Positions 1 to 64,000 of a stretch of DNA of 64,000 bases are shown in pieces (the first letter of the stretch is position 1; each line of letters opens with the position of its first letter). Under the pieces are notes generated by a model. It ran no database searches and was not told where the DNA came from. It saw only the letters and a program-made list of their open reading frames with translations. The translations under genes were made by a program, and so were the position numbers. The stretch is from Methanothrix sp. (GTDB lineage: Archaea; Halobacteriota; Methanosarcinia; Methanotrichales; Methanotrichaceae), in assembly GCA_963682135.1 (NCBI GenBank), contig OY821645.1:1856001-1920000 (forward strand). The letters are read 5' to 3'.

Positions 1-434
1 ATGCCCGTCCAGGGTGTGAAGGCATGGGCCGGTCCCAGCAGGCCGCCCGCCTCAATAACATGATCGGCAATTTCAGCGCCGTTCAAATGCAGTCTCGGCC
101 TTCCGTCGCTCGACAGGTTCGTAGAGTGGGGGGCAAAGGACTCCTGTAGCTGCTCCGCCTGGGCAGTATCCGGCAGAAAGATAAGATGATGAACGCGACT
201 GCTATCCTCCACCTCCACGCTGAGGACAAAATAAGTATCTCCCTGGAGAAAGAGCCCGTCGTCCTCGGGAAGCTTCTTTATGGCATCCAGCCACAGAGGA
301 TGCAGGCAGTCCCCCGTGGCCACAATCTTCACACCTTTGCGCGCCGCCTCTCTGGCAATCTCAGGCAGCTGCATATCAGCGGAGACGGCCATCGAGTACT
401 TGGAATGGATATGAAGATCGAGATTTATAAGCAT
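1..434 (-). CDS. PHP-domain protein of the TIGR00375/endonuclease Q family, 5' part only (runs off the window)
   Basis: Not in the ORF track. Manual translation from ATG at 434 gives MLINLDLHIHSKYSMAVS...VATGDCLHP...VEVED..RVHHLI...DGRP...PAHAFTPW, which carries the PHP metal motifs of this family. Confidence 0.85.
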   Translation of the reverse strand, partial: MLINLDLHIHSKYSMAVSADMQLPEIAREAARKGVKIVATGDCLHPLWLDAIKKLPEDDGLFLQGDTYFVLSVEVEDSSRVHHLIFLPDTAQAEQLQESFAPHSTNLSSDGRPRLHLNGAEIADHVIEAGGLLGPAHAFTPWTG

Positions 435-494
435 CGTTTTTAGTTCTCCGCACGGGGATAAACCCTTTATGCTTGACGATATATTTTATGGGCC

Positions 495-1274
495 GTGCAA
501 GAGAGACTGAGAGACCTGTTGCAATGCTTTGCCCGGGGGGAGATGGACCTGGAAGAAGCTTTGCGGCTTATCAAACGCCAGAGCTTCCTGGCGGTAGGAG
601 ATGTGGCAAAGCTGGACATCTGCCGGGCGGATCGCATCGGCATTCCAGAGGCCATTCTCGCCGAAGGAAAGGATAAAGCAGATCTTGTGGCCATCTCCCT
701 GGCTCACCTGCAGGCTACCGGCAGTGTGATCATCACCCGCATCTCGCCGCAGCAGCTGGAGCTCCTGCAGTCCGTAAAACTGCCTGAGGGGAGTATGCTG
801 GAGCACAACTCAAAGGCCAGGACGGTGGTCATTCGCTCTGCAACGCCGCAGGCCAAAAGAGGATTGGTGGGCATCCTGGCGGCTGGCACTGCCGACATGC
901 CGGTCGCTGAGGAAGCACGTGTGGTAGCAGAGGAGATGGGATGCGATGTCATCTCGGAGTACGACGTAGGAGTGGCTGGCATTCACAGGCTCTTTCCCTG
1001 CCTGGAGAGGATGGCAGATGTCGATGTCTTTGTAGTGGCAGCCGGACGGGAAGGGACGCTGCCGGCGGTTGTGGCAGGGCTGGTAGAAGCTCCGGTTATA
1101 GGACTGCCTGTATCTACCGGCTATGGTCTGGGCGGAGGCGGCCAGGCAGCCCTTTACTCCATGCTGCAGTCCTGCTCAGTCCTGACTGTGGTCAATATAG
1201 ATGCAGGCTTTGTAGCCGGCGCCTATGCTGCAAAGATTGCCAGACAAAAAGCATATGGACAAAAACAGTCATAA
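495..1274 (+). CDS. larB: LarB-family (PurE/AIR-carboxylase-related) protein, nickel pincer cofactor biosynthesis
   Basis: R...GIPEAILAEGK, AGTADMPVAEEA, DVGVAGIHRL, AGREGTLP, PVSTGYG and VVNIDAGF motifs. Confidence 0.85.
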   Translation: MQERLRDLLQCFARGEMDLEEALRLIKRQSFLAVGDVAKLDICRADRIGIPEAILAEGKDKADLVAISLAHLQATGSVIITRISPQQLELLQSVKLPEGSMLEHNSKARTVVIRSATPQAKRGLVGILAAGTADMPVAEEARVVAEEMGCDVISEYDVGVAGIHRLFPCLERMADVDVFVVAAGREGTLPAVVAGLVEAPVIGLPVSTGYGLGGGGQAALYSMLQSCSVLTVVNIDAGFVAGAYAAKIARQKAYGQKQS

Positions 1275-1722
1275 ATTATTGCCAGAAAAGTATTTATACG
1301 ATCAACAGATTGTTGTGATGAGAGCGGGTACACACATCTTTTTCACTAACCCCCACTCCCCTACCCGCTCGTCAATTATCATACATAAATAATCCTAAGC
1401 ATTATGATAATTGTAGTGTCCCGAAAGTGTGTCGTCCTGAGAGTTTCGGGACTCTACAGATGCTTTTTTTATCAAAATGCTATATATTTTAATTCTATTA
1501 CCAAGATGTCCTGATCTTTTCTCCCGGCATCGTCCGAGGCAATCTAACATTTTTGCGTCACTGGATAAAGATGCCATATCAGCAACTTCATAATTGCTCA
1601 GCGACCCATCCCGGCAAATGATATGAGTCATATAGGCTATTTCCATTACTCCTGTATTAATGATTCTCACATTTTTAACTGCAAACTGCAATCCTGGGCT
1701 GCGGGGTCTGATGCTATTGTTC

Positions 1723-4700
1723 TCATACATCATCCAAAGAGCACGAAGTGCAGACAGGAGCGGAACTGACCCATCCGCTCCCATCCAATTCTCCGCTGCA
1801 TATATACTCAGACTGATCCAGACCCCAATCAGGCGGACTCCAACCTGAAGAATCCCTTACCGAAGGCAGGTCTCCCACATTTATAGCCGCACTTACGTCT
1901 GCCACAGACGACCCTGATCCATCTACCGCATAGACCTCGATATGGGCTTGGTTGACAAACCGTCCGCCGTTTACAGCCTGAACCCGATAATCTATAACCG
2001 CAATCTTCCCCGCCGATATATTAGCCAAGGCCCAGCTCAAATTATCGGCAATCGGCTCAGGCTGGATGGAAGAGTTGATGAACCTCAATCCATCCGGCAG
2101 GATATCTATAACCCTGGCCACCATAGGGCACTCCATATCGTTCTTGATCCCGATCCTGTACCGTATCAGTCGAGGATCACCTGGATCCATACTGGCAATC
2201 TTGTAAGCCCTCAGCTTCTGCTCACAGCATGGCAGCCAGGCAAATTCGTTAACCGTGAAGTTACTGGCCGTCACATAATGGTCATCGTAGTAACCCAGGG
2301 CATACACCCGGTTCACCATCTGATCTCTCTGATCGGTCACATTCAGGTTGAGGTTGATGCTCAAAGTCTGGCCGATGGACATGTATACAAAGGTCCAGTT
2401 GGCCAGGCGAGTTTCAAGCTGATAGGGCTCGACCGAAGAGTTGATGTATCCCGTCCCGACCGGGAACAGGTCCTTGACGTACACCGGCCCCAGAGCCTTG
2501 TTGCCATCGTTCTGTACAGTGATGGTATAGCTGGCCACTGTAATGTTGGTGATAGGATTGTAAATGATATTGCCGGTCTTCATCAGAGATAGATGAGGCC
2601 GGTCGTACTTCGAGACACCCGTCAGATGGATCTTCCTCTCGATCTGGTACTCGCCTGCGTAGACCTCTGCCAGGTCCACCTCATCCTTCAAAACAGCCCT
2701 GAAGGTTCCTATGCCTGAGTAGTTGATCCTGGAATCCAGATCGTTCAGTCCTCCTGCCACAGTCTCCGCCTGAATATAATCTGCTCCCGAGATCTCTTCG
2801 CTGATCAGACTCCCCTCTTTATCCCTGGGATTGCTTGACTCTCTGCTCCTGGACCAGACACCCTCAGCCCATTTGAGCGAGCTTCCAGACAACGGTCCGC
2901 TCTTGAAGCTGCTGAATCCAGGTGAATAGCTGTAATTAGCCGGAGCACGTGTAGCCTGCAAGTCCTTGGCCACAAAGCTCTCCGGAGTTCTGATAAGCTC
3001 ATCGCTCTTGTAGCTTCCAGCACCGTACTCATATGTCCTCTGGCTTTCTCGGATACTCTTGTCGCTTGAGACAAAACCTGAACCTGAGGCGGATTTGTTA
3101 GAGATCACGTTCGAGCCATACTCCCTAACAGTCTCGTTCAGATGGAATTCGCCCGAGTAGATCTCGGTGCCTTCGAATATTGGAGCAGCTTTGGGAAGAT
3201 CGTCCGGTCCAGACTTCTTAAGCGTTCCAATATGGCCGTTACCCAGGAAGTGAGAATCGGTAGCCAGAATAGATCTGTTTTCATCCAGATAAATTGAACT
3301 ATCCTTGATTATGCTGTTAGCATACAAGTACCTCTCGTCAAGAGATGCTCCGGTACGTTCATTCATGGCCAGGTCCGCCTCGGACCATCGGGAAGTAAAG
3401 TTCATCAACCTGCCTTTGGGCAGACTGAACGATGTAGGTGCATAATTGGCAGCCAGGTTGGAATCGACCTGAATGGTCTTATTGCTGGTTATGATTCTGG
3501 TCTGACCCTCACGGGAGTACGAGCCGCTTCCGCTTTCGATCTGGGTCAGAGTGGTTCCCGCTTGGTCGGCAACTTCGACCGAAGCTGAAGAGGAAACAGG
3601 ATTGGCTTCGGCACAGGACAGGACTGCAACATTGGTCAGGCTGTAAGGTTCAAATCCGGTGTCCATATTCCTGTAAGTATTGACGAACCCGGTTCCTTTG
3701 GCCCTCTCCTGGCTGTAGAAGGTCATATTCATCTTTTCAGGTACCTTCAGGCAAACGGTTATAGTGCCTTTCGTACCGGCAGGCAGCTCACCTATGGTCC
3801 AGTGGTTTTCTGTGATAGAATCAGGTTCTGGTATGCTGTATATGAACGTGGTTCCAGCCGGATATCTATCTGCAACCTCTACGCCGGTCAGATTGGCTTC
3901 GCCGGGATTCCAGTATGTTATGCTGTAGCAGACCGTTCCGCCAGGCAAGACCTGATTTGAGTCGGCAGTCTTGATAATATGGGGTTCTGGAGTGACTACC
4001 TCGATGTTCCCAACGGTTGTGATGACCTTTACCTCAGCTACAGAAGAAGTCCCCTTCACGAACAAATTGACATTAGCGGTCCCAAGGAAGCTTGGATCTG
4101 CATTAGTTGTTACAGTTATCGAACCTGACTGTATTGGGAGGTTGGGGCCAGATGAGCCCACATTGTTTGCCTCCGTTGAAACTGCAGCCAGAGGCAGGCT
4201 GTTCCAGATGAGAGTAGTGGTGCCGTTGGGATTGTTGACGACGATATCCTGTTTCGGGCTGGCTGAGATGAAGTTGATTCCTGCAGGAAGGGTGAGGGTT
4301 ACCCGGACCGTATTCACCACGGTCTCACCTATATTGTCGATTGCGGCTGTGAATGTAACAGTTGAGCCGGGAGTGGTAACCGGCGGGTCAACTACGAGGG
4401 CAGCCTGAAGGGCCTCGACCAGGTTGCGGTTGCCGAAGTCCTTGCTCCCGATATTGAAATCGGTGACATGAACCTCATAGATTTTGGAAGCTGGAGCAGT
4501 CTGAATCCAATTATCCCGGAGTACCTCGCTCAGGATATAGTCGCCTGGAGCAACTCCATGGAACCTATAAGAACCGTCCGGACCTGATTTTGTGGAAACC
4601 ATTTGGCCTGTGTCCTTGTTCTTAAGCTCGATAGTCCAGCCTGATAATCCGGGCTCTGCGGCTGCAGCGCCCTGCTGACCGTCTCCATCGGCATCCTTCC

Positions 4701-7700
4701 AGAGCCGGCCGCTCAATGACTGCGATTTGATTGCATTGGAGCATGATGCCACATTATTATCGCTATTTGTGTCAGTGCTGGAAGAGGTGATTGAAGCAGT
4801 GTTCTGACCGACCGCGGTAACATCTTTGGATACATCGGCATAGATCTCGACGGTCTTGGAGCCGCCTTTCGCTATATCATTCAGATCCAGAGAACCGGTC
4901 CAGGGATTGAGGGCAACATCATCGAGCATATACTTGATATTGCTCAAGCCGCCGGTTGGAGTTGTAACCGGCATGTCATCTGTCAAGATTACGTCGGCGG
5001 CTCCGCTGGGACCGTTGTTAGCCACTGTTATGGTGTAAGCATTCTGATTATCTACTCCTGCAGTCAGATCGTGACAAATTTTTGTCACAGACAGATCGGA
5101 GCGAACCAGGACTGTGTTGGTACAGGCTTGCGCATTATTATTGTTGGCATTTGGATCGGTGCTGCTAGATATAATCCAAGCGTTACTCTGGCCAACGGAA
5201 GTAACATCAGAAGATACATCCGCATAGATTTCTAACGTCCTGGTCTGACCGCTAGCCATATTGCCCAGATCGAGATTGCCCGTCCAGGCAGGAAGAGAAG
5301 CGCCATCGAGCGTATAATGGATGTTTTTAAATCCTCCGGCGGGCGTCGTGTCCGGAAGAGTATCTGCCAGGCTTGCTCCAGTGGCAACGCTTGGGCCATT
5401 ATTGGTTATTGTTACTGTGCAGGCATTCTGGTCATCCTGTCCAGCGACCAGATCGTGGCAGACCATTGTCATGGAAAGATCGGATTTCGCCAGGATGGTA
5501 TTGGAACAGGATGCCGCATTATTGCCCGTATTCAGATCTGGGCTAATGGAGGTAACCGACGCGCTGCTCTGGCCAACGGAAGTAACATCAGAAGATACAT
5601 CCGCATAGATTTCTAACGTCTTGGTCTGGCCGCTAGCCATATTGCCCAGATCGAGATTGCCCGTCCAGGCAGGAAGAGAAGCGCCATCGAGCGTATAATG
5701 GATGTTTTTAAATCCTCCGGCGGGCGTCGTGTCCGGAAGAGTATCTGCCAGGCTTGCTCCAGTGGCAACGCTTGGGCCATTATTGGTTATTGTTACTGTG
5801 CAGGCATTCTGGTCATCCTGTCCAGCGACCAGATCGTGGCAGACCATTGTCATGGAAAGATCGGATTTCGCCAGGATGGTATTGGAACAGGATGCCGCAT
5901 TATTGCCCGTATTCAGATCTTGGCTAATGGAGGTAACCGACGCGCTGCTCTGGCCAACGGAAGTAACATCAGAAGATACATCCGCATAGATTTCTAACGT
6001 CTTGGTCTGGCCGCTAGCCATATTGCCCAGATCGAGATTGCCCGTCCAGGCAGGAAGAGAAGCGCCATCGAGCGTATAATGGATGTTTTTAAATCCTCCG
6101 GCGGGCGTCGTGTCCGGAAGAGTATCTGCCAGGCTTACTCCAGTGGCAACGCTTGGGCCATTATTGGTTATTGTTACTGTGCAGGCATTCTGGTCATCCT
6201 GTCCAGCGGTCAGATCGTGGCAGACCATTGTCATGGAAAGATCGGATTTCACCAGGATGGTATTGGAACAGGATGCCGCATTATTGCCCGTATTCAGATC
6301 TGGGCTAATGGAGGTAACCGACGCGCTACTCTGGCCAACGGAAGTAACATCAGAAGATACATCCGCATAGATTTCTAACGTCCTGGTCTGGCCGCTAGCC
6401 ATATTGCCCAGATCGAGATTGCCCGTCCAGGCAGGAAGAGAAGCGCCATCGAGCGTATACTGGATGTTTTCAAATCCTCCGGCGGGCGTCGTGTCCGGAA
6501 GAGTATCTGCCAGGCTTACTCCAGTGGCAATGCTTGGGCCATTATTGGTTATTGTTACTGTGCAGGCATTCTGGTCATCCTGTCCAGCGACCAGATCGTG
6601 GCAGACCATTGTCACAGAGAGATCGGATTTCGCCAGGATGGTATTGGAACAGGATGCCGCATTATTGCCCGTATTCAGATCTGGGCTAATGGAGGTAACC
6701 GACGCGCTGCTCTGGCCAACGGAAGTAACATCAGAAGATACATCCGCATAGATTTCTAACGTCTTGGTCTGGCCGCTAGCCATATTGCCCAGATCGAGAT
6801 TGCCCGTCCAGGCAGGAAGAGAAGCGCCATCGAGCGTATAATGGATGTTTTTAAATCCTCCGGCGGGCGTCGTGTCCGGAAGAGTATCTGCCAGGCTTAC
6901 TCCAGTGGCAATGCTTGGGCCATTATTGGTTATTGTTACTGTGCAGGCATTCTGGTCATCCTGTCCAGCGACCAGATCGTGGCAGACCATTGTCATGGAA
7001 AGATCGGATTTCGCCAGGATGGTATTGGAACAGGATGCCGCATTATTGCCCGTATTCAGATCTTGGCTAATGGAGGTAACCGACGCGCTGCTCTGGCCAA
7101 CGGAAGTAACATCATAAGATACATCCGCATAGATTTCTAACGTCTTGGTCTGGCCGCTAGCCATATTGCCCAGATCGAGATTGCCCGTCCAGGCAGGAAG
7201 AGAAGCGCCATCGAGCGTATAATGGATGTTTTTAAATCCTCCGGCGGGCGTCGTGTCCGGAAGAGTATCTGCCAGGCTTACTCCAGTGGCAACGCTTGGG
7301 CCATTATTGGTTATTGTTACTGTGCAGGCATTCTGGTCATCCTGTCCAGCGGTCAGATCGTGGCAGACCATTGTCATGGAAAGATCGGATTTCACCAGGA
7401 TGGTATTGGAACAGGATGCCGCATTATTGCCCGTATTCAGATCTGGGCTAATGGAGGTAACCGACGCGCTGCTCTGGCCAACGGAAGCAACATCAGAAGA
7501 TACATCCGCATAGATTTCTAACGTCCTGGTCTGGCCGCTAGCCATATTGCCCAGATCGAGATTGCCAGTCCAGGCAGGAAGAGAAGCGCCATCGAGCGTA
7601 TAATGGATGTTTTTAAATCCACCGGCGGGCGTCGTGTCCGGAAGAGTATCTGCCAGGCTTACTCCAGTGGCAATGCTTGGGCCATTATTGGTTATTGTTA

Positions 7701-10700
7701 CTGTGCAGGCATTCTGGTCATCCTGTCCAGCGGTCAGATCGTGGCAGACCATTGTCACAGAGAGATCGGATTTCACCAGGATGGTATTGGAGCAGGATGC
7801 CGCATTATTGCCCGTATTCAGATCTTGGCTAATGGAGGTAACCGACGCGCTGCTCTGGCCAACGGAAGTAACATCATAAGATACATCCGCATAGATTTCT
7901 AACGTCCTGGTCTGGCCGCTAGCCATATTGCCCAGATCGAGATTGCCAGTCCAGGCAGGAAGAGAAGCGCCATCGAGCGTATAATGGATGTTTTTAAATC
8001 CACCGGCGGGCGTCGTGTCCGGAAGAGTATCTGCCAGGCTTACTCCAGTGGCAATGCTTGGGCCATTATTGGTTATTGTTACTGTGCAGGCATTCTGGTC
8101 ATCCTGTCCAGCGGTCAGATCGTGGCAGACCATTGTCACAGAGAGATCGGATTTCACCAGGATGGTATTGGAGCAGGATGCCGCATTATTGCCCGTATTC
8201 AGATCTTGGCTAATGGAGGTAACCGACGCGCTGCTCTGGCCAACGGAAGTAACATCATAAGATACATCCGCATAGATTTCTAACGTCCTGGTCTGGCCGC
8301 TAGCCATATTGCCCAGATCGAGATTGCCAGTCCAGGCAGGAAGAGAAGCGCCATCGAGCGTATAATGGATGTTTTTAAATCCACCGGCGGGCGTCGTGTC
8401 CGGAAGAGTATCTGCCAGGCTTACTCCAGTGGCAATGCTTGGGCCATTATTGGTTATTGTTACTGTGCAGGCATTCTGGTCATCCTGTCCAGCGGTCAGA
8501 TCGTGGCAGACCATTGTCACAGAGAGATCGGATTTCACCAGGATGGTATTGGAGCAGGATGCCGCATTATTGCCCGTATTCAGATCTTGGCTAATGGAGG
8601 TAACCGACGCGCTGCTCTGGCCAACGGAAGTAACATCAGAAGATACATCCGCATAGATTTCTAACGTCCTGGTCTGGCCGCTAGCCATATTGCCCAGATC
8701 GAGATTGCCAGTCCAGGCAGGAAGAGAAGCGCCATCGAGCGTATAATGGATGTTTTTAAATCCACCGGCGGGCGTCGTGTCCGGAAGAGTATCTGCCAGG
8801 CTTACTCCAGTGGCAATGCTTGGGCCATTATTGGTTATTGTTACTGTGCAGGCATTCTGGTCATCCTGTCCAGCGGTCAGATCGTGGCAGACCATTGTCA
8901 TGGAAAGATCGGAATTCGCCAGGATGGTATTGGAACAGGATGCCGCATTATTGCCCGTATTCAGATCTTGGCTAATGGAGGTAACCGACGCGCTGCTCTG
9001 GCCAACGGAAGTAACATCAGAAGATACATCCGTATAGATTTCTAACGTCTTGGTCTGGCCGCTAGCCATATTGCCCAGATCGAGATTGCCAGTCCAGGCT
9101 GGAAGAGAAGCGCCATCGAGCGTATACTGGATGTTTTTAAATCCTCCGGCGGGCGTCGTGTCCGGAAGAGTATCTGCCAGGCTTGCTCCAGTGGCAATGC
9201 TTGGGCCATTATTGGTTATTGTTACTGTGCAGGCATTCTGGTCATCCTGTCCAGCGGTCAGATCGTGGCAGACCATTGTCACAGAGAGATCGGAATTCAT
9301 CGAGACGGTTATCTTCTGGTCACATGTTGCTGAATTTCCGGCTGCATCTCTGGCGGTCCAGGTTACAGTAGTAGTCCCTACGGGATATTGGTTATTCGCT
9401 GGTGCATTATTGGTAATTGAAGCTACACCTACATTATCGCTGGCAGTTGCTGTTCCGAGGTCTGTGATGGTCGCATAGTCCTTATTGGTATCACTGAAGA
9501 CCGCCTTATCCCCCGGGCAGGCTATATAGGGTTTAAGGCAATCATTTACCGTCAGAGTCGCTTCTGCCGAGTCTATGCCGCAGCCAGTACTCGTATAGCT
9601 GACTTTAACTCTGTACTTGCTGCCGCTATCCGCCAGAGTGGGTGAATTGATAGTTAGCGATGCACCTTTCGCTTCTGAGAGGTCTGAATAACCAGATCCG
9701 GTGTTTTTTTGCCACTGGTAACGATACTGACCGGAATCGGTCGGATTCATTCCGACGCTGAAAGTGACGGGACTGGACTCACAAACGGCCTGGGATTGAG
9801 GCTCAGATGATATCGCAGGTTGAGGGAGCACGGTGAAGATACCAGTAGCCGTACAGGTGCCAGAGGTAACGGTGTACTGATAAGTGCCTGCCGCATTCAT
9901 ATTAACAGCAGCATGTCCAAACACGGGCGTGCAGGTCCCCGTGCATCCGGCACCCTTGCTTATAAAGAACTGATCCCAATCAGATATAGTTGTGCCCTGA
10001 CAAACACTGATTGTTGGTGCACTGACGCAGCAGGGACTGGCTATAGTCTGCTTCGCAAATCTCTGGCTATGAGCTGTCACATGACAGTTTGTATGCTCCT
10101 CACACGAAGCATCAGAAGAAATCACGAGAAGCTTAAAGGTAAGCACTGGTCCGCCTCCCGGCCCATTCAATACTAGTGGCTGGCCGCACGGCCAGGAGAC
10201 CGGAATCGGTACAGTCCTTATCACGGGGGTACCAAAGCCCTTTCCAGGAATATCCGGAAGACCCACCCTATATTTTTCATCAGAGTCTATTGCGTTATTG
10301 CCGTTTTTATCTATCCCGAATAGGAAAAAGAGATTAGTAAATCCACCCGTATTCGAGTTTTTTATGTCAATAGTGAGATAAGCGGAAGCGAGCCCGTTCT
10401 GACATGTGACGCATGAGACGGGGTTGCCATTACTATTTGTTATTTTATAAGAGGTAATCTCTATATTTCCAAAACTGCCGGTATGAGAGCAATCATAATA
10501 ATTTCCAGGACCAGGATTAATGGCGCATGGATACATCATTATTGCAGCGGCTGGGCTTATGGACAACAAAATAAAAACAAGTGCAATAAAGACGATCCAA
10601 TTGCCTGGGCACTTCAATAGGCGTTGCGCATTATATGCACAGCATGCCGAAGCTCTGCCCAACAGTTCCTTTTCATATTTATGGGGATCTGTAGCTTTAT

Positions 10701-10752
10701 CTGTAGCTCTCCCAAGAATCCCTGGGATATAACGAGATGGCGATATCATCAT
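1723..10752 (-). CDS. Giant secreted surface/adhesin-like protein: Ig-like and HYR-like domains, 12 tandem DUF11 repeats, SdrD-B-like domain, further DUF11 domains
   Basis: 3009-aa ORF with a signal-like segment WIVFIALVFILLSISPAAA ~50 aa in (true start uncertain). HYR-like ATASDNVG...YPVGTTTVTWTARDAAGN, repeated DLS.T...TITNNGPS.A..DTLP, and SdrD-like SGRLWKDADGDG. Confidence 0.9.
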   Translation of the reverse strand: MMISPSRYIPGILGRATDKATDPHKYEKELLGRASACCAYNAQRLLKCPGNWIVFIALVFILLSISPAAAIMMYPCAINPGPGNYYDCSHTGSFGNIEITSYKITNSNGNPVSCVTCQNGLASAYLTIDIKNSNTGGFTNLFFLFGIDKNGNNAIDSDEKYRVGLPDIPGKGFGTPVIRTVPIPVSWPCGQPLVLNGPGGGPVLTFKLLVISSDASCEEHTNCHVTAHSQRFAKQTIASPCCVSAPTISVCQGTTISDWDQFFISKGAGCTGTCTPVFGHAAVNMNAAGTYQYTVTSGTCTATGIFTVLPQPAISSEPQSQAVCESSPVTFSVGMNPTDSGQYRYQWQKNTGSGYSDLSEAKGASLTINSPTLADSGSKYRVKVSYTSTGCGIDSAEATLTVNDCLKPYIACPGDKAVFSDTNKDYATITDLGTATASDNVGVASITNNAPANNQYPVGTTTVTWTARDAAGNSATCDQKITVSMNSDLSVTMVCHDLTAGQDDQNACTVTITNNGPSIATGASLADTLPDTTPAGGFKNIQYTLDGASLPAWTGNLDLGNMASGQTKTLEIYTDVSSDVTSVGQSSASVTSISQDLNTGNNAASCSNTILANSDLSMTMVCHDLTAGQDDQNACTVTITNNGPSIATGVSLADTLPDTTPAGGFKNIHYTLDGASLPAWTGNLDLGNMASGQTRTLEIYADVSSDVTSVGQSSASVTSISQDLNTGNNAASCSNTILVKSDLSVTMVCHDLTAGQDDQNACTVTITNNGPSIATGVSLADTLPDTTPAGGFKNIHYTLDGASLPAWTGNLDLGNMASGQTRTLEIYADVSYDVTSVGQSSASVTSISQDLNTGNNAASCSNTILVKSDLSVTMVCHDLTAGQDDQNACTVTITNNGPSIATGVSLADTLPDTTPAGGFKNIHYTLDGASLPAWTGNLDLGNMASGQTRTLEIYADVSYDVTSVGQSSASVTSISQDLNTGNNAASCSNTILVKSDLSVTMVCHDLTAGQDDQNACTVTITNNGPSIATGVSLADTLPDTTPAGGFKNIHYTLDGASLPAWTGNLDLGNMASGQTRTLEIYADVSSDVASVGQSSASVTSISPDLNTGNNAASCSNTILVKSDLSMTMVCHDLTAGQDDQNACTVTITNNGPSVATGVSLADTLPDTTPAGGFKNIHYTLDGASLPAWTGNLDLGNMASGQTKTLEIYADVSYDVTSVGQSSASVTSISQDLNTGNNAASCSNTILAKSDLSMTMVCHDLVAGQDDQNACTVTITNNGPSIATGVSLADTLPDTTPAGGFKNIHYTLDGASLPAWTGNLDLGNMASGQTKTLEIYADVSSDVTSVGQSSASVTSISPDLNTGNNAASCSNTILAKSDLSVTMVCHDLVAGQDDQNACTVTITNNGPSIATGVSLADTLPDTTPAGGFENIQYTLDGASLPAWTGNLDLGNMASGQTRTLEIYADVSSDVTSVGQSSASVTSISPDLNTGNNAASCSNTILVKSDLSMTMVCHDLTAGQDDQNACTVTITNNGPSVATGVSLADTLPDTTPAGGFKNIHYTLDGASLPAWTGNLDLGNMASGQTKTLEIYADVSSDVTSVGQSSASVTSISQDLNTGNNAASCSNTILAKSDLSMTMVCHDLVAGQDDQNACTVTITNNGPSVATGASLADTLPDTTPAGGFKNIHYTLDGASLPAWTGNLDLGNMASGQTKTLEIYADVSSDVTSVGQSSASVTSISPDLNTGNNAASCSNTILAKSDLSMTMVCHDLVAGQDDQNACTVTITNNGPSVATGASLADTLPDTTPAGGFKNIHYTLDGASLPAWTGNLDLGNMASGQTRTLEIYADVSSDVTSVGQSNAWIISSSTDPNANNNNAQACTNTVLVRSDLSVTKICHDLTAGVDNQNAYTITVANNGPSGAADVILTDDMPVTTPTGGLSNIKYMLDDVALNPWTGSLDLNDIAKGGSKTVEIYADVSKDVTAVGQNTASITSSSTDTNSDNNVASCSNAIKSQSLSGRLWKDADGDGQQGAAAAEPGLSGWTIELKNKDTGQMVSTKSGPDGSYRFHGVAPGDYILSEVLRDNWIQTAPASKIYEVHVTDFNIGSKDFGNRNLVEALQAALVVDPPVTTPGSTVTFTAAIDNIGETVVNTVRVTLTLPAGINFISASPKQDIVVNNPNGTTTLIWNSLPLAAVSTEANNVGSSGPNLPIQSGSITVTTNADPSFLGTANVNLFVKGTSSVAEVKVITTVGNIEVVTPEPHIIKTADSNQVLPGGTVCYSITYWNPGEANLTGVEVADRYPAGTTFIYSIPEPDSITENHWTIGELPAGTKGTITVCLKVPEKMNMTFYSQERAKGTGFVNTYRNMDTGFEPYSLTNVAVLSCAEANPVSSSASVEVADQAGTTLTQIESGSGSYSREGQTRIITSNKTIQVDSNLAANYAPTSFSLPKGRLMNFTSRWSEADLAMNERTGASLDERYLYANSIIKDSSIYLDENRSILATDSHFLGNGHIGTLKKSGPDDLPKAAPIFEGTEIYSGEFHLNETVREYGSNVISNKSASGSGFVSSDKSIRESQRTYEYGAGSYKSDELIRTPESFVAKDLQATRAPANYSYSPGFSSFKSGPLSGSSLKWAEGVWSRSRESSNPRDKEGSLISEEISGADYIQAETVAGGLNDLDSRINYSGIGTFRAVLKDEVDLAEVYAGEYQIERKIHLTGVSKYDRPHLSLMKTGNIIYNPITNITVASYTITVQNDGNKALGPVYVKDLFPVGTGYINSSVEPYQLETRLANWTFVYMSIGQTLSINLNLNVTDQRDQMVNRVYALGYYDDHYVTASNFTVNEFAWLPCCEQKLRAYKIASMDPGDPRLIRYRIGIKNDMECPMVARVIDILPDGLRFINSSIQPEPIADNLSWALANISAGKIAVIDYRVQAVNGGRFVNQAHIEVYAVDGSGSSVADVSAAINVGDLPSVRDSSGWSPPDWGLDQSEYICSGELDGSGWVSSAPVCTSCSLDDV
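5110..9298. repeat. 11 near-identical tandem 381-bp (127-aa) coding repeats, followed in the protein by a diverged 12th copy (~4720-5105)
   Basis: The GGATGTTTT.AAATCC anchor recurs at 381-bp spacing (near 5317, 5698, 6079, 6460, 6841, 7222, 7603, 7984, 8365, 8746, 9127). Outer edges are approximate. Confidence 0.95.
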
Positions 10753-12012
10753 GACTGCCCCGCTTTATCACCTGCTATTGCCGCTATAACATTCCACCAT
10801 CTCACATTGCAGAGCTGTTTTTTTAAAGTACACAATTATGCTTTTGCGTCTAAGGTTAGCAATCAGCTCCGCTATGCAGGCTTAAAGATGCTCAACTGAT
10901 ATTATGCCTATCAATCCTACCCCAATGATCATCCAGGCATCAGCCGCTTGGTGACTGGAGAAGTGAGCGCTCTAGTTAAACCGTCTTTACCCTCCTAATT
11001 CAAGGCGGATATGGAACCACCGGGATCTTTGTTTCCCTTACAGCAAGCTAAAGCAGTAATTTACCTAAACTCCCAACTAGTTAATAAATCCACCGAAAGG
11101 AGATTTCCGTATTAGTTCTTAGCACTATTGCGATGTCTTTTGAATCAGTACTGGTCTAACTAGCAACTCCAGTAATTAAATTTTTCAGAGATTTTGGAAC
11201 CGGTTCGTTTTTTCCCACATGAATCTCTAGTCGAAGGTTCTTCGGCCTGGGGCCTGAGATCTGGATAAGCTCTGCCAGGCGTTTAAAGCCTCAGCAAAAA
11301 GCCCCTTACAAGCCAGATCCTCCCTGTCTTCAGATGCCCATCGATCGATAGCTCTGGCTGCCATCCCATAGACTAGGATCTTGAAGCTGTCGCCAGCTCG
11401 AAATTCTTCCGGCTCGAAATCCTTGGTGGTTTCCCGTCTCGCTTTGTGTATCTGTGACCAGGTGGTTTTCAGGCAATCATTCTGCCCTTAAAGTCACGAA
11501 TTTTCATAATATCGATATCTGTGGAAAATATATTGCAAATTGATCTGATAAACGTTGATAAGTGGAGGTCATGCAATCCGTACTATGCTATTGGGGACTA
11601 TATCATTTAGAAGGTCCAGGATAATGGAGCAAATGATGTATTCGCATACCTGTAGATTATGTCTTGGGTCTGCTCAAAAGATCTCAGAAATTGGACACCA
11701 TCAGAGGGGGTCCTGCGGAAGACGAAATCCTTGTTTGTATAAGGCGCTCCCGAATGGGTGGGAGGATTATCAGTGCTGAGGGTGTGGGAGCCGCAGAAAG
11801 GCGAGATCTGGGCATAAGACCCAAGCCCTTGTCTTCCAAGTACCTTTTATAACGCTTAACAGCAGGTTTGAGGTCTTCCTTGGAAATCTCCTTCTTCCAG
11901 CCAAACGCTTCTTGGGCATTTTTGCATCATCCTTGAAGCGGCACTGAAAAAGAATCCTGTCACCTACAGCAAAAACCTGCGGATGCCAGTAAGCGAAAAT
12001 CGATATCAGCAG

Positions 12013-12095
12013 TGCGGGGGACGGGAGTCGAACCCGCGAACACCTTCGTGACAGGGTCCTAAGCCCTGCGCCTTTAACCACTTGGCAACCCCCGC
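12013..12095 (-). tRNA. tRNA-Leu(TAG), no intron, CCA not encoded
   Basis: Reverse complement GCGGGGG...CAGGG-CTTAGGA-CCCTG, long variable arm, GGTTCGACTCCC, CCCCCGC-A. Confidence 0.97.
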
Positions 12096-12165
12096 GCACT
12101 TAGCCCCTGACAATGGGGGCAGGGCAGATAAAAGTGCTGTGCTCTACTAGAACTTTGCGATCCTC

Positions 12166-12627
12166 TCAGCATTTCAGGAAGGGCTTCATCCTCCTCGTCG
12201 CCTTAAATAGCTCTCTTGTCTCTTCCCTCGTCATCGTCTGCCGGTGCTTTTGGTCCTGCCAATCGCGCCGGAAGGGATAGAAGTACTCATAAAGCTCCGG
12301 CTCATCATGGCAGTGCACCACCACCCCCTGCTCCATCACCGCCGCCTTGAGAAAAAGGGGGAGCAGCTCAAAGATGCGCACATCATAACGGCTGTCCCTG
12401 AGGTGAGATATGAACTTCCTCCAGAGAAAAGACCGGTCGGCAGCCTGGGGGGCCACGATGTACAGGTCAATGTCGCTTCTCGGCCCGGCTTCACCAGTGG
12501 CCTGAGAGCCGTAGAGGAGCACTCCTAAAATTTGCTCTCGCCAGACGGAATCTTGCAGAAACGAGAGGTCCGCCTTCACTTTTGCGACAATCTTATCCCG
12601 GTATCTTCCCGCCCTCTCCGACTTCAT
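12166..12627 (-). CDS. Minimal nucleotidyltransferase (MNT, pol-beta-like)
   Basis: LLYGSQATG...SDIDL motif and ~150 aa length; start chosen at MKSERAG. Confidence 0.85.
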   Translation of the reverse strand: MKSERAGRYRDKIVAKVKADLSFLQDSVWREQILGVLLYGSQATGEAGPRSDIDLYIVAPQAADRSFLWRKFISHLRDSRYDVRIFELLPLFLKAAVMEQGVVVHCHDEPELYEYFYPFRRDWQDQKHRQTMTREETRELFKATRRMKPFLKC

Positions 12628-12651
12628 CTGGGTCCTCGAAAAACACAATAT

Positions 12652-13569
12652 TCAATCCAAAGATCTCTCGCCCATCAGCCAGGCCATGACCGCCTTGCTG
12701 GTATGCATCCGGTTTTCCGCCTCATCGAAGACCGCAGACTGCGGCCCGTCCATGACCTCGTCGGTGATCTCCTGCCCCCGGTGGGCCGGCAAGCAGTGCA
12801 AAGCAATGGCCCCCTCTGCGGCCAGACTCATGATCTCAGAATTCAACTGGTACTTTCCGAAGACCCGCAGCCTTTCCGCCTCTTGGCCCTCATCTCCCAT
12901 GGAGACCCAGGTGTCGGTGACCAGAACATCCGCACCCTCTGCTGCAGCAGATGGCTCAGCCACAACTTTTGGCCAGCCGCCCATGCTCTTGGCCTGCTCC
13001 AGAATGCGAGCCTTTGGCTGGTAGCCCTGAGGCGAGGCCACGATGATCTCCATTCCCAAAATGGCTGCCGCCAGGATAAGGGAGTTGCAGACATTGTTTC
13101 CGTCGCCCACCCAGGCGAGGCGCAGCCCTTCCAGCTTTGCGAAGCGCTGGCGCATGGTCTGCAAATCAGCCAGAATCTGCAGCGGATGCTCCCAATCCGA
13201 GAGAGCATTGACCACAGGCACACTGGCATGCTGAGCGAGCTGGATGACGGTGTTATGAGAGTAGACGCGAGCGGTAATGCCCTGCACATAACGAGAGAGC
13301 ACTCGTGCCGTGTCGGCGATGGTTTCGCCCCGCCCCAACTGCAGCTCGCCTGCCGACAGGTACAGCGGATGGGCACCCAGCTCCGCCGCCGCTACCTCCA
13401 GGGAGACGCGCGTGCGCGTGGACGGCTTCTCAAAGATCATGGCCAGGCTCTTGCCCTGCAAGGGTTCGCCATGCCCGCCCCGCCTGGCTCGAAATGCCTC
13501 GGCACTGTCCAGCAGTCGCAAGATCTCCTCTTTGGAGAGATCCGAGATAGAGATGAGATCAGTTTTCAT
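12652..13569 (-). CDS. argF: Ornithine carbamoyltransferase
   Basis: FEKPSTRT, HPLQ, TDTWVSMG and HCLP motifs. Confidence 0.97.
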   Translation of the reverse strand: MKTDLISISDLSKEEILRLLDSAEAFRARRGGHGEPLQGKSLAMIFEKPSTRTRVSLEVAAAELGAHPLYLSAGELQLGRGETIADTARVLSRYVQGITARVYSHNTVIQLAQHASVPVVNALSDWEHPLQILADLQTMRQRFAKLEGLRLAWVGDGNNVCNSLILAAAILGMEIIVASPQGYQPKARILEQAKSMGGWPKVVAEPSAAAEGADVLVTDTWVSMGDEGQEAERLRVFGKYQLNSEIMSLAAEGAIALHCLPAHRGQEITDEVMDGPQSAVFDEAENRMHTSKAVMAWLMGERSLD

Positions 13570-13580
13570 GTGTTCGTTCC

Positions 13581-13970
13581 TCAGCTCTGCATCCTTGCCT
13601 GAAGCTCGGCTATGGCAGTTATGCTCCCTTCCGCTATGGTGAGCGTGGCCTTGATGCTCTTAAATCCGGGAATGCTGCCAGTGCACACGTCGTCGGAGAC
13701 GAGCTGATTGGACCAGGGGCTATTGTACATAAAAGCAATACCAGGATGAGCTTCGTCTTCCGATGTCCTGGCGGCCACGACCACGCTGCCCACGTCATTT
13801 TTCACGAGCAGCTTCTGCCCGTCCTTTGCACCCAGCCGGGCCATGTCCTGCTTGTCCAGAATGATCAAAGCACTCAGGTTTTTGTACTCCTCGGAAAACC
13901 GGCTCTTCCTTCCCGCCTCATCCTGGAATATGTCGCGCACGGTAACTACGGTGACCTCAACCTCTGCCAT
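13581..13970 (-). CDS. fwdD: Molybdopterin dinucleotide-binding subunit, FwdD/FmdD-like
   Basis: DMARLG...GSVVV...PGIAFM..SPWSNQL...G.IPGFK; adjacent to the FwdB-like gene. Confidence 0.8.
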   Translation of the reverse strand: MAEVEVTVVTVRDIFQDEAGRKSRFSEEYKNLSALIILDKQDMARLGAKDGQKLLVKNDVGSVVVAARTSEDEAHPGIAFMYNSPWSNQLVSDDVCTGSIPGFKSIKATLTIAEGSITAIAELQARMQS

Positions 13971-13971
13971 T

Positions 13972-15195
13972 TCAAATCGCCTCCATAATGCGATTTAGGA
14001 TCTGCTCATCTGAGAGAAGCTCTGACTTCATGATGGGCTCGAATTTGATCTTCACTCCATCCATGCGTACCGCTGTGCCTCCTGCCTCCAGGCCGGAGAG
14101 GGCCGAAGGAATGACGACCTTCGCCGCATCAGTGGTCAATGACCGCCGCGGATCGATGGCAATAAGCGGGAGGTGTGCCAGAGCGCGGGCTGCGGCGAAG
14201 GGCAGCGCCGAGAGCGGATCTGAGCCGATAGACAGCGCCGCGTCGCATGTTCTGGCTGCGGCTATCACGCTGTGCTCCGGCCCGTGCGCAGCCGCGCCGC
14301 CCTGGAAGGAGACGCGATTGATGAAGCCCGTCTTTTCCAGCATCAGCTCATTAAAACCGCGCATGTTGTAGTGCCCTACCATGGGTATGACCTTGAAGGT
14401 GGTGACCTCATTCAGCCTGGCAAGGAGCTGCTCGAAGAGCTCCATCTTATCCTGCAGGGAATAGACCATGCCTAGACCGGGAAAGATCGCTCCCCACTCC
14501 GTCTTCTTGAGGACAGTTGACAGCTCAATCATCTTCTTCTTGTCACCTACCTTGGGAATCTTTCCATCCAGAACTGACAGGATCGCCTCCAAAAACTGCG
14601 CGTCGCCTCCTGGTGCCACCCGGAAATAGTAGTTGCTGCATAGCCGCGCCGTGGCTGACTTTCGGACGTCCACCACAATGCAGGTCCTCTCCTCCTCGTA
14701 GCTTCTCTGCCTCTTCTCTCCTCGCGGATAATAGGAAAAGCGCGAAAGATGCCGCGGATGGCTGCTTGAGGGATCCGATCCCCAAAAGATCGCGGTGTCT
14801 GCATAGTTTCGTACATCGTCTAACGTGCAGGTTGGAATCTTTCCGGATAAAATGCGCTCCATCAAAATTCCCTGGCAGAAAGAGGAGGTATCGTCAATGG
14901 TCGCGCCCAATTTTTCCGCCAGTTTTATGCCCGCCGCCTGGGCCTCCAATGTGGAATTGGACCAGCCGTATAATAGCGGGCTCCTGGCGCTCCTTAAAAT
15001 CTCTGCAGCCTTCTCGATCGCTTTATCCAGAGTCACCTGCTCTCCATCGATCATGGGCAGCGTCCTCTCTGTAAAGGCCGCCCGGAAGTGGCCGTGCCCC
15101 TTGCGGCAGAGGTTCTTCTCATGCAGCAGTGAACCATTCTCGAAGGTCGCCACAATATCCTCGCAGAGAAGCGAGCATCCTGTGCATATTGCCAT
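13972..15195 (-). CDS. fwdB: FwdB/FmdB-like Mo/W-pterin subunit (divergent paralog)
   Basis: CTGCSLLCED..LC Fe-S motif, DDTSSFCQG, HPRHLSR, GHYN and GTAVRMDG. Confidence 0.85.
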   Translation of the reverse strand: MAICTGCSLLCEDIVATFENGSLLHEKNLCRKGHGHFRAAFTERTLPMIDGEQVTLDKAIEKAAEILRSARSPLLYGWSNSTLEAQAAGIKLAEKLGATIDDTSSFCQGILMERILSGKIPTCTLDDVRNYADTAIFWGSDPSSSHPRHLSRFSYYPRGEKRQRSYEEERTCIVVDVRKSATARLCSNYYFRVAPGGDAQFLEAILSVLDGKIPKVGDKKKMIELSTVLKKTEWGAIFPGLGMVYSLQDKMELFEQLLARLNEVTTFKVIPMVGHYNMRGFNELMLEKTGFINRVSFQGGAAAHGPEHSVIAAARTCDAALSIGSDPLSALPFAAARALAHLPLIAIDPRRSLTTDAAKVVIPSALSGLEAGGTAVRMDGVKIKFEPIMKSELLSDEQILNRIMEAI

Positions 15196-15220
15196 TTGCT
15201 TTTCACCTTCCCCTTTTCAA

Positions 15221-15682
15221 CTAAACGAACTCGATGGCCTTGCTCGGACAGGTCGCTGTGCAGGCATTGCAGAGAGTCTTGTTCGGTCCGAAGCGCTTGC
15301 ATTCTTTTAGGTTGTTGACCACTACTACCCCATCTTCCACTCGCAAGATGACCTTTTCGCCCTCCGGCCCCAGACCCACTGCGGTGCGCGTGGGCTCCGC
15401 GGCCACATTGACGGGGCAGGCGACAACGCAGTTGCCGCAGCCAAAACACTTCTCCGGATGTATGATCAGGCCGGTCTCCGAAGCATTCTCAATGGGCGCC
15501 ATCACCTCTCGCAGCTTTTTCAGCTTAGCCTCGTACTTCTTCTCCTCAATTAGTGGAGTGCACTCATCGACCTTCTTCTCCCGGCCCAAAAGGCCCACAG
15601 CAAAGGCCATGCAGGTGGGAAGCCCGCACTTCTTGCAGTTGGTCTTGGGCAAAAGCATATAGATCTCCATGGCGCCGACCAT
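15221..15682 (-). CDS. FwdG-like polyferredoxin with an N-terminal RnfB/AcsC-type FeS domain
   Basis: LPKTNCKKCGLPTCMAFA, CFGCGNCVVACP and CNACTATCP; start taken at MVGAMEIY. Confidence 0.85.
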   Translation of the reverse strand: MVGAMEIYMLLPKTNCKKCGLPTCMAFAVGLLGREKKVDECTPLIEEKKYEAKLKKLREVMAPIENASETGLIIHPEKCFGCGNCVVACPVNVAAEPTRTAVGLGPEGEKVILRVEDGVVVVNNLKECKRFGPNKTLCNACTATCPSKAIEFV

Positions 15683-15789
15683 AACCAGAACCTCAATTTG
15701 GGAAAGATATGATAGAAGCTTTGTGGCATCGATTATATTTATGGCCTGCGCAAACCTTTTCATAGTTCTTAGACTAAAAGGCTCTTTTA

Positions 15790-17532
15790 ATGCCGTTTCG
15801 CAATCCTATGGCCCTTCTGGGGCTCATATCTATAATTCCTCTGATAATAATATACCTTATCCGTCCCCAGCCTAAGGAAATCCGCTTCTCGGCCACGCAG
15901 TTCCTGCGAGAGGGTGAGGCGGAGCGCTCCGCGGTGCTCAGCCGCCTGATCAACGATCCCCTCTTTTGGATTCAGCTTCTGGTGCTTCTCTCGCTCTCTG
16001 TTGCTGCAGCCGGACCGTACACAACACAAGCGGGTCCTGCGAGCAGTCACCTGGTGGTGGTCCTGGACAGCTCGGCCAGCATGCAGGCCTGCACCCATGC
16101 GTTGCAGCTGATCGACCCCTATCTGGACAAATACCAGAGAATCAGCATCGTGCTGGCGGAAAGCATGCCTCAGACCACACTCTCCGGGGGCAGCCCCGCC
16201 GAGGCCAGGGACGCTCTGCGCAGGCAGTCGCCAAAAGCCGTCAGTGCAGACCTCTCCAGCGCCATGACGTTAGCTGGCAGCCTGCTGGCAAATGAAGGCG
16301 GAAATATGCTGGTGGTCTCGGATTTCATAAGCTGGATAGGTGACGAGCCGCAGGCTACCCGCAAGATTTTGCAGGCTGACGGAAGGGTGAGCATTGTCTT
16401 TGCCGACTGCTACCAGGGAGGCGATAACGTGGCCCTGGTGGAGGCCTGGGATGTGCCAGGACCGGGATATGTCAACCACACTGCTCTGGTGCACAACTTT
16501 GGCCCGGCGAGAGTGGTTCCCGTCACCATCCATAGCCCGAGCGGCGCCACCTCAGGCCGCACTCTGCAGATGGATTCAGGAGGAGATAGCTATCTCTCAT
16601 TTACGGCTTACCCTGGAGTCAATGAAATCTCCCTGGACCTGGAGGATGCCGTCTCCTGGGACAATCATGCCTACATTTATGTTCCCGACCTGGCTCAGAA
16701 GAGGGTTCTCTACCAGGGTGAAGAGGGACCGGCTCTGGCAGCTCTTCGCTCCCTGCCCAATGTTGAAGTGCAGACCGCCGGCGAACTCAATGGCTTCGAT
16801 CTGATTGTGGTGGCCAGGAATGCCTCGCAAAGCGGCAAGCTCAATCGCTACATAGATGGCGGAAAGGTGATATTCATCGCTTCGGATCAGGAAAGCCCCG
16901 AGTACCTGCCGGTGCGGGTCACGGGCGAGCAGCCCGGTCCTGCCAGCCTCTGGGTTAGAAGCGAGGGCTTTGCCAAAGGAGTGCACTTTGATGAGATAGG
17001 AATATTCCGTTTTCCAGAGGCCGTATCTCGAAAGGGCTCCACTGCAATGGTCGAGGCCAATGGCCAACCCATCCTCTCCTATTGGCGCCTGGGAAAGGGA
17101 ATGGTGATTTATAGCGGTCTGGAGATGGATTCCGATTTCTATCTGCGTCCGGAATATCCTATCTTCTGGTATCAGATGGTGGGCTGGATCACAGGTGTAC
17201 CGGACATAACGCAGGCCAATCGAAAGACCGGCGAGATAATTCATCTGGGTGAGACTGCCCAAATAGAGACGCCCTCTGCAAATATTGCGACGAGCACTCT
17301 GCTGCTTGATGAGGTGGGAATCTACCGCTTCCTGGGAAAGGCAGTGGCTGCCAATATGTATGACCCTAAAGAATCTTCCCTGCAAAGAAAGAACGGTGTT
17401 GATGCGGGTGCGTTTGTATCCGCCAGCCGGGAGACTACAGTGGAAGAGGACCTCTCCGTCTGGATCATTGCACTTGCCGCTCTCGTCATCATTGCCGAGC
17501 TGGCCGTTATGAAGAGGAGGAGAGAGATATGA
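15790..17532 (+). CDS. BatA-type N-terminal double-TM plus vWA domain membrane protein
   Basis: F.NP.ALLGL..IIPLIIIYLIRP N-terminus, VVVLDSSASM MIDAS, VVSDF and a C-terminal TM. Confidence 0.8.
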   Translation: MPFRNPMALLGLISIIPLIIIYLIRPQPKEIRFSATQFLREGEAERSAVLSRLINDPLFWIQLLVLLSLSVAAAGPYTTQAGPASSHLVVVLDSSASMQACTHALQLIDPYLDKYQRISIVLAESMPQTTLSGGSPAEARDALRRQSPKAVSADLSSAMTLAGSLLANEGGNMLVVSDFISWIGDEPQATRKILQADGRVSIVFADCYQGGDNVALVEAWDVPGPGYVNHTALVHNFGPARVVPVTIHSPSGATSGRTLQMDSGGDSYLSFTAYPGVNEISLDLEDAVSWDNHAYIYVPDLAQKRVLYQGEEGPALAALRSLPNVEVQTAGELNGFDLIVVARNASQSGKLNRYIDGGKVIFIASDQESPEYLPVRVTGEQPGPASLWVRSEGFAKGVHFDEIGIFRFPEAVSRKGSTAMVEANGQPILSYWRLGKGMVIYSGLEMDSDFYLRPEYPIFWYQMVGWITGVPDITQANRKTGEIIHLGETAQIETPSANIATSTLLLDEVGIYRFLGKAVAANMYDPKESSLQRKNGVDAGAFVSASRETTVEEDLSVWIIALAALVIIAELAVMKRRREI

Positions 17533-19889
17533 TCCTGGATCTATATTTTGCCACGCCGCAGCTCATCTGGGCCATTCCATTTGTATTGCTCTTGGGCGGG
17601 GTCCTAATTCGCAGCAGATCCAAGAACAAACTCTTTGCCGCTTCAAGGCTTCTCGTCTTTTGCCTGATCATAGCTGCTGCCGCAAATCCCTACTTTGTCG
17701 AGGTGCATACCGTCTCCTCGCAAAAGCCCAGCATAACCATCCTGGACGACCAGACCGGATCTATGGGCATCTTTGATCCCGATGTCGCTACAAGGATAGA
17801 GAGCTATGTAGACGCGCCCCTGCGCACCTTCTCAGGGGATGCAACGCCTCTGGGCGACAAAATCGTGCAGTACGCCCTGCCAGGCAGCACTCTCCTCCTG
17901 GTCTCGGACGGCTACAGCAACAGCGGTCGCGCCCTGGAAGACGCCCTGGCACTGGCGCGCGCCTCCAATGCCACGACCTTTGCCCTCTCACTTACCCCCC
18001 AAAAGGATGACGCGGGCGTGGAGATATCCGGGACGAACACTGCGGTCTTGGCCGGGGACTATCCCTTCAAGGTGTTAGTGCGCTCTTCCCGAGGCTACCA
18101 GGGACCGCTTTCCGTCTTTGCCGACGATAAATTGATTTACAGCGACACGATAGTTGCCAACAACAGCGCGTCCATCAAGATCTCCCATTCCTTCCTGGAG
18201 ACAGGAAATCATATTCTTCGGGCCGCAATCGCCCCGGACGGGCAGCCCCTAAACGATAACTACCAAAAAGCGGTCTATGTCGTCCCCAAACCACAGGTTC
18301 TGCTCATCTCCAGCGGCAACTCGCCCCTGGCCACCGATCTCAATGATCTCTACAAATTGACACTCCTCCCCGAGCTTCCCGACCAGCTGGATGGCTACAA
18401 GGCCGTAGTACTCGATGATATCAGATACAATTCCCATCTTAGTCCACTGCATAGTTACGTGCGCGAAGGCGGAGGGCTGGTAGTAGTAGGGGGCGAGGAT
18501 GCCTATGACCTGGGAGATTACCGTAACTCCAGCCTGGAAGAGATCTTGCCGGTGCGCTCCATGCCCAGCATCTTCGAGGGCGGCAAGACGCTTATCTTCG
18601 TGATGGACATCTCCTTCTCCCTGCTCACCACGCGCACGGCGGATGGCACGCCTCTGCTCGACTACGAGAAGGCTCTGGCTGTGGAGCTCCTCAAATCGCC
18701 CCATTTCCAGGATTATAAGGTGGGTCTGGTAGTTTTTGGAACCAAAGCCTACGATGTGCAGGACCCCGTTCCCCTCTCCCGAGCGGAGAGCGTTCTTCGG
18801 GAGAGGATAATGAGTCTCGCGCCCACGGGCACGGAGAACAGCTATCTGGATAGCGGTCTGCTACTGGCCTGGGATATGCTCAATGTTAGCGGCGGCCAGG
18901 GTGAACTGGTAATCCTATCGGACGGAAACCTCTATAACTATCCGGAAGTGGTGGCACGCTCTATTGACCTGCTGCGCCAGATGAATCTCACAACTCGCCT
19001 TGTACAGGTGCAGGCCTTCCCAGGGGCGACAGGCAGATTCGATTATCTGGCTGCCCAGACGGGATCAGACTTCTCCGCTTTCGTATATCCCGACTCGCTT
19101 ACTACTACTTTGCAAGAGCCTCCCGCAGGGGCCGCACCCCAAGAGAGCAGCCTCTCAGGATATGCGGTAAATGTGGTCAATAAGAATCACTACATCACAG
19201 CCGATCTGAGCTTAAATGCGACAGTAACAGGCTTTAATGATGTCACGCCTCGTCCCGGCGCCCAGCGTCTGGCGGCCCTGCCTGACGGAAAACCGGTCCT
19301 AACAGTATGGCGTTATGGTTTAGGCAGGGTAGCAGCGCTAACGGTCGATGATGGCAGTACCTGGGCAGGCGAACTTTATGCCAGTCCGGGTTCGCAGTTG
19401 ATTTCATCCACCGTCAATTGGGCTGTAGGCGATCCCCGGCCGCAGGACGATCGCGTTGAAGCTGATGACGGATGGCAGGGTACACCCTTATCAGTCACAA
19501 TAAGCAGCAATGCTAGGCCCAGCCTTCCCGGTGCAGATGTGGAAAAAGTGGGGGACAATCGATATGTGGCTACCTTTATGCCCAATGGCTCAGGCATCTA
19601 TTACATCGGCAATTATGGCCTGGCAGTTAATTACCCTCTGGAGTATCGAGATATCGGCTTTAATCCGGATTTTTCCAGAATGATCATGGCCAATGGCGGA
19701 AAGGTCTTCAGCGAAGCTGAGGCCCGACAGAGCCTTGTGGTCGAAGCCGGTCGTGTCAGCCAGAGAACGGTTCAGGAGCGTATCTCTCGAAGAGACATTC
19801 TACTGCTCCTGGCTCTGCTAATATTCCTGACGGAAATAATATATCGAAAAAGAGATGAAGTTCGAAGGAGAGGTCGATTTCGTGCCTGA
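17529..19889 (+). CDS. Membrane protein with vWA and glutamine-amidotransferase-like domains
   Basis: LDDQTGSM, LVSDG, VREGGGLVVVGG, MDISFS, WRYGLGRVAA and terminal TMs; ATGA overlap with the upstream gene. Confidence 0.75.
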   Translation: MILDLYFATPQLIWAIPFVLLLGGVLIRSRSKNKLFAASRLLVFCLIIAAAANPYFVEVHTVSSQKPSITILDDQTGSMGIFDPDVATRIESYVDAPLRTFSGDATPLGDKIVQYALPGSTLLLVSDGYSNSGRALEDALALARASNATTFALSLTPQKDDAGVEISGTNTAVLAGDYPFKVLVRSSRGYQGPLSVFADDKLIYSDTIVANNSASIKISHSFLETGNHILRAAIAPDGQPLNDNYQKAVYVVPKPQVLLISSGNSPLATDLNDLYKLTLLPELPDQLDGYKAVVLDDIRYNSHLSPLHSYVREGGGLVVVGGEDAYDLGDYRNSSLEEILPVRSMPSIFEGGKTLIFVMDISFSLLTTRTADGTPLLDYEKALAVELLKSPHFQDYKVGLVVFGTKAYDVQDPVPLSRAESVLRERIMSLAPTGTENSYLDSGLLLAWDMLNVSGGQGELVILSDGNLYNYPEVVARSIDLLRQMNLTTRLVQVQAFPGATGRFDYLAAQTGSDFSAFVYPDSLTTTLQEPPAGAAPQESSLSGYAVNVVNKNHYITADLSLNATVTGFNDVTPRPGAQRLAALPDGKPVLTVWRYGLGRVAALTVDDGSTWAGELYASPGSQLISSTVNWAVGDPRPQDDRVEADDGWQGTPLSVTISSNARPSLPGADVEKVGDNRYVATFMPNGSGIYYIGNYGLAVNYPLEYRDIGFNPDFSRMIMANGGKVFSEAEARQSLVVEAGRVSQRTVQERISRRDILLLLALLIFLTEIIYRKRDEVRRRGRFRA

Positions 19890-19959
19890 AGCACACCATC
19901 AGATTTTAATAGCATAATCGGCTTTATCGTTGATATATTGCGGAGGTAACTGCCACCAA

Positions 19960-20268
19960 ATGAGTTCTCAAATGTGTACCGTCTGTGGCCTTCCCACGGA
20001 GCTATGTATCTGCGAGGAGGTTGCCAAGGAGCAGCAGAGGATAGCTGTGAAAGTACAGAAGCGCAGGTATGGAAAAGAGGTGACGGTAATCCAAGGCATT
20101 GATCCTCATGAGATCGATCTTCAAGAGCTTTGTACCCATCTCAAGTCCAAGCTGGCCTGCGGCGGCACTGTGAAAGAAAGCCTGATCGAGCTGCAGGGAA
20201 ACCATATTCAAAGGATTAAGGAGATCTTAGTGAAAAAGGGATTCGGCGCAGACCAAATTAGTACCTGA
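19960..20268 (+). CDS. Translation initiation factor SUI1/aIF1
   Basis: [35 protein letters not shown] and IELQG. Confidence 0.95.
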
Positions 20269-20325
20269 TTTCCCTGAAAGTTCTTAAGGTCTACAGGCGG
20301 ATTATCTCGCTTGATCATTTTTCTT

Positions 20326-21435
20326 TTAATAAATTTCTTCCAAATCTTCAATATGGGCGAAGGCATCGTCAAGCTGTTTTCGGGCTCTGCACCTTTTTTC
20401 CTTCTCATCTTGCATGCCTCGCGCCGCCTGGGCATAGATTGATTCCAGCTCAGGAGCACCGGCTACTGTGAAGACGGATAGCACCTTGGGATTTCCCTTC
20501 TTTACCACAATTCCCTTGAATACGTGGCCCGCGCTGGCGGTGAGCCTCTCGACCTCTTTGGTGATCTCATCCACGTCCAAATGCTCTTTGGATCCCTGAA
20601 TGATAATCATAGCTCTGGCGGCGTCGTCCGCAACGTTGGCGGGAAAAAGCAGATTTGCCGGCTTGAGGCTGTTCTCAATGGCGTCCCGAATGGACTGATT
20701 CTTGCTATCGGCTTGATAGAATCCCATAGTGCCGATGCGAAGCCCCCCATTCATCACCGTCTTGAAGTCGCCAAGATCGGTTACAGAGAGCATCTCGGAA
20801 TCCAGAGACTCGATCAAAAATAATAGACGTTTGGCGACCATATCGTTGATCTTGTCATAGGCAGAGGCAATATCACCGCTAAACCGCTTCATATACTGAT
20901 TGTCGGCCAGGATGATGCCCTCCGCATCAACCTCCATCAACTCCCTCATGCAGAAGGCGGCATTTTGCAGGTAGATGGACCCCTCTTCTCGGGCCGGAAG
21001 AATCGCAACTGTGACAACGGTGATATCTCGATATTGTCTCTTCAATTCGTTTATAAGCAGAGGTGTGAAAGATGAGCCGGTCCCCCCGGATGTGGATGTT
21101 ATCACAAAGGCAATATCGAAGTCGCCCCTCTTCTCGATCTCACCCATGATCACATCCCGATTATCCATAAAAGCCTGCTTGCCCACATTTCTATTGGCGC
21201 CCACGCCGTGCAGGTTGGGGACATGCAGTCGATCTTTTGCAGTGGTGAAACGCAGCTCCTTGAGATCATTTATGGCCGTATTTATGGCTAAAGTCTCCAC
21301 TCGACTGGGGAACTTGGGACACAAATAGTACTTGGCGAGTTTCGCGGCTGCGCCACCCCCAAACGCTTCTTTATTTATTGCGTCCAGTATCCGATTACCA
21401 CATTGTCCTACGCCGAGCATCAGTACGTTGAGCAT
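20326..21435 (-). CDS. Tubulin/FtsZ-superfamily GTPase, CetZ-like
   Basis: GVGQCGNRI, AINTAINDL, GVGAN and SGGTGS; no FtsZ-type C-terminal tail. Confidence 0.85.
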   Translation of the reverse strand: MLNVLMLGVGQCGNRILDAINKEAFGGGAAAKLAKYYLCPKFPSRVETLAINTAINDLKELRFTTAKDRLHVPNLHGVGANRNVGKQAFMDNRDVIMGEIEKRGDFDIAFVITSTSGGTGSSFTPLLINELKRQYRDITVVTVAILPAREEGSIYLQNAAFCMRELMEVDAEGIILADNQYMKRFSGDIASAYDKINDMVAKRLLFLIESLDSEMLSVTDLGDFKTVMNGGLRIGTMGFYQADSKNQSIRDAIENSLKPANLLFPANVADDAARAMIIIQGSKEHLDVDEITKEVERLTASAGHVFKGIVVKKGNPKVLSVFTVAGAPELESIYAQAARGMQDEKEKRCRARKQLDDAFAHIEDLEEIY

Positions 21436-21480
21436 GATATCAAGTCTCGCTGTATAGGCCTTTTAGTATATATCTTTTTC

Positions 21481-22677
21481 TTAATATTTATACACTCTGT
21501 ATCGTCGATATATCCAAGCAATGATGATCGCAATTGGGATAATAAGTAGTAGATATTGATATTTATACTCTCGGTCCTGGACAACTACTTGAGCGCTTGC
21601 ATCTCGGATTACGGATCCGTCTCCTCCGTCATAATTGACCTTGATGCCTATGGTGTAGTTGCCTGGGCTTTGGCCCAAGAGCCTGGCCGAGTAATTCCCA
21701 TCTTTACCCGGCGCCATCTCAAAGAAACTCTTCTCCAGTCCCGTAACCTGCAGGCCAACGGAAGGCATTACCGTCCCATCCACTTCTATTCTTGTCGCGG
21801 ATGCCGTTCCGGAATTGGTGATGCTGATGTTCAGCATGCTTTCTCCATCCAGAGGTATTGTCGTCAAGCTGGCAAGACTAATGACCAGATCTGCCTTGCT
21901 CCGGGGACTTATGAGAATGTTAAATGGCTCCGAGCTATTTGATTTTGCATTCTTCTTGGCATCGGTATAGCTGACTGTCATGGCCGGGACACGAATAGAG
22001 CCTTCTTTTACAGCGTCTATCACATAAACCGCCGAATCTGACTCCCCTGGGTCCAAAGTCTCTTTGATCTTGGGGGGATAGCCGGCGATATAAGAGAATT
22101 CAGGGTGGGGCGGTATATCTTCTGCTTTTATGCCCTGAGCCTGTCCCGTGCCTGTATTCTTGACAGTGATGGTGACTTTGACTTCATCGCCTACACTCAT
22201 TTGATTTTTGTCGAAGCTCTTTTGCACGGAAAGCTCAGGTTTATCCAATGCCGCCGCAGGCCTTTCTGAGGCATGCTTTCTGGGTGTTCCCAGACCCTTT
22301 TGATACTCGATCCTCACTCGGGCGGACTGCTCGTCGAAAATATCAGATACAGTAACAGTAATACCCCTATCATCAGCGCCGCCATCGAAATTATTGGAGC
22401 TGTCCAGCAGGAGGGCTCTTTGCTCATCAAGCGCGCCGCCCACCCTGGAGGCTCGAATCACCACCAGTCCATCTCTTACCGACTGTATTTCGATGAGCTC
22501 TATCCGATAGTCGCCCAGATCAATGCGATCCCCAATATTGAGTGTAAAATCCTTGAAGGTTACCTCATCACTGTTATCGGTGGATTCTTCGGCATAGGTT
22601 GATGCAATCAAGAGAATAGAGAACAGCAGATATACTGAACATGGCAGATAGATCAGACGCCGCATCTTGGGAAACAC
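21481..22677 (-). CDS. Secreted, C-terminally anchored DUF11/BatD-like surface protein
   Basis: Signal peptide, VGDEVKVTITVKNTG Ig-like domains, C-terminal TM with basic tail. Confidence 0.75.
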   Translation of the reverse strand: MFPKMRRLIYLPCSVYLLFSILLIASTYAEESTDNSDEVTFKDFTLNIGDRIDLGDYRIELIEIQSVRDGLVVIRASRVGGALDEQRALLLDSSNNFDGGADDRGITVTVSDIFDEQSARVRIEYQKGLGTPRKHASERPAAALDKPELSVQKSFDKNQMSVGDEVKVTITVKNTGTGQAQGIKAEDIPPHPEFSYIAGYPPKIKETLDPGESDSAVYVIDAVKEGSIRVPAMTVSYTDAKKNAKSNSSEPFNILISPRSKADLVISLASLTTIPLDGESMLNISITNSGTASATRIEVDGTVMPSVGLQVTGLEKSFFEMAPGKDGNYSARLLGQSPGNYTIGIKVNYDGGDGSVIRDASAQVVVQDREYKYQYLLLIIPIAIIIAWIYRRYRVYKY

Positions 22678-22732
22678 CTTTCCATATGCATTTTCTATAT
22701 GGATTATATCCTTTTTCGATTTGAATTTTGCT

Positions 22733-23572
22733 CTAATTTGAATTTTGCTCTATCTCGGCTCGCATCTCCATACTCAAGTCGATCCACCTCGCGTTTCTGG
22801 TAAGAGCACCCAGAGATATCACGTCCACTCCACTGGCGGCATATTCCTGGATATTGTCAAGAGTTATGCCTCCAGATGCCTCCAGAAGCAGGCGGTCTCT
22901 AAGGCCCATCTCCTCCAGTTGCTCTACCCCCCGAGCAATCTCCTCAGGAGCCATATTATCGAACATGATGATATCGGCGCCGCACTCTGCAGCTTTGATC
23001 ATGTCGCCGTGATTCTCGATCTCTACTTCGATCTTCTTGGTAAAGCTGGCGCGCTCCTTGGCGGCGCGCAGGCATTCTTCCAGTCCCAGAATCGCTATGT
23101 GGTTGTCCTTGATGAGCACGGCATCAGAGAGATTGAATCTATGCGTATCGCCACCGCCTAAAAAGACGGCCTTCTTCTCGAATACTCGAAAGCCGGGGGT
23201 GGTTTTGCGAGTCGCAGCAATGCGCACCCTTCCGCCGGCCAGAAGAACGCACTCTCGAGTTAATGTGGAGATGCCGCTCATGCGCGCCATAAAGTTCAGG
23301 GCGAGTCGCTCTGATTGCAGGATGGCGCGGGCACTTCCGCGAACCGATATAACCTGGGCCCCTGCGGGCACGAACTCGCCGTCGTCGTAAAGAGGTGTGG
23401 TCGTCAGGCGGAAATAAGCAAAGATTTCCCTAGCTTCTGCCAGGCCGCTGATTATGCAATCTTCATTGGCGATGACCACGGCCTGCGCCTCGATATCTGG
23501 AATGAGGCTGCTGGATTCGTCCCACTCGCCCAGGTCCTCGCCCACAAATCTCTCCAGCTCTGAGGTTAGCAT
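22733..23572 (-). CDS. nadC: Quinolinate phosphoribosyltransferase
   Basis: ATRKTTPG, HR..LSDAVLIKDNH, EVE, IMFDN and EASGGI; start at MLTSEL avoids overlap with nadX. Confidence 0.95.
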   Translation of the reverse strand: MLTSELERFVGEDLGEWDESSSLIPDIEAQAVVIANEDCIISGLAEAREIFAYFRLTTTPLYDDGEFVPAGAQVISVRGSARAILQSERLALNFMARMSGISTLTRECVLLAGGRVRIAATRKTTPGFRVFEKKAVFLGGGDTHRFNLSDAVLIKDNHIAILGLEECLRAAKERASFTKKIEVEIENHGDMIKAAECGADIIMFDNMAPEEIARGVEQLEEMGLRDRLLLEASGGITLDNIQEYAASGVDVISLGALTRNARWIDLSMEMRAEIEQNSN

Positions 23573-23612
23573 ACCGCAAAGATTTTGATGTCCAATTGAT
23601 TTATAGCCTCCG

Positions 23613-24425
23613 ATGCCTCTCAAGATCGGGCTTGTTGGGTGCGGCGCAATCGGGGCCGAGATTGCAAAAGCAGTAGATTCCAGTACGTTAGACGCGAATT
23701 TGGTCGCGGTATGCGATCATAATCCGGAAACAGCATTGGCACTGATCGATAGCTTGCAGCATAAGCCGGTCAAGGTTAAATTAGAGGAGCTGGTGAGCCT
23801 CTCAGATGTGGTCGTGGAAGCCGCCAGCCAAAAGGCCGTCCCAGCCATTGCCAGAGCTGCGCTGGTGGCGGGAAAAAAGCTGATGATCATGAGCGTAGGG
23901 GCTCTCGCGGACAGGGATTTCTTCGCCGAGGTGAAGGCTCTGGCCAAAGAGCACGGCTCGCGAGTTTATCTTCCCTCTGGGGCGATATCGGGCCTGGATG
24001 GCATTAAGTCTGCCCGCATCGGCACCATTCGCAGCGTGACTCTCACCACCACCAAAAATCCCAACGGGCTCCGGGGCGCACCCTACATTCGGGAAAATGA
24101 GATCGACCTGGATGCACTCACCGGGCCGACAAAGATCTTTGAGGGAAACGCGCTGCAGGCTGTGAAGGCTTTTCCGGCCAACGTCAATGTGGCGGCTACA
24201 CTCTTCCTGGCATCCGGGGAGGGCGAGGTACGTGTGAAAGTGGTGGCGGACCCCGGCATCCATGTTAACCGGCATGAGATAGTGGTGGAGGGCGACTTCG
24301 GGCGGATCACGACTCTGGTAGAGAATGTTCCATCGCCCCGAAATCCCAGGACCAGCTATCTGGCGGCGCTCTCAGCCATTGCCACATTGAGGGCCATTGT
24401 GGAGCCGGTGAAGATAGGAACTTAA
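23613..24425 (+). CDS. nadX: L-aspartate dehydrogenase
   Basis: GCGAIG, VEAAS, SVGAL, PSGAISGLD, FPANVNVAA and NPRTS; divergent from nadC. Confidence 0.95.
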   Translation: MPLKIGLVGCGAIGAEIAKAVDSSTLDANLVAVCDHNPETALALIDSLQHKPVKVKLEELVSLSDVVVEAASQKAVPAIARAALVAGKKLMIMSVGALADRDFFAEVKALAKEHGSRVYLPSGAISGLDGIKSARIGTIRSVTLTTTKNPNGLRGAPYIRENEIDLDALTGPTKIFEGNALQAVKAFPANVNVAATLFLASGEGEVRVKVVADPGIHVNRHEIVVEGDFGRITTLVENVPSPRNPRTSYLAALSAIATLRAIVEPVKIGT

Positions 24426-24524
24426 TCTCCTTGCTTGTTTCGACTGCGGTACATCAAAGCTCACATATTCCGGCTTGGTCCCGTAATATTTTTAGGGCGT
24501 CCTCATAGAGGAAAGCAGATGAAA

Positions 24525-24857
24525 TTAAATCACGCGAATATTTATTATCTTTTTTAGAACTTCATCGATTTTACCCGGATTTATGTGGCCTGCTTTATAT
24601 AGGATTATCTTGCAGTCAGCAGTAAATATTCGATTTGGCCTTATATTGCTTATTTTCCGAAGTGATCCTTCTTCGAAGTCGGATTCATTCATAGGAATTG
24701 CATATCTATCCCAGAATTGCTGACTCGTTATCTGACAGAGGATTCTATCATCTCCGCCGAGTTCTGCCAGCACGAGTGCAGGACGCCTTTTTGCTTCTGT
24801 TAAATCTGAGAATGGAAAGGGCACAATGACCACATCTCCGTTCACAAATTTTTCCAA
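24525..24857 (-). CDS. PemK/MazF-family toxin
   Basis: GDVVIVPFPFSD..AKRRPALVL...CQITS. Confidence 0.9.
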   Translation of the reverse strand: MEKFVNGDVVIVPFPFSDLTEAKRRPALVLAELGGDDRILCQITSQQFWDRYAIPMNESDFEEGSLRKISNIRPNRIFTADCKIILYKAGHINPGKIDEVLKKIINIRVI

Positions 24858-25036
24858 GCTTCATCCTCCTCTGGGCTTAGCCAATCCTTTGCAAGCACGG
24901 ATTCGCTCAATATCGCCGTCCCCATTTTTTCTCTTGATGCTTTCCCTTTCAATAAATGAATAAAATCGAGTATTTCTTCGAGATAAGTCTCAGGGAAAAC
25001 CTCAATCTCTCTGTAAATTAATTCCTTTGTCTCCAT
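24842..25036 (-). CDS. DUF2281-like antitoxin
   Basis: EEILDFIHLLK...SESVLAKDWLSPEEDEAWKNL; overlaps the toxin start. Confidence 0.8.
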   Translation of the reverse strand: METKELIYREIEVFPETYLEEILDFIHLLKGKASREKMGTAILSESVLAKDWLSPEEDEAWKNL

Positions 25037-25084
25037 ATCAATAATACTTTTAACGAAGAGGGGTAAAATACTTTTTGTAGCTGG

Positions 25085-25192
25085 AATATTCCATCGCATC
25101 TCTGCCGCCGCTCCGAGATTGCTTTTGGACAAATTAATGCTTGAGGTCGGCGATCATAGCTTCGCGCGAGACCCGTGTTCACGCGAAGGCGC
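25085..25192. repeat. Copy A of a ~110-bp imperfect direct repeat with a CTTCGCG...CGCGAAG hairpin
   Basis: Aligns by eye with 25873-25982 (AATATTCCATC...CTCTGCCGC.GCTCCGAGATTGCTTT.GGACAAATT..TGCTTGAGG...TCACGCGAAG). Confidence 0.9.
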
Positions 25193-25289
25193 AATAGAAA
25201 TGACAAAACAGAGCGATATTATTCAGGCGCTAAACTTGTGCGCCTGGACCTTTCTGAAGGTTAGGCATACATTCTCTTTGCGTACCATC

Positions 25290-25754
25290 CTATATCATCC
25301 CGAGCCGTTCTTTTATGGCTCTGATATCTGACTGTACCTGTCTAAGAGTCATTCCGTATCCTGGTTGGATGTCTTCTCTCATGCCTTTGATCTCTTCAAT
25401 GGTGTTCTTTGTATTATCTCTGATTTCTAGAAGGACCGGGATTGCCTTGTTCAACTGGATTGCTGAGCAAATTTGAGCATAGCTCTCAGTCTTCATAATA
25501 TCGCCTTTATAATCCTCAAAAGCAATGCTCGATACCTGGGAATGTTCAGGCTTTCGGGTCTCTACCAGCTTCTTAAAATCTGCTATTGTCTCTTCATCGC
25601 CTTCGACTAGGACTACGACCTCCGGCTCCTTCTCGCCCCTCCTATTGCGGGCATGAAAACCTTTAAGGCCCAGGTCTATAGCATTACTCATTAGGAAGTA
25701 TCTGTAGCCTACATCATGCACTTTGGGACCGATAATTTTGATTTTTAGCTTCAT
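25290..25754 (-). CDS. Acylphosphatase-family protein with a C-terminal coiled-coil extension
   Basis: MKLKIKIIGPKVHDVGYR...GFHARN...VVVLVEG. Confidence 0.85.
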   Translation of the reverse strand: MKLKIKIIGPKVHDVGYRYFLMSNAIDLGLKGFHARNRRGEKEPEVVVLVEGDEETIADFKKLVETRKPEHSQVSSIAFEDYKGDIMKTESYAQICSAIQLNKAIPVLLEIRDNTKNTIEEIKGMREDIQPGYGMTLRQVQSDIRAIKERLGMI

Positions 25755-25872
25755 AGTCACCCTTGATATGTATCGGCAGGCTATTTGATTGTTTCGTGGT
25801 GGAGGCGGCCAGCTAGAAGGCCGTCCCTGCCATTTCCAGTTCCGCCAGCACAAGTACAGGACGCCTTTTTGC

Positions 25873-25982
25873 AATATTCCATCCACCTCTGCCGCTGCTC
25901 CGAGATTGCTTTCGGACAAATTCGTGCTTGAGGTTTGGCGATCATGGCTTCGCACGAGACCCAAGGTATCACGCGAAGCCGC
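25873..25982. repeat. Copy B of the ~110-bp imperfect direct repeat
   Basis: See copy A; hairpin GGCTTCGC...GCGAAGCC. Confidence 0.9.
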
Positions 25983-28900
25983 GAAGTCCCGATGAATAGG
26001 AATGTTTTTGACCAACTCATATTATTATCTTCTTAGAGAAGACCAACTGCCATGGGAGATAAGCGATGAGTGATGTTATCAAGTCGTATCTGGCTGAAAT
26101 TGATAGAGAATTCAAGACGGGAAGGGCGACGGAACATACTCATCGTCCGGCTTTAAAGAATCTGATCGAATCTCTGGTCCCAGGAGTCAGGGCCACCAAT
26201 GAGCCGAAAAGAGTAGAATGCGGCGCACCGGATTTCATCCTGCGTCGGGATGGCCTTTCCATCGGCTATGTGGAGACCAAAGACCTTGGCAAGTCTCTGG
26301 ATGAGGCTGAGGATTCCGGCCAATTGCAGCGTTACAAAAAGTCTCTGCCCAACTTGATCCTGACCGACTACCTGGAATTTCGCTGGTTTGTGGACGGGCA
26401 GCTTCGAGACAGCGCCCGGCTGGGCAGGATTGGAAAGGGAAACAAGATCCTGCCGGATAAGAATGGAATTGAGGAGACGGTGCAGCTTCTCAAGCTCTTT
26501 CTGGAAAGCCGGCCCCAGCCCATCACCACGCCCAAAGATCTCTCGGAGAGGGCGGCAAAGCTGGCTCACATTATCCGGGATACGATTGTAGAAGCCTTTG
26601 AAAAAGAGAGAGCGTCACAAGACCTCAAAGATCTGCGTGATGCCTTCGCGGAGGTGCTCATTCCTGATTTAAACAAGCCGGAGAAGGTGGCCGAGTTCGC
26701 AGACATGTATGCTCAGACCATAGTCTACGGGCTTTTTGCGGCGCGGGTCAATCACAAGGGACCCGGTCCCTTCCAGCGGCTGGGTGCCTCCCGTGAGATT
26801 CCCAAGACCAATCCGTTTCTGAAAAAGCTCTTCGACAGCATCACCGGCTCCAGTCTGGATGAGGAGCCTTATGTTGATTTTGTGGACGATCTGGTGCAGA
26901 TCCTGGCCAACACGGATATGGAGAAGGTGCTGGAGAACTTCGGCAAACGCACCAAGCAGGAAGACCCGATTGTGCATTTCTACGAGACATTCCTGGCGGC
27001 CTACGATCCCAAGACGCGGGAGAAGCGGGGCGTTTACTACACTCCGGAGCCTGTGGTGCAGTACATCGTCAAGTCGGTGGACCACATCCTGAAGACGCGC
27101 TTCGGCCTGGAGGGCGGGCTGGCCCACACCGCAGACATCGTCGAGTACGACCGGGAGGAGGCATTCCTGGATGAGCAGGGCAGGCCGGACAGAAGCAAGC
27201 TCCTCAAGGTCGTGGCGGAGGAGCGGCCCAAGGTGCTGATACTCGATCCCGCCTGCGGAACCGGGACATTTCTCTATGCCGTGATGGACCATATCCGGGA
27301 CGAGTTCATGAAGCGAGGGGACGCCGGGCTCTGGTCTGCTTACGTGCGGGATCACCTGCTGCCTCGCCTGTTCGGCTTTGAGCTGCTCATGGCGCCTTAC
27401 GCCGTGGCCCATTTTAAGCTGGGCATGCAGCTTGCGGGCTACGATCTGCCCAAAGAGCAGCAAAAGCAATGGCAGTACGATTTTAAGGGTGACGAGCGGC
27501 TGGGGATTTACCTCACCAACACTCTGGACGAGGCTCCTAGCGAGTGGCAGAAGCTCTTTGGCGCTTACCGCATCCTTAGCGAAGAAGCGAACGCGGCTTC
27601 TAGGGTGAAACGAGATCTGCCGATAATGGTAGTACTGGGAAATCCGCCATACTCGGGACATTCTGCTAATAGTAGCTGGGAAACGGTGGGGAAGAAAAAG
27701 AAGCTGAACTTCATCGGCCAATTGCTGCAGGATTACTATTTCTTAGATGGGAAGCCATTGGGTGAAAAAAATCCAAAATGGCTACAGGATGATTATGTGA
27801 AATTCATCCGCTGGGGACAATGGAGAATCGAACACACTGGCTCAGGAGTTCTCGCCCTAATTACCAATCATGGTTATCTGGACAATCCGACCTTCAGAGG
27901 AATGCGTCAGCATTTAATGAGTACATTCAATGAAATTTATATTTTAGACTTGCATGGAAACTCAAAGAAAAGAGAATGTTCTCCCGATGGCTCCCAAGAT
28001 AAAAATGTGTTTGATATAATGCCAGGAGTATCTATCGGTATTTTTATAAAACTCAAAAATAAGAAAGATACTGCTAAAATGTATCATGCAGAATTATGGG
28101 GATTGCGAGAACACAAATATGAAGTGCTATCCAAACAGGACGTTCAAAATACAACATGGAATATTTTATCACCCGATTCGCCATTTTACCTCTTTGTTCC
28201 TAGAGATAAGGGTGTTTCGTCCGAATTTCTATCAGAAATTAAACTAACTGAAATTTTTCAGACAAATGTCTTAGGATTCCAAACGCATCGTGATCATTTT
28301 TCGGTTGACTTTGAAAAAGATAATATTCATAAAAAAATGAGAGACTTCTGCAACGCATCAATAAGTGATGATGTGTTACGTGAACAATATGATTTAAAAG
28401 ATAATCGAGATTGGAAGTTGCATAATGCACGTGGTAAATTGCAGATTTGCAGTAATTGGGAACAACACATTATTAACTGCCTTTATCGCCCCTTCGATTG
28501 GCGTCCTTGTTTTTTCAACGAAATTATCATGGACTTTCCGAGAAGAGAACTATTAGACAATGTATTGTGGCATAATAATATTTGCTTATTATCTTCAAGG
28601 CAACAGGCTGTAGCGGGTTATAGACATTGTTGGGTTTCTGATGTACCTGCAAACGATTGCGTTATCTCCACGACAAGTAGAGAGGCAAATCAAGTGTTTC
28701 CACTATATGTTTATCCTGATTCCAAAAATCAGAGCAGATTCTTGGAAAAGGCTTATTCGTTGCCCGGACCCAATGGCCGCATCCCCAACCTCAATCCTGA
28801 TTTCGTCTCCGCCTTCGCCTCCCGCCTCGGTCTCAAGTTCGTCTCCGACGGCCACGGCGACCTGGTGGCCACCTTCGGCCCGGAGGACATCTTCGACTAC

Positions 28901-29191
28901 ATCTACGCCGTCTTCCACTCGCCCACCTACCGGCAGCGTTACGCCGAATTTCTGAAGATCGACTTCCCCCGCGTCCCGCTGACATCAAACCTGGAACTTT
29001 TCCGCAAGCTCTGCATTCTGGGCGAGGAACTGGTAGCGCTGCATCTGTTGGAGTCGCCTCAGCTTACTCAGCTCCTCACCCGCTATCCCGTGGCAGGAGA
29101 CAATATCGTGGAGAAAGGCTTTCCCAAATTCGTCGTCTACGACGAAGGTAAACCAGGCTATGTTTACATCAACAAGACGCAATACTTCGAG

Positions 29192-30839
29192 CCTGACCTC
29201 CCCATTTTTTAGGCACACATATGAATGGCATCCAGAATTTGACGCTGTTTCTTAGTGATCTCGGTCGTGATTCTTTCTCCATCCGGCAAGACCATGATCT
29301 TGATTTTTTCGAGTTCAGTGAACAATCCCTCAACCGAGTATCTTTTATTCAGCTCGGCATCGATCATCATTCGCATGAGCTTCATCCTCAAGATCAGAGC
29401 AAGGAATGAAATGAATAGGTAGCCCCTTAGACTACTGTTGGTCCTCAGGTTCGCGGGCATCAAATCGATGTCGTTCTTCAGAACATCGAATCCCTTTTCA
29501 ACGATATCCTTGCTTCTATAAAGCGCAAGACATTCCACCCACGTGAACTCGCCTCGATAAAGCAAGATAAACTTTCCCATTTTATTAATAGCCTGGGAGA
29601 CCGCATTTTTTCTAAGTGATACCTGAAACTTACCGTCTATTGCTTTCCATTCTATAAACTTGGCATCTCTTTTCGCAGTCGCCCTGAAAACTTCTCCAGG
29701 ATTCATCCAGGGTTTCAGGTTCTTGGACTTGAGCACTTCCATCAAATCGTAGAGTCGCTTATAAAACGTATTTCTTTCCTGCTGCTCTCTTTTCTGATCG
29801 TAATATGCATATCCGTTCAGCTTGTTTTCACCAACATCGATCTCTACAGGCATCACAAACAGCGGCTCTTTTTCATAGAGTTTTAGATGCTCTGGATCGT
29901 CAATGCTTTTGTGGATAGCAGATATCGCTTCTTTGACGTTCTTGAGATTACTCGTTGGCGGAATAATGAACGACAGATCTGCAGATATCATCTCCTCGAT
30001 ATTGTCGGTTGAAAAGAAGCCTCTATCCATGATCAGAGTATAATTTCTGACGCCCTGTGCATTCATTTTCTTGATAGTATTCTTAAGCGTAGATACATCT
30101 GCGATGCTTCCTGGGTAGAGATCATACATCAACGGTATGCCCAGATCTTTGTCCACGACTAGAGACAGATTGATTTGAGGCAGGTCGAGGCCATCTCGAT
30201 TATAGCCGTATTCAAGGAGGCTGATGCTCTGAGAGTAAGACGAAAAGGAGGTTATATCGTAGACTAGCGTGCTGGCTGTGGATACTTGCTCAATGAGTTT
30301 GCGAGAGAATTCCAGATTCACAGTACCTTCACCGATACTGCTTAGCATTCGTGAAAGGCTCTGTGATGATAAGGGAAGATTCGGATGGTCTTCAGACATG
30401 ACCGTACCTTCATACCAGCTCTGGATATGGGTTAGTGCTCGGGGGTGTGTGGCATAGTTCATTGCCAGTGTCAAAATCGGCCGGACTTCTTTACCAGGAA
30501 GAACATCAGAGAGGATCTTTTCTAGCTTAAGGTCCTCTGTGATCTTCTTGAGTGGAACGAATTCGCCATGCGATAGCACTTTCTTGGGGATTTGGTCTTT
30601 GGCGCGAACCTTCACGGGAACTCCATTGACATTCTTTCCCAAGTATTTGCTTTTCTGCCGAATTTGCTTCTTTTCCTTATCGTAATAAGGTGTAATTTCA
30701 TATATGTATTCCAGGCCATTTATCTTTTTGGTTCGAATAAAAGATTTCATGTTGTATTTAGGCACAGCATACTATTTATAGTTTTTGGTCATCGATGGCG
30801 AAAATTGATCAGATATGCCTAAATTTCGGGGAGCTTAGG
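29192..30839 (-). mobile_element. IS1634-family insertion sequence, 1648 bp
   Basis: Terminal IRs CCTGACCTCCCC and CCTAAGCTCCCC (10/12 match); 6-bp TSD TTCGAG at 29186-29191 and 30840-30845. Confidence 0.93.
29209..30765 (-). CDS. IS1634-family DDE transposase
   Basis: YDITS, YGYNRD..DLPQIN, MDRGF and YRSKDIVEKGF. Confidence 0.93.
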   Translation of the reverse strand: MPKYNMKSFIRTKKINGLEYIYEITPYYDKEKKQIRQKSKYLGKNVNGVPVKVRAKDQIPKKVLSHGEFVPLKKITEDLKLEKILSDVLPGKEVRPILTLAMNYATHPRALTHIQSWYEGTVMSEDHPNLPLSSQSLSRMLSSIGEGTVNLEFSRKLIEQVSTASTLVYDITSFSSYSQSISLLEYGYNRDGLDLPQINLSLVVDKDLGIPLMYDLYPGSIADVSTLKNTIKKMNAQGVRNYTLIMDRGFFSTDNIEEMISADLSFIIPPTSNLKNVKEAISAIHKSIDDPEHLKLYEKEPLFVMPVEIDVGENKLNGYAYYDQKREQQERNTFYKRLYDLMEVLKSKNLKPWMNPGEVFRATAKRDAKFIEWKAIDGKFQVSLRKNAVSQAINKMGKFILLYRGEFTWVECLALYRSKDIVEKGFDVLKNDIDLMPANLRTNSSLRGYLFISFLALILRMKLMRMMIDAELNKRYSVEGLFTELEKIKIMVLPDGERITTEITKKQRQILDAIHMCA

Positions 30840-31053
30840 TTCGAGGGCGTTCCCAAGGAGGTCTGGGAGTTTCATGTGGGTGGCTACCAGGTCTGCGAGA
30901 AGTGGCTCAAGGACCGCCGGGGCAGGCAGCTCTCCTTTGACGATCTCATGCACTACCAGAAGGTGATTGTAGCCCTGGCAGAGACCCGGCGGCTGATGGA
31001 GGAGATCGATAAGGCCATACCGGGCTGGCCGATAAAATGAGAACGGATTTTTT

Positions 31054-31320
31054 TCAAGAATCTTTTCGCGCTCTTACTGCCTCAAGGCCGCGGATAAGAC
31101 TCCACCACACAAAGTAGTCCTGATCATCCCCCAGGACGCCGATTTCAAATTTATTCCAGAATTCTGAGGATGTCATGCCGTATTTTTGCTCCATATCCTT
31201 TATTTCGGAAAGAACCAGCCTCTCTCTTGTTTCGAAGAGGGCAAGCTCTCTACGAAGTGCATCCTGGATAATGGGGTCCGCATCGGCTTTCTTGGCATCA
31301 GCTCCCATAATCGTATTCAT
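31054..31320 (-). CDS. Small antitoxin-like protein (E.KYGM.S.EF..F..G.LGDD.DY..W family), no partner toxin seen
   Basis: MEQKYGMTSSEFWNKFEIGVLGDDQDYFVW motif; start uncertain. Confidence 0.55.
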   Translation of the reverse strand: MNTIMGADAKKADADPIIQDALRRELALFETRERLVLSEIKDMEQKYGMTSSEFWNKFEIGVLGDDQDYFVWWSLIRGLEAVRARKDS

Positions 31321-31416
31321 ACACCGCATAAGAATAAAATCCTTATGGCCACAGACCATAAAACTTGGAACACTTCTGTAAGCTCTGCATCAGGGGTGAG
31401 GGACCAGCACCGTCCA

Positions 31417-31480
31417 CCCGCTCGCATGCGCACTTGCCCGCCCGAACGCGCCCGCGGGCAAGCTTTGCGCCGGGAGCGGG
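31417..31480. other. Long GC-rich imperfect hairpin downstream of the ferredoxin gene
   Basis: Nested pairing CCCGCTC/GAGCGGG, GCGCA/TGCGC and CTTGCCCGC/GCGGGCAAG. Confidence 0.7.
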
Positions 31481-31540
31481 AGCCCTGTGTTGAGATTGCA
31501 GAAGAATGAATTGTCGCAGCGATAAAAACAGAAAAAAGGT

Positions 31541-31795
31541 TTACTCTGTGCTGATGGCTTGCACCGGGCAGGACTTGGCGCATCTCCCGCACCCGGTGCA
31601 CTTTTCCTTATCCACGACTGCGACGCCCTGGTCATTTAAGGATACGGCTCCAGCGGGGCACTCATCAACGCAAGCTCCACAGCCAATGCATTTGTTCTCG
31701 TCCACCGAGGCAGGCATCAATTTGGTGACTGCATAGGCTGAGCCCACCAGAAGACAGACAACAGCCAGCGCAACAATCAATCTTTTATGTTCCAT
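31541..31795 (-). CDS. 2[4Fe-4S] ferredoxin with an N-terminal signal-peptide/TM extension
   Basis: CIGCGACVDECP and CTGCGRCAKSCP, preceded in frame by MEHKRLIVALAVVCLLVGSAYA. Confidence 0.85.
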   Translation of the reverse strand: MEHKRLIVALAVVCLLVGSAYAVTKLMPASVDENKCIGCGACVDECPAGAVSLNDQGVAVVDKEKCTGCGRCAKSCPVQAISTE

Positions 31796-32066
31796 TTTAT
31801 CAAACACCATCCCATTTGAATCGTCATTTGAATTTGAGAATCGTTTCCTGTCGATCTCATCTTCAATATGCTCTTGCACGGAACGATATTTAAAGATAAA
31901 GGCGAACGAACGCCCTCTCCTGGATGAAGCAGACAGAGTAAAATGAATTAGGCCGTTCGTAATTTAGATCTGATCATTTTAAATGTTCTAAATTGTATTT
32001 TGCCAGGCATTAATCGCCGGAAATCCTAATTAAAAGTGAATTTATAGATTTTGGCGCATCACGTTA

Positions 32067-32498
32067 TTATTTCCTATTTTTCACCAGGGTGAGTACATTC
32101 TTTCCGTCTCGAAACTCGAAAAACATCCCATCCACATAGCACCGGATGAGATGGATTCCCAGACCACCAACGGGACGGTCCTTTGCATCGTCCTGGGATA
32201 GGGCCACGATATGAACTGTGGGATCGAATGGAGTTCCTTCGTCCTCGATGATCAGCTCCAGCCGATCGCCATACACTCTGGCAGCAATATGAATCGTGCC
32301 TCCTTTGTCGGGATAGGCGTACTTGGCAACATTGGTGCAAGCCTCTTCTACGGCCAGTTGAAGCTCCATTATCTTTCGCGAATCAAAACCAGCAAGACCC
32401 ATCAAACGTTCGATGAAGTCAACGAGGACGGTAATCTGTTCGATTGTTGCCGCTACTGTGATCTCCTGCTCATATTCTGTTGCTTCCATTGGCATCAC
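32067..32498 (-). CDS. RsbW/SpoIIAB-like GHKL Ser kinase (anti-sigma-type)
   Basis: LAVEEACTN, IEDEGTPFDP and GGLGIHLI. Confidence 0.92.
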   Translation of the reverse strand: MMPMEATEYEQEITVAATIEQITVLVDFIERLMGLAGFDSRKIMELQLAVEEACTNVAKYAYPDKGGTIHIAARVYGDRLELIIEDEGTPFDPTVHIVALSQDDAKDRPVGGLGIHLIRCYVDGMFFEFRDGKNVLTLVKNRK

Positions 32499-32505
32499 GA
32501 TTCAA

Positions 32506-32856
32506 TCACAATTCGTCTTGCAGTTTAGTGCCGTTCAGAGCCTCTCCCTGGTTAGGATAGATAGAGAATAGCCGGGTAAAGCCGGTCATCTCGAAGACCT
32601 CTATTACGAACGGCTGCAGAGATACCAGCTTTAAACCTCCCTTCCTGGGCAGGACCTTCTTTTGCGTAGCGAGTAAAACCCGCAATCCAACACTGCTGAT
32701 ATACACCACGCCCTCCAAATCGAGCACAATCTCTGATTTGTTCTGATCTATCAGTTCATTCAGGATGGTCTCGAGATCCTTATAGGTGCTGCCGTCGATT
32801 CTACCGGAAACGGAGACAATGGGCACGTTATCGATGCTGGTCTGGTTTATATCCAT
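32506..32856 (-). CDS. STAS-domain RsbV/SpoIIAA-like anti-anti-sigma protein
   Basis: GRID, LDLEGVVYISSVGLRVLL and VFEMTGF. Confidence 0.92.
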   Translation of the reverse strand: MDINQTSIDNVPIVSVSGRIDGSTYKDLETILNELIDQNKSEIVLDLEGVVYISSVGLRVLLATQKKVLPRKGGLKLVSLQPFVIEVFEMTGFTRLFSIYPNQGEALNGTKLQDEL

Positions 32857-32867
32857 AAGATATCACA

Positions 32868-35315
32868 TCACACCGCTTTTACTACTACCATGGTAATATC
32901 ATCAAACTGAGCCTGGCCTGCACAAAATTGAGATATATCATCCAGTATTTTGTCCAGTATCCCCTGGGCACTGAGGAGGCAAGATTCTCGAACAATGGAA
33001 CAGAACCGTTCAATGCCGTACTGCTCGGAGTTGCTGTTCTCTGCTTCATTTACGCCGTCTGTATAGAGCACAAGGACGTCTCCTGAGGATAGATCGACTC
33101 TGCGCTCCTCATATTTCGCTCCTCCGATCGCCCCCAGAGCAATGCCCGTCACTTCCAAATTCTCAAAGGCATTGCTGCCGTTGCGCATGAGCAATGGCGG
33201 AGGATGTCCGGCATTGGCGTAAATCAGGCTTCGCGAATTCTGATCCAAAACCCCGTAAAAGAGGGTAACGAACATGCCCAGCTTTGAGTCTGCCGAGATC
33301 ATGTTATTCGCATCCTCCAGCACATCGGTTCCTTTTTCATGATGTGTGGCGTTAACCCTAACAATAGTGCGCGAAAGGGCCATGAACAGAGCTGCAGGCA
33401 CGCTCTTTCCCGATACGTCGGCTATGACCATTCCCAGCTTTCCTTCTCCGGGTATAAAGTCGTAAAAATCACCACCCACCTCCATGGCGGGAATGAACGT
33501 AGCCGCCAGATCGAAACCTGGTAGGGGTGGGATTCGCTCCGGCAAAAAGCTCCGTTGTATATCGGAAGCAATGCGAAGCTCCGATTTGGATCTCTCCAGA
33601 GTCTGCTCAGTTCTTCGCATATTGGTGATATCTCGAATTGACTCGATGGATCCCGCAATATTGCCCTGTGAGTCGTAAAGCGGCGTGGCTTTGGCCCAGA
33701 TAAAGGAGCCTGTCGGACCGAAAGTGGGGATGAAGATCTCGCTGGTGAGTGTCTTGCCGTCCCTTTGCAGGCCGGGATAATTCATCTGGACCTCTTCGTC
33801 TGCTCGAAGCACCAGATCGGCCAGGATCGGCCTTTTCATGCCGTAAAAAGGCAAAGCGTATTCGTAGTCGCCCTTGCCGACCATATCCCGGGCCGGGGCT
33901 CCCGTCATCTTCTCCATGGCGCGATTCCAGGTAAGGACAACCCCCTGATTATCGATGGCAAACGTGGCATCCGGCAGGAAGTCGATAACCTCAGCTAAAC
34001 GCTGCTTCATTGCCGCGATCTCCTCCTCAGCCTTCTTTCTGTCGGTGATATCCCTTATCGATTCGATGGAACCGGCAATATTTCCCTCTGAGTCGAAAAG
34101 CGGGGTTGCTTTGGCCCAGATATGTGAACCATGAGGTCCGAAGGTGGGGATAAATATCTCAGTCAAGAGCGTGTTGCCATCTTTTTGTAAATCTGGATAA
34201 TTTTTTTGCACCTCTTCGTTTTCCCATAGCACCAGATCGGCCAGGATCGGCCTTCTCATGCCGTAAAAAGGCAGAGCGTATTCGTAGTCACCCTTGCCGA
34301 TCATATCCTGGGCCGAGGCTCCCGTCATCTTCTCCATGGCCTGGTTCCAGGTGAGGACGGTTCCATGCTTATCAATGGCCAGTGTTGCATCCGGCAAGAA
34401 GTCTATGACATCGGCCAGACGTTGCTTCATTGCCGCGATCTTCTCCTCCGCCAATTTGCGCTTGGAAATATTCATAGCAACATGGACCACTCCATGAATC
34501 CGACCGTCTCTTCCTTTTATGCCGTTGCTGCGAGTTATCCAGGTCTTGCCGTCCGGGGTGACCAGTTCACCCTCATGGGAATTGCCGGTTTGCAGCGTTA
34601 AGGCAGCTTTGCAACCAGGGCAGGGTGCATCAATCCCTTGAATTGATTCATAGCAGTATTTCCCACGTAGGTCTTGCAGAGAACGGCCCAAAGATCTTTG
34701 TACGGCGGAATTGACCCAGATGATGCGCATCCCTGGGTCAAGGTACTCAACCGCCACATTTCTCAGGCTGCTGAGGATGGCCTCTTTTTCCTGTTCAGAT
34801 TTGAGCAGAGCTTCTTCTCCTTTCTTTCTCCCTGTAATATCTCGGATGGATTCAATGGCACCCGCAATCTCTCCCTGGGTGTCATAAAGAGGCGCGGCCT
34901 TGGCCCACAGATACGAGCCATTGTCTCCAAACGTGGGTATGAAGATCTCAACCGTTAGGGTTTTTCCTTCTCTTTGCAGCATGTCGTATTTGCCTTCAAC
35001 TTCATCCAGAGGCATCAACACAAGGTCTACCAGAATCGGTCGCCTAATTCCGTAAAAAGGCAGAGCATATTCATAGTTGCCTTTGCCGATCATATCCTGG
35101 GCCGAGGCTCCCGTCATCTTCTCCATGGCCCGGTTCCAGGTGATCACTTTTCCTTCTCTGTCGATAGCTAAAATAGCATCGGGCAAAAAGTCAATGACGT
35201 CAGATAGGAGACCCTTGCCTCTTGATTCCTTTAGGTCTTCTGAGGTACATTTTTCGAATAAGGCATGCGCAGAGTGCGCCTCTTGTTCTTGTTTCATCAA
35301 TATTCGCTCTTGCAC
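32868..35315 (-). CDS. Multi-PAS SpoIIE/RsbU-type PP2C phosphatase
   Basis: Four PAS domains (three are close duplicates), then IQRSFLP, VGGDFYD, ADVSGK, NAGH, YTDG and DDIT. Confidence 0.93.
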   Translation of the reverse strand: MQERILMKQEQEAHSAHALFEKCTSEDLKESRGKGLLSDVIDFLPDAILAIDREGKVITWNRAMEKMTGASAQDMIGKGNYEYALPFYGIRRPILVDLVLMPLDEVEGKYDMLQREGKTLTVEIFIPTFGDNGSYLWAKAAPLYDTQGEIAGAIESIRDITGRKKGEEALLKSEQEKEAILSSLRNVAVEYLDPGMRIIWVNSAVQRSLGRSLQDLRGKYCYESIQGIDAPCPGCKAALTLQTGNSHEGELVTPDGKTWITRSNGIKGRDGRIHGVVHVAMNISKRKLAEEKIAAMKQRLADVIDFLPDATLAIDKHGTVLTWNQAMEKMTGASAQDMIGKGDYEYALPFYGMRRPILADLVLWENEEVQKNYPDLQKDGNTLLTEIFIPTFGPHGSHIWAKATPLFDSEGNIAGSIESIRDITDRKKAEEEIAAMKQRLAEVIDFLPDATFAIDNQGVVLTWNRAMEKMTGAPARDMVGKGDYEYALPFYGMKRPILADLVLRADEEVQMNYPGLQRDGKTLTSEIFIPTFGPTGSFIWAKATPLYDSQGNIAGSIESIRDITNMRRTEQTLERSKSELRIASDIQRSFLPERIPPLPGFDLAATFIPAMEVGGDFYDFIPGEGKLGMVIADVSGKSVPAALFMALSRTIVRVNATHHEKGTDVLEDANNMISADSKLGMFVTLFYGVLDQNSRSLIYANAGHPPPLLMRNGSNAFENLEVTGIALGAIGGAKYEERRVDLSSGDVLVLYTDGVNEAENSNSEQYGIERFCSIVRESCLLSAQGILDKILDDISQFCAGQAQFDDITMVVVKAV

Positions 35316-35530
35316 ATCACGGCTGAAATCCCTTCATGGCAATGGGCTTGGCAGGAATCTGGTCTGACAAGGGAATGCCCATGGCCGGTCTAGAGCATAA
35401 CACGTTAGCGTTTAACACTTTGATCTTATTTAAGCATTGACTTGATCGCATATCTTGAGGAAAAATATTAAATATTGATGGCAAAATTCATTGATATTCA
35501 GTATGGTTATACCAAAGGAGTGCTTTTGCC

Positions 35531-37249
35531 TTGGAGCCAATGATATCGCAGAGCGTGCCAGGGACCAGGAATGTCACTATCTATCCCTACCTACGCAAGA
35601 TCGACCTCATGTCATCTAATTCTTACCTTCTCTCCAGCCCGGGCCAAATCGCTCTTATCGATCCGGGCGGTATGGAAAGCCAGATCAACCGCCTGGAAGA
35701 AGAGATTCAAATTCTACAAGATGAGCTGTCCCGTCCGCTTGTGGTCTATCTTACACATGTGCATATCGATCACTGGCAACAGTTGTTGGAATGTAAAAAA
35801 TCATCTCTGCTTGCAAAAGCCTTTCTGGCCGTGCAGGAGAAGGGGGCCCAGGCTTTGGAGACGAATGATCCTCGGATGACCCTCTCCATGCTCCTCGATA
35901 GGTCCATGTCTGCCCTTCCAGTTGATATACGACTGCTCACCGACCTGGACAAAACCATATTATGTAGCAATTCTCTTGACTTGATGGGATGGCGTTTCGA
36001 TTACGTTACAAAGTCCCGGCGGATCGCCGAGGATATAGTGCTTTATAGCCAGAATGTACCTTTCGGAAGAGAAGACCACCTGGAGATCTATCACACTCCC
36101 GGACACAGTCCGGATAGCGTTTGCATTCGGATTGGGTCGCTGCTCTTGGTAGGAGACATATTCTTTGCTTCTAATCCGGGGATGGCCGGGGCCTATGGCT
36201 GGAACCGGGACGACCTAATGCAATCTATCCTCAAGATTTTGTGGATTCTGGAAAACGAAAATATCCTCCTATGCGGCGGTGGCCACGGCAAATTCATCGA
36301 TGCCCAAACGGCACGAAAGACCCTGAAGGTTATGTACTCAGATGCGGCTTCTTTAACAGACCTGCAGGAGATTACACCCATCTGGGCCAGGAGAATATCA
36401 GACTACGCCCAGGATCTTATAAGCGAGATGGAGAGGATCTTCACCATCATTGCCGGCAGGCTGACCTACATATCTCATGTCCTGGAAAAGCTGGAGGAAG
36501 AGGCGCAGGCCAAAGAGCTGAATTGCCTCATGGACATTCAGTATATGGACGAGCTATTAGTTGACTTCCATTGCTTTGCCAGAGAACTTCATGCCGGAAA
36601 GAAGATCGACTGGGAGATGGTGCATAAGACGGGACAGGTCGTAGGCAGGCTGGACAAGCTTTTTGCCAAGAGGAAGCTGGAATCGGTTCTCGACCAGTCA
36701 CTTCTGGATAGGGCTAGCAGACTGCTAAGCGACTACGCGGCGATTTATCGCGGCTTTCGTCCTCCTTACATAGTATCCCGCGTGGACGTCAACCGATTCG
36801 TTGAGTTGGTCTTGGAGAAGTTGCTTCACAATGTCCATAAAGAAGAGGCGATTATGCAGGCGGAAAGCGCTGAAGACTTTCTGCTGGCACTAAGGCATCG
36901 TATCGCTCAAGTAAACATATTTGATGGCGTAAACCTGGTCTTTTTGCCGGGCTCCGGGGAAGCTTTTGCGCGTATGGATCAAGAGCGTTTTGCCGAGATA
37001 TTGATAGATATGCTGGAGCGGTTTGCAGGGGCGAGGATGAGGGTGATTGAAATCACCACGGCCTTGAACGACGAATGGTTAATGGTGCGCATCACAGGAA
37101 GAAGCGAGTGCAGTTGTCACCCTCTAAGCCGATCCAAGAGATTCTTTGAAAGGAATCTGGCGCTCTCCGGGGGGCTTTTGCAGATCTCTCTTGAGGCAAA
37201 TCGTCCATCTGTGGAGATAGAGTTTGCCGCATTTAAGGAAGAAGGGTGA
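35531..37249 (+). CDS. MBL-fold metallo-hydrolase fused to a helical region and a degenerate histidine-kinase-like C-terminus
   Basis: THVHIDH, HTPGHS, VGD and GHG. The C-terminal ARMDQERFAEILIDML...VEIEF region resembles a HATPase fold without N/G boxes. Confidence 0.75.
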   Translation: MEPMISQSVPGTRNVTIYPYLRKIDLMSSNSYLLSSPGQIALIDPGGMESQINRLEEEIQILQDELSRPLVVYLTHVHIDHWQQLLECKKSSLLAKAFLAVQEKGAQALETNDPRMTLSMLLDRSMSALPVDIRLLTDLDKTILCSNSLDLMGWRFDYVTKSRRIAEDIVLYSQNVPFGREDHLEIYHTPGHSPDSVCIRIGSLLLVGDIFFASNPGMAGAYGWNRDDLMQSILKILWILENENILLCGGGHGKFIDAQTARKTLKVMYSDAASLTDLQEITPIWARRISDYAQDLISEMERIFTIIAGRLTYISHVLEKLEEEAQAKELNCLMDIQYMDELLVDFHCFARELHAGKKIDWEMVHKTGQVVGRLDKLFAKRKLESVLDQSLLDRASRLLSDYAAIYRGFRPPYIVSRVDVNRFVELVLEKLLHNVHKEEAIMQAESAEDFLLALRHRIAQVNIFDGVNLVFLPGSGEAFARMDQERFAEILIDMLERFAGARMRVIEITTALNDEWLMVRITGRSECSCHPLSRSKRFFERNLALSGGLLQISLEANRPSVEIEFAAFKEEG

Positions 37250-37698
37250 CGGGGACGCGTGAATGGGTCAATTTTGCACAATGTCAAGGGCATTGGCCTT
37301 TGGCGGGGCAGCATCCAACTGTCTTTGCAGCCTTAACACCTTCCGGCAGGCTGCGGGTTCACTGGCTGCCGTTTGAATTGCATGGACCTATATAAATGGC
37401 AGGAATATAATATCTTCAGCCCCTATCCCGTTTTAGAGGCTGGATTAAGGCAGATAGCCGGATAGCATTAGTTTGCCATGAGATATTCTCAAAATAGCAC
37501 ATTATCCGAATTTTATCTCCATGCGGAACCATCCTGAACCGTTAAATGGGTTTTAGAACTCTATGGCACGATTTTTGCAGCGAAGTATCAGTTCCAAAAA
37601 ATCATCGTTCTGCTATATCTTTTTATATCGTTCAGAGGAGGTGGATGTTGGGCAATTCACCAATCAGTTGAGTTGATCCTTTATGGAGGTAGTGAAAA

Positions 37699-38307
37699 AT
37701 GAATATGATTAGACTTTTTGTGGCATTAGTGGCTGCATGCATTCTCATCATGCCAGCACTTTCGATGCCCAATGGAATGGGACAAGACCAAAAGCAGTGT
37801 GACTGCCCGAATTTTATGAAGGACTGTAAACAGATGGGTGCCGGCCAAGATGGCAAAGAGAAAGAATGCGGTTGCCAGAAGCCCATGATGGGAGAAGACG
37901 GCAAACAGATGGGACAGGGCCAGGATGGAAATGAGAATGCATTTGGCTGCCAGAAGTCCATGATGGGAGAAGACGGCAAACAGATGGGACAGGGCCAGGA
38001 TGGCAAAGAGAAAGCATTTGGCTGCCAGAAGTCCATGATGGGAGAAGACGGCAAACAGATGGGACAGGGCCAGGATGGCAAAGAGAAAGCATTTGGCTGC
38101 CAGAAGCCCATGATGGGAGAAGACGGCAAACAGATGGGACAGGGCCAGGATGGCAAAGAGAAAGCATTTGGCTGCCAGAAGTCAATGATGGGAGAAGACG
38201 GCAAACAGATGGGACCGGACCATAAATCCATCAAGTCCATGATGGGTGATAAGGGAAGAGAGGATAAGACAGAAGTTAAAATAGTCATAATCAACGTGAA
38301 TACGTGA
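37699..38307 (+). CDS. Secreted Met/Gly/Cys-rich repeat protein
   Basis: GGAGGT RBS, signal peptide, and 25-aa repeat CQK(S/P)MMGEDGKQMGQGQDGKEKAFG. Confidence 0.8.
   Translation: MNMIRLFVALVAACILIMPALSMPNGMGQDQKQCDCPNFMKDCKQMGAGQDGKEKECGCQKPMMGEDGKQMGQGQDGNENAFGCQKSMMGEDGKQMGQGQDGKEKAFGCQKSMMGEDGKQMGQGQDGKEKAFGCQKPMMGEDGKQMGQGQDGKEKAFGCQKSMMGEDGKQMGPDHKSIKSMMGDKGREDKTEVKIVIINVNT
37873..38214. repeat. 75-bp coding tandem repeat, about 4.5 copies
   Basis: TGCCAGAAG.C.ATGATGGGAGAAGACGGCAAACAGATGGGAC recurs every 75 bp. Confidence 0.95.
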
Positions 38308-38437
38308 TTTGCGATAACCTCTCAAAATATCCCCATTATTTTTTTCGGGGGAAAAATTGCGTACATAAATATTATTCTCGGAGTTATGAGGATAATTCTC
38401 AAGTAAACATGGGCTGAATACCGAAAAAATAAAAATT

Positions 38438-39628
38438 ATGAAAAGGGAGAATATTTGCATGAAAAGATGCTCTTGTTTAGCAGTATTGATGCTGCTAATA
38501 GGCAGTAGCTTGATACTACCCGCATCATCCCAGGAACAAGTCACCCAGACGGTTTACGTTTATGATGGAGATTTTAACGGCACGCTCCTCTCTGGTGTGC
38601 AGGTTGCCGGTCAGGATGCTGCAGGAAAAAGTTTTAGCGGGATCACAGACTCAAATGGTGTTGCAGTAGTCAGTGGGCAACCGGGGACCTGGCTGTTCGT
38701 ATTCATAAAGGACGGCTATGAGACACTCGACTTGAGTTATAATGTAACCGAGACAAACGAAGGTGCTGTTTATCTGGTAAAGTCAAATAAACTCACTGAA
38801 CAAATTGCGCCTTCTCTTGACAATTCGCAACCTGAGGCAATATCTAAGGCTAATACGGCATATCAAACGCAGTTAGAGACTAACGCAACTGCATTGATAC
38901 AAACCGCATCATCTCAGGATCAAGTCTCCCAGACGGTCTACGTCTATGATGGAGATTTCAACGGCACGCTCCTCTCAGGAGTACAAGTTGACGGCCAGGA
39001 TGCGGCAGCCACAAGTTTCAGCGGGATTACAGACTCGAATGGAGCCACTGTTGTCAGCGGACAACCGGGAACCTGGCGGTTCGAATTCATAAAAGATGGC
39101 TATGAGACGCTTAAATTGAGTTATAATGTAACCGAAACAGGAGAAGGCGCTGTTTATCTGGTAAAGTCAGAAGAGACCCGGGAGCCAATTGCGCCGTCTC
39201 TTAACAATCAGCAACCTGAGGCAATATCGGAGGATAATGCGACCGATGAAACGCATCGAGAAGGACAAAACTTAACGGCTCTGCAAAAGACTGAGATCAA
39301 TCAACCTGAAACTGCGTCTGCAGAATCCTGGCTTGAAAAAGGCAATTACCTCTATGAACAGGGTAGATACGATGAAGCAGCCCAATCTTATGATAGGTGC
39401 ATATTGCTCAATCCGCAACTCGAAGCTGCCTGGTTCAACAAAGGCAATGCTCTTTACATGCAGGGCAATTATGACAATGCCCTTTCAGCATTCGATAAAG
39501 CTATCGAGATTAGTCCACAAGATGCCAATGCATGGATCTGCCGGGGCTTAACTCTCAAGAAGCTGGATCGAACTATAGAAGCAAATGCTGCACTTATGCA
39601 GGCTAAAGGACTGGGGTATACAGGCTAA
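38438..39628 (+). CDS. Secreted protein with two duplicated beta-sandwich domains and C-terminal TPRs
   Basis: Signal peptide; VYVYDGDFNGTLLSGVQV duplicated 384 bp apart; AWFNKGNAL TPR repeats. Confidence 0.85.
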   Translation: MKRENICMKRCSCLAVLMLLIGSSLILPASSQEQVTQTVYVYDGDFNGTLLSGVQVAGQDAAGKSFSGITDSNGVAVVSGQPGTWLFVFIKDGYETLDLSYNVTETNEGAVYLVKSNKLTEQIAPSLDNSQPEAISKANTAYQTQLETNATALIQTASSQDQVSQTVYVYDGDFNGTLLSGVQVDGQDAAATSFSGITDSNGATVVSGQPGTWRFEFIKDGYETLKLSYNVTETGEGAVYLVKSEETREPIAPSLNNQQPEAISEDNATDETHREGQNLTALQKTEINQPETASAESWLEKGNYLYEQGRYDEAAQSYDRCILLNPQLEAAWFNKGNALYMQGNYDNALSAFDKAIEISPQDANAWICRGLTLKKLDRTIEANAALMQAKGLGYTG

Positions 39629-39709
39629 TTCTGTCAACGGCCAATAATTCTTCGCGGCTTCGCGCCTTCAAATGAGATTCAACATTGTTTTTTTTTCACA
39701 CGACGAATT

Positions 39710-40561
39710 CTATCCCAGCTCAAAGCTTGTCACGCCATAGATTCGGTCCATCGGTAGGTGGGGGTCTTCTTTGGTGTACATGCGCATTGTCTCGAACACG
39801 GGATGCATATGGTGGCGCCTGGCCATGTCCAGAGCAGCGGAGTTTGCAGCTGGTGTATCCAGGAAGACCGGTGCACCCTGTGAAGCATGGCCGCAGAGGG
39901 CGTGAAACAGAGATTTCGCAACATCTTCATCATCGGCAAAAAGCGGCCCGATTTTATAGCCAAGATGACATTGCCTGAGGAGACCGTAGCCCTCCAGTTC
40001 GCCATCATTCACAGATGCGAGTGCAATTCCGCCCGTCTGCTTAATCCATAAATTAGTAAATGCATGCCTGGGCACAGGAAAGTGCTGATCATCATATGCC
40101 AGAAGATCTTTTATGGGAACCTCTGAGAGATATTTTATGTCCTTTGCTTTGTGTTCCTGCCCAGTCCCCACTCCCTGGTGGCGCACACTCTTGTAGCACG
40201 GCAAAAACCCCAAACGTTCATACAGTTTCTGCTGCTCCAGGACACTATCAAGCCCGATGTTCCGGTTCCCCAGATACTTTATCCCAGCATTCCAGACCTC
40301 TGTGCCCAATCCCAGACCTCGGAATGATGGTTGGACAATGTAAAACCCCAGGAACCCGAATGAGTCATTATAGGCTACTGCGGATATGCTTGCTACCGGC
40401 CTGCCATCTAATATGCCCAGGAAGAATCCGTTTGGATCCGTTCCGTAAAAGGTTTCAGCGTCGTGAATTCCAGGATTCCATCCCTCCTGGTTGGCCCAGG
40501 ATATGACGAGATCAACTTCATGGCTTTGTGCCTTCCGGATTGTGTACCCTTCAATAGACAT
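39710..40561 (-). CDS. GNAT acetyltransferase (two-domain YitH-like)
   Basis: WANQEGWNPG, FRGLGLG, LYERLGF and KIGPLFAD. Confidence 0.9.
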   Translation of the reverse strand: MSIEGYTIRKAQSHEVDLVISWANQEGWNPGIHDAETFYGTDPNGFFLGILDGRPVASISAVAYNDSFGFLGFYIVQPSFRGLGLGTEVWNAGIKYLGNRNIGLDSVLEQQKLYERLGFLPCYKSVRHQGVGTGQEHKAKDIKYLSEVPIKDLLAYDDQHFPVPRHAFTNLWIKQTGGIALASVNDGELEGYGLLRQCHLGYKIGPLFADDEDVAKSLFHALCGHASQGAPVFLDTPAANSAALDMARRHHMHPVFETMRMYTKEDPHLPMDRIYGVTSFELG

Positions 40562-40931
40562 TATCGACACCTACATCTCACTCTCTGTGTAAATCCCAGA
40601 GCCCAGATACCAGGTGCTATCGGCGTTCGCTGTGTAACTGAGCTTGAGCGCCTGGGTCATGTTCCTAGATAATATGATTAATATGGAAAAAAGCAACGCC
40701 ATTGCACTTCGATTTGTGAACATAAAGATCCCTACTAGAATGTTAAAGGGTTCTTCATGATTAAAAAAGTTGCTGGAGGTATCTGTAATAAATCTGGCAA
40801 ACAAATTCTCAGTACTTGCCCTTTTGTCCATAACTGACTTCAGCGCATGCCTGTCGGATCATGAATCCATCACGTAGGCAAAGTACATTAACTTAGAATA
40901 TTATCTAATTAAGAACTCATGATTCAGAACA

Positions 40932-41184
40932 ATGGAGGCAAGAGAGCATTTATCCAGTTATAGAGCTGGTTGGATCGTCTCCCACCAGTTGGGAGGATGC
41001 GGCCAGAAATGCAGTCGATAAGGCATCTGCATCTCTTTGGAACCTGAGAATTGGCGAAGTCGCGCAGCTGGACGTCAGCCTGGATGATCAGGGAAAAATA
41101 GCATTATACCGGGCAAGAATAAAACTCTCTTTAAAATACGACAACTGGAAGGAAGAGCTTGGCTGGAAAGGCCCAGGAATGTAG
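40932..41184 (+). pseudogene. Dodecin-family gene with an apparent 1-nt frameshift just after the start codon
   Basis: Not in the ORF track. The frame from 40945 reads SIYPVIELVGSSPTSWEDAARNAVDKASASLWNLRIGEVAQLDVSLDDQGKIALYRARIKLSLKYD; the ATG at 40932 is out of frame by one base. Confidence 0.8.
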
Positions 41185-41619
41185 GTCGTCCCCGACTCCC
41201 TAGAGTGCATCGAGTAATCCCGCGGGACGCGACCTTATCCACATGACCTTTTGCCGACTCCATTGAGGTGTTCCCATCCAAAAGATTTGATCAGATTAAG
41301 ATATTTGATGATATTATATTTTTTCGCGACTATCATGCTCTAATGCCCCATGCCGAGGCTATGGGCAACGATAGGACGGGCGAAGATGCCAGCAGCCCTG
41401 CAATTGATCTTCAAATAATATCGATACACAACAGATCAGCAACTCTTGGGGATTCGATTTTGTCGATATTCACGGTCAATCGCAATGTATTTATTCGTTG
41501 AATGTCGTAAATTGCCTTCAGAAGTGCTGTGCTGGTAATGTGATCTGAAAATAAAACTCGAACAAAAATTATAGAAACATTGCCATTTAACAGGGACTTT
41601 AAGTGGGGGTTGGGGCAGA

Positions 41620-42423
41620 ATGGACAATAGGGCTGGATTAGCGTTAGCTATAATGGAAAAGGAAAATCGAAACGAATGTCTATCGAAAGCCAATGATCTT
41701 GCAGAAGATCTCTGTCATGTTAAGGCTATGTTTTTGGCCAATATGAGTCATGAGTTTAGGACACCTCTCAATGCCATCATCGGCATCACCAGTTTGCTTC
41801 AATTAGAGGAAAACCTCAATTCTGAACAGAAAGACCTGGTTGATATCGTAAGGAATAGCGGAGAGGAATTGCTGACCATCATAGAAAATATTTTAGACTT
41901 TTCCAAGATTGAGGCTGGAGAGATCAAGCTCGATGTTCAGCCCTTTAGTCTATGTAATTGCATTGAATCAACTCTTAAAAGTTTCTCCTCGGCTGCATCT
42001 GCAAAGGGTTTGAATCTCTCTTGCCGCATAAACGAAGACATACCTGCGATCGTTATCGGCGATCCGAAAAGGCTCGAGCAAATCCTCAAAAACCTGCTGG
42101 AAAATGCTATAAAGTTCACAGAGCAGGGCAGGGTTGTGATTTATGTTTCATCCGACGACAATGATTTGGTTCATTTCACAGTCAAAGATACTGGTATTGG
42201 GATTCCCACCGACAGAAGGGATTGCCTCTTTCAGTCCTTCAGTCAGGTGGATGATTCATTGACGCGCAAATATCATGGGATCGGTCTGGGGTTAGCCGCG
42301 AGCCGAAGGCTGGTTGAACTCATGGGCGGGCGGATATGGGCAGAAAGTCGCGAAGGTGTCGGATCCGCCTTTCATTTTACCATCAAAAGGAACGGGATTC
42401 CTGCCGGCACATGGGTTCGCTGA
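41620..42423 (+). CDS. Histidine kinase core (HisKA plus HATPase), no sensor or receiver domain
   Basis: FLANMSHEFRTPLN, NLLENAIKFT, DTGIG and GIGLGL. Confidence 0.9.
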   Translation: MDNRAGLALAIMEKENRNECLSKANDLAEDLCHVKAMFLANMSHEFRTPLNAIIGITSLLQLEENLNSEQKDLVDIVRNSGEELLTIIENILDFSKIEAGEIKLDVQPFSLCNCIESTLKSFSSAASAKGLNLSCRINEDIPAIVIGDPKRLEQILKNLLENAIKFTEQGRVVIYVSSDDNDLVHFTVKDTGIGIPTDRRDCLFQSFSQVDDSLTRKYHGIGLGLAASRRLVELMGGRIWAESREGVGSAFHFTIKRNGIPAGTWVR

Positions 42424-42554
42424 AGTTACTGAATTTCCAAGAGAAGAATGGTAGGGCGCGTCCGTTCTCGCGCGGGACCCTGGCCCGTCCTTGCCCGTAA
42501 GCTCACGCGAAAAAGGGGGGCGCGCAGCATGTGCCAGGATGGCGAAAATGGATG

Positions 42555-42832
42555 TGATTATCCACACCGGAGTACCAGCTATCGAAGAGAACAATGCGAG
42601 GCTGAAAACTCCGTTATTTTGCTTTGCGAAGTATATCTCGAAAAGGATCATTTTTCGTCTTGCCGTCAGCGTCTATGTCGTAGATTCGGAAATCAACCGG
42701 GATCATGGCGTTTCCATCTGTCCAGAGCAAAGTACAACTATTGATTCCATTCACCACACGATGATGTTTTCTACTCCATTGGCGATAGACTGGATCCATA
42801 TTTTTAGCATAAGGTTTATCCAACGTCGTATC
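42555..42832 (-). pseudogene. IS701-family transposase remnant
   Basis: DTTLDKPYAK...WS.KHHRVVNGIN..LLWTDG...PVDFRIYD...TKND, then an in-frame TAA, then VLFDSWYS. Confidence 0.8.
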
Positions 42833-43021
42833 TGGGGGCTGTCTTTGTAGAAGGCGGGTAAATATATCATGCGACTGATTATTTTTGCCCGCAGGCTGAC
42901 ACCTTGCAGCTTCAGTACAGGTAAAAACATCTTATTAATATTGGCTATGAGGTTTCGGGACTACACAGCAAAGGAAAACGATCGAAAGGTTTTTTATGCA
43001 CTAATTCCTTCCTCTTGATGA

Positions 43022-43312
43022 ATGAGCGAGGGAACTAACGATACTGAGAAGAAGGGCTATGCGGAGAAGAAGCTCGATCTCAAGAATAAGCTGGATCTTA
43101 AGAGCAAGCTGAATCTGGATGACATGGATCTGGGCGTCACCATGCCTTCCACGAATGTGGATGAGTATTTGCGGGTTTTAAGGCTGGCCCGAAAGCCCAG
43201 CCGTGAGGAGTTCAATATGATCGCCAAGATCTCTATGGCCGGCATAGGCATTATCGGCACCATGGGCTTTGTCATATATGCGCTGCTCACCGAACTGCCC
43301 AAAGTCTTCTAA
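43022..43312 (+). CDS. secE: Protein translocase SecE/Sec61-gamma
   Basis: EYLRVLRLARKPSREEF...GIGIIGTMGFVI. Confidence 0.93.
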   Translation: MSEGTNDTEKKGYAEKKLDLKNKLDLKSKLNLDDMDLGVTMPSTNVDEYLRVLRLARKPSREEFNMIAKISMAGIGIIGTMGFVIYALLTELPKVF

Positions 43313-43363
43313 AAAAAATCTGAAATTCGTAGCTCCTGGGAGCATACAACGCCTAATCTTTTT

Positions 43364-44497
43364 TTAACACTTCTTAGCTTTGTCTTTATTTAGCGAGCGC
43401 AATGTGGCTCCGAACTCCGATTCCACCAGATTTTTCACACCCATCGTCTTGGGATGCAGGTCCAATTCTACTGTGACATGCTGGTGGCCTAAACTGCGCA
43501 GTGGCTTGACCTGGCGCGGTCCATTGGTGATCGAGAAGATCTCCATGCCTTGCAGAGCCGATACCGGCAGGGCATGAGGTACTCCCGAGATCACGGCAAA
43601 GTCATAATGCTTATTAGCGGTCAGCTCTTCCACTGCAGCACCCGTTACCGGGTACTCGTCCAGTCCGCCTATGAGCTGGAAATTCACCTTTCGCTCCCTC
43701 AAGTCGCGGGCAATATTGGCTGCGTCCCTTCTCACCTTGGGCAGGCCCACCTGATCATCCAAATTAGCAAATGTGTCCACCTGATCGCCGGCAACCTCGG
43801 CCACGGCTGCGGTAATGTCGGCAAACATGTAGGCGGTCTCCTTCTTGGCATTGAGGATATTCAAGCCCTTCTTGCCCTGTAAAATAAGCTCCAGAAGCCT
43901 GGAAGCGGCCTCATATTTGAGATCACCTCGCTCCGGAGCCAGGTACTCGCTGCTCGCTGCTCCGTACAGCTTTTCTACAAGGGTGGCTTTCTCGAGCAGA
44001 CCCTTCTGTCGGTCGAGCTCTTTTTCATCTATGATTTCCTTGTCTCTTGCAGCCTCCAATGTGAGGATCACGCCCTTGGTATTATCCCTGTAGCCTGCAT
44101 GAACCTCAACCTCCAAGACAGGTATGTCCAGGTCGGCATCCACTACTGCCTGGTGCAGATCATCGCCGATGATCATGCTGCTACAGGTCCCTGAGATGGC
44201 CATGAGTTTGGGATGGAACAATTCATTGGCCTTCCTCAGAAGAGCGGTGAGCGGTCGCAAACCTCCGAATACAAATCCGGCTTCGTCCAGCGCAGTGGTA
44301 AGCACCCGCACTCCGTCCTCTTCCAAGAGACGGGCATGCTTGAAGCAGCATCCACTCGGGCCATGCAATATTACCACCTCGGCACCAAGGTCACGCAGAG
44401 TGTAGAGAGCGGCCACTATTGAGCTTGGTCTGGGATGAAGTATCGTTATGTTTTGCAATTCGCTTGTCTTTTGCACTTCGCTTGCCATTCGTATCAC
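43364..44497 (-). CDS. cfbD: Ni-sirohydrochlorin a,c-diamide reductive cyclase catalytic subunit (NflD)
   Basis: [35 protein letters not shown] and DLHPKTMG. Confidence 0.95.
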
Positions 44498-45750
44498 CTA
44501 AAGCATTTTACGCAGGAAAGCAGCCTTTTCGGTCTCTCCTCTTGAGCTATTTCCAGCCCGTGCTGCAGATTTCTGGCGGTAGCTGCTCCCAGCTCTTCTG
44601 CCAGGGGCACAAGCCTTTCACCTACTAATATCAGCTTTGCCATCTCGCTCTTCCTTTGCCGTAGCAAGTCGGAGAGATCCGGGATGTTCATGCCTTCACA
44701 TACAGTTTCACTCTCTTCTCCCACTACCACAACCAGATCGCTGCCAGAGGCCCGGTCCAGTGCTCTTTTCACATCCCGAACTTTGAGCCCGGAGTTGGAG
44801 CTGTCGAAGAAAGTCTGATTGGGCAGACGCTTGATCTTCATGCGCCCGGAAAAACCGTCAAAGCCCGAGAGGGCCATAGCGATCATGCCCTTGGGTATGC
44901 CTGCCAGCTCAGAGGCAGCCGCGGCTCCCGCAATTGCCGTCTCATAGCCCAGGAAGTCCAGATCCTGACCTAAATCAAGATTCACCTCATCTCTTCCGAA
45001 GATCAGACTATCCTGCCTGGCATAGACCCTCCCGCCTTGGGCAAATGAGACATCCGGAGATAGTCGAGCGTCGATATTGGCCAGAATCTTCGAGCCGCTC
45101 TTGGCCAGGGCGAGCATCTGCAGTTTGGCTGTGCTGGCCCACTTGGTAGCATCGGCGATGAGGTAGTCTCCGGAAAAGCCGGTTATAATTCCATAATCGG
45201 CCAGACCCGTGCCGCCCAGAGAGATCTCACAGATCAGAGCCATCGCCCCCTGGGCCTCTGCAACCTCCCTAGCACGGATCACATTTCCGGGTGTGATGGA
45301 AAGACCCTTTTCCACAAGGCAGGCTTTGCCATCCTGCCAGATCTCCAGGCCGCGAGTGGTGTGAGATAAGACCTTCTTTTGCCAGGAGATAATCATGGCC
45401 AGCAAAAGGGCTGTGGAGGTCTTGCTGTGCGTTCCCGTAACCTCGAAGACCTCCATGGCAGGATCTTCTCTTCCCCCGAGTAGTTCGCCAACCGCCTGAT
45501 GATGAGTGATAATTTTCTTCTTGGCTTTCCTGGCCAGAGATAGGGCCTGGTTGCCGGGTGCAAGGTGGACGGGGGCTACCACCAGGTCGAAGTCTGTTAG
45601 ATCCGGGATGTGGTGATAGACTTCGAGTGCCTCTGCCTGCAGGCCCGATTCGACCATCCGGCGAGCGATTATTGCCGCGCCATGAATGGTGTCCAATACG
45701 GCTACTCTAAAGCCTCTGCTGCCCGCTTGTATGCCAGTGCTGCAATGCAT
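44494..45750 (-). CDS. cfbE: Coenzyme F430 synthase (Mur-ligase-like)
   Basis: [36 protein letters not shown] and CVKCFR; lies between cfbA and cfbD; start uncertain. Confidence 0.9.
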
Positions 45751-46094
45751 TCGTCCACGCCCAGTGGCTCGGCACAAATTACTTCCACCTCTTTGCCGCC
45801 GATCTTCAAAGTGCCTCTGCGCTTTTGCGGATCTATTCCCATCTCCTGGGGAATGTCCTGGCGGGTATGTACCCCGTGGGCTAAGAAGAGGGGCAGAGCT
45901 ACGATCTTTGATACATTGGTTCCAGCAAAGCTATTCAGGCCCTCCGGGATGTTGGGCCGGTCCATATTGAGATAAGCTGTCCTGACCGGTCCTGAGTGGG
46001 TTTTGCTGACCATCTGGGCGAGCGATTCCACCAGTTCTTTGTTGTAAGGCAGGCTGGAACCATGCCCGAGTATAAGTATGCCTACGTCCTTCAT
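45702..46094 (-). CDS. cfbA: Sirohydrochlorin nickelochelatase
   Basis: GHGSSLPY, PLFLAHGVHT.QDIP and EPLG. Confidence 0.92.
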   Translation of the reverse strand: MKDVGILILGHGSSLPYNKELVESLAQMVSKTHSGPVRTAYLNMDRPNIPEGLNSFAGTNVSKIVALPLFLAHGVHTRQDIPQEMGIDPQKRRGTLKIGGKEVEVICAEPLGVDECIAALAYKRAAEALE

Positions 46095-46202
46095 GGAAAC
46101 ACCAGTATTACTTTTTATACATCTCGTGTTAAGAGAACGATAGATTCATAAGTACTAAATCCTTTCGAGGCTGAAGCTACCTGCAAAGGCACCGCCACGG
46201 AG

Positions 46203-46532
46203 ATGATAGATATCAGCATGAATGGGACAATCGGTCTTTCCAGATTCTATTCTTGTATCCTATTTTTGATCTTGATCTATCCAGCTTTTTCCCAGGAAGT
46301 TGTTCTTTCCATGCATGAGAACTATACTATGGAAAATTGCACATTGCAGGTGGAAGATATTGATTCGCAGGCGGCAGAGGTCTGGGTGTTGATACTGGCG
46401 GAGCCGGAGCCATCTTCATCAATGGTCCTGGGAATAAATGATACTTTAACCTGCGGCAAGGCGACGCTGATGGTAAAGAATTTTTATGCAGGCGAGAGCT
46501 ATGATATTGTATGCCTAAAAATTGTTCAGTAG
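46203..46532 (+). CDS. Small secreted hypothetical protein
   Basis: Signal-like ILFLILIYPAFS; fills the intergenic gap. Confidence 0.55.
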   Translation: MIDISMNGTIGLSRFYSCILFLILIYPAFSQEVVLSMHENYTMENCTLQVEDIDSQAAEVWVLILAEPEPSSSMVLGINDTLTCGKATLMVKNFYAGESYDIVCLKIVQ

Positions 46533-46539
46533 GAGCATT

Positions 46540-47121
46540 TCATGATGAGAAATGCTTCTTGAAGATGCCTGCTATCTCAGAGGGCCTCTCGATGACAAAG
46601 ACATCCTCCATCCGACGCAGGCTATCTACATGCTCAGCATCCTCTTTTCGAATGCGCAGCCGCATCTCGCTGCCGTCTGGAAGAATGGTAGTTACGATTC
46701 CGGGCTTGTAATCGCAGGGCATGATGTATGTGGGAACGAATGCCTTCTGAGACATGATGGCCGCATTGGAGAGGAGCGAGTCTGCCAGGCCCAATGAGAT
46801 CTTGGCCACCGTATTTGATGTTGCGGGTGCAAGCAATAAGAACTCATAACGCTTCACCTGCAATTGGCCCGCCAGGAAGGGAGAGTTGGCGTTGATCTCC
46901 ACCCAGACTTTGTCAAAGTGTTTCTCCAGGATATTGAAGAGCTTGTAGTATTTGATGACCTGCTCGCCTGCCTTGGATACGAAGACGCGCACATCCACAT
47001 CATCATCGTACTGCTGCTGCAATCTTATCATGGCATTGACCGTCTCCTCAATGCGATCGCCACTGCCCGTGATTCCCCAGGCAATCTTCCTCTTGCTGCG
47101 CTCCGTTGCCATATTACTCAC
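46540..47121 (-). CDS. afpA: Archaeoflavoprotein AfpA
   Basis: IAWGITGSG, SKAGEQV, NANSPFLAG and PATSNTVAKI. Confidence 0.9.
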   Translation of the reverse strand: MSNMATERSKRKIAWGITGSGDRIEETVNAMIRLQQQYDDDVDVRVFVSKAGEQVIKYYKLFNILEKHFDKVWVEINANSPFLAGQLQVKRYEFLLLAPATSNTVAKISLGLADSLLSNAAIMSQKAFVPTYIMPCDYKPGIVTTILPDGSEMRLRIRKEDAEHVDSLRRMEDVFVIERPSEIAGIFKKHFSS

Positions 47122-47140
47122 TTACTCATTTTAAGGATAT

Positions 47141-47752
47141 TTATTTTTCCGGTGCCCTCATATTCTCCAGAAGCATTACCATCTCCGCGAACCTCTTTGT
47201 CGTCTTTCGCAGAGATCGCAAGCCATCCTCATCCTTCAATGCACCTTCCAGTGTATCGCGAGACCAGAATGTCGCTCCCAGGTTGGCGCCAAAAAATCCC
47301 CCGCTCACAGGAATCATGCCGTTAAGGATGTAAAATGTATGGATCTGCTGCACCGCCAGTTCCTGGCCGCCCATGCGATCGCCCCCAACGGCTATGGCCA
47401 TGCCGGGCTTCATCCGCAGAGTTTTAGGGTCGGCAGCCAGTGTGGCCCGCGTTCTGTCTATTACTATCTTGGTCTGAGCACTCATGCTGCCGTTATAGAC
47501 GGGTGTTGCGATAACAAATCCCTGCGCCTCCCGGATGAGGGGGTAGAGCTGATACATATCATCTTTTACTACGCATTCCTTATTTTTGAGGCAATAGTCA
47601 CAGTGCCGGCAAGGGCTGATCTGCCGGCCTCGCACTGTAAATTGCAAAGTATCCAGGCCCTTGTCCTGCAGCATCTTTAGGGCCTCACCAAGGATATGTT
47701 CTGTGGCCATATTCCTGGGACTTCCGGATATGCCGAGTATCATGTTAGTCAA
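47141..47752 (-). CDS. Iron-sulfur flavoprotein (Isf, flavodoxin-like)
   Basis: GISGSPR, CRHCDYC.....C, TPVY and GGQE. Confidence 0.9.
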   Translation of the reverse strand: MTNMILGISGSPRNMATEHILGEALKMLQDKGLDTLQFTVRGRQISPCRHCDYCLKNKECVVKDDMYQLYPLIREAQGFVIATPVYNGSMSAQTKIVIDRTRATLAADPKTLRMKPGMAIAVGGDRMGGQELAVQQIHTFYILNGMIPVSGGFFGANLGATFWSRDTLEGALKDEDGLRSLRKTTKRFAEMVMLLENMRAPEK

Positions 47753-47758
47753 TAGCTT

Positions 47759-47992
47759 CTATTGATATTTCAGATTTTCCGGATGAGCATACTGCTCTGC
47801 CAGGCGCAGCCGGATCATCTCCTCCACCTCGGCAGAAGTTGTGCCGAAGACCTCTTCCAGGATCTCTTTGGCTGTTTGCAGCTCCAGAGCCTTCCTGTCC
47901 AACCTGCTGCTGGAAAGAACCTGTCGCTCAATTCTGGGCCTCTTTTGCAGGGGCCATCTTAGCTGTGCGAGAACTCCTGCCATAGTATACAA
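47759..47992 (-). CDS. Small hypothetical protein
   Basis: Co-oriented 6 bp upstream of the Isf gene; helical, protein-like composition. Confidence 0.5.
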   Translation of the reverse strand: MYTMAGVLAQLRWPLQKRPRIERQVLSSSRLDRKALELQTAKEILEEVFGTTSAEVEEMIRLRLAEQYAHPENLKYQ

Positions 47993-48226
47993 CCTAGTGT
48001 GTGTAAGAATAAATACATTTCCAGATGAAATGATTATAGTAAATCATTTTATAGACCTATAAAAGTATGTATAAGATACAAATGATCTGCTAAAAATGCC
48101 CCCATAAAATGTACCCATAAATTGCCCCACACAAAGCAATACATTAATCTTGAGATTAAGAAGGATGGCCGCACGGGGCGAAAGTGATGCAAAGAGTATT
48201 ATGAGGGAAACGGCAATATAATAATC

Positions 48227-48706
48227 ATGATCAGGGGAAAAGCTTGGGTCTTTGGAGACGATGTAGATACCGATGTGATCATCCCCGGTAAGTACCTGCG
48301 CACAAAGGATGCGCGGCTCTGGGCGGAGCATGCCATGGAGGGCCTGGACCCGAACTTTGCCTCCCTGGTAGAGAAGGGCGATGTGATTGTGGCGGGCAGA
48401 AATTTTGGCAGCGGCTCGTCACGCGAGCAGGCTCCCCGGGCATTAAAGGGGGCGGGAGTGGCAGTAGTAGTAGCCCGGTCCTTTGCTCGTATCTTCTACC
48501 GAAATGCCATCAATGTAGGGCTGGCTCTGATTGAAGCCGATATCTCATGCCAGAGAGGCGACTATGTGGTGGTAGACCTGGCAGCAGGAACTGTGCAGGT
48601 GGGGGATAAGTTCTACCAGGGCACCAGGCTGCCTGATTTCCTCATGGAGATACTGGAAGACGGCGGCCTGGTGGCGCACCGAAGGCGGCAGAAAGGATTG
48701 GCATGA
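48227..48706 (+). CDS. Homoaconitase/isopropylmalate isomerase small subunit (YLRT loop suggests AksE/HacB)
   Basis: [28 protein letters not shown] and [13 protein letters not shown]. Confidence 0.9.
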
Positions 48707-49530
48707 TCTTTCCGGATGAGTACAAGTTCGTAGGGATTAAGGACCAGGAGAGGCGAGGCGAATCAGTCTATTTCGCCACAGAGTATCTCATCAGCCGAGA
48801 CGGTCCGGCGCTCTACCATGTTAAGAGTCGCGGCTCCGGATTCATGAGGGAGGTGGTAGAGCTGGAGCCGATCGCCTCCGGTCAAGAGATCGTGTTTTAC
48901 CCGGATATTGTGGACACCCGCAGCCGTGCCCATCTCATAGAGCTGGCGGACGAAATATGCCAAAACAAGAGGGCGAATACGGTCGTCTTTGGGGGGCTGG
49001 ATGAGCACATCACCTTCGTCAAGGACCCGGATCCTACTTCGATTCTCTCCATCGAGGTTTTGGATGTCTCGCCTCCCAATCCACCCTGGCTGGTTCATGT
49101 TCTCGCCGGTCTGGAGGCTTGCGGCATCCTGGGAGACTTGACGGTTCGTTTTGTGCCCCGCATCCTGGATCTGCGCCAGTTTGATTGCAGCCACGTCTAT
49201 TTTCCTTGCCGGGCCTCGGGCCTGGGGCGATCTCTGGACACGGACCGGATAGTACATGAGCACCCCAGGATTGTGGGCTGCTCGATCTCCAAAGAGATCT
49301 TTCTGGCCAACAATCCCGGTAAGGATTTTGAGTTTATCAATATCTGTCCCCTGCAAAGTTCCCAGCCGATCCTGGAGCCGCAGCGGCCTTTTATCACCCG
49401 GTGCTGTCGTTCCGAGATGAAGGGCCTGACCGAGAAGAACGGACAGAGGGGCATAGCGGTACATTGGGGAGACGGTCCGGTAAGAATAGCAGAGGCAGTA
49501 CGATGTCTGGTAGAGGATCTAAGAAGGTAG
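48703..49530 (+). CDS. Cys-rich hypothetical protein
   Basis: Overlaps both neighbours; FPC, VGC, NICP and RCCR motifs. Confidence 0.75.
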
Positions 49531-50480
49531 CCGTCGTCGCGGGCGACGGCATTGGGCCGGAGGTAGTAGATAGCGCCCTGGCGGTGCTGCAGGCCGCAGG
49601 CGCGAAGTTTGAGCCGGTTCCCGTGGAGATCGGCCTGGTCCGCTGGAAGAAAACCGGCCTCGCCATGTCCGAGGAGGATTTGGCAACACTCAAAGAATGC
49701 GACTGCATTCTTTTTGGAGCGATCAGCACCCCGCCCGATCCCAATTATAAAAGTGTGCTCCTGCGCATAAGAAAGGAGCTGGACCTTTATGCCAATATCC
49801 GGCCTTTCCAGTCCCATAATCTTGATTTCATCATTGTGCGGGAGAACACGGAGGGGCTCTACTCGGGAATCGAGGAAGTCGGAACTGAGCAGGCGCATAC
49901 CATGCGGATCATAACGCGCCGCGGCTCAGAGAGAGTTGCAGAGAAGGCCTGTGACCTGGCAGCCTGCCGGCGCAAGCTGACCATCATCCACAAGTCCAAT
50001 GTGCTGAAGAGCGACCGCCTCTTTCTCAAGACCTGCCAGGCAACAGCCGCAGGCCGCGGCGTGCCCTATGAGGATATGCTGGTAGACGCTGCCGCCTACA
50101 ACCTGGTGGTGAATCCCCAGAGGTTTGATGTGCTGGTCGCCACCAATCTCTTCGGCGACATCCTGAGCGATGAGGCGGCAGGAGTGATAGGCAGCCTTGG
50201 TCTATGCGCCAGCGCCAACATCGGCACGGACCATGCTCTCTTCGAGCCCATTCACGGCAGCGCCCCGGATATCGCCGGTAAGGGCATCGCCAATCCGGTG
50301 GGAGCCATGCGCAGCGCAGCCATGATGATGCAGTGGCTGGGAGAGCCGGAGACTGCACGACGCATCGAGACGGCAGTGCAGGAGGCGCTCGCAGGCGGAG
50401 TGCGGACGCCGGATCTGGGCGGAAGCTGCAAGACGGCGGATGTGACGAAAGCGGTGGTTGCGGCTTTGGATGGGAATTGA
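49503..50480 (+). CDS. Beta-decarboxylating dehydrogenase (homoisocitrate/isopropylmalate dehydrogenase, AksF/LeuB family)
   Basis: GDGIGPEV, VRENTEG, HKSNV, NLFGDILSD and EPIHGSAPDIAG. Confidence 0.92.
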   Translation: MSGRGSKKVAVVAGDGIGPEVVDSALAVLQAAGAKFEPVPVEIGLVRWKKTGLAMSEEDLATLKECDCILFGAISTPPDPNYKSVLLRIRKELDLYANIRPFQSHNLDFIIVRENTEGLYSGIEEVGTEQAHTMRIITRRGSERVAEKACDLAACRRKLTIIHKSNVLKSDRLFLKTCQATAAGRGVPYEDMLVDAAAYNLVVNPQRFDVLVATNLFGDILSDEAAGVIGSLGLCASANIGTDHALFEPIHGSAPDIAGKGIANPVGAMRSAAMMMQWLGEPETARRIETAVQEALAGGVRTPDLGGSCKTADVTKAVVAALDGN

Positions 50481-50747
50481 GAAAATTTGAATGCTGTGAG
50501 ATCTATGCATCTTTGTGCAGTCATAAGGTCAAGATTCTAAAATTATAGGATTTTATTTAAATCATCTTCCGACTTTTTAGGCAATTACCCAAAAGGATGA
50601 TATACTCATATTAATGAACCGCACCATCAAGTTGTTGGATTTTCGGGAGGGATTCAGGCGCGGAGTCAGTTCAAGCTTGCGAAGTGTGCATCGAAGAACT
50701 ATCGCAATACTCTTCGTCTGCACCTTCTATTTTTAGCCTTAGTTGTT

Positions 50748-52298
50748 ATGCTGCACCTCTCTTCCGCTTCCGCAGAGAAATGCGATTTGCTCAATCCCAA
50801 TGCCTGCGGGCTCTATGACTGCGGAGGCAACAGCTGGTCGCCTGACGAGACACAGGGCGATGGTGATAATTTATCCCTGCGATCCGGACAGGTGAATATG
50901 ATCGGCTCCAGCAGAGTTTGCATGAAGGTCAGCGGGCCGGGTTTGGTCAAATTCAGGTGGAAGGTGGACCCGATGGCTCAACATGTTGGGACTTTTGGCT
51001 TTTGGGTGGATAATGCCCAGGTAGCGGTCTGCAAATCACAAATATTTGTCCCAATCTCGTACTCCCTTCGGGAAAGAAAGGATTACGATCTGGCCTGGCA
51101 GTATTATAAATTCAAGTCCATTCCGGCGGGCATGGGTGCGGGGTGGATCGATGAGTTAGATATAATTGGAGGGATTGTCGGGGCATCTCCTGCAATATCT
51201 TCGAAAATATTGGGCGAATCTCCTTCGAATAACCAGTCTAGCGCAAATTATTCAGATAGGTTGGCAACTGATCGGTTGAATTGCCCTCCGCTCAATAGAT
51301 CCTGCTACAATTGCGGGTCAAGAATAAATGGAACACTCGCAAGTGAGAAAAGCACCGAATACTCCATGCTTCAAGGTCCAATAATTGTGCCACCACCTAA
51401 TATCACAATCAATATTGGGCTAAAGCCGACGACGAACGTCAGCATCGATATCTCAGGCATCTCTGGTTCCTTGTCAAATATCGAACTGAATCCGAATGCA
51501 TCTTCACGAATGATACAGAATATCACTCCGCCGATTAATAACACGAGGGATGTATTCGTTTCTCGGAATAAATGTGAACATCAGAAATGCTATGAGACTA
51601 TCAGCGAAGCTGTGAGAGCAGTAGACAATGGCGGAAATGTAACCATCTATGAAGGGATATATAACGAGTCGGTTGTCATTGATAAAGCCCTAAATTTGAT
51701 AGGCGGAAATAATACTACAACCAAAATAGTTGTGCATGATCAGGATGGAATAACTATTGCATGCGGTGCGGGAACCGTATCCTTGGGGAATCTATCTATT
51801 ATTAATGAGTATAAGTCATGCAGAAGAGCTATCGGCATAAATGATACGTCAAAATCACAAGATAGAAACATAGTGATAAAGGATTGCAGTATCTTAAATT
51901 TCGCCATCGGGGCAAAAATAGGTAAATCAAGTCTAACCTTTGTGAGAAACACGATAAGTTCCTCAATGGAATTTGACAATATCGTTGAGGAATGTCAATT
52001 ATGCACATATGATAATACCTCAGCAAGCGGGAAACATTATCTGGTTGGTCTTTGGTTCAATGCATTTTATGATAAATTTAAAATTCATAATAATACAATA
52101 AAATTGGAAAATAATACAAATAAAGATTTGTACACATATGGTATTGTTCATGAAGGCCCAACGTCTGATTGTGCTTATAATATTTCAAAAACGCAAGATT
52201 TCAGAACGATAAAAACGACCGCATGCAGGATAATGTATCTTCTGGGAGAAAATTCAGCTGATTGCGCTGATTCTAAAGACTGGGCGAGGCGATTTTGA
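50748..52298 (+). CDS. Secreted Cys-containing protein with a C-terminal pectin-lyase/NosD-like beta-helix; signal peptide appears frameshifted upstream
   Basis: YETISEAV..V..GG..IYEGIYNESVVIDKAL.L.G beta-helix cap. Confidence 0.7.
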   Translation: MLHLSSASAEKCDLLNPNACGLYDCGGNSWSPDETQGDGDNLSLRSGQVNMIGSSRVCMKVSGPGLVKFRWKVDPMAQHVGTFGFWVDNAQVAVCKSQIFVPISYSLRERKDYDLAWQYYKFKSIPAGMGAGWIDELDIIGGIVGASPAISSKILGESPSNNQSSANYSDRLATDRLNCPPLNRSCYNCGSRINGTLASEKSTEYSMLQGPIIVPPPNITINIGLKPTTNVSIDISGISGSLSNIELNPNASSRMIQNITPPINNTRDVFVSRNKCEHQKCYETISEAVRAVDNGGNVTIYEGIYNESVVIDKALNLIGGNNTTTKIVVHDQDGITIACGAGTVSLGNLSIINEYKSCRRAIGINDTSKSQDRNIVIKDCSILNFAIGAKIGKSSLTFVRNTISSSMEFDNIVEECQLCTYDNTSASGKHYLVGLWFNAFYDKFKIHNNTIKLENNTNKDLYTYGIVHEGPTSDCAYNISKTQDFRTIKTTACRIMYLLGENSADCADSKDWARRF

Positions 52299-52299
52299 T

Positions 52300-54060
52300 A
52301 TGCTGAAGAATCGCCACATGATATCATTTAAACGATTCGTGATATTTGTAGTTATATTGCTAATTACATTGAATACAGTTAATTCTGAAAAAAGCCGACC
52401 CGCAATTTTTGAAATTAAAAATATCAATGCATCAACAGACAAAGATATATATTTTAGAAATGACATGATACCGGTTGAATATAACATTAACTGCAGTGGC
52501 AAAACGGGCGAAAAATACTTTGTTTTTAAGGCAAACAAGAGTTTTTATTTAAATGAAGCCCCCCAATATAAGCCGAATATAAGCTATCCGTCTGGGGTAG
52601 GTATTCATTCCGAAAAACCCAAGCCCTATTCAACACCAGAGGGATTTAGAAGATATTATATACCACTGTTTGATAATAATAGCGAAAGTAATAGCTACCT
52701 CACAAAAATAACCCTCAACATTTCACCTACATCAGAATGTAAGTTAAACAGAACATTTGATCTAACGGATCGGTCTTTTGTAGATATTTGTCCCATCGGC
52801 AAAAGGATACCATCGCCGATTAGAATTATTAATAAAAATCCAGAAATAATAAATTCAATTATTAATGAAACGAAGATGACTGCACAATTCACGTTCAAAG
52901 ATGAGGATAGTCATCTCGTTGATTGGTATTTGTTTAAAAATGGAAGAAATATTCCTGGATATAATGGAAGCATAAACATGAAGGAAGATCCGATAGACGA
53001 GAATATTATTAACATTTCTCCGTTTTATCCGGAATTGGATTCCATGAGGCTGCGTCTCTTGGATAGTGATGGTGGGGAGAAGTGGAGCAGTTCATTGAAT
53101 AATTGGGAAATTAAAATTAATCGGATTCCCCCTGCAGAAACGATCTACTTGAAATTCTCTATTTTTATCTTAGTCGTTATCGTATTATCTTTTCTTTCTT
53201 TCAACTATTTTCCGTTAGAATTGCGCTGGAAGCTCATTTTGTATGCTATTGTTATTCTTGTTCTGCACTATGAAATATTCAAGTATGATTTCGAATTGCT
53301 CATATCCATTTTGATTATATCAAGTTCACTTTCTAATTATTTCGTATACACATTATCTAAACGAAACATGACTAACAATAATAATGATAAATTCGTCTGG
53401 GATGAAATTCCAGGCAAAGGCAACCAACGACTCGTAGAATTTCTAACACGAATTACTGGAATTAAGTTTAGAAAAAATGCAAAAATTGAAAAATTTGATA
53501 ATGGCGCAACTATCAAAGTATCTACTGACAAGAATATCATTTCACTAAAAATGGATAATAAAAAAACTGAAGTTGTTATAGAAGTCGATAACAAACGAAC
53601 TGATAAATTCATAGCAAAGATGGAAAATGATTGGCTAAACATATACGATAATAAAGATTTTTTAAAAAAATGGTCCTTGATTTTTAGTTCGTGGATGGCT
53701 CTGATTATGCTTATAATAATAAATATATCTTCAAGTGATACCATTAAGATAAATTATATATTTTGTTCGGCAGCCTTAATGGGATTCCCCGCCTTCGTTA
53801 TCCCTACTGCCGCAAAATTAAAAGATTATGCGAAAGGATTTGAGTTGCCTGTGATATTTTATTGCTTAATATGGATCGTAATTCTCATATTTAATATAAC
53901 CGGTGTTACTATAAACTCCTTTGGAAATATTTATATAGAAAATCTTCTCATTGTGTCATATTTGACGTTTTTTTCATTAAATCTCCTACCCGCTCTTGTC
54001 TATTTATACCAATCTCCTGACCAGAGGCCTAATATTTGGGGGCCCAGAGATTTGAATTAG
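52300..54060 (+). CDS. AT-rich multi-pass membrane protein with an N-terminal extracellular domain
   Basis: 586-aa ORF with a signal peptide and about 7 TM segments. Confidence 0.7.
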   Translation: MLKNRHMISFKRFVIFVVILLITLNTVNSEKSRPAIFEIKNINASTDKDIYFRNDMIPVEYNINCSGKTGEKYFVFKANKSFYLNEAPQYKPNISYPSGVGIHSEKPKPYSTPEGFRRYYIPLFDNNSESNSYLTKITLNISPTSECKLNRTFDLTDRSFVDICPIGKRIPSPIRIINKNPEIINSIINETKMTAQFTFKDEDSHLVDWYLFKNGRNIPGYNGSINMKEDPIDENIINISPFYPELDSMRLRLLDSDGGEKWSSSLNNWEIKINRIPPAETIYLKFSIFILVVIVLSFLSFNYFPLELRWKLILYAIVILVLHYEIFKYDFELLISILIISSSLSNYFVYTLSKRNMTNNNNDKFVWDEIPGKGNQRLVEFLTRITGIKFRKNAKIEKFDNGATIKVSTDKNIISLKMDNKKTEVVIEVDNKRTDKFIAKMENDWLNIYDNKDFLKKWSLIFSSWMALIMLIIINISSSDTIKINYIFCSAALMGFPAFVIPTAAKLKDYAKGFELPVIFYCLIWIVILIFNITGVTINSFGNIYIENLLIVSYLTFFSLNLLPALVYLYQSPDQRPNIWGPRDLN

Positions 54061-54222
54061 ATCGATAGCTATGATATCAATTCTATTATCTACTTTTCTC
54101 ATTCTGTTTTCGCCACATTCTAGATAACCATCGCGACAGGCTCCATGGAAGGCTGTTCTCCAGCCTCCTTCTCATCTCCTCCTGTTTCTTTCCCCCACTC
54201 TTTGCCGTCTTCTTCACAAAAA

Positions 54223-55870
54223 CCTAAGCTCCCCGAAATTTAGGCATATCTGATCAATTTTCGCCATCGATGACCAAAAACTATAAATAGTATGCTGTGC
54301 CTAAATACAACATGAAATCTTTTATTCGAACCAAAAAGATAAATGGCCTGGAATACATATATGAAATTACACCTTATTACGATAAGGAAAAGAAGCAAAT
54401 TCGGCAGAAAAGCAAATACTTGGGAAAGAATGTCAATGGAGTTCCCGTGAAGGTTCGCGCCAAAGACCAAATCCCCAAGAAAGTGCTATCGCATGGCGAA
54501 TTCGTTCCACTCAAGAAGATCACAGAGGACCTTAAGCTAGAAAAGATCCTCTCTGATGTTCTTCCTGGTAAAGAAGTCCGGCCGATTTTGACACTGGCAA
54601 TGAACTATGCCACACACCCCCGAGCACTAACCCATATCCAGAGCTGGTATGAAGGTACGGTCATGTCTGAAGACCATCCGAATCTTCCCTTATCATCACA
54701 GAGCCTTTCACGAATGCTAAGCAGTATCGGTGAAGGTACTGTGAATCTGGAATTCTCTCGCAAACTCATTGAGCAAGTATCCACAGCCAGCACGCTAGTC
54801 TACGATATAACCTCCTTTTCGTCTTACTCTCAGAGCATCAGCCTCCTTGAATACGGCTATAATCGAGATGGCCTCGACCTGCCTCAAATCAATCTGTCTC
54901 TAGTCGTGGACAAAGATCTGGGCATACCGTTGATGTATGATCTCTACCCAGGAAGCATCGCAGATGTATCTACGCTTAAGAATACTATCAAGAAAATGAA
55001 TGCACAGGGCGTCAGAAATTATACTCTGATCATGGATAGAGGCTTCTTTTCAACCGACAATATCGAGGAGATGATATCTGCAGATCTGTCGTTCATTATT
55101 CCGCCAACGAGTAATCTCAAGAACGTCAAAGAAGCGATATCTGCTATCCACAAAAGCATTGACGATCCAGAGCATCTAAAACTCTATGAAAAAGAGCCGC
55201 TGTTTGTGATGCCTGTAGAGATCGATGTTGGTGAAAACAAGCTGAACGGATATGCATATTACGATCAGAAAAGAGAGCAGCAGGAAAGAAATACGTTTTA
55301 TAAGCGACTCTACGATTTGATGGAAGTGCTCAAGTCCAAGAACCTGAAACCCTGGATGAATCCTGGAGAAGTTTTCAGGGCGACTGCGAAAAGAGATGCC
55401 AAGTTTATAGAATGGAAAGCAATAGACGGTAAGTTTCAGGTATCACTTAGAAAAAATGCGGTCTCCCAGGCTATTAATAAAATGGGAAAGTTTATCTTGC
55501 TTTATCGAGGCGAGTTCACGTGGGTGGAATGTCTTGCGCTTTATAGAAGCAAGGATATCGTTGAAAAGGGATTCGATGTTCTGAAGAACGACATCGATTT
55601 GATGCCCGCGAACCTGAGGACCAACAGTAGTCTAAGGGGCTACCTATTCATTTCATTCCTTGCTCTGATCTTGAGGATGAAGCTCATGCGAATGATGATC
55701 GATGCCGAGCTGAATAAAAGATACTCGGTTGAGGGATTGTTCACTGAACTCGAAAAAATCAAGATCATGGTCTTGCCGGATGGAGAAAGAATCACGACCG
55801 AGATCACTAAGAAACAGCGTCAAATTCTGGATGCCATTCATATGTGTGCCTAAAAAATGGGGAGGTCAGG
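54223..55870 (+). mobile_element. IS1634-family insertion sequence, second copy, 1648 bp, opposite orientation
   Basis: Same IRs; TSD CAAAAA at 54217-54222 and 55871-55876. Confidence 0.93.
54297..55853 (+). CDS. IS1634-family transposase
   Basis: 518-aa protein identical to that at 29209-30765. Confidence 0.93.
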   Translation: MPKYNMKSFIRTKKINGLEYIYEITPYYDKEKKQIRQKSKYLGKNVNGVPVKVRAKDQIPKKVLSHGEFVPLKKITEDLKLEKILSDVLPGKEVRPILTLAMNYATHPRALTHIQSWYEGTVMSEDHPNLPLSSQSLSRMLSSIGEGTVNLEFSRKLIEQVSTASTLVYDITSFSSYSQSISLLEYGYNRDGLDLPQINLSLVVDKDLGIPLMYDLYPGSIADVSTLKNTIKKMNAQGVRNYTLIMDRGFFSTDNIEEMISADLSFIIPPTSNLKNVKEAISAIHKSIDDPEHLKLYEKEPLFVMPVEIDVGENKLNGYAYYDQKREQQERNTFYKRLYDLMEVLKSKNLKPWMNPGEVFRATAKRDAKFIEWKAIDGKFQVSLRKNAVSQAINKMGKFILLYRGEFTWVECLALYRSKDIVEKGFDVLKNDIDLMPANLRTNSSLRGYLFISFLALILRMKLMRMMIDAELNKRYSVEGLFTELEKIKIMVLPDGERITTEITKKQRQILDAIHMCA

Positions 55871-55984
55871 CAAAAAATCACCCATCATATTCGCAGTCCA
55901 GAAAGCCATATACCTGGCGGACCCACATAACCTCCAGCAAAACTTTATATCTTAATTCAGTCTAAATATATATGGTGTGTTAAG

Positions 55985-57757
55985 ATGATTCTCCAATTCC
56001 CAAAACATCTCTTCTGCATGACTATGCTGTTATTCCTATTATCATCCTCGTTGCCGGACTCCGGCGCCGGCGCTCCCTCCCCGGATGCTGCGGGCCTCTC
56101 CCTGAGCGGCACCGCTTTCCAGGATGCCAATGGCGACGGCTTCTTCTCGCCGGGCGAGAAGTCTGTCGCGAATGCTACTATCAGCCTAACCCTGGAAGGA
56201 AATGCTGCGTCCACAGCCACCACAAACGAATCGGGGCAGTATTCTTTCGTCAACCTCTCACCCGGCCGCTATGAACTGAAAATGGACCCCTTCTCAGGCT
56301 GGAGCCTGACTGCACCGGGATCCGGTCGCTACGAGGTGACCCTCTCTGACAGGAGCGGCTCTGGCCTGGACTGGGGCTTCTTTGCGCCGCTGGCCAGCGC
56401 CTCCTTCCCCGCCCGGGAATATCCGATTATGCATCTCACACAGGAAGAGGCAAGCCAGCGGGCCGGGCAGTACGATACTTTCGCCAAAGCCTATCTCAGC
56501 CCTGAGATCGCTAGCCGAATGGCCAGCGAGCCTGCCGCCTCCTTCAGTCTGCTCGACCGACTCAAGTACACCCCCTCGGAGCGAGATCAGGGCACTTGCG
56601 GCAGCTGCTGGGCCTGGGCGGGAACGGGTGTGATGGAACTAGATTATGCTCGCCAAAAGGGCGTTTCCGATCGTCTCTCCACGCAGTATATTGTCTCCAA
56701 CTACAACGGCGGATGCGGCAATTCCGGGGCCTGCTGCGGGGGGTGGCTGCCGGATCTGGTCGGCTTTTACCAGGATAAAGGCATAATGGTTCCCTGGTCC
56801 AACAGCAATGCTCATTATCGAGGTGGAGAACAGGGCTGCGGCGCATGCTCGATTGTATCCGCATCCACCATATCAACCGAGCCTCATTATGATCTGTCGG
56901 CCATCTCCGTTAATACCATTCCCACTCAAAAATTGACCAACGAAGAGGCTATCTCCAACATTAAGAATGTCTTGCTGCAGGGCAAAGGCATCTGGTTTGC
57001 CTACTATCTGCCGGATAAGAGTGCCTGGGACAATTTCTTTAGATTCTGGGGCAGCGAGCCGGAGAGCGCCGTTTGGCAGCCGGACAGTGCCTGCGGCAGA
57101 CCATTTGACTATAAGAACGGAGGCGGGCATGCCGTTCTCTGCGTGGGCTACGATGAATCCGATCCCAATAACCGCTACTGGATTATGCTCAATAGCTGGG
57201 GCGATACAACCGGACGACCGGCAGGCCTCTTTCGCATGAATATGGACATGAACTACGATTGCACCTACGGCGATATCGGATATGCCTTCTACTGGATGAC
57301 TCTGGACATGAGCTACCCGCAGGAAGATCTTGAGTGGTCGCAAGCTTTTCCAGACGCCATGGCAAGCCCCAATCAGCAGCCTGTAAAGCCTGACAAGCCT
57401 CAAGGCAGCAGAACCGGTACTCTGCAGAAACCTTACAGCTTTGCCGCCTCAGCGATCGATCCGGATGGCGACGATCTTCAGATTACCTTCGATTGGGGTG
57501 ACGGCAGCACCTCGCAGACCGAGATGGTAAAATCGGGAACACTGGTGCAAATGCCGCATAGCTGGAGCCGGGCAGGAACCTACCAGGTCCGGGTCATGGC
57601 AAAGGACGAAAATGATGCAGAATCACTCTGGTCCGCCGGCAAAGCGGTGAAGATCTATGCAGTGCCCGCTCGCACCAAGGAACGGCCCGCTCCCAGGATA
57701 AAAACAGAAAAAGCAGGACAGGGCAAGGAAACCTGTCCCTGTTCAAAGAAGTCGTGA
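55985..57757 (+). CDS. Secreted papain-family (C1) cysteine protease with SdrD-B-like and PKD domains
   Basis: QGTCGSCWAW, GGHAV, NSWG, FQDANGDG and FDWGDG. Confidence 0.9.
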   Translation: MILQFPKHLFCMTMLLFLLSSSLPDSGAGAPSPDAAGLSLSGTAFQDANGDGFFSPGEKSVANATISLTLEGNAASTATTNESGQYSFVNLSPGRYELKMDPFSGWSLTAPGSGRYEVTLSDRSGSGLDWGFFAPLASASFPAREYPIMHLTQEEASQRAGQYDTFAKAYLSPEIASRMASEPAASFSLLDRLKYTPSERDQGTCGSCWAWAGTGVMELDYARQKGVSDRLSTQYIVSNYNGGCGNSGACCGGWLPDLVGFYQDKGIMVPWSNSNAHYRGGEQGCGACSIVSASTISTEPHYDLSAISVNTIPTQKLTNEEAISNIKNVLLQGKGIWFAYYLPDKSAWDNFFRFWGSEPESAVWQPDSACGRPFDYKNGGGHAVLCVGYDESDPNNRYWIMLNSWGDTTGRPAGLFRMNMDMNYDCTYGDIGYAFYWMTLDMSYPQEDLEWSQAFPDAMASPNQQPVKPDKPQGSRTGTLQKPYSFAASAIDPDGDDLQITFDWGDGSTSQTEMVKSGTLVQMPHSWSRAGTYQVRVMAKDENDAESLWSAGKAVKIYAVPARTKERPAPRIKTEKAGQGKETCPCSKKS

Positions 57758-57770
57758 GACTGTAAGAAAT

Positions 57771-59015
57771 TTAGGAAGGAGGACAAGCGTTTTTTCCCAG
57801 ATTCGCTACCATCGCCTCAGCCCTTCTTCCCACCTCGGATGGGTCCAGAGGAACACGGGCCACGCCCGTTTCTATGGCGGCGCGAGCTACGGCTGCAGCC
57901 ACGGCGGGGACTACCCTTCGGTCCAATGGCGAGGGAATGATGCATACCTCGGACACGTTCTCAACCAGTCCGGCAATGGCCTGGGAAGCTGCGACCTTCA
58001 TAGCTTCATTGATGTCCGATGCCCGCACATCCAGAGTCCCGCGAAAGATCCCCGGGAAGCCCAGCACATTATTGACCTGATTGGGGAAATCGGATCGACC
58101 GGTGGCCACCACCCGCGCTCCCGCCTGCAAAGCCAGGTCGGGCATGATCTCAGGCACGGGATTGGCCATGGCAAAGACAATTGCGCCAGCTGCCATGCTC
58201 TTTACCATTTCAGGAGTCACAATGCCAGCCACAGACAGGCCCAGGAAGACGTCAGCACCCCTAATTGCATCGGCCAGGCTCCCTGTAACATTGCGGGGAT
58301 TGGTCATGCGGGCGATCTCCTGCTTGGCAGGGTTGAGGTCGGACCTGCCCTGGTGGATCACACCCCGGCTATCACAGAGTATGGCATCCTTTACCCCGAA
58401 GCTGTAGAGAAATTTGGTGACGGCGATGCCGGCAGCGCCAGCTCCGCTCACGGCGACCTTGACCTGTTCAAAGGTCTTGCCAACTACCTTGAGAGCATTG
58501 ATGAGAGCTGCCAGGGCAACCACGGCGGTGCCATGCTGATCATCGTGAAATACCGGTATCGACAGGATCTTCTTGAGACGCCCCTCAACCTCAAAGCAGC
58601 GTGGCGCACTTATGTCCTCCAGGTTGATTCCGCCAAAGACGCCCTCTATTTTGGCAACGGTCTCCACAATCACCGATGGGTCCTTGCTGCTTATCGCTAT
58701 GGGAAAAGCATCTATGCCCGCGAAGTTCTTGAACAGAATGGCTTTTCCTTCCATGACCGGTATGGATGCCAGCGGCCCAATATCACCCAGGCCCAGGACA
58801 GCAGTTCCATCTGTTACCACGGCTACAAGATTGCCCTTAGCGGTGTACTCGTAAACGTCATCTGGATTCTTTTCGATCTCGCGACAGGGTTCGGCCACGC
58901 CCGGAGTATAAGCTAATGAGAGGTCACGCACGGTTGCGCAAGGAACCTTGCTGTGGACGGCAATCTTGCCCTTGGCATCTTTATGAAATGCTAATGCATC
59001 ATCTCTTAGAGACAT
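57771..59015 (-). CDS. NAD(P)-dependent malic enzyme
   Basis: YTPGVA, TDGTAVLGLG, MEGK, NLED, FHDDQHGT and GAGAAG; start at MSLRDD. Confidence 0.95.
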   Translation of the reverse strand: MSLRDDALAFHKDAKGKIAVHSKVPCATVRDLSLAYTPGVAEPCREIEKNPDDVYEYTAKGNLVAVVTDGTAVLGLGDIGPLASIPVMEGKAILFKNFAGIDAFPIAISSKDPSVIVETVAKIEGVFGGINLEDISAPRCFEVEGRLKKILSIPVFHDDQHGTAVVALAALINALKVVGKTFEQVKVAVSGAGAAGIAVTKFLYSFGVKDAILCDSRGVIHQGRSDLNPAKQEIARMTNPRNVTGSLADAIRGADVFLGLSVAGIVTPEMVKSMAAGAIVFAMANPVPEIMPDLALQAGARVVATGRSDFPNQVNNVLGFPGIFRGTLDVRASDINEAMKVAASQAIAGLVENVSEVCIIPSPLDRRVVPAVAAAVARAAIETGVARVPLDPSEVGRRAEAMVANLGKNACPPS

Positions 59016-59061
59016 AACAACTCCTGTTTTTAGGATCCTGCGGCTAACTAGGGAGGAGCAA

Positions 59062-59072
59062 CAGATATAAAG
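59062..59072 (+). promoter_or_regulatory. Probable TATA box of the tRNA-Ser gene
   Basis: GATATAAAG about 30 nt upstream of the tRNA 5' end. Confidence 0.5.
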
Positions 59073-59098
59073 CATGGGTCCGACGGAGAATTGTAAGG

Positions 59099-59250
59099 GC
59101 CGGGGTGGCAGAGCGGACAATTTCAGCCGGCTTTAGGCCGACTGGAGTTCATACGCGGCAGGCTCGAGACCTGTTGTCCCTTCCTGGGACGCTTGGGTTC
59201 AAAATGATTGAGAGCGCGATAGCTCTCTCAGGAAAATCCCAACCCCGGCG
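59099..59250 (+). tRNA. tRNA-Ser(CGA) with two non-canonical introns (59121-59152 and 59204-59236)
   Basis: Acceptor GCCGGGG/CCCCGGC plus G73; anticodon arm GCAGG-CTCGAGA-CCTGT; long variable arm; T arm TTGGG-TTCAAAT-CCCAA after splicing; BHB-like junctions. Confidence 0.9.
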
Positions 59251-59301
59251 CTAATTGATTATGGAAAGTTTCATATCATAGCAGAAAAAGGCGATAAAGT
59301 T

Positions 59302-59451
59302 ATGGCTAGATTTCCAGAAGCTGAAAAGAGAATCTTGAATCTCAAGATATGCATGAGCTGCAACGCACGAAATCCTGTAAGAGCAACTCGCTGCCGCAAG
59401 TGCGGCTACAAAGGACTGAGGATGAAGTCCAAGGAAAATAAGACCGCTTAA
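59302..59451 (+). CDS. rpl40e: 50S ribosomal protein L40e
   Basis: Below the ORF-track cutoff; [49 protein letters not shown]. Confidence 0.97.
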
Positions 59452-60209
59452 TGATGCTTGAGAGAGGCAGAGTCGAGCTCTTGCTGGCTGGCGCAGTTGC
59501 CGAGCGCGGCGCCGGACATCTCACGTTGATTGATCCGGATTCTCAGAGTCCGGCCCAGGCAGGAGCTATGGCTCTGGCCGCAGCCAAAGGCGGCACGGAT
59601 GCCATCATGGTAGGCGGCTCAGTAGGTGCGGCAGGAATTCTTCTTCATGAGACCGTGCGGGAGATCAAGAAGTTGACAGACCTGCCTGTAATTCTGTTTC
59701 CCAGTAGCGTAGCCGGCCTGTGTGAAAATGCGGATGCAGTCTTCTTTATGAGCCTGTTAAACTCCCGAACCCCGGCATATATCGTGGAAAACCAGGCGCT
59801 TGGTGCACCTTTGATCATGCGTTACGGCCTTGAGCCCATACCCATGGCATATATCATAGTTGAGCCTGGTGGAACGGTGGGCTTTGTGGGCGATGCCCGC
59901 CTCATACCGCGAAGAAAGCCGGAACTGGCTGCCGCTTACGCCCTGGCAGCCAAGTACATGGGCATGAGACTGGTATACCTCGAAGCCGGGTCGGGCGCAG
60001 ACTCTCCCGTGCCTGTCGGCATGGTGGCCCTGGTCAAGAAGCTCCTGGGTGACGTCCTGTTAATAGTAGGCGGCGGGATTCGCAGCGGTCGCGCAGCAGC
60101 CGAATTGGTAGCTGCCGGGGCAGACCTGATTGTTACGGGAACCGGCGTGGAGAAGAGCCAAGATGTCGCCTCTTTTGTCTCCGAGCTGACAAAATCCATT
60201 CGCAGGTAG
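59451..60209 (+). CDS. Geranylgeranylglyceryl phosphate synthase
   Basis: HLTLIDPD, IMVGGS, SLLNS, YLEAGSG and VGGGIR. Confidence 0.93.
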   Translation: MMLERGRVELLLAGAVAERGAGHLTLIDPDSQSPAQAGAMALAAAKGGTDAIMVGGSVGAAGILLHETVREIKKLTDLPVILFPSSVAGLCENADAVFFMSLLNSRTPAYIVENQALGAPLIMRYGLEPIPMAYIIVEPGGTVGFVGDARLIPRRKPELAAAYALAAKYMGMRLVYLEAGSGADSPVPVGMVALVKKLLGDVLLIVGGGIRSGRAAAELVAAGADLIVTGTGVEKSQDVASFVSELTKSIRR

Positions 60210-60215
60210 TTATTC

Positions 60216-61361
60216 GTGCCTTCTCCAATCCAGATATTTCTAGATCGGCATAATCTGGACGGTTTTCTCTTTGTCGGCGACAGTATCTGTGATGCCGACA
60301 TGTATTATATCTCTCATTTTCTGGCAGGCGACAGATTCGCCGCTCTCGCCCAGGAGAAGACCACACTGCTCGTCTCTTCCATGGAGATGAAACGGGCGGA
60401 GAAGGAGTCCATAGCAGACAAATGTCTGAGCACATCACAATACCGAATTAGAGAAAAGCTGAAGAGAAGCGAAAACTGGGAAGAGGCTTATGCCTGGATG
60501 CTAGCGGATTTTTTGCGGGATCACAGCATAAAACGTCTGGGGGTGCCGTTTCGCTTTCCGGCTGGTCTATACCGACATCTGATCCAGGATTTCGAGGTCG
60601 CTGTCCAGGAGAGCCCCGCCTCAAGCTCTCGAGAGGTAAAGACGCAAGAAGAGCTAAGCGCCATTGCCGATACACAGAGGGCTTGCGAGAGAGCCATGCG
60701 CCAGGCGATTCTTTTGATCGGCAGCTGTGAACCACGTGGGGAATTGCTCTATCGCGACGATATGCCTCTTACCTCGGAAAAGGTGCGCAGTGCAATTGAT
60801 GTATCTCTGCTGGGGGATGGCTGCGAGACAATGGATACCATAGTTGCCGGCGGCCTGCAAGCGGCAGCCCCCCATGCGCGAGGAACGGGACCGTTAGCCG
60901 CCAATGCCCCCATTGTCATAGATATCTTTCCGCGCAGCAAGAGCAGCCGCTACTTTGCCGATATGACGCGCACGGTTCTCAGAGGCGAAGCCACACTGGA
61001 AGTAAAAGAGATCTATGAGGCAGTCTGTCTGGCGCAGGCCGAGGGCCTTCTAGCGGTCCGGGCGGGCGTATGCGGCAAAGAGGTTCATTCTCGGGTATCA
61101 GAGGTCTTCCGGGATCAGGGATATCCGGAGACTGAGGGCCAGGGCTTTACCCATTCCACCGGGCACGGCGTGGGCCTGGATGTGCATGAAAAACCCTCGC
61201 TCAGCGAAGTAGGTGAGACTCTAGAAGTCAACCATGTGGTAACCGTGGAACCAGGCCTTTACTATCCCGATATCGGAGGCGTGCGCATGGAGGACTTGGT
61301 AGTAGTAAAGAAAAACGGCTGCGAGAACCTCACTCATTTCGAGAAGAAGCTCGTTATTTAG
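60216..61361 (+). CDS. Xaa-Pro aminopeptidase (M24B)
   Basis: PH, ID..P, YFADMTRT, HSTGHGVGLDVHE, TVEPG and RMED. Confidence 0.92.
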   Translation: MPSPIQIFLDRHNLDGFLFVGDSICDADMYYISHFLAGDRFAALAQEKTTLLVSSMEMKRAEKESIADKCLSTSQYRIREKLKRSENWEEAYAWMLADFLRDHSIKRLGVPFRFPAGLYRHLIQDFEVAVQESPASSSREVKTQEELSAIADTQRACERAMRQAILLIGSCEPRGELLYRDDMPLTSEKVRSAIDVSLLGDGCETMDTIVAGGLQAAAPHARGTGPLAANAPIVIDIFPRSKSSRYFADMTRTVLRGEATLEVKEIYEAVCLAQAEGLLAVRAGVCGKEVHSRVSEVFRDQGYPETEGQGFTHSTGHGVGLDVHEKPSLSEVGETLEVNHVVTVEPGLYYPDIGGVRMEDLVVVKKNGCENLTHFEKKLVI

Positions 61362-61370
61362 GTGTTATCA

Positions 61371-62252
61371 ATGCAGAAGGAAATTTTAGAGAATTACAGA
61401 AAGGCAGGGCGGATCCTGGCCGAGGTGCTGGCCGAGGCAAGGCCGCGAGTAGAATTGGGCGCGTCACTGCTGGATGTGGCAAATTTCGTGGAGGATGCGA
61501 TCAGATCAAAGGGCGCAAAGCCCGCTTTTCCCTGCAACATATCTCTGGATAGAAACGCAGCTCATTACACGCCTTCGCCCCTTGATACCGCCCGTTTTAG
61601 CGAGAATATGGTCAAGCTGGATGTGGGTGTGCATGTGGACGGCTATATCGCTGATGCCGCCATCACCATTGACCTTAGCGGCCATGATAAACTGGTCGAA
61701 GCCTCTCATGTTGCTCTGCAGGCGGCTTTAGAGATAATCGAGCCCGGCACAGACACCGCCCAGATCGGCAAAGTCATAGAAGAGGCCATAACCGGTTACG
61801 GCTACAAGCCGGTATATAATTTGACAGGTCACGGTCTGTCTAGATATCTGGCCCATGACGAGCCTGCGGTGCCCAATAAAGCTATGGAAAAGGGAACCGT
61901 CTTGAAGGAAGGTGATGTTATCGCCATTGAGCCCTTTGCCACCAACGGATCGGGGAGGATCAGCGAGGCCCAGATTAATGAGATCTACGGTTTTTCCGCC
62001 ATGCGACCGGTGCGCCTTCCTGCAGCCCGTACGCTCTTAAAAGAGATTTCCGAAGAATACAAGACACTTCCCTTTGCCAGGCGCTGGCTGCAAGCCGAGA
62101 GGGCGGAATATGCGCTCATGCAGCTACTGCGCAGTGGAAGCGTGCACAGATATCCTGTGCTCTGGGAAGTAGAAGGTGCCCTGGTCTCCCAGGCCGAGCA
62201 CACCGTTGTGGTTCTCGATAATGGATGCGAGGTAATAACCAGATCGATCTAG
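61371..62252 (+). CDS. map: Methionine aminopeptidase type II
   Basis: AFPCN, AAHY, KLDVGVHVDGYIAD, NLTGH, IEPFAT and QAEHT. Confidence 0.95.
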   Translation: MQKEILENYRKAGRILAEVLAEARPRVELGASLLDVANFVEDAIRSKGAKPAFPCNISLDRNAAHYTPSPLDTARFSENMVKLDVGVHVDGYIADAAITIDLSGHDKLVEASHVALQAALEIIEPGTDTAQIGKVIEEAITGYGYKPVYNLTGHGLSRYLAHDEPAVPNKAMEKGTVLKEGDVIAIEPFATNGSGRISEAQINEIYGFSAMRPVRLPAARTLLKEISEEYKTLPFARRWLQAERAEYALMQLLRSGSVHRYPVLWEVEGALVSQAEHTVVVLDNGCEVITRSI

Positions 62253-62860
62253 TCGGACCCACCCGTATCCTCTGACCCATCATCATCTTTGTAGCTATCA
62301 TCGCCGAGCATTGCCGCGGAAATGGCATCAATTCCATCCATAAGCTCTGCCGTCATGCAGTAAGGTATCTCGCCAATCTCAGGAATGCTCTCTCCGCCTA
62401 TCACTCTCGCCCCTACCTGACTTAATAGATCAAAAGCGCCGTCCAGATTCTCCTCTTTCTCGGCAGCTACCGCCTTTGCCACCATCTCTTCCAGGGGTGT
62501 TTCGCGATCAAAGACTCCAATGATATAGCGCTGGCTGGAGACGAATACCGCGGCGAGGGAGGTCTTGAGGGATTCAAGCATTAAATCGGCATCTTCTCCC
62601 ATAGATTCGGTCTGTGAAAAGACAATCGATCTGATGGCTGTGATCTCGGCCAGAGCCTCTTCGGGTGTTATAACCGTGCGCTCGCACCGGGCTATCACCT
62701 TAAGACAGGCCAGCACTACATCATCCATAATATAGATGAAGACCGCACCCGAGTTCTTATCATCCTCTTCGGTAAGCTTGAAGTTGCTGTCCTTAACCTT
62801 ATTCATCCAATTGAGCCATCGCTTCTCGGTGTAGAATTCTTCTTTCATTTTACAACTCAT
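62249..62860 (-). CDS. DUF2150-like conserved archaeal protein
   Basis: FYTEKRWLNW N-terminus and acidic tail. Confidence 0.7.
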   Translation of the reverse strand: MSCKMKEEFYTEKRWLNWMNKVKDSNFKLTEEDDKNSGAVFIYIMDDVVLACLKVIARCERTVITPEEALAEITAIRSIVFSQTESMGEDADLMLESLKTSLAAVFVSSQRYIIGVFDRETPLEEMVAKAVAAEKEENLDGAFDLLSQVGARVIGGESIPEIGEIPYCMTAELMDGIDAISAAMLGDDSYKDDDGSEDTGGSD

Positions 62861-62875
62861 CCTTAATTTTGCAGT

Positions 62876-63376
62876 TTACCGGTATGTGTCTACCAAGGCC
62901 ACCCGTTCGATGACCAGATCTTCGATCCTTTCCTCGCCCACGGCACATAGCTCCTCGGAAGATATATTAAAAGCCTCTATCACGGCTTTTGCACAAAACG
63001 AACAACCCTGTCCGTCCAGCTTTATGATCTGGGATAGCTCCAAGGCATCCGGCAGAGAGCCGAAGCCAACGAGGACAAGTGCAATTCTTTGTGTACGATC
63101 CGATACTCGCATGAAAAAGGCTCTCTCAATCTGTCTCTCTCCGGAGGCGTAACGCATGATCTCCATTCCCTCATCTTTAGCGATATTTCTCGCTTCGGAA
63201 AAAGCTGCCAGCGCCTTCTGGACGGCAAAGCGGATGTGTCTCTCACTTGCGATCATATCTGCGTCGAGGGCCTGCACTATGCAGCCATGACAGGCCTCTA
63301 GATCCTTAATAGCTGATATGAGTAGCCATTTATCTCTTATAGCCGGCTTTCCGAAGAGCAGGCGAATCTCATTCAT
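62876..63376 (-). CDS. cgi121: KEOPS complex subunit Cgi121
   Basis: QALDAD.IAS..H..FA, RNIAKD.GMEIMRYASGERQI and ERVAL. Confidence 0.85.
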   Translation of the reverse strand: MNEIRLLFGKPAIRDKWLLISAIKDLEACHGCIVQALDADMIASERHIRFAVQKALAAFSEARNIAKDEGMEIMRYASGERQIERAFFMRVSDRTQRIALVLVGFGSLPDALELSQIIKLDGQGCSFCAKAVIEAFNISSEELCAVGEERIEDLVIERVALVDTYR

Positions 63377-63532
63377 CAATTCCGATCTGATGAGGAGGCT
63401 TAAAAGCTTACGGTCTTGCATGCAGAATTGATAGTCGGCCCAAAGAAGCATCTAAAGAGGCTGCAAAATTAGAGATTCATAAAATCTAAGAGGGGCAGGA
63501 CCTCTGCCCATAAGTATTGAGTTTAGAGCAAA

Positions 63533-64000
63533 TCAAACCAGGCCGGCACGTTGCAGCCTTAGTAGGTCTACTGTGTTCAGCTTCTCGCCCTGCCTGAAGT
63601 GGGTAAGGATATCCTCTGCCTCGCGCTTGGCAACCTCTTTGGCGCGATCTTCCTTAATGTCCCGGTTCTTCTTCTTCAAGCCCACAATGACCTTTTCGAA
63701 GTCGCGAACCTCTCTCTGGGTACGGATGAACTCTTTATGTTGCTCATCTGCGGCCTCCTGAGCCTTCACGAACTCTTTGTGAGCAGCATCGGCTTCAGCA
63801 CGAGTCTGATCGGCTTCTTTGAAGGTGGCGATCATCTGATCGTGGTATTCCTGGGCCATTTCCGCAAACTTGGTAACCCGATCGTGGTGGTCGGAAGCCT
63901 GATCTCTCATGGCTTGCGCTTCATCGAGAAGCTTTCTCAGCTCTTCGTTCTTCTCAAGCTGCTCTTTTCTGCCTCTGAACTCTGCATGCAAGGCGGCGAT
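63533..64000 (-). CDS. Archaeal coiled-coil protein (COG1340-like), 3' part
   Basis: A..YH..M...FKEAD..R.EAD..H repeats and GEKL...DL..LQ end; open at the window edge. Confidence 0.75.
   Translation of the reverse strand: MAALHAEFRGRKEQLEKNEELRKLLDEAQAMRDQASDHHDRVTKFAEMAQEYHDQMIATFKEADQTRAEADAAHKEFVKAQEAADEQHKEFIRTQREVRDFEKVIVGLKKKNRDIKEDRAKEVAKREAEDILTHFRQGEKLNTVDLLRLQRAGLV

Follow-up and report, generated by a model that had tools for sequence, protein, structure and literature searches.

Positions 59099 to 59250 on the plus strand of the window (the whole 64,000-nt stretch of Methanothrix sp. DNA analyzed here) hold a genuine tRNA-Ser(CGA) gene interrupted by two introns, one at tRNA position 21/22 in the D-loop and the other at 59/60 in the T-loop. 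These are the noncanonical positions proposed in a preliminary description made from the sequence alone and, as was also stated there, no intron lies at 37/38. The gene is very probably functional and the only tRNA-Ser(CGA) gene of its genome, with two protein-spliced bulge-helix-bulge (BHB) introns that would be cut by a single α′2 EndA, exons that would be joined by RtcB, a D-loop intron that is old, and a T-loop intron gained within Methanothrix's own family. New are the presence of such a gene in the Methanothrix family and the wide, old spread of a relaxed D-loop intron among lineages with a plain α′2 EndA.

The layout of the gene is given in Table 1. In silico excision of both introns left 87 nt, which ARAGORN called as tRNA-Ser(cga). 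The ARAGORN drawing and the sequence displayed the class II tRNA-Ser features of a long variable arm, the anticodon CGA, and the discriminator G73, the last being a known feature of tRNA-Ser. Excision at the bulges yields a standard tRNA, as indicated by this call and by joined D- and T-loops that are the same as in intron-less orthologs. CCA is not encoded, the letters CTA adjoining the 3′ end of the gene, and the D stem has an A·C at 12:23. The coordinates given in the preliminary description for the acceptor stem, both inserts, the helices, and the bulges all hold in the sequence; its cuts of 32 and 33 nt and its 87-nt product agree with the ARAGORN call after excision, and the same cuts were returned by a blind scan (see below). 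Its attribution of the DNA to a methanogen lineage was also correct, the nearest EndA loci (up to 95% identity) coming from Methanothrix or Methanotrichaceae.

Table 1. Positions in the window of the tRNA-Ser(CGA) gene, its parts, and adjacent features
Feature	Position	Strand	Basis or remark
Upstream box AGCAACAGATATAAAGCATGG	59056-59078 (AGCAACAGATATAAAGCATGG itself 59057-59077); TATA-like ATATAAAG at 59065-59072	+	conserved in own family's loci
Acceptor stem, 7 bp	59099-59105 / 59243-59249; discriminator G 59250	+	read from sequence
Exon 1, 22 nt: acceptor 5′ strand, U8, D-stem 5′ strand, D-loop to position 21	59099-59120	+	
Intron 1, 32 nt, D-loop, tRNA position 21/22	59121-59152	+	
Exon 2, 51 nt: D-stem 3′ strand, anticodon arm, long variable arm, T-stem 5′ strand, T-loop to position 59	59153-59203	+	
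Anticodon CGA	59166-59168	+	
Intron 2, 33 nt, T-loop, tRNA position 59/60	59204-59236	+	
Exon 3, 14 nt: T60, T-stem 3′ strand, acceptor 3′ strand, discriminator G	59237-59250	+	
Ribosomal protein L40e gene, downstream, same strand as tRNA	59302-59451	+	PF01020, E value 1.4e−5

Loci of the own family share the box AGCAACAGATATAAAGCATGG, with small variants, at about 20 to 40 nt before the gene. Judged by its position and by what is known of archaeal promoters, it is probably the BRE/TATA promoter of the tRNA gene. A malic enzyme gene lies upstream on the strand opposite to the tRNA gene, and a PcrB-family (GGGP synthase-like) gene lies downstream in addition to the L40e gene.

The unspliced gene was missed by both ARAGORN and Rfam, as the preliminary description had anticipated of standard annotation. 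On the window, ARAGORN and Rfam at the gathering threshold each reported a single match, the same tRNA-Leu at 12012-12095, and ARAGORN called nothing at the unspliced locus either with or without the -i option. A search of positions 58950-59400 with Rfam at E values of up to 10 returned nothing tRNA-like, and none of the RF00005 matches obtained across the whole genome (46 with E values up to 1; 47 with E values up to 10) fell at the locus. In a blind BHB scan, the 3.04-Mb genome was searched for every site combining a 4-bp helix with a pair of 3-nt bulges and with helices on the flanks. In a pair pass, nearby candidate pairs were spliced in silico and the 1,654,168 products (838,790 plus 815,378) submitted to ARAGORN. 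From this pass the locus came back as Ser(cga), a 32-nt intron being placed after nt 22 and a 33-nt intron after nt 73. Further loci marked as new (four in the single-intron pass and eight in the pair pass) were treated as false positives, their anticodons being already present and their "introns" mostly 50 to 105 nt long. The minimum-energy fold of the precursor drawn by RNAfold was a cloverleaf with two extra hairpins; the unspliced RNA had a folding energy of −70.9 kcal/mol (z = −4.47), and 0 of 200 shuffled sequences folded as well. On the evidence of the blind scan, this z score, 19 relatives, and the intron-less orthologs (the latter two described below), the locus is far more than a chance arrangement.

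From the 51 calls in the ARAGORN list for the whole genome, only Ser(TGA) and Ser(CGA) were absent out of the anticodon set generally expected in archaea. Ser(TGA) was hidden under the call "Ala(tgc) i(37,33)" at G000:C1:682188-682305 on the minus strand, which with a 33-nt intron at 37/38 becomes Ser(tga). Once this call is re-read, Ser(CGA) is the sole gap in the list and is filled by the locus described here. Other Ser(TGA) candidates were rejected: the one from a T-arm/acceptor scan was not a tRNA, none of 11 matches to an anticodon-arm regular expression was a tRNA, and looking for paralogs in four relatives turned up two Leu genes and a stretch that is not a tRNA. No second Ser(CGA) copy was identified in the genome using BLAST of the exons, ARAGORN, RF00005, or the blind scan. 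The search for another such gene, suggested in the preliminary description as a test for a pseudogene, thus left this locus as the sole Ser(CGA) gene. Matches to the exons elsewhere were chance matches of 13 to 15 nt, and the two that were inspected were coding sequence. Among 652 long ORFs, a crudely chosen set, UCG accounted for 8.9 of every 1000 codons.

Intron 1 has the central helix GGAC (59115-59118)/GTTC (59147-59150), the 5′ bulge AAT (59119-59121), the 3′ site ATA (59151-59153), and an inner hairpin at 59122-59146. All four central pairs were formed in 52 of 52 unique sequences, with H as GGAC and H′ as GTTC, GTCC, or GTCT; the 5′ bulge was AAT, TAA, AAA, AAG, or TAT, and the 3′ triplet was ATA, AAA, or TAA. 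Over the first five inner positions, 92.2% of pairs were formed in 51 sequences, compared with 71.9 ± 1.8% for shuffled 3′ strands (0 of 2,000 reached the observed value), and changes on both sides that kept the pairing were seen at all five positions tested. No outer helix could be formed beside the 3′ bulge, A14, G15, and C16 before H being unable to pair with the bases beyond the 3′ triplet; at most 2 bp would be available if the bulge were read as 4 nt. This places the 3′ site within an internal loop beside the D stem, opposite the unpaired A14-C16. Because no outer helix adjoins the 3′ bulge, intron 1 is relaxed (HBh′-like) rather than strict hBHBh′, and its central helix, one proper 3-nt bulge on the 5′ side, and inner helix are those of an HBh′ motif. 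The 12:23 pair of the D stem covaries (A·C in most sequences, A:T in family f5, and T:A in L069), which fixes the numbering and places this intron at 21/22.

The outer helix of intron 2 is the T stem (5 bp; 59193-59197/59238-59242). Its central helix, TTCA (59198-59201)/GGAA (59231-59234), has one A·G at the pair adjoining the 5′ bulge, and the bulges AAA (59202-59204) and AAT (59235-59237) are followed inwards by a helix at 59205-59230. Of 38 unique orthologs, 29 had TTCA/GGAA as central strands, 8 had TTCA/TGAA, in which every pair is Watson-Crick, and 1 had TTCG/AGAA; the 5′ bulge was AAA, AAT, or AAG, and the 3′ bulge was AAT in 38/38. For the first seven inner pairs, 87.6% were paired compared with 75.2 ± 1.4% after shuffling (0 of 2,000 reached the observed value), and changes on both sides with the pairing kept were found at all seven positions tested. 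The motif is a full, near-canonical hBHBh′ with one weak pair in the Methanothrix genus. Owing to runs of A at the borders of intron 2, moving the cut leftward by as much as 3 nt on both sides would yield an identical product. Both motifs had been called relaxed in the preliminary description; this stands for intron 1 and does not for intron 2, given its complete set of helices and the perfect central helix in 8 of the 38 orthologs.

The shuffle tests of both inner helices ignored relatedness and their significance is overstated, the counts of changes on both sides being the sounder evidence. RNAfold alone extended the inner hairpins of both introns and drew neither 4-bp H helix. Nearest-neighbor energy models penalize 3-nt bulges; for this reason, and because the alternative pairing was not conserved in other families, the omission was not counted against the motif.

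Within the genus, 37 of 41 related genomes gave a match, and the full gene with both inserts was found at 19 loci (149 to 158 nt; 81 to 92% identity). In the resulting 20-row alignment the exons were near-invariant and the intron interiors variable, exon 1 being invariant except for position 21 of the row. RNAalifold on the genus returned the cloverleaf and both inner helices, with six pairs changed on both sides.

The survey of the class covered 301 genomes that were at least 80% complete. A match was found in 79 of the 86 genomes of the own family (f1), and the f1 rows listed span the whole query, except for those cut by contig ends and L048, which was broken by a longer intron 2. Families f2, f3, f5, f6, and f7 carried exon 1, intron 1, and exon 2 with an uninterrupted T arm; f4 and f8 matched exon 2 only. 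Genera g6 (0/46) and g25 (0/6) had no DNA-similarity match, also when a query from their own family was used, a result that does not imply absence of the gene. Parsing succeeded for 62 of 70 loci, which represented 56 unique sequences. The eight loci left out were L019 (an acceptor variant with both introns present), L023, L052, and L057 (contig ends), L063 (a run of N), L061 (no anticodon-arm anchor), and L068 and L070 (partial matches). The copy of the gene in G021 was broken by a run of N.

Intron 1 was present in 52 of the 56 unique orthologs (17 to 47 nt; mode, 31) and absent from 4, while intron 2 (30 to 44 nt) was present in 38, that is, in 38/38 from the own family, and absent from the 18 others. 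In the intron-less loci L064, L065, L066, L071, and L072 (f4 and f8), the D- and T-loops had the joined length and sequence pattern predicted for the spliced tRNA, and six further intron-less loci with the predicted joined loops were found in other classes (L167 to L171 and L173). The A·C at 12:23 also occurs in intron-less orthologs. Three loci of family f12 (L164, L165, and L172) carried a D-loop mini-intron of 17 to 19 nt together with a variable-arm insert, and L166, from outside the class, had a 37/38 intron only. The D-loop intron was therefore found in seven families (f1, f2, f3, f5, f6, f7, and f12) from two classes and, from this distribution, appears to be old. The T-loop intron appears to have been gained in Methanothrix's own family. 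No other copy of either insert was identified in the genome using BLAST.

Two matches to PF01974 were found in the genome, both within one frame, and no separate β subunit gene was identified. The EndA ORF (L001:1267-2316; 350 amino acids) comprises two PF02778 plus PF01974 repeats, and its best solved relative was the α′2 enzyme of A. fulgidus (1R0V/2GJW; E value, 4e−40), to which it aligned end to end. No insertion was present around the catalytic His, this stretch having the same length as in A. fulgidus. The C-terminal repeat residues Y287, H298, and K329, assigned using the Tyr/His/Lys catalytic triad given in passages of PMC5829648, were invariant in six EndA orthologs; in the N-terminal repeat, Ala takes the place of this His. 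EndA sequences of three intron-bearing lineages (own, f3, and f12) and three intron-less lineages (f4, f8, and f13) were 50 to 54% identical to this EndA and collinear with it, and no indel tracked the presence of the intron between these two sets of three. All sampled families with the D-loop intron had the same single α′2 EndA. RtcB is present in the genome. Classification of EndA, a check listed in the preliminary description, gave the α′2 type, and the only splicing endonuclease of the genome appears to be an ordinary enzyme of this type lacking a specificity loop. The broadened splicing specificity suggested for this lineage is therefore putative.

Part of the stretch occurs in 14 runs recorded as RNA; four of these were examined, all of them assembled metatranscriptome contigs. 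In X1 (a wetland metatranscriptome), the match of three contigs breaks off at 59203, and their next letters are those of 59237-59253, covering exon 3 and the start of the trailer. A 280-nt contig in X6 (a wastewater metatranscriptome from another study) matches 59107-59203, with small differences inside intron 1, and then carries 21 letters (exon 3 and trailer as in same-genus relatives) followed by 59275-59437 in the L40e gene. The exon 2-exon 3 junction 59203|59237 is thus present with the 3′ trailer attached in RNA-library contigs of two studies, these contigs being assemblies from relatives (at least 88% identity) without a matched DNA control. As RNA libraries can contain DNA, the joined form could in principle be the DNA of an unsampled relative without intron 2, a reading countered by the finding that 0 of 38 unique family sequences lack this intron. 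Colinear contigs that retain intron 2 were also present (X1 records 1 and 2).

The X6 contig keeps intron 1 and has lost intron 2. Since the 31-letter words do not span exon 2 (51 nt), this combination on a single molecule is only a hint, and the ordered splicing envisaged in the preliminary description draws no more than that weak hint from one assembled contig. An exon 1-exon 2 junction was not found in any of the contigs; those of X1, X2, and X4 have no coverage of 59099-59136 and are silent either way on this junction. X1 also holds a single loose end before 59151 that does not match exon 1. From the intron-less orthologs, we infer that intron 1 would be removed at 59120|59153.

Transcription from the conserved box about 30 nt upstream would produce a 152-nt precursor and may sometimes continue toward the L40e gene. 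In both introns, EndA would cut two nucleotides past either strand of the 4-bp central helix, RtcB would ligate the exons, and CCA would be added later to give the 87-nt class II tRNA. For intron 1, the 5′ site would be in a proper 3-nt bulge and the 3′ site would face three unpaired D-loop bases; that EndA acts alone on this intron is an assumption. It is tentatively proposed that the plain α′2 EndA of Methanotrichaceae and of several families of the same phylum may natively and precisely remove a relaxed HBh′ D-loop intron without a specificity loop.

A rather unlikely alternative, in which the gene and its introns are equally real, is that α′2 EndA alone cannot finish removal of the D-loop intron. 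The 3′ cut would then need something extra, such as a cofactor or RNA-binding protein, prior T-loop splicing or modification that reshapes the precursor, or another nuclease. Passages of PMC5829648 describe an α′2 EndA from A. fulgidus that cut an HBh′ D-loop intron mostly at the bulge and left the reaction unfinished, and the EndA found here has no insertion near the catalytic His and no indel relative to the enzymes from three lineages whose Ser(CGA) gene lacks introns. The RNA contig with intron 2 gone and intron 1 present would also fit an incomplete enzyme; however, as an assembly with an exon 2 longer than its words, it leaves both states on one molecule unproven. Against this alternative, the motif has been kept in seven families of two classes with the same single α′2 EndA (in those sampled), the simplest reading of which is that the enzyme copes in vivo.

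That the locus is a decaying tRNA pseudogene, with two hairpin insertions and no working tRNA, is highly improbable. The lack of a call from ARAGORN or Rfam and the A·C at 12:23 could be taken as signs of decay, but the A·C is shared with intron-less orthologs, and the genome has no other Ser(CGA) gene. Near-invariant exons in 20 same-genus sequences, introns that vary with compensatory changes, a conserved promoter, and a spliced junction in RNA libraries also argue against decay. Scarcely any weight can be given to the inserts being retained in the mature RNA as expansion hairpins or being recent mobile-element insertions. Both inserts are stable hairpins, as these readings would expect, but the T-loop insert is missing from RNA contigs precisely between its predicted borders, other copies are lacking in the genome, and both sites of insertion are fixed throughout the family, where the BHB geometry is preserved. 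Retention would in addition break the G18G19/T-loop contacts, which are well established for tRNAs.

If native removal of the D-loop intron by the plain α′2 EndA is true, the rule that α4 and α′2 enzymes cut strict BHB motifs only, and that relaxed motifs need a loop-bearing (αβ)2 or ε2 enzyme, would be incomplete. The D-loop intron of tRNA-Ser(CGA) would be an ancient element that predates the split of two classes, and its retention may reflect a function, for example in the timing of D-loop/T-loop modification or in tRNA quality control, rather than mere tolerance. With a two-intron tRNA gene and a plain α′2 EndA in a cultivable and environmentally important methanogen family, a natural substrate/enzyme pair would be available for gauging the strictness of α′2 enzymes. 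Across the phylum, tRNA-Ser(CGA) is a recurrent target of introns, which lie, depending on the lineage, in the D-loop, T-loop, variable arm, or anticodon loop. Annotation using ARAGORN or Rfam will show these genomes without a UCG-cognate tRNA.

The kind of feature is known, its closest precedents being the 20b/21 intron of Methanopyrus kandleri tRNA-Glu and the 59/60 introns of ARMAN-2. Multi-intron tRNA genes of Thermoproteales and other Crenarchaeota were reportedly covered by Sugahara in 2008 and by Marck and Grosjean in 2003. A full-text literature search found no paper on this gene or on noncanonical introns in Methanothrix/Methanosaeta; supplementary material, such as Table S7 of PMC8450103 or that of the EndA papers, may list the gene. 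According to passages of PMC4090602, euryarchaea with α4 or α2 enzymes have one intron per gene only, with the BHB at the canonical position, and nothing but single canonical 37/38 introns is ascribed to α4/α′2 euryarchaea in the portions of three reviews drawn on here (PMC4090602, PMC4033280, and PMC5829648), M. kandleri and M. thermautotrophicus being the sole euryarchaeal exceptions named. In the cited part of PMC4033280, the euryarchaea with multi-intron tRNAs are M. kandleri and M. thermautotrophicus, and in that of PMC5829648 only (αβ)2 and ε2 enzymes cut relaxed motifs. tRNAscan-SE 2.0, as described in part of PMC8450103, models noncanonical introns of Crenarchaeota and Euryarchaeota, 673 of which were found in 217 genomes.

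The pre-tRNA-Glu(UUC) of M. kandleri, as set out in passages of PMC5829648, resembles the present gene in coming from a euryarchaeal methanogen, in having a relaxed HBh′ D-loop intron (there at 20b/21, practically the same location) with a proper bulge on one side only, in carrying a second intron in the same gene, and in being served by an endonuclease without a specificity loop. Unlike the α′2 EndA found here, the M. kandleri enzyme is an (αβ)2 heterotetramer; the second intron there is canonical (37/38) rather than in the T-loop, the tRNA is Glu rather than Ser(CGA), and the D-loop intron described here is common to seven families in two classes. The sections of PMC3239211 on ARMAN-2 ("Ca. 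Micrarchaeum acidiphilum") report 59/60 introns, and those of pre-tRNA-Cys(GCA) (hBH) and pre-tRNA-Pro(GGG) (strict) lie, like intron 2, at exactly 59/60 with the T stem as outer helix. However, in ARMAN-2 many tRNA genes are disrupted and the EndA is a three-unit ε2 enzyme equipped with a specificity loop, whereas one such gene and a plain α′2 EndA are involved here. The multi-intron tRNAs of Thermoproteales and other Crenarchaeota, in the cited parts of PMC4033280 and PMC8450103, share with this gene several BHB introns per gene at noncanonical sites that simple finders miss. In Crenarchaeota these occur with an (αβ)2 EndA bearing the crenarchaeal loop, in many genes per genome, and with introns spreading between genes, in contrast to the single gene, single copy of each intron, and vertical inheritance found here.

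Orthologs of tRNA-Ser(CGA) with other intron layouts were identified in another class. In L164 and L165 (both genus g52, family f12) and in L172 (genus g75), a mini-intron of 17 to 19 nt occupied the same D-loop site as in the window gene, and the variable arm carried an additional insert of ∼30 nt. The sole intron of the Ser(CGA) ortholog L166 from family f20 was 38 nt long and located at 37/38. These genes were mis-called as Gly or Leu by ARAGORN. Within this phylum, Ser(CGA) appears to have been targeted by introns repeatedly. D-loop introns had shrunk to 17 nt, with an inner helix of 3 bp, in locus L056 (family f6) and to 23 nt in locus L062 (family f7); each shortened form still had its 4-bp helix and the two 3-nt sites.

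Assembled RNA-library contigs from two metatranscriptomes matched the locus. One contig from wastewater run X6 (window 59107-59437) covered tRNA and trailer sequence and continued into the L40e ribosomal protein gene, and this single contig suggests read-through or co-transcription of the two genes. One contig from wetland run X1 matched from window position 59151 onwards and carried 28 letters ahead of the match. When compared, these letters did not match intron 1 or exon 1, and they may derive from another organism or a chimera.

Three further loci were encountered during the analysis. The sole tRNA-Ser(tga) gene of G000, the genome holding the window, was labeled an intron-containing tRNA-Ala(tgc) by ARAGORN; the Ser(tga) assignment follows from reading the gene with a 33-nt intron at 37/38. 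L078 combines a Ser-like acceptor stem and a discriminator G with anticodon TAA, and ARAGORN assigned it as Leu(taa). The nine repeats in G000 probably represent a domain in tandem copies inside a large coding region.

Coordinates and features of additional loci
Feature	Location	Strand	Description
Class II tRNA, L078	G078:C1:273901-273986	-	Ser-like acceptor stem; discriminator G; anticodon TAA
tRNA-Ser(tga) gene	G000:C1:682188-682305	-	118 nt; outside window; 33-nt intron at 37/38
Nine 300-nt near-identical stretches	G000:C1:2752789-2756208	-	Outside window; spacing 390 nt; pattern scan

Across the whole G000 genome, 37/38 introns of 15 to 134 nt interrupted at least 10 tRNA genes besides tRNA-Ser(CGA) (Ser-TGA, Ser-GGA, Tyr, Lys-TTT, Trp, Met, Gly-TCC, Arg-GCG, Arg-TCG, and Asn), approximately a quarter of the tRNA set. 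This share is well above the "less than 10%" that PMC4090602 gives for euryarchaea. In the splicing endonuclease, an FRVYPRGG.PG loop, strongly conserved across the EndA ortholog alignment in the noncatalytic N-terminal repeat, is retained in Methanothrix EndA (L001:1267-2316), whereas it is deleted in A. fulgidus EndA.
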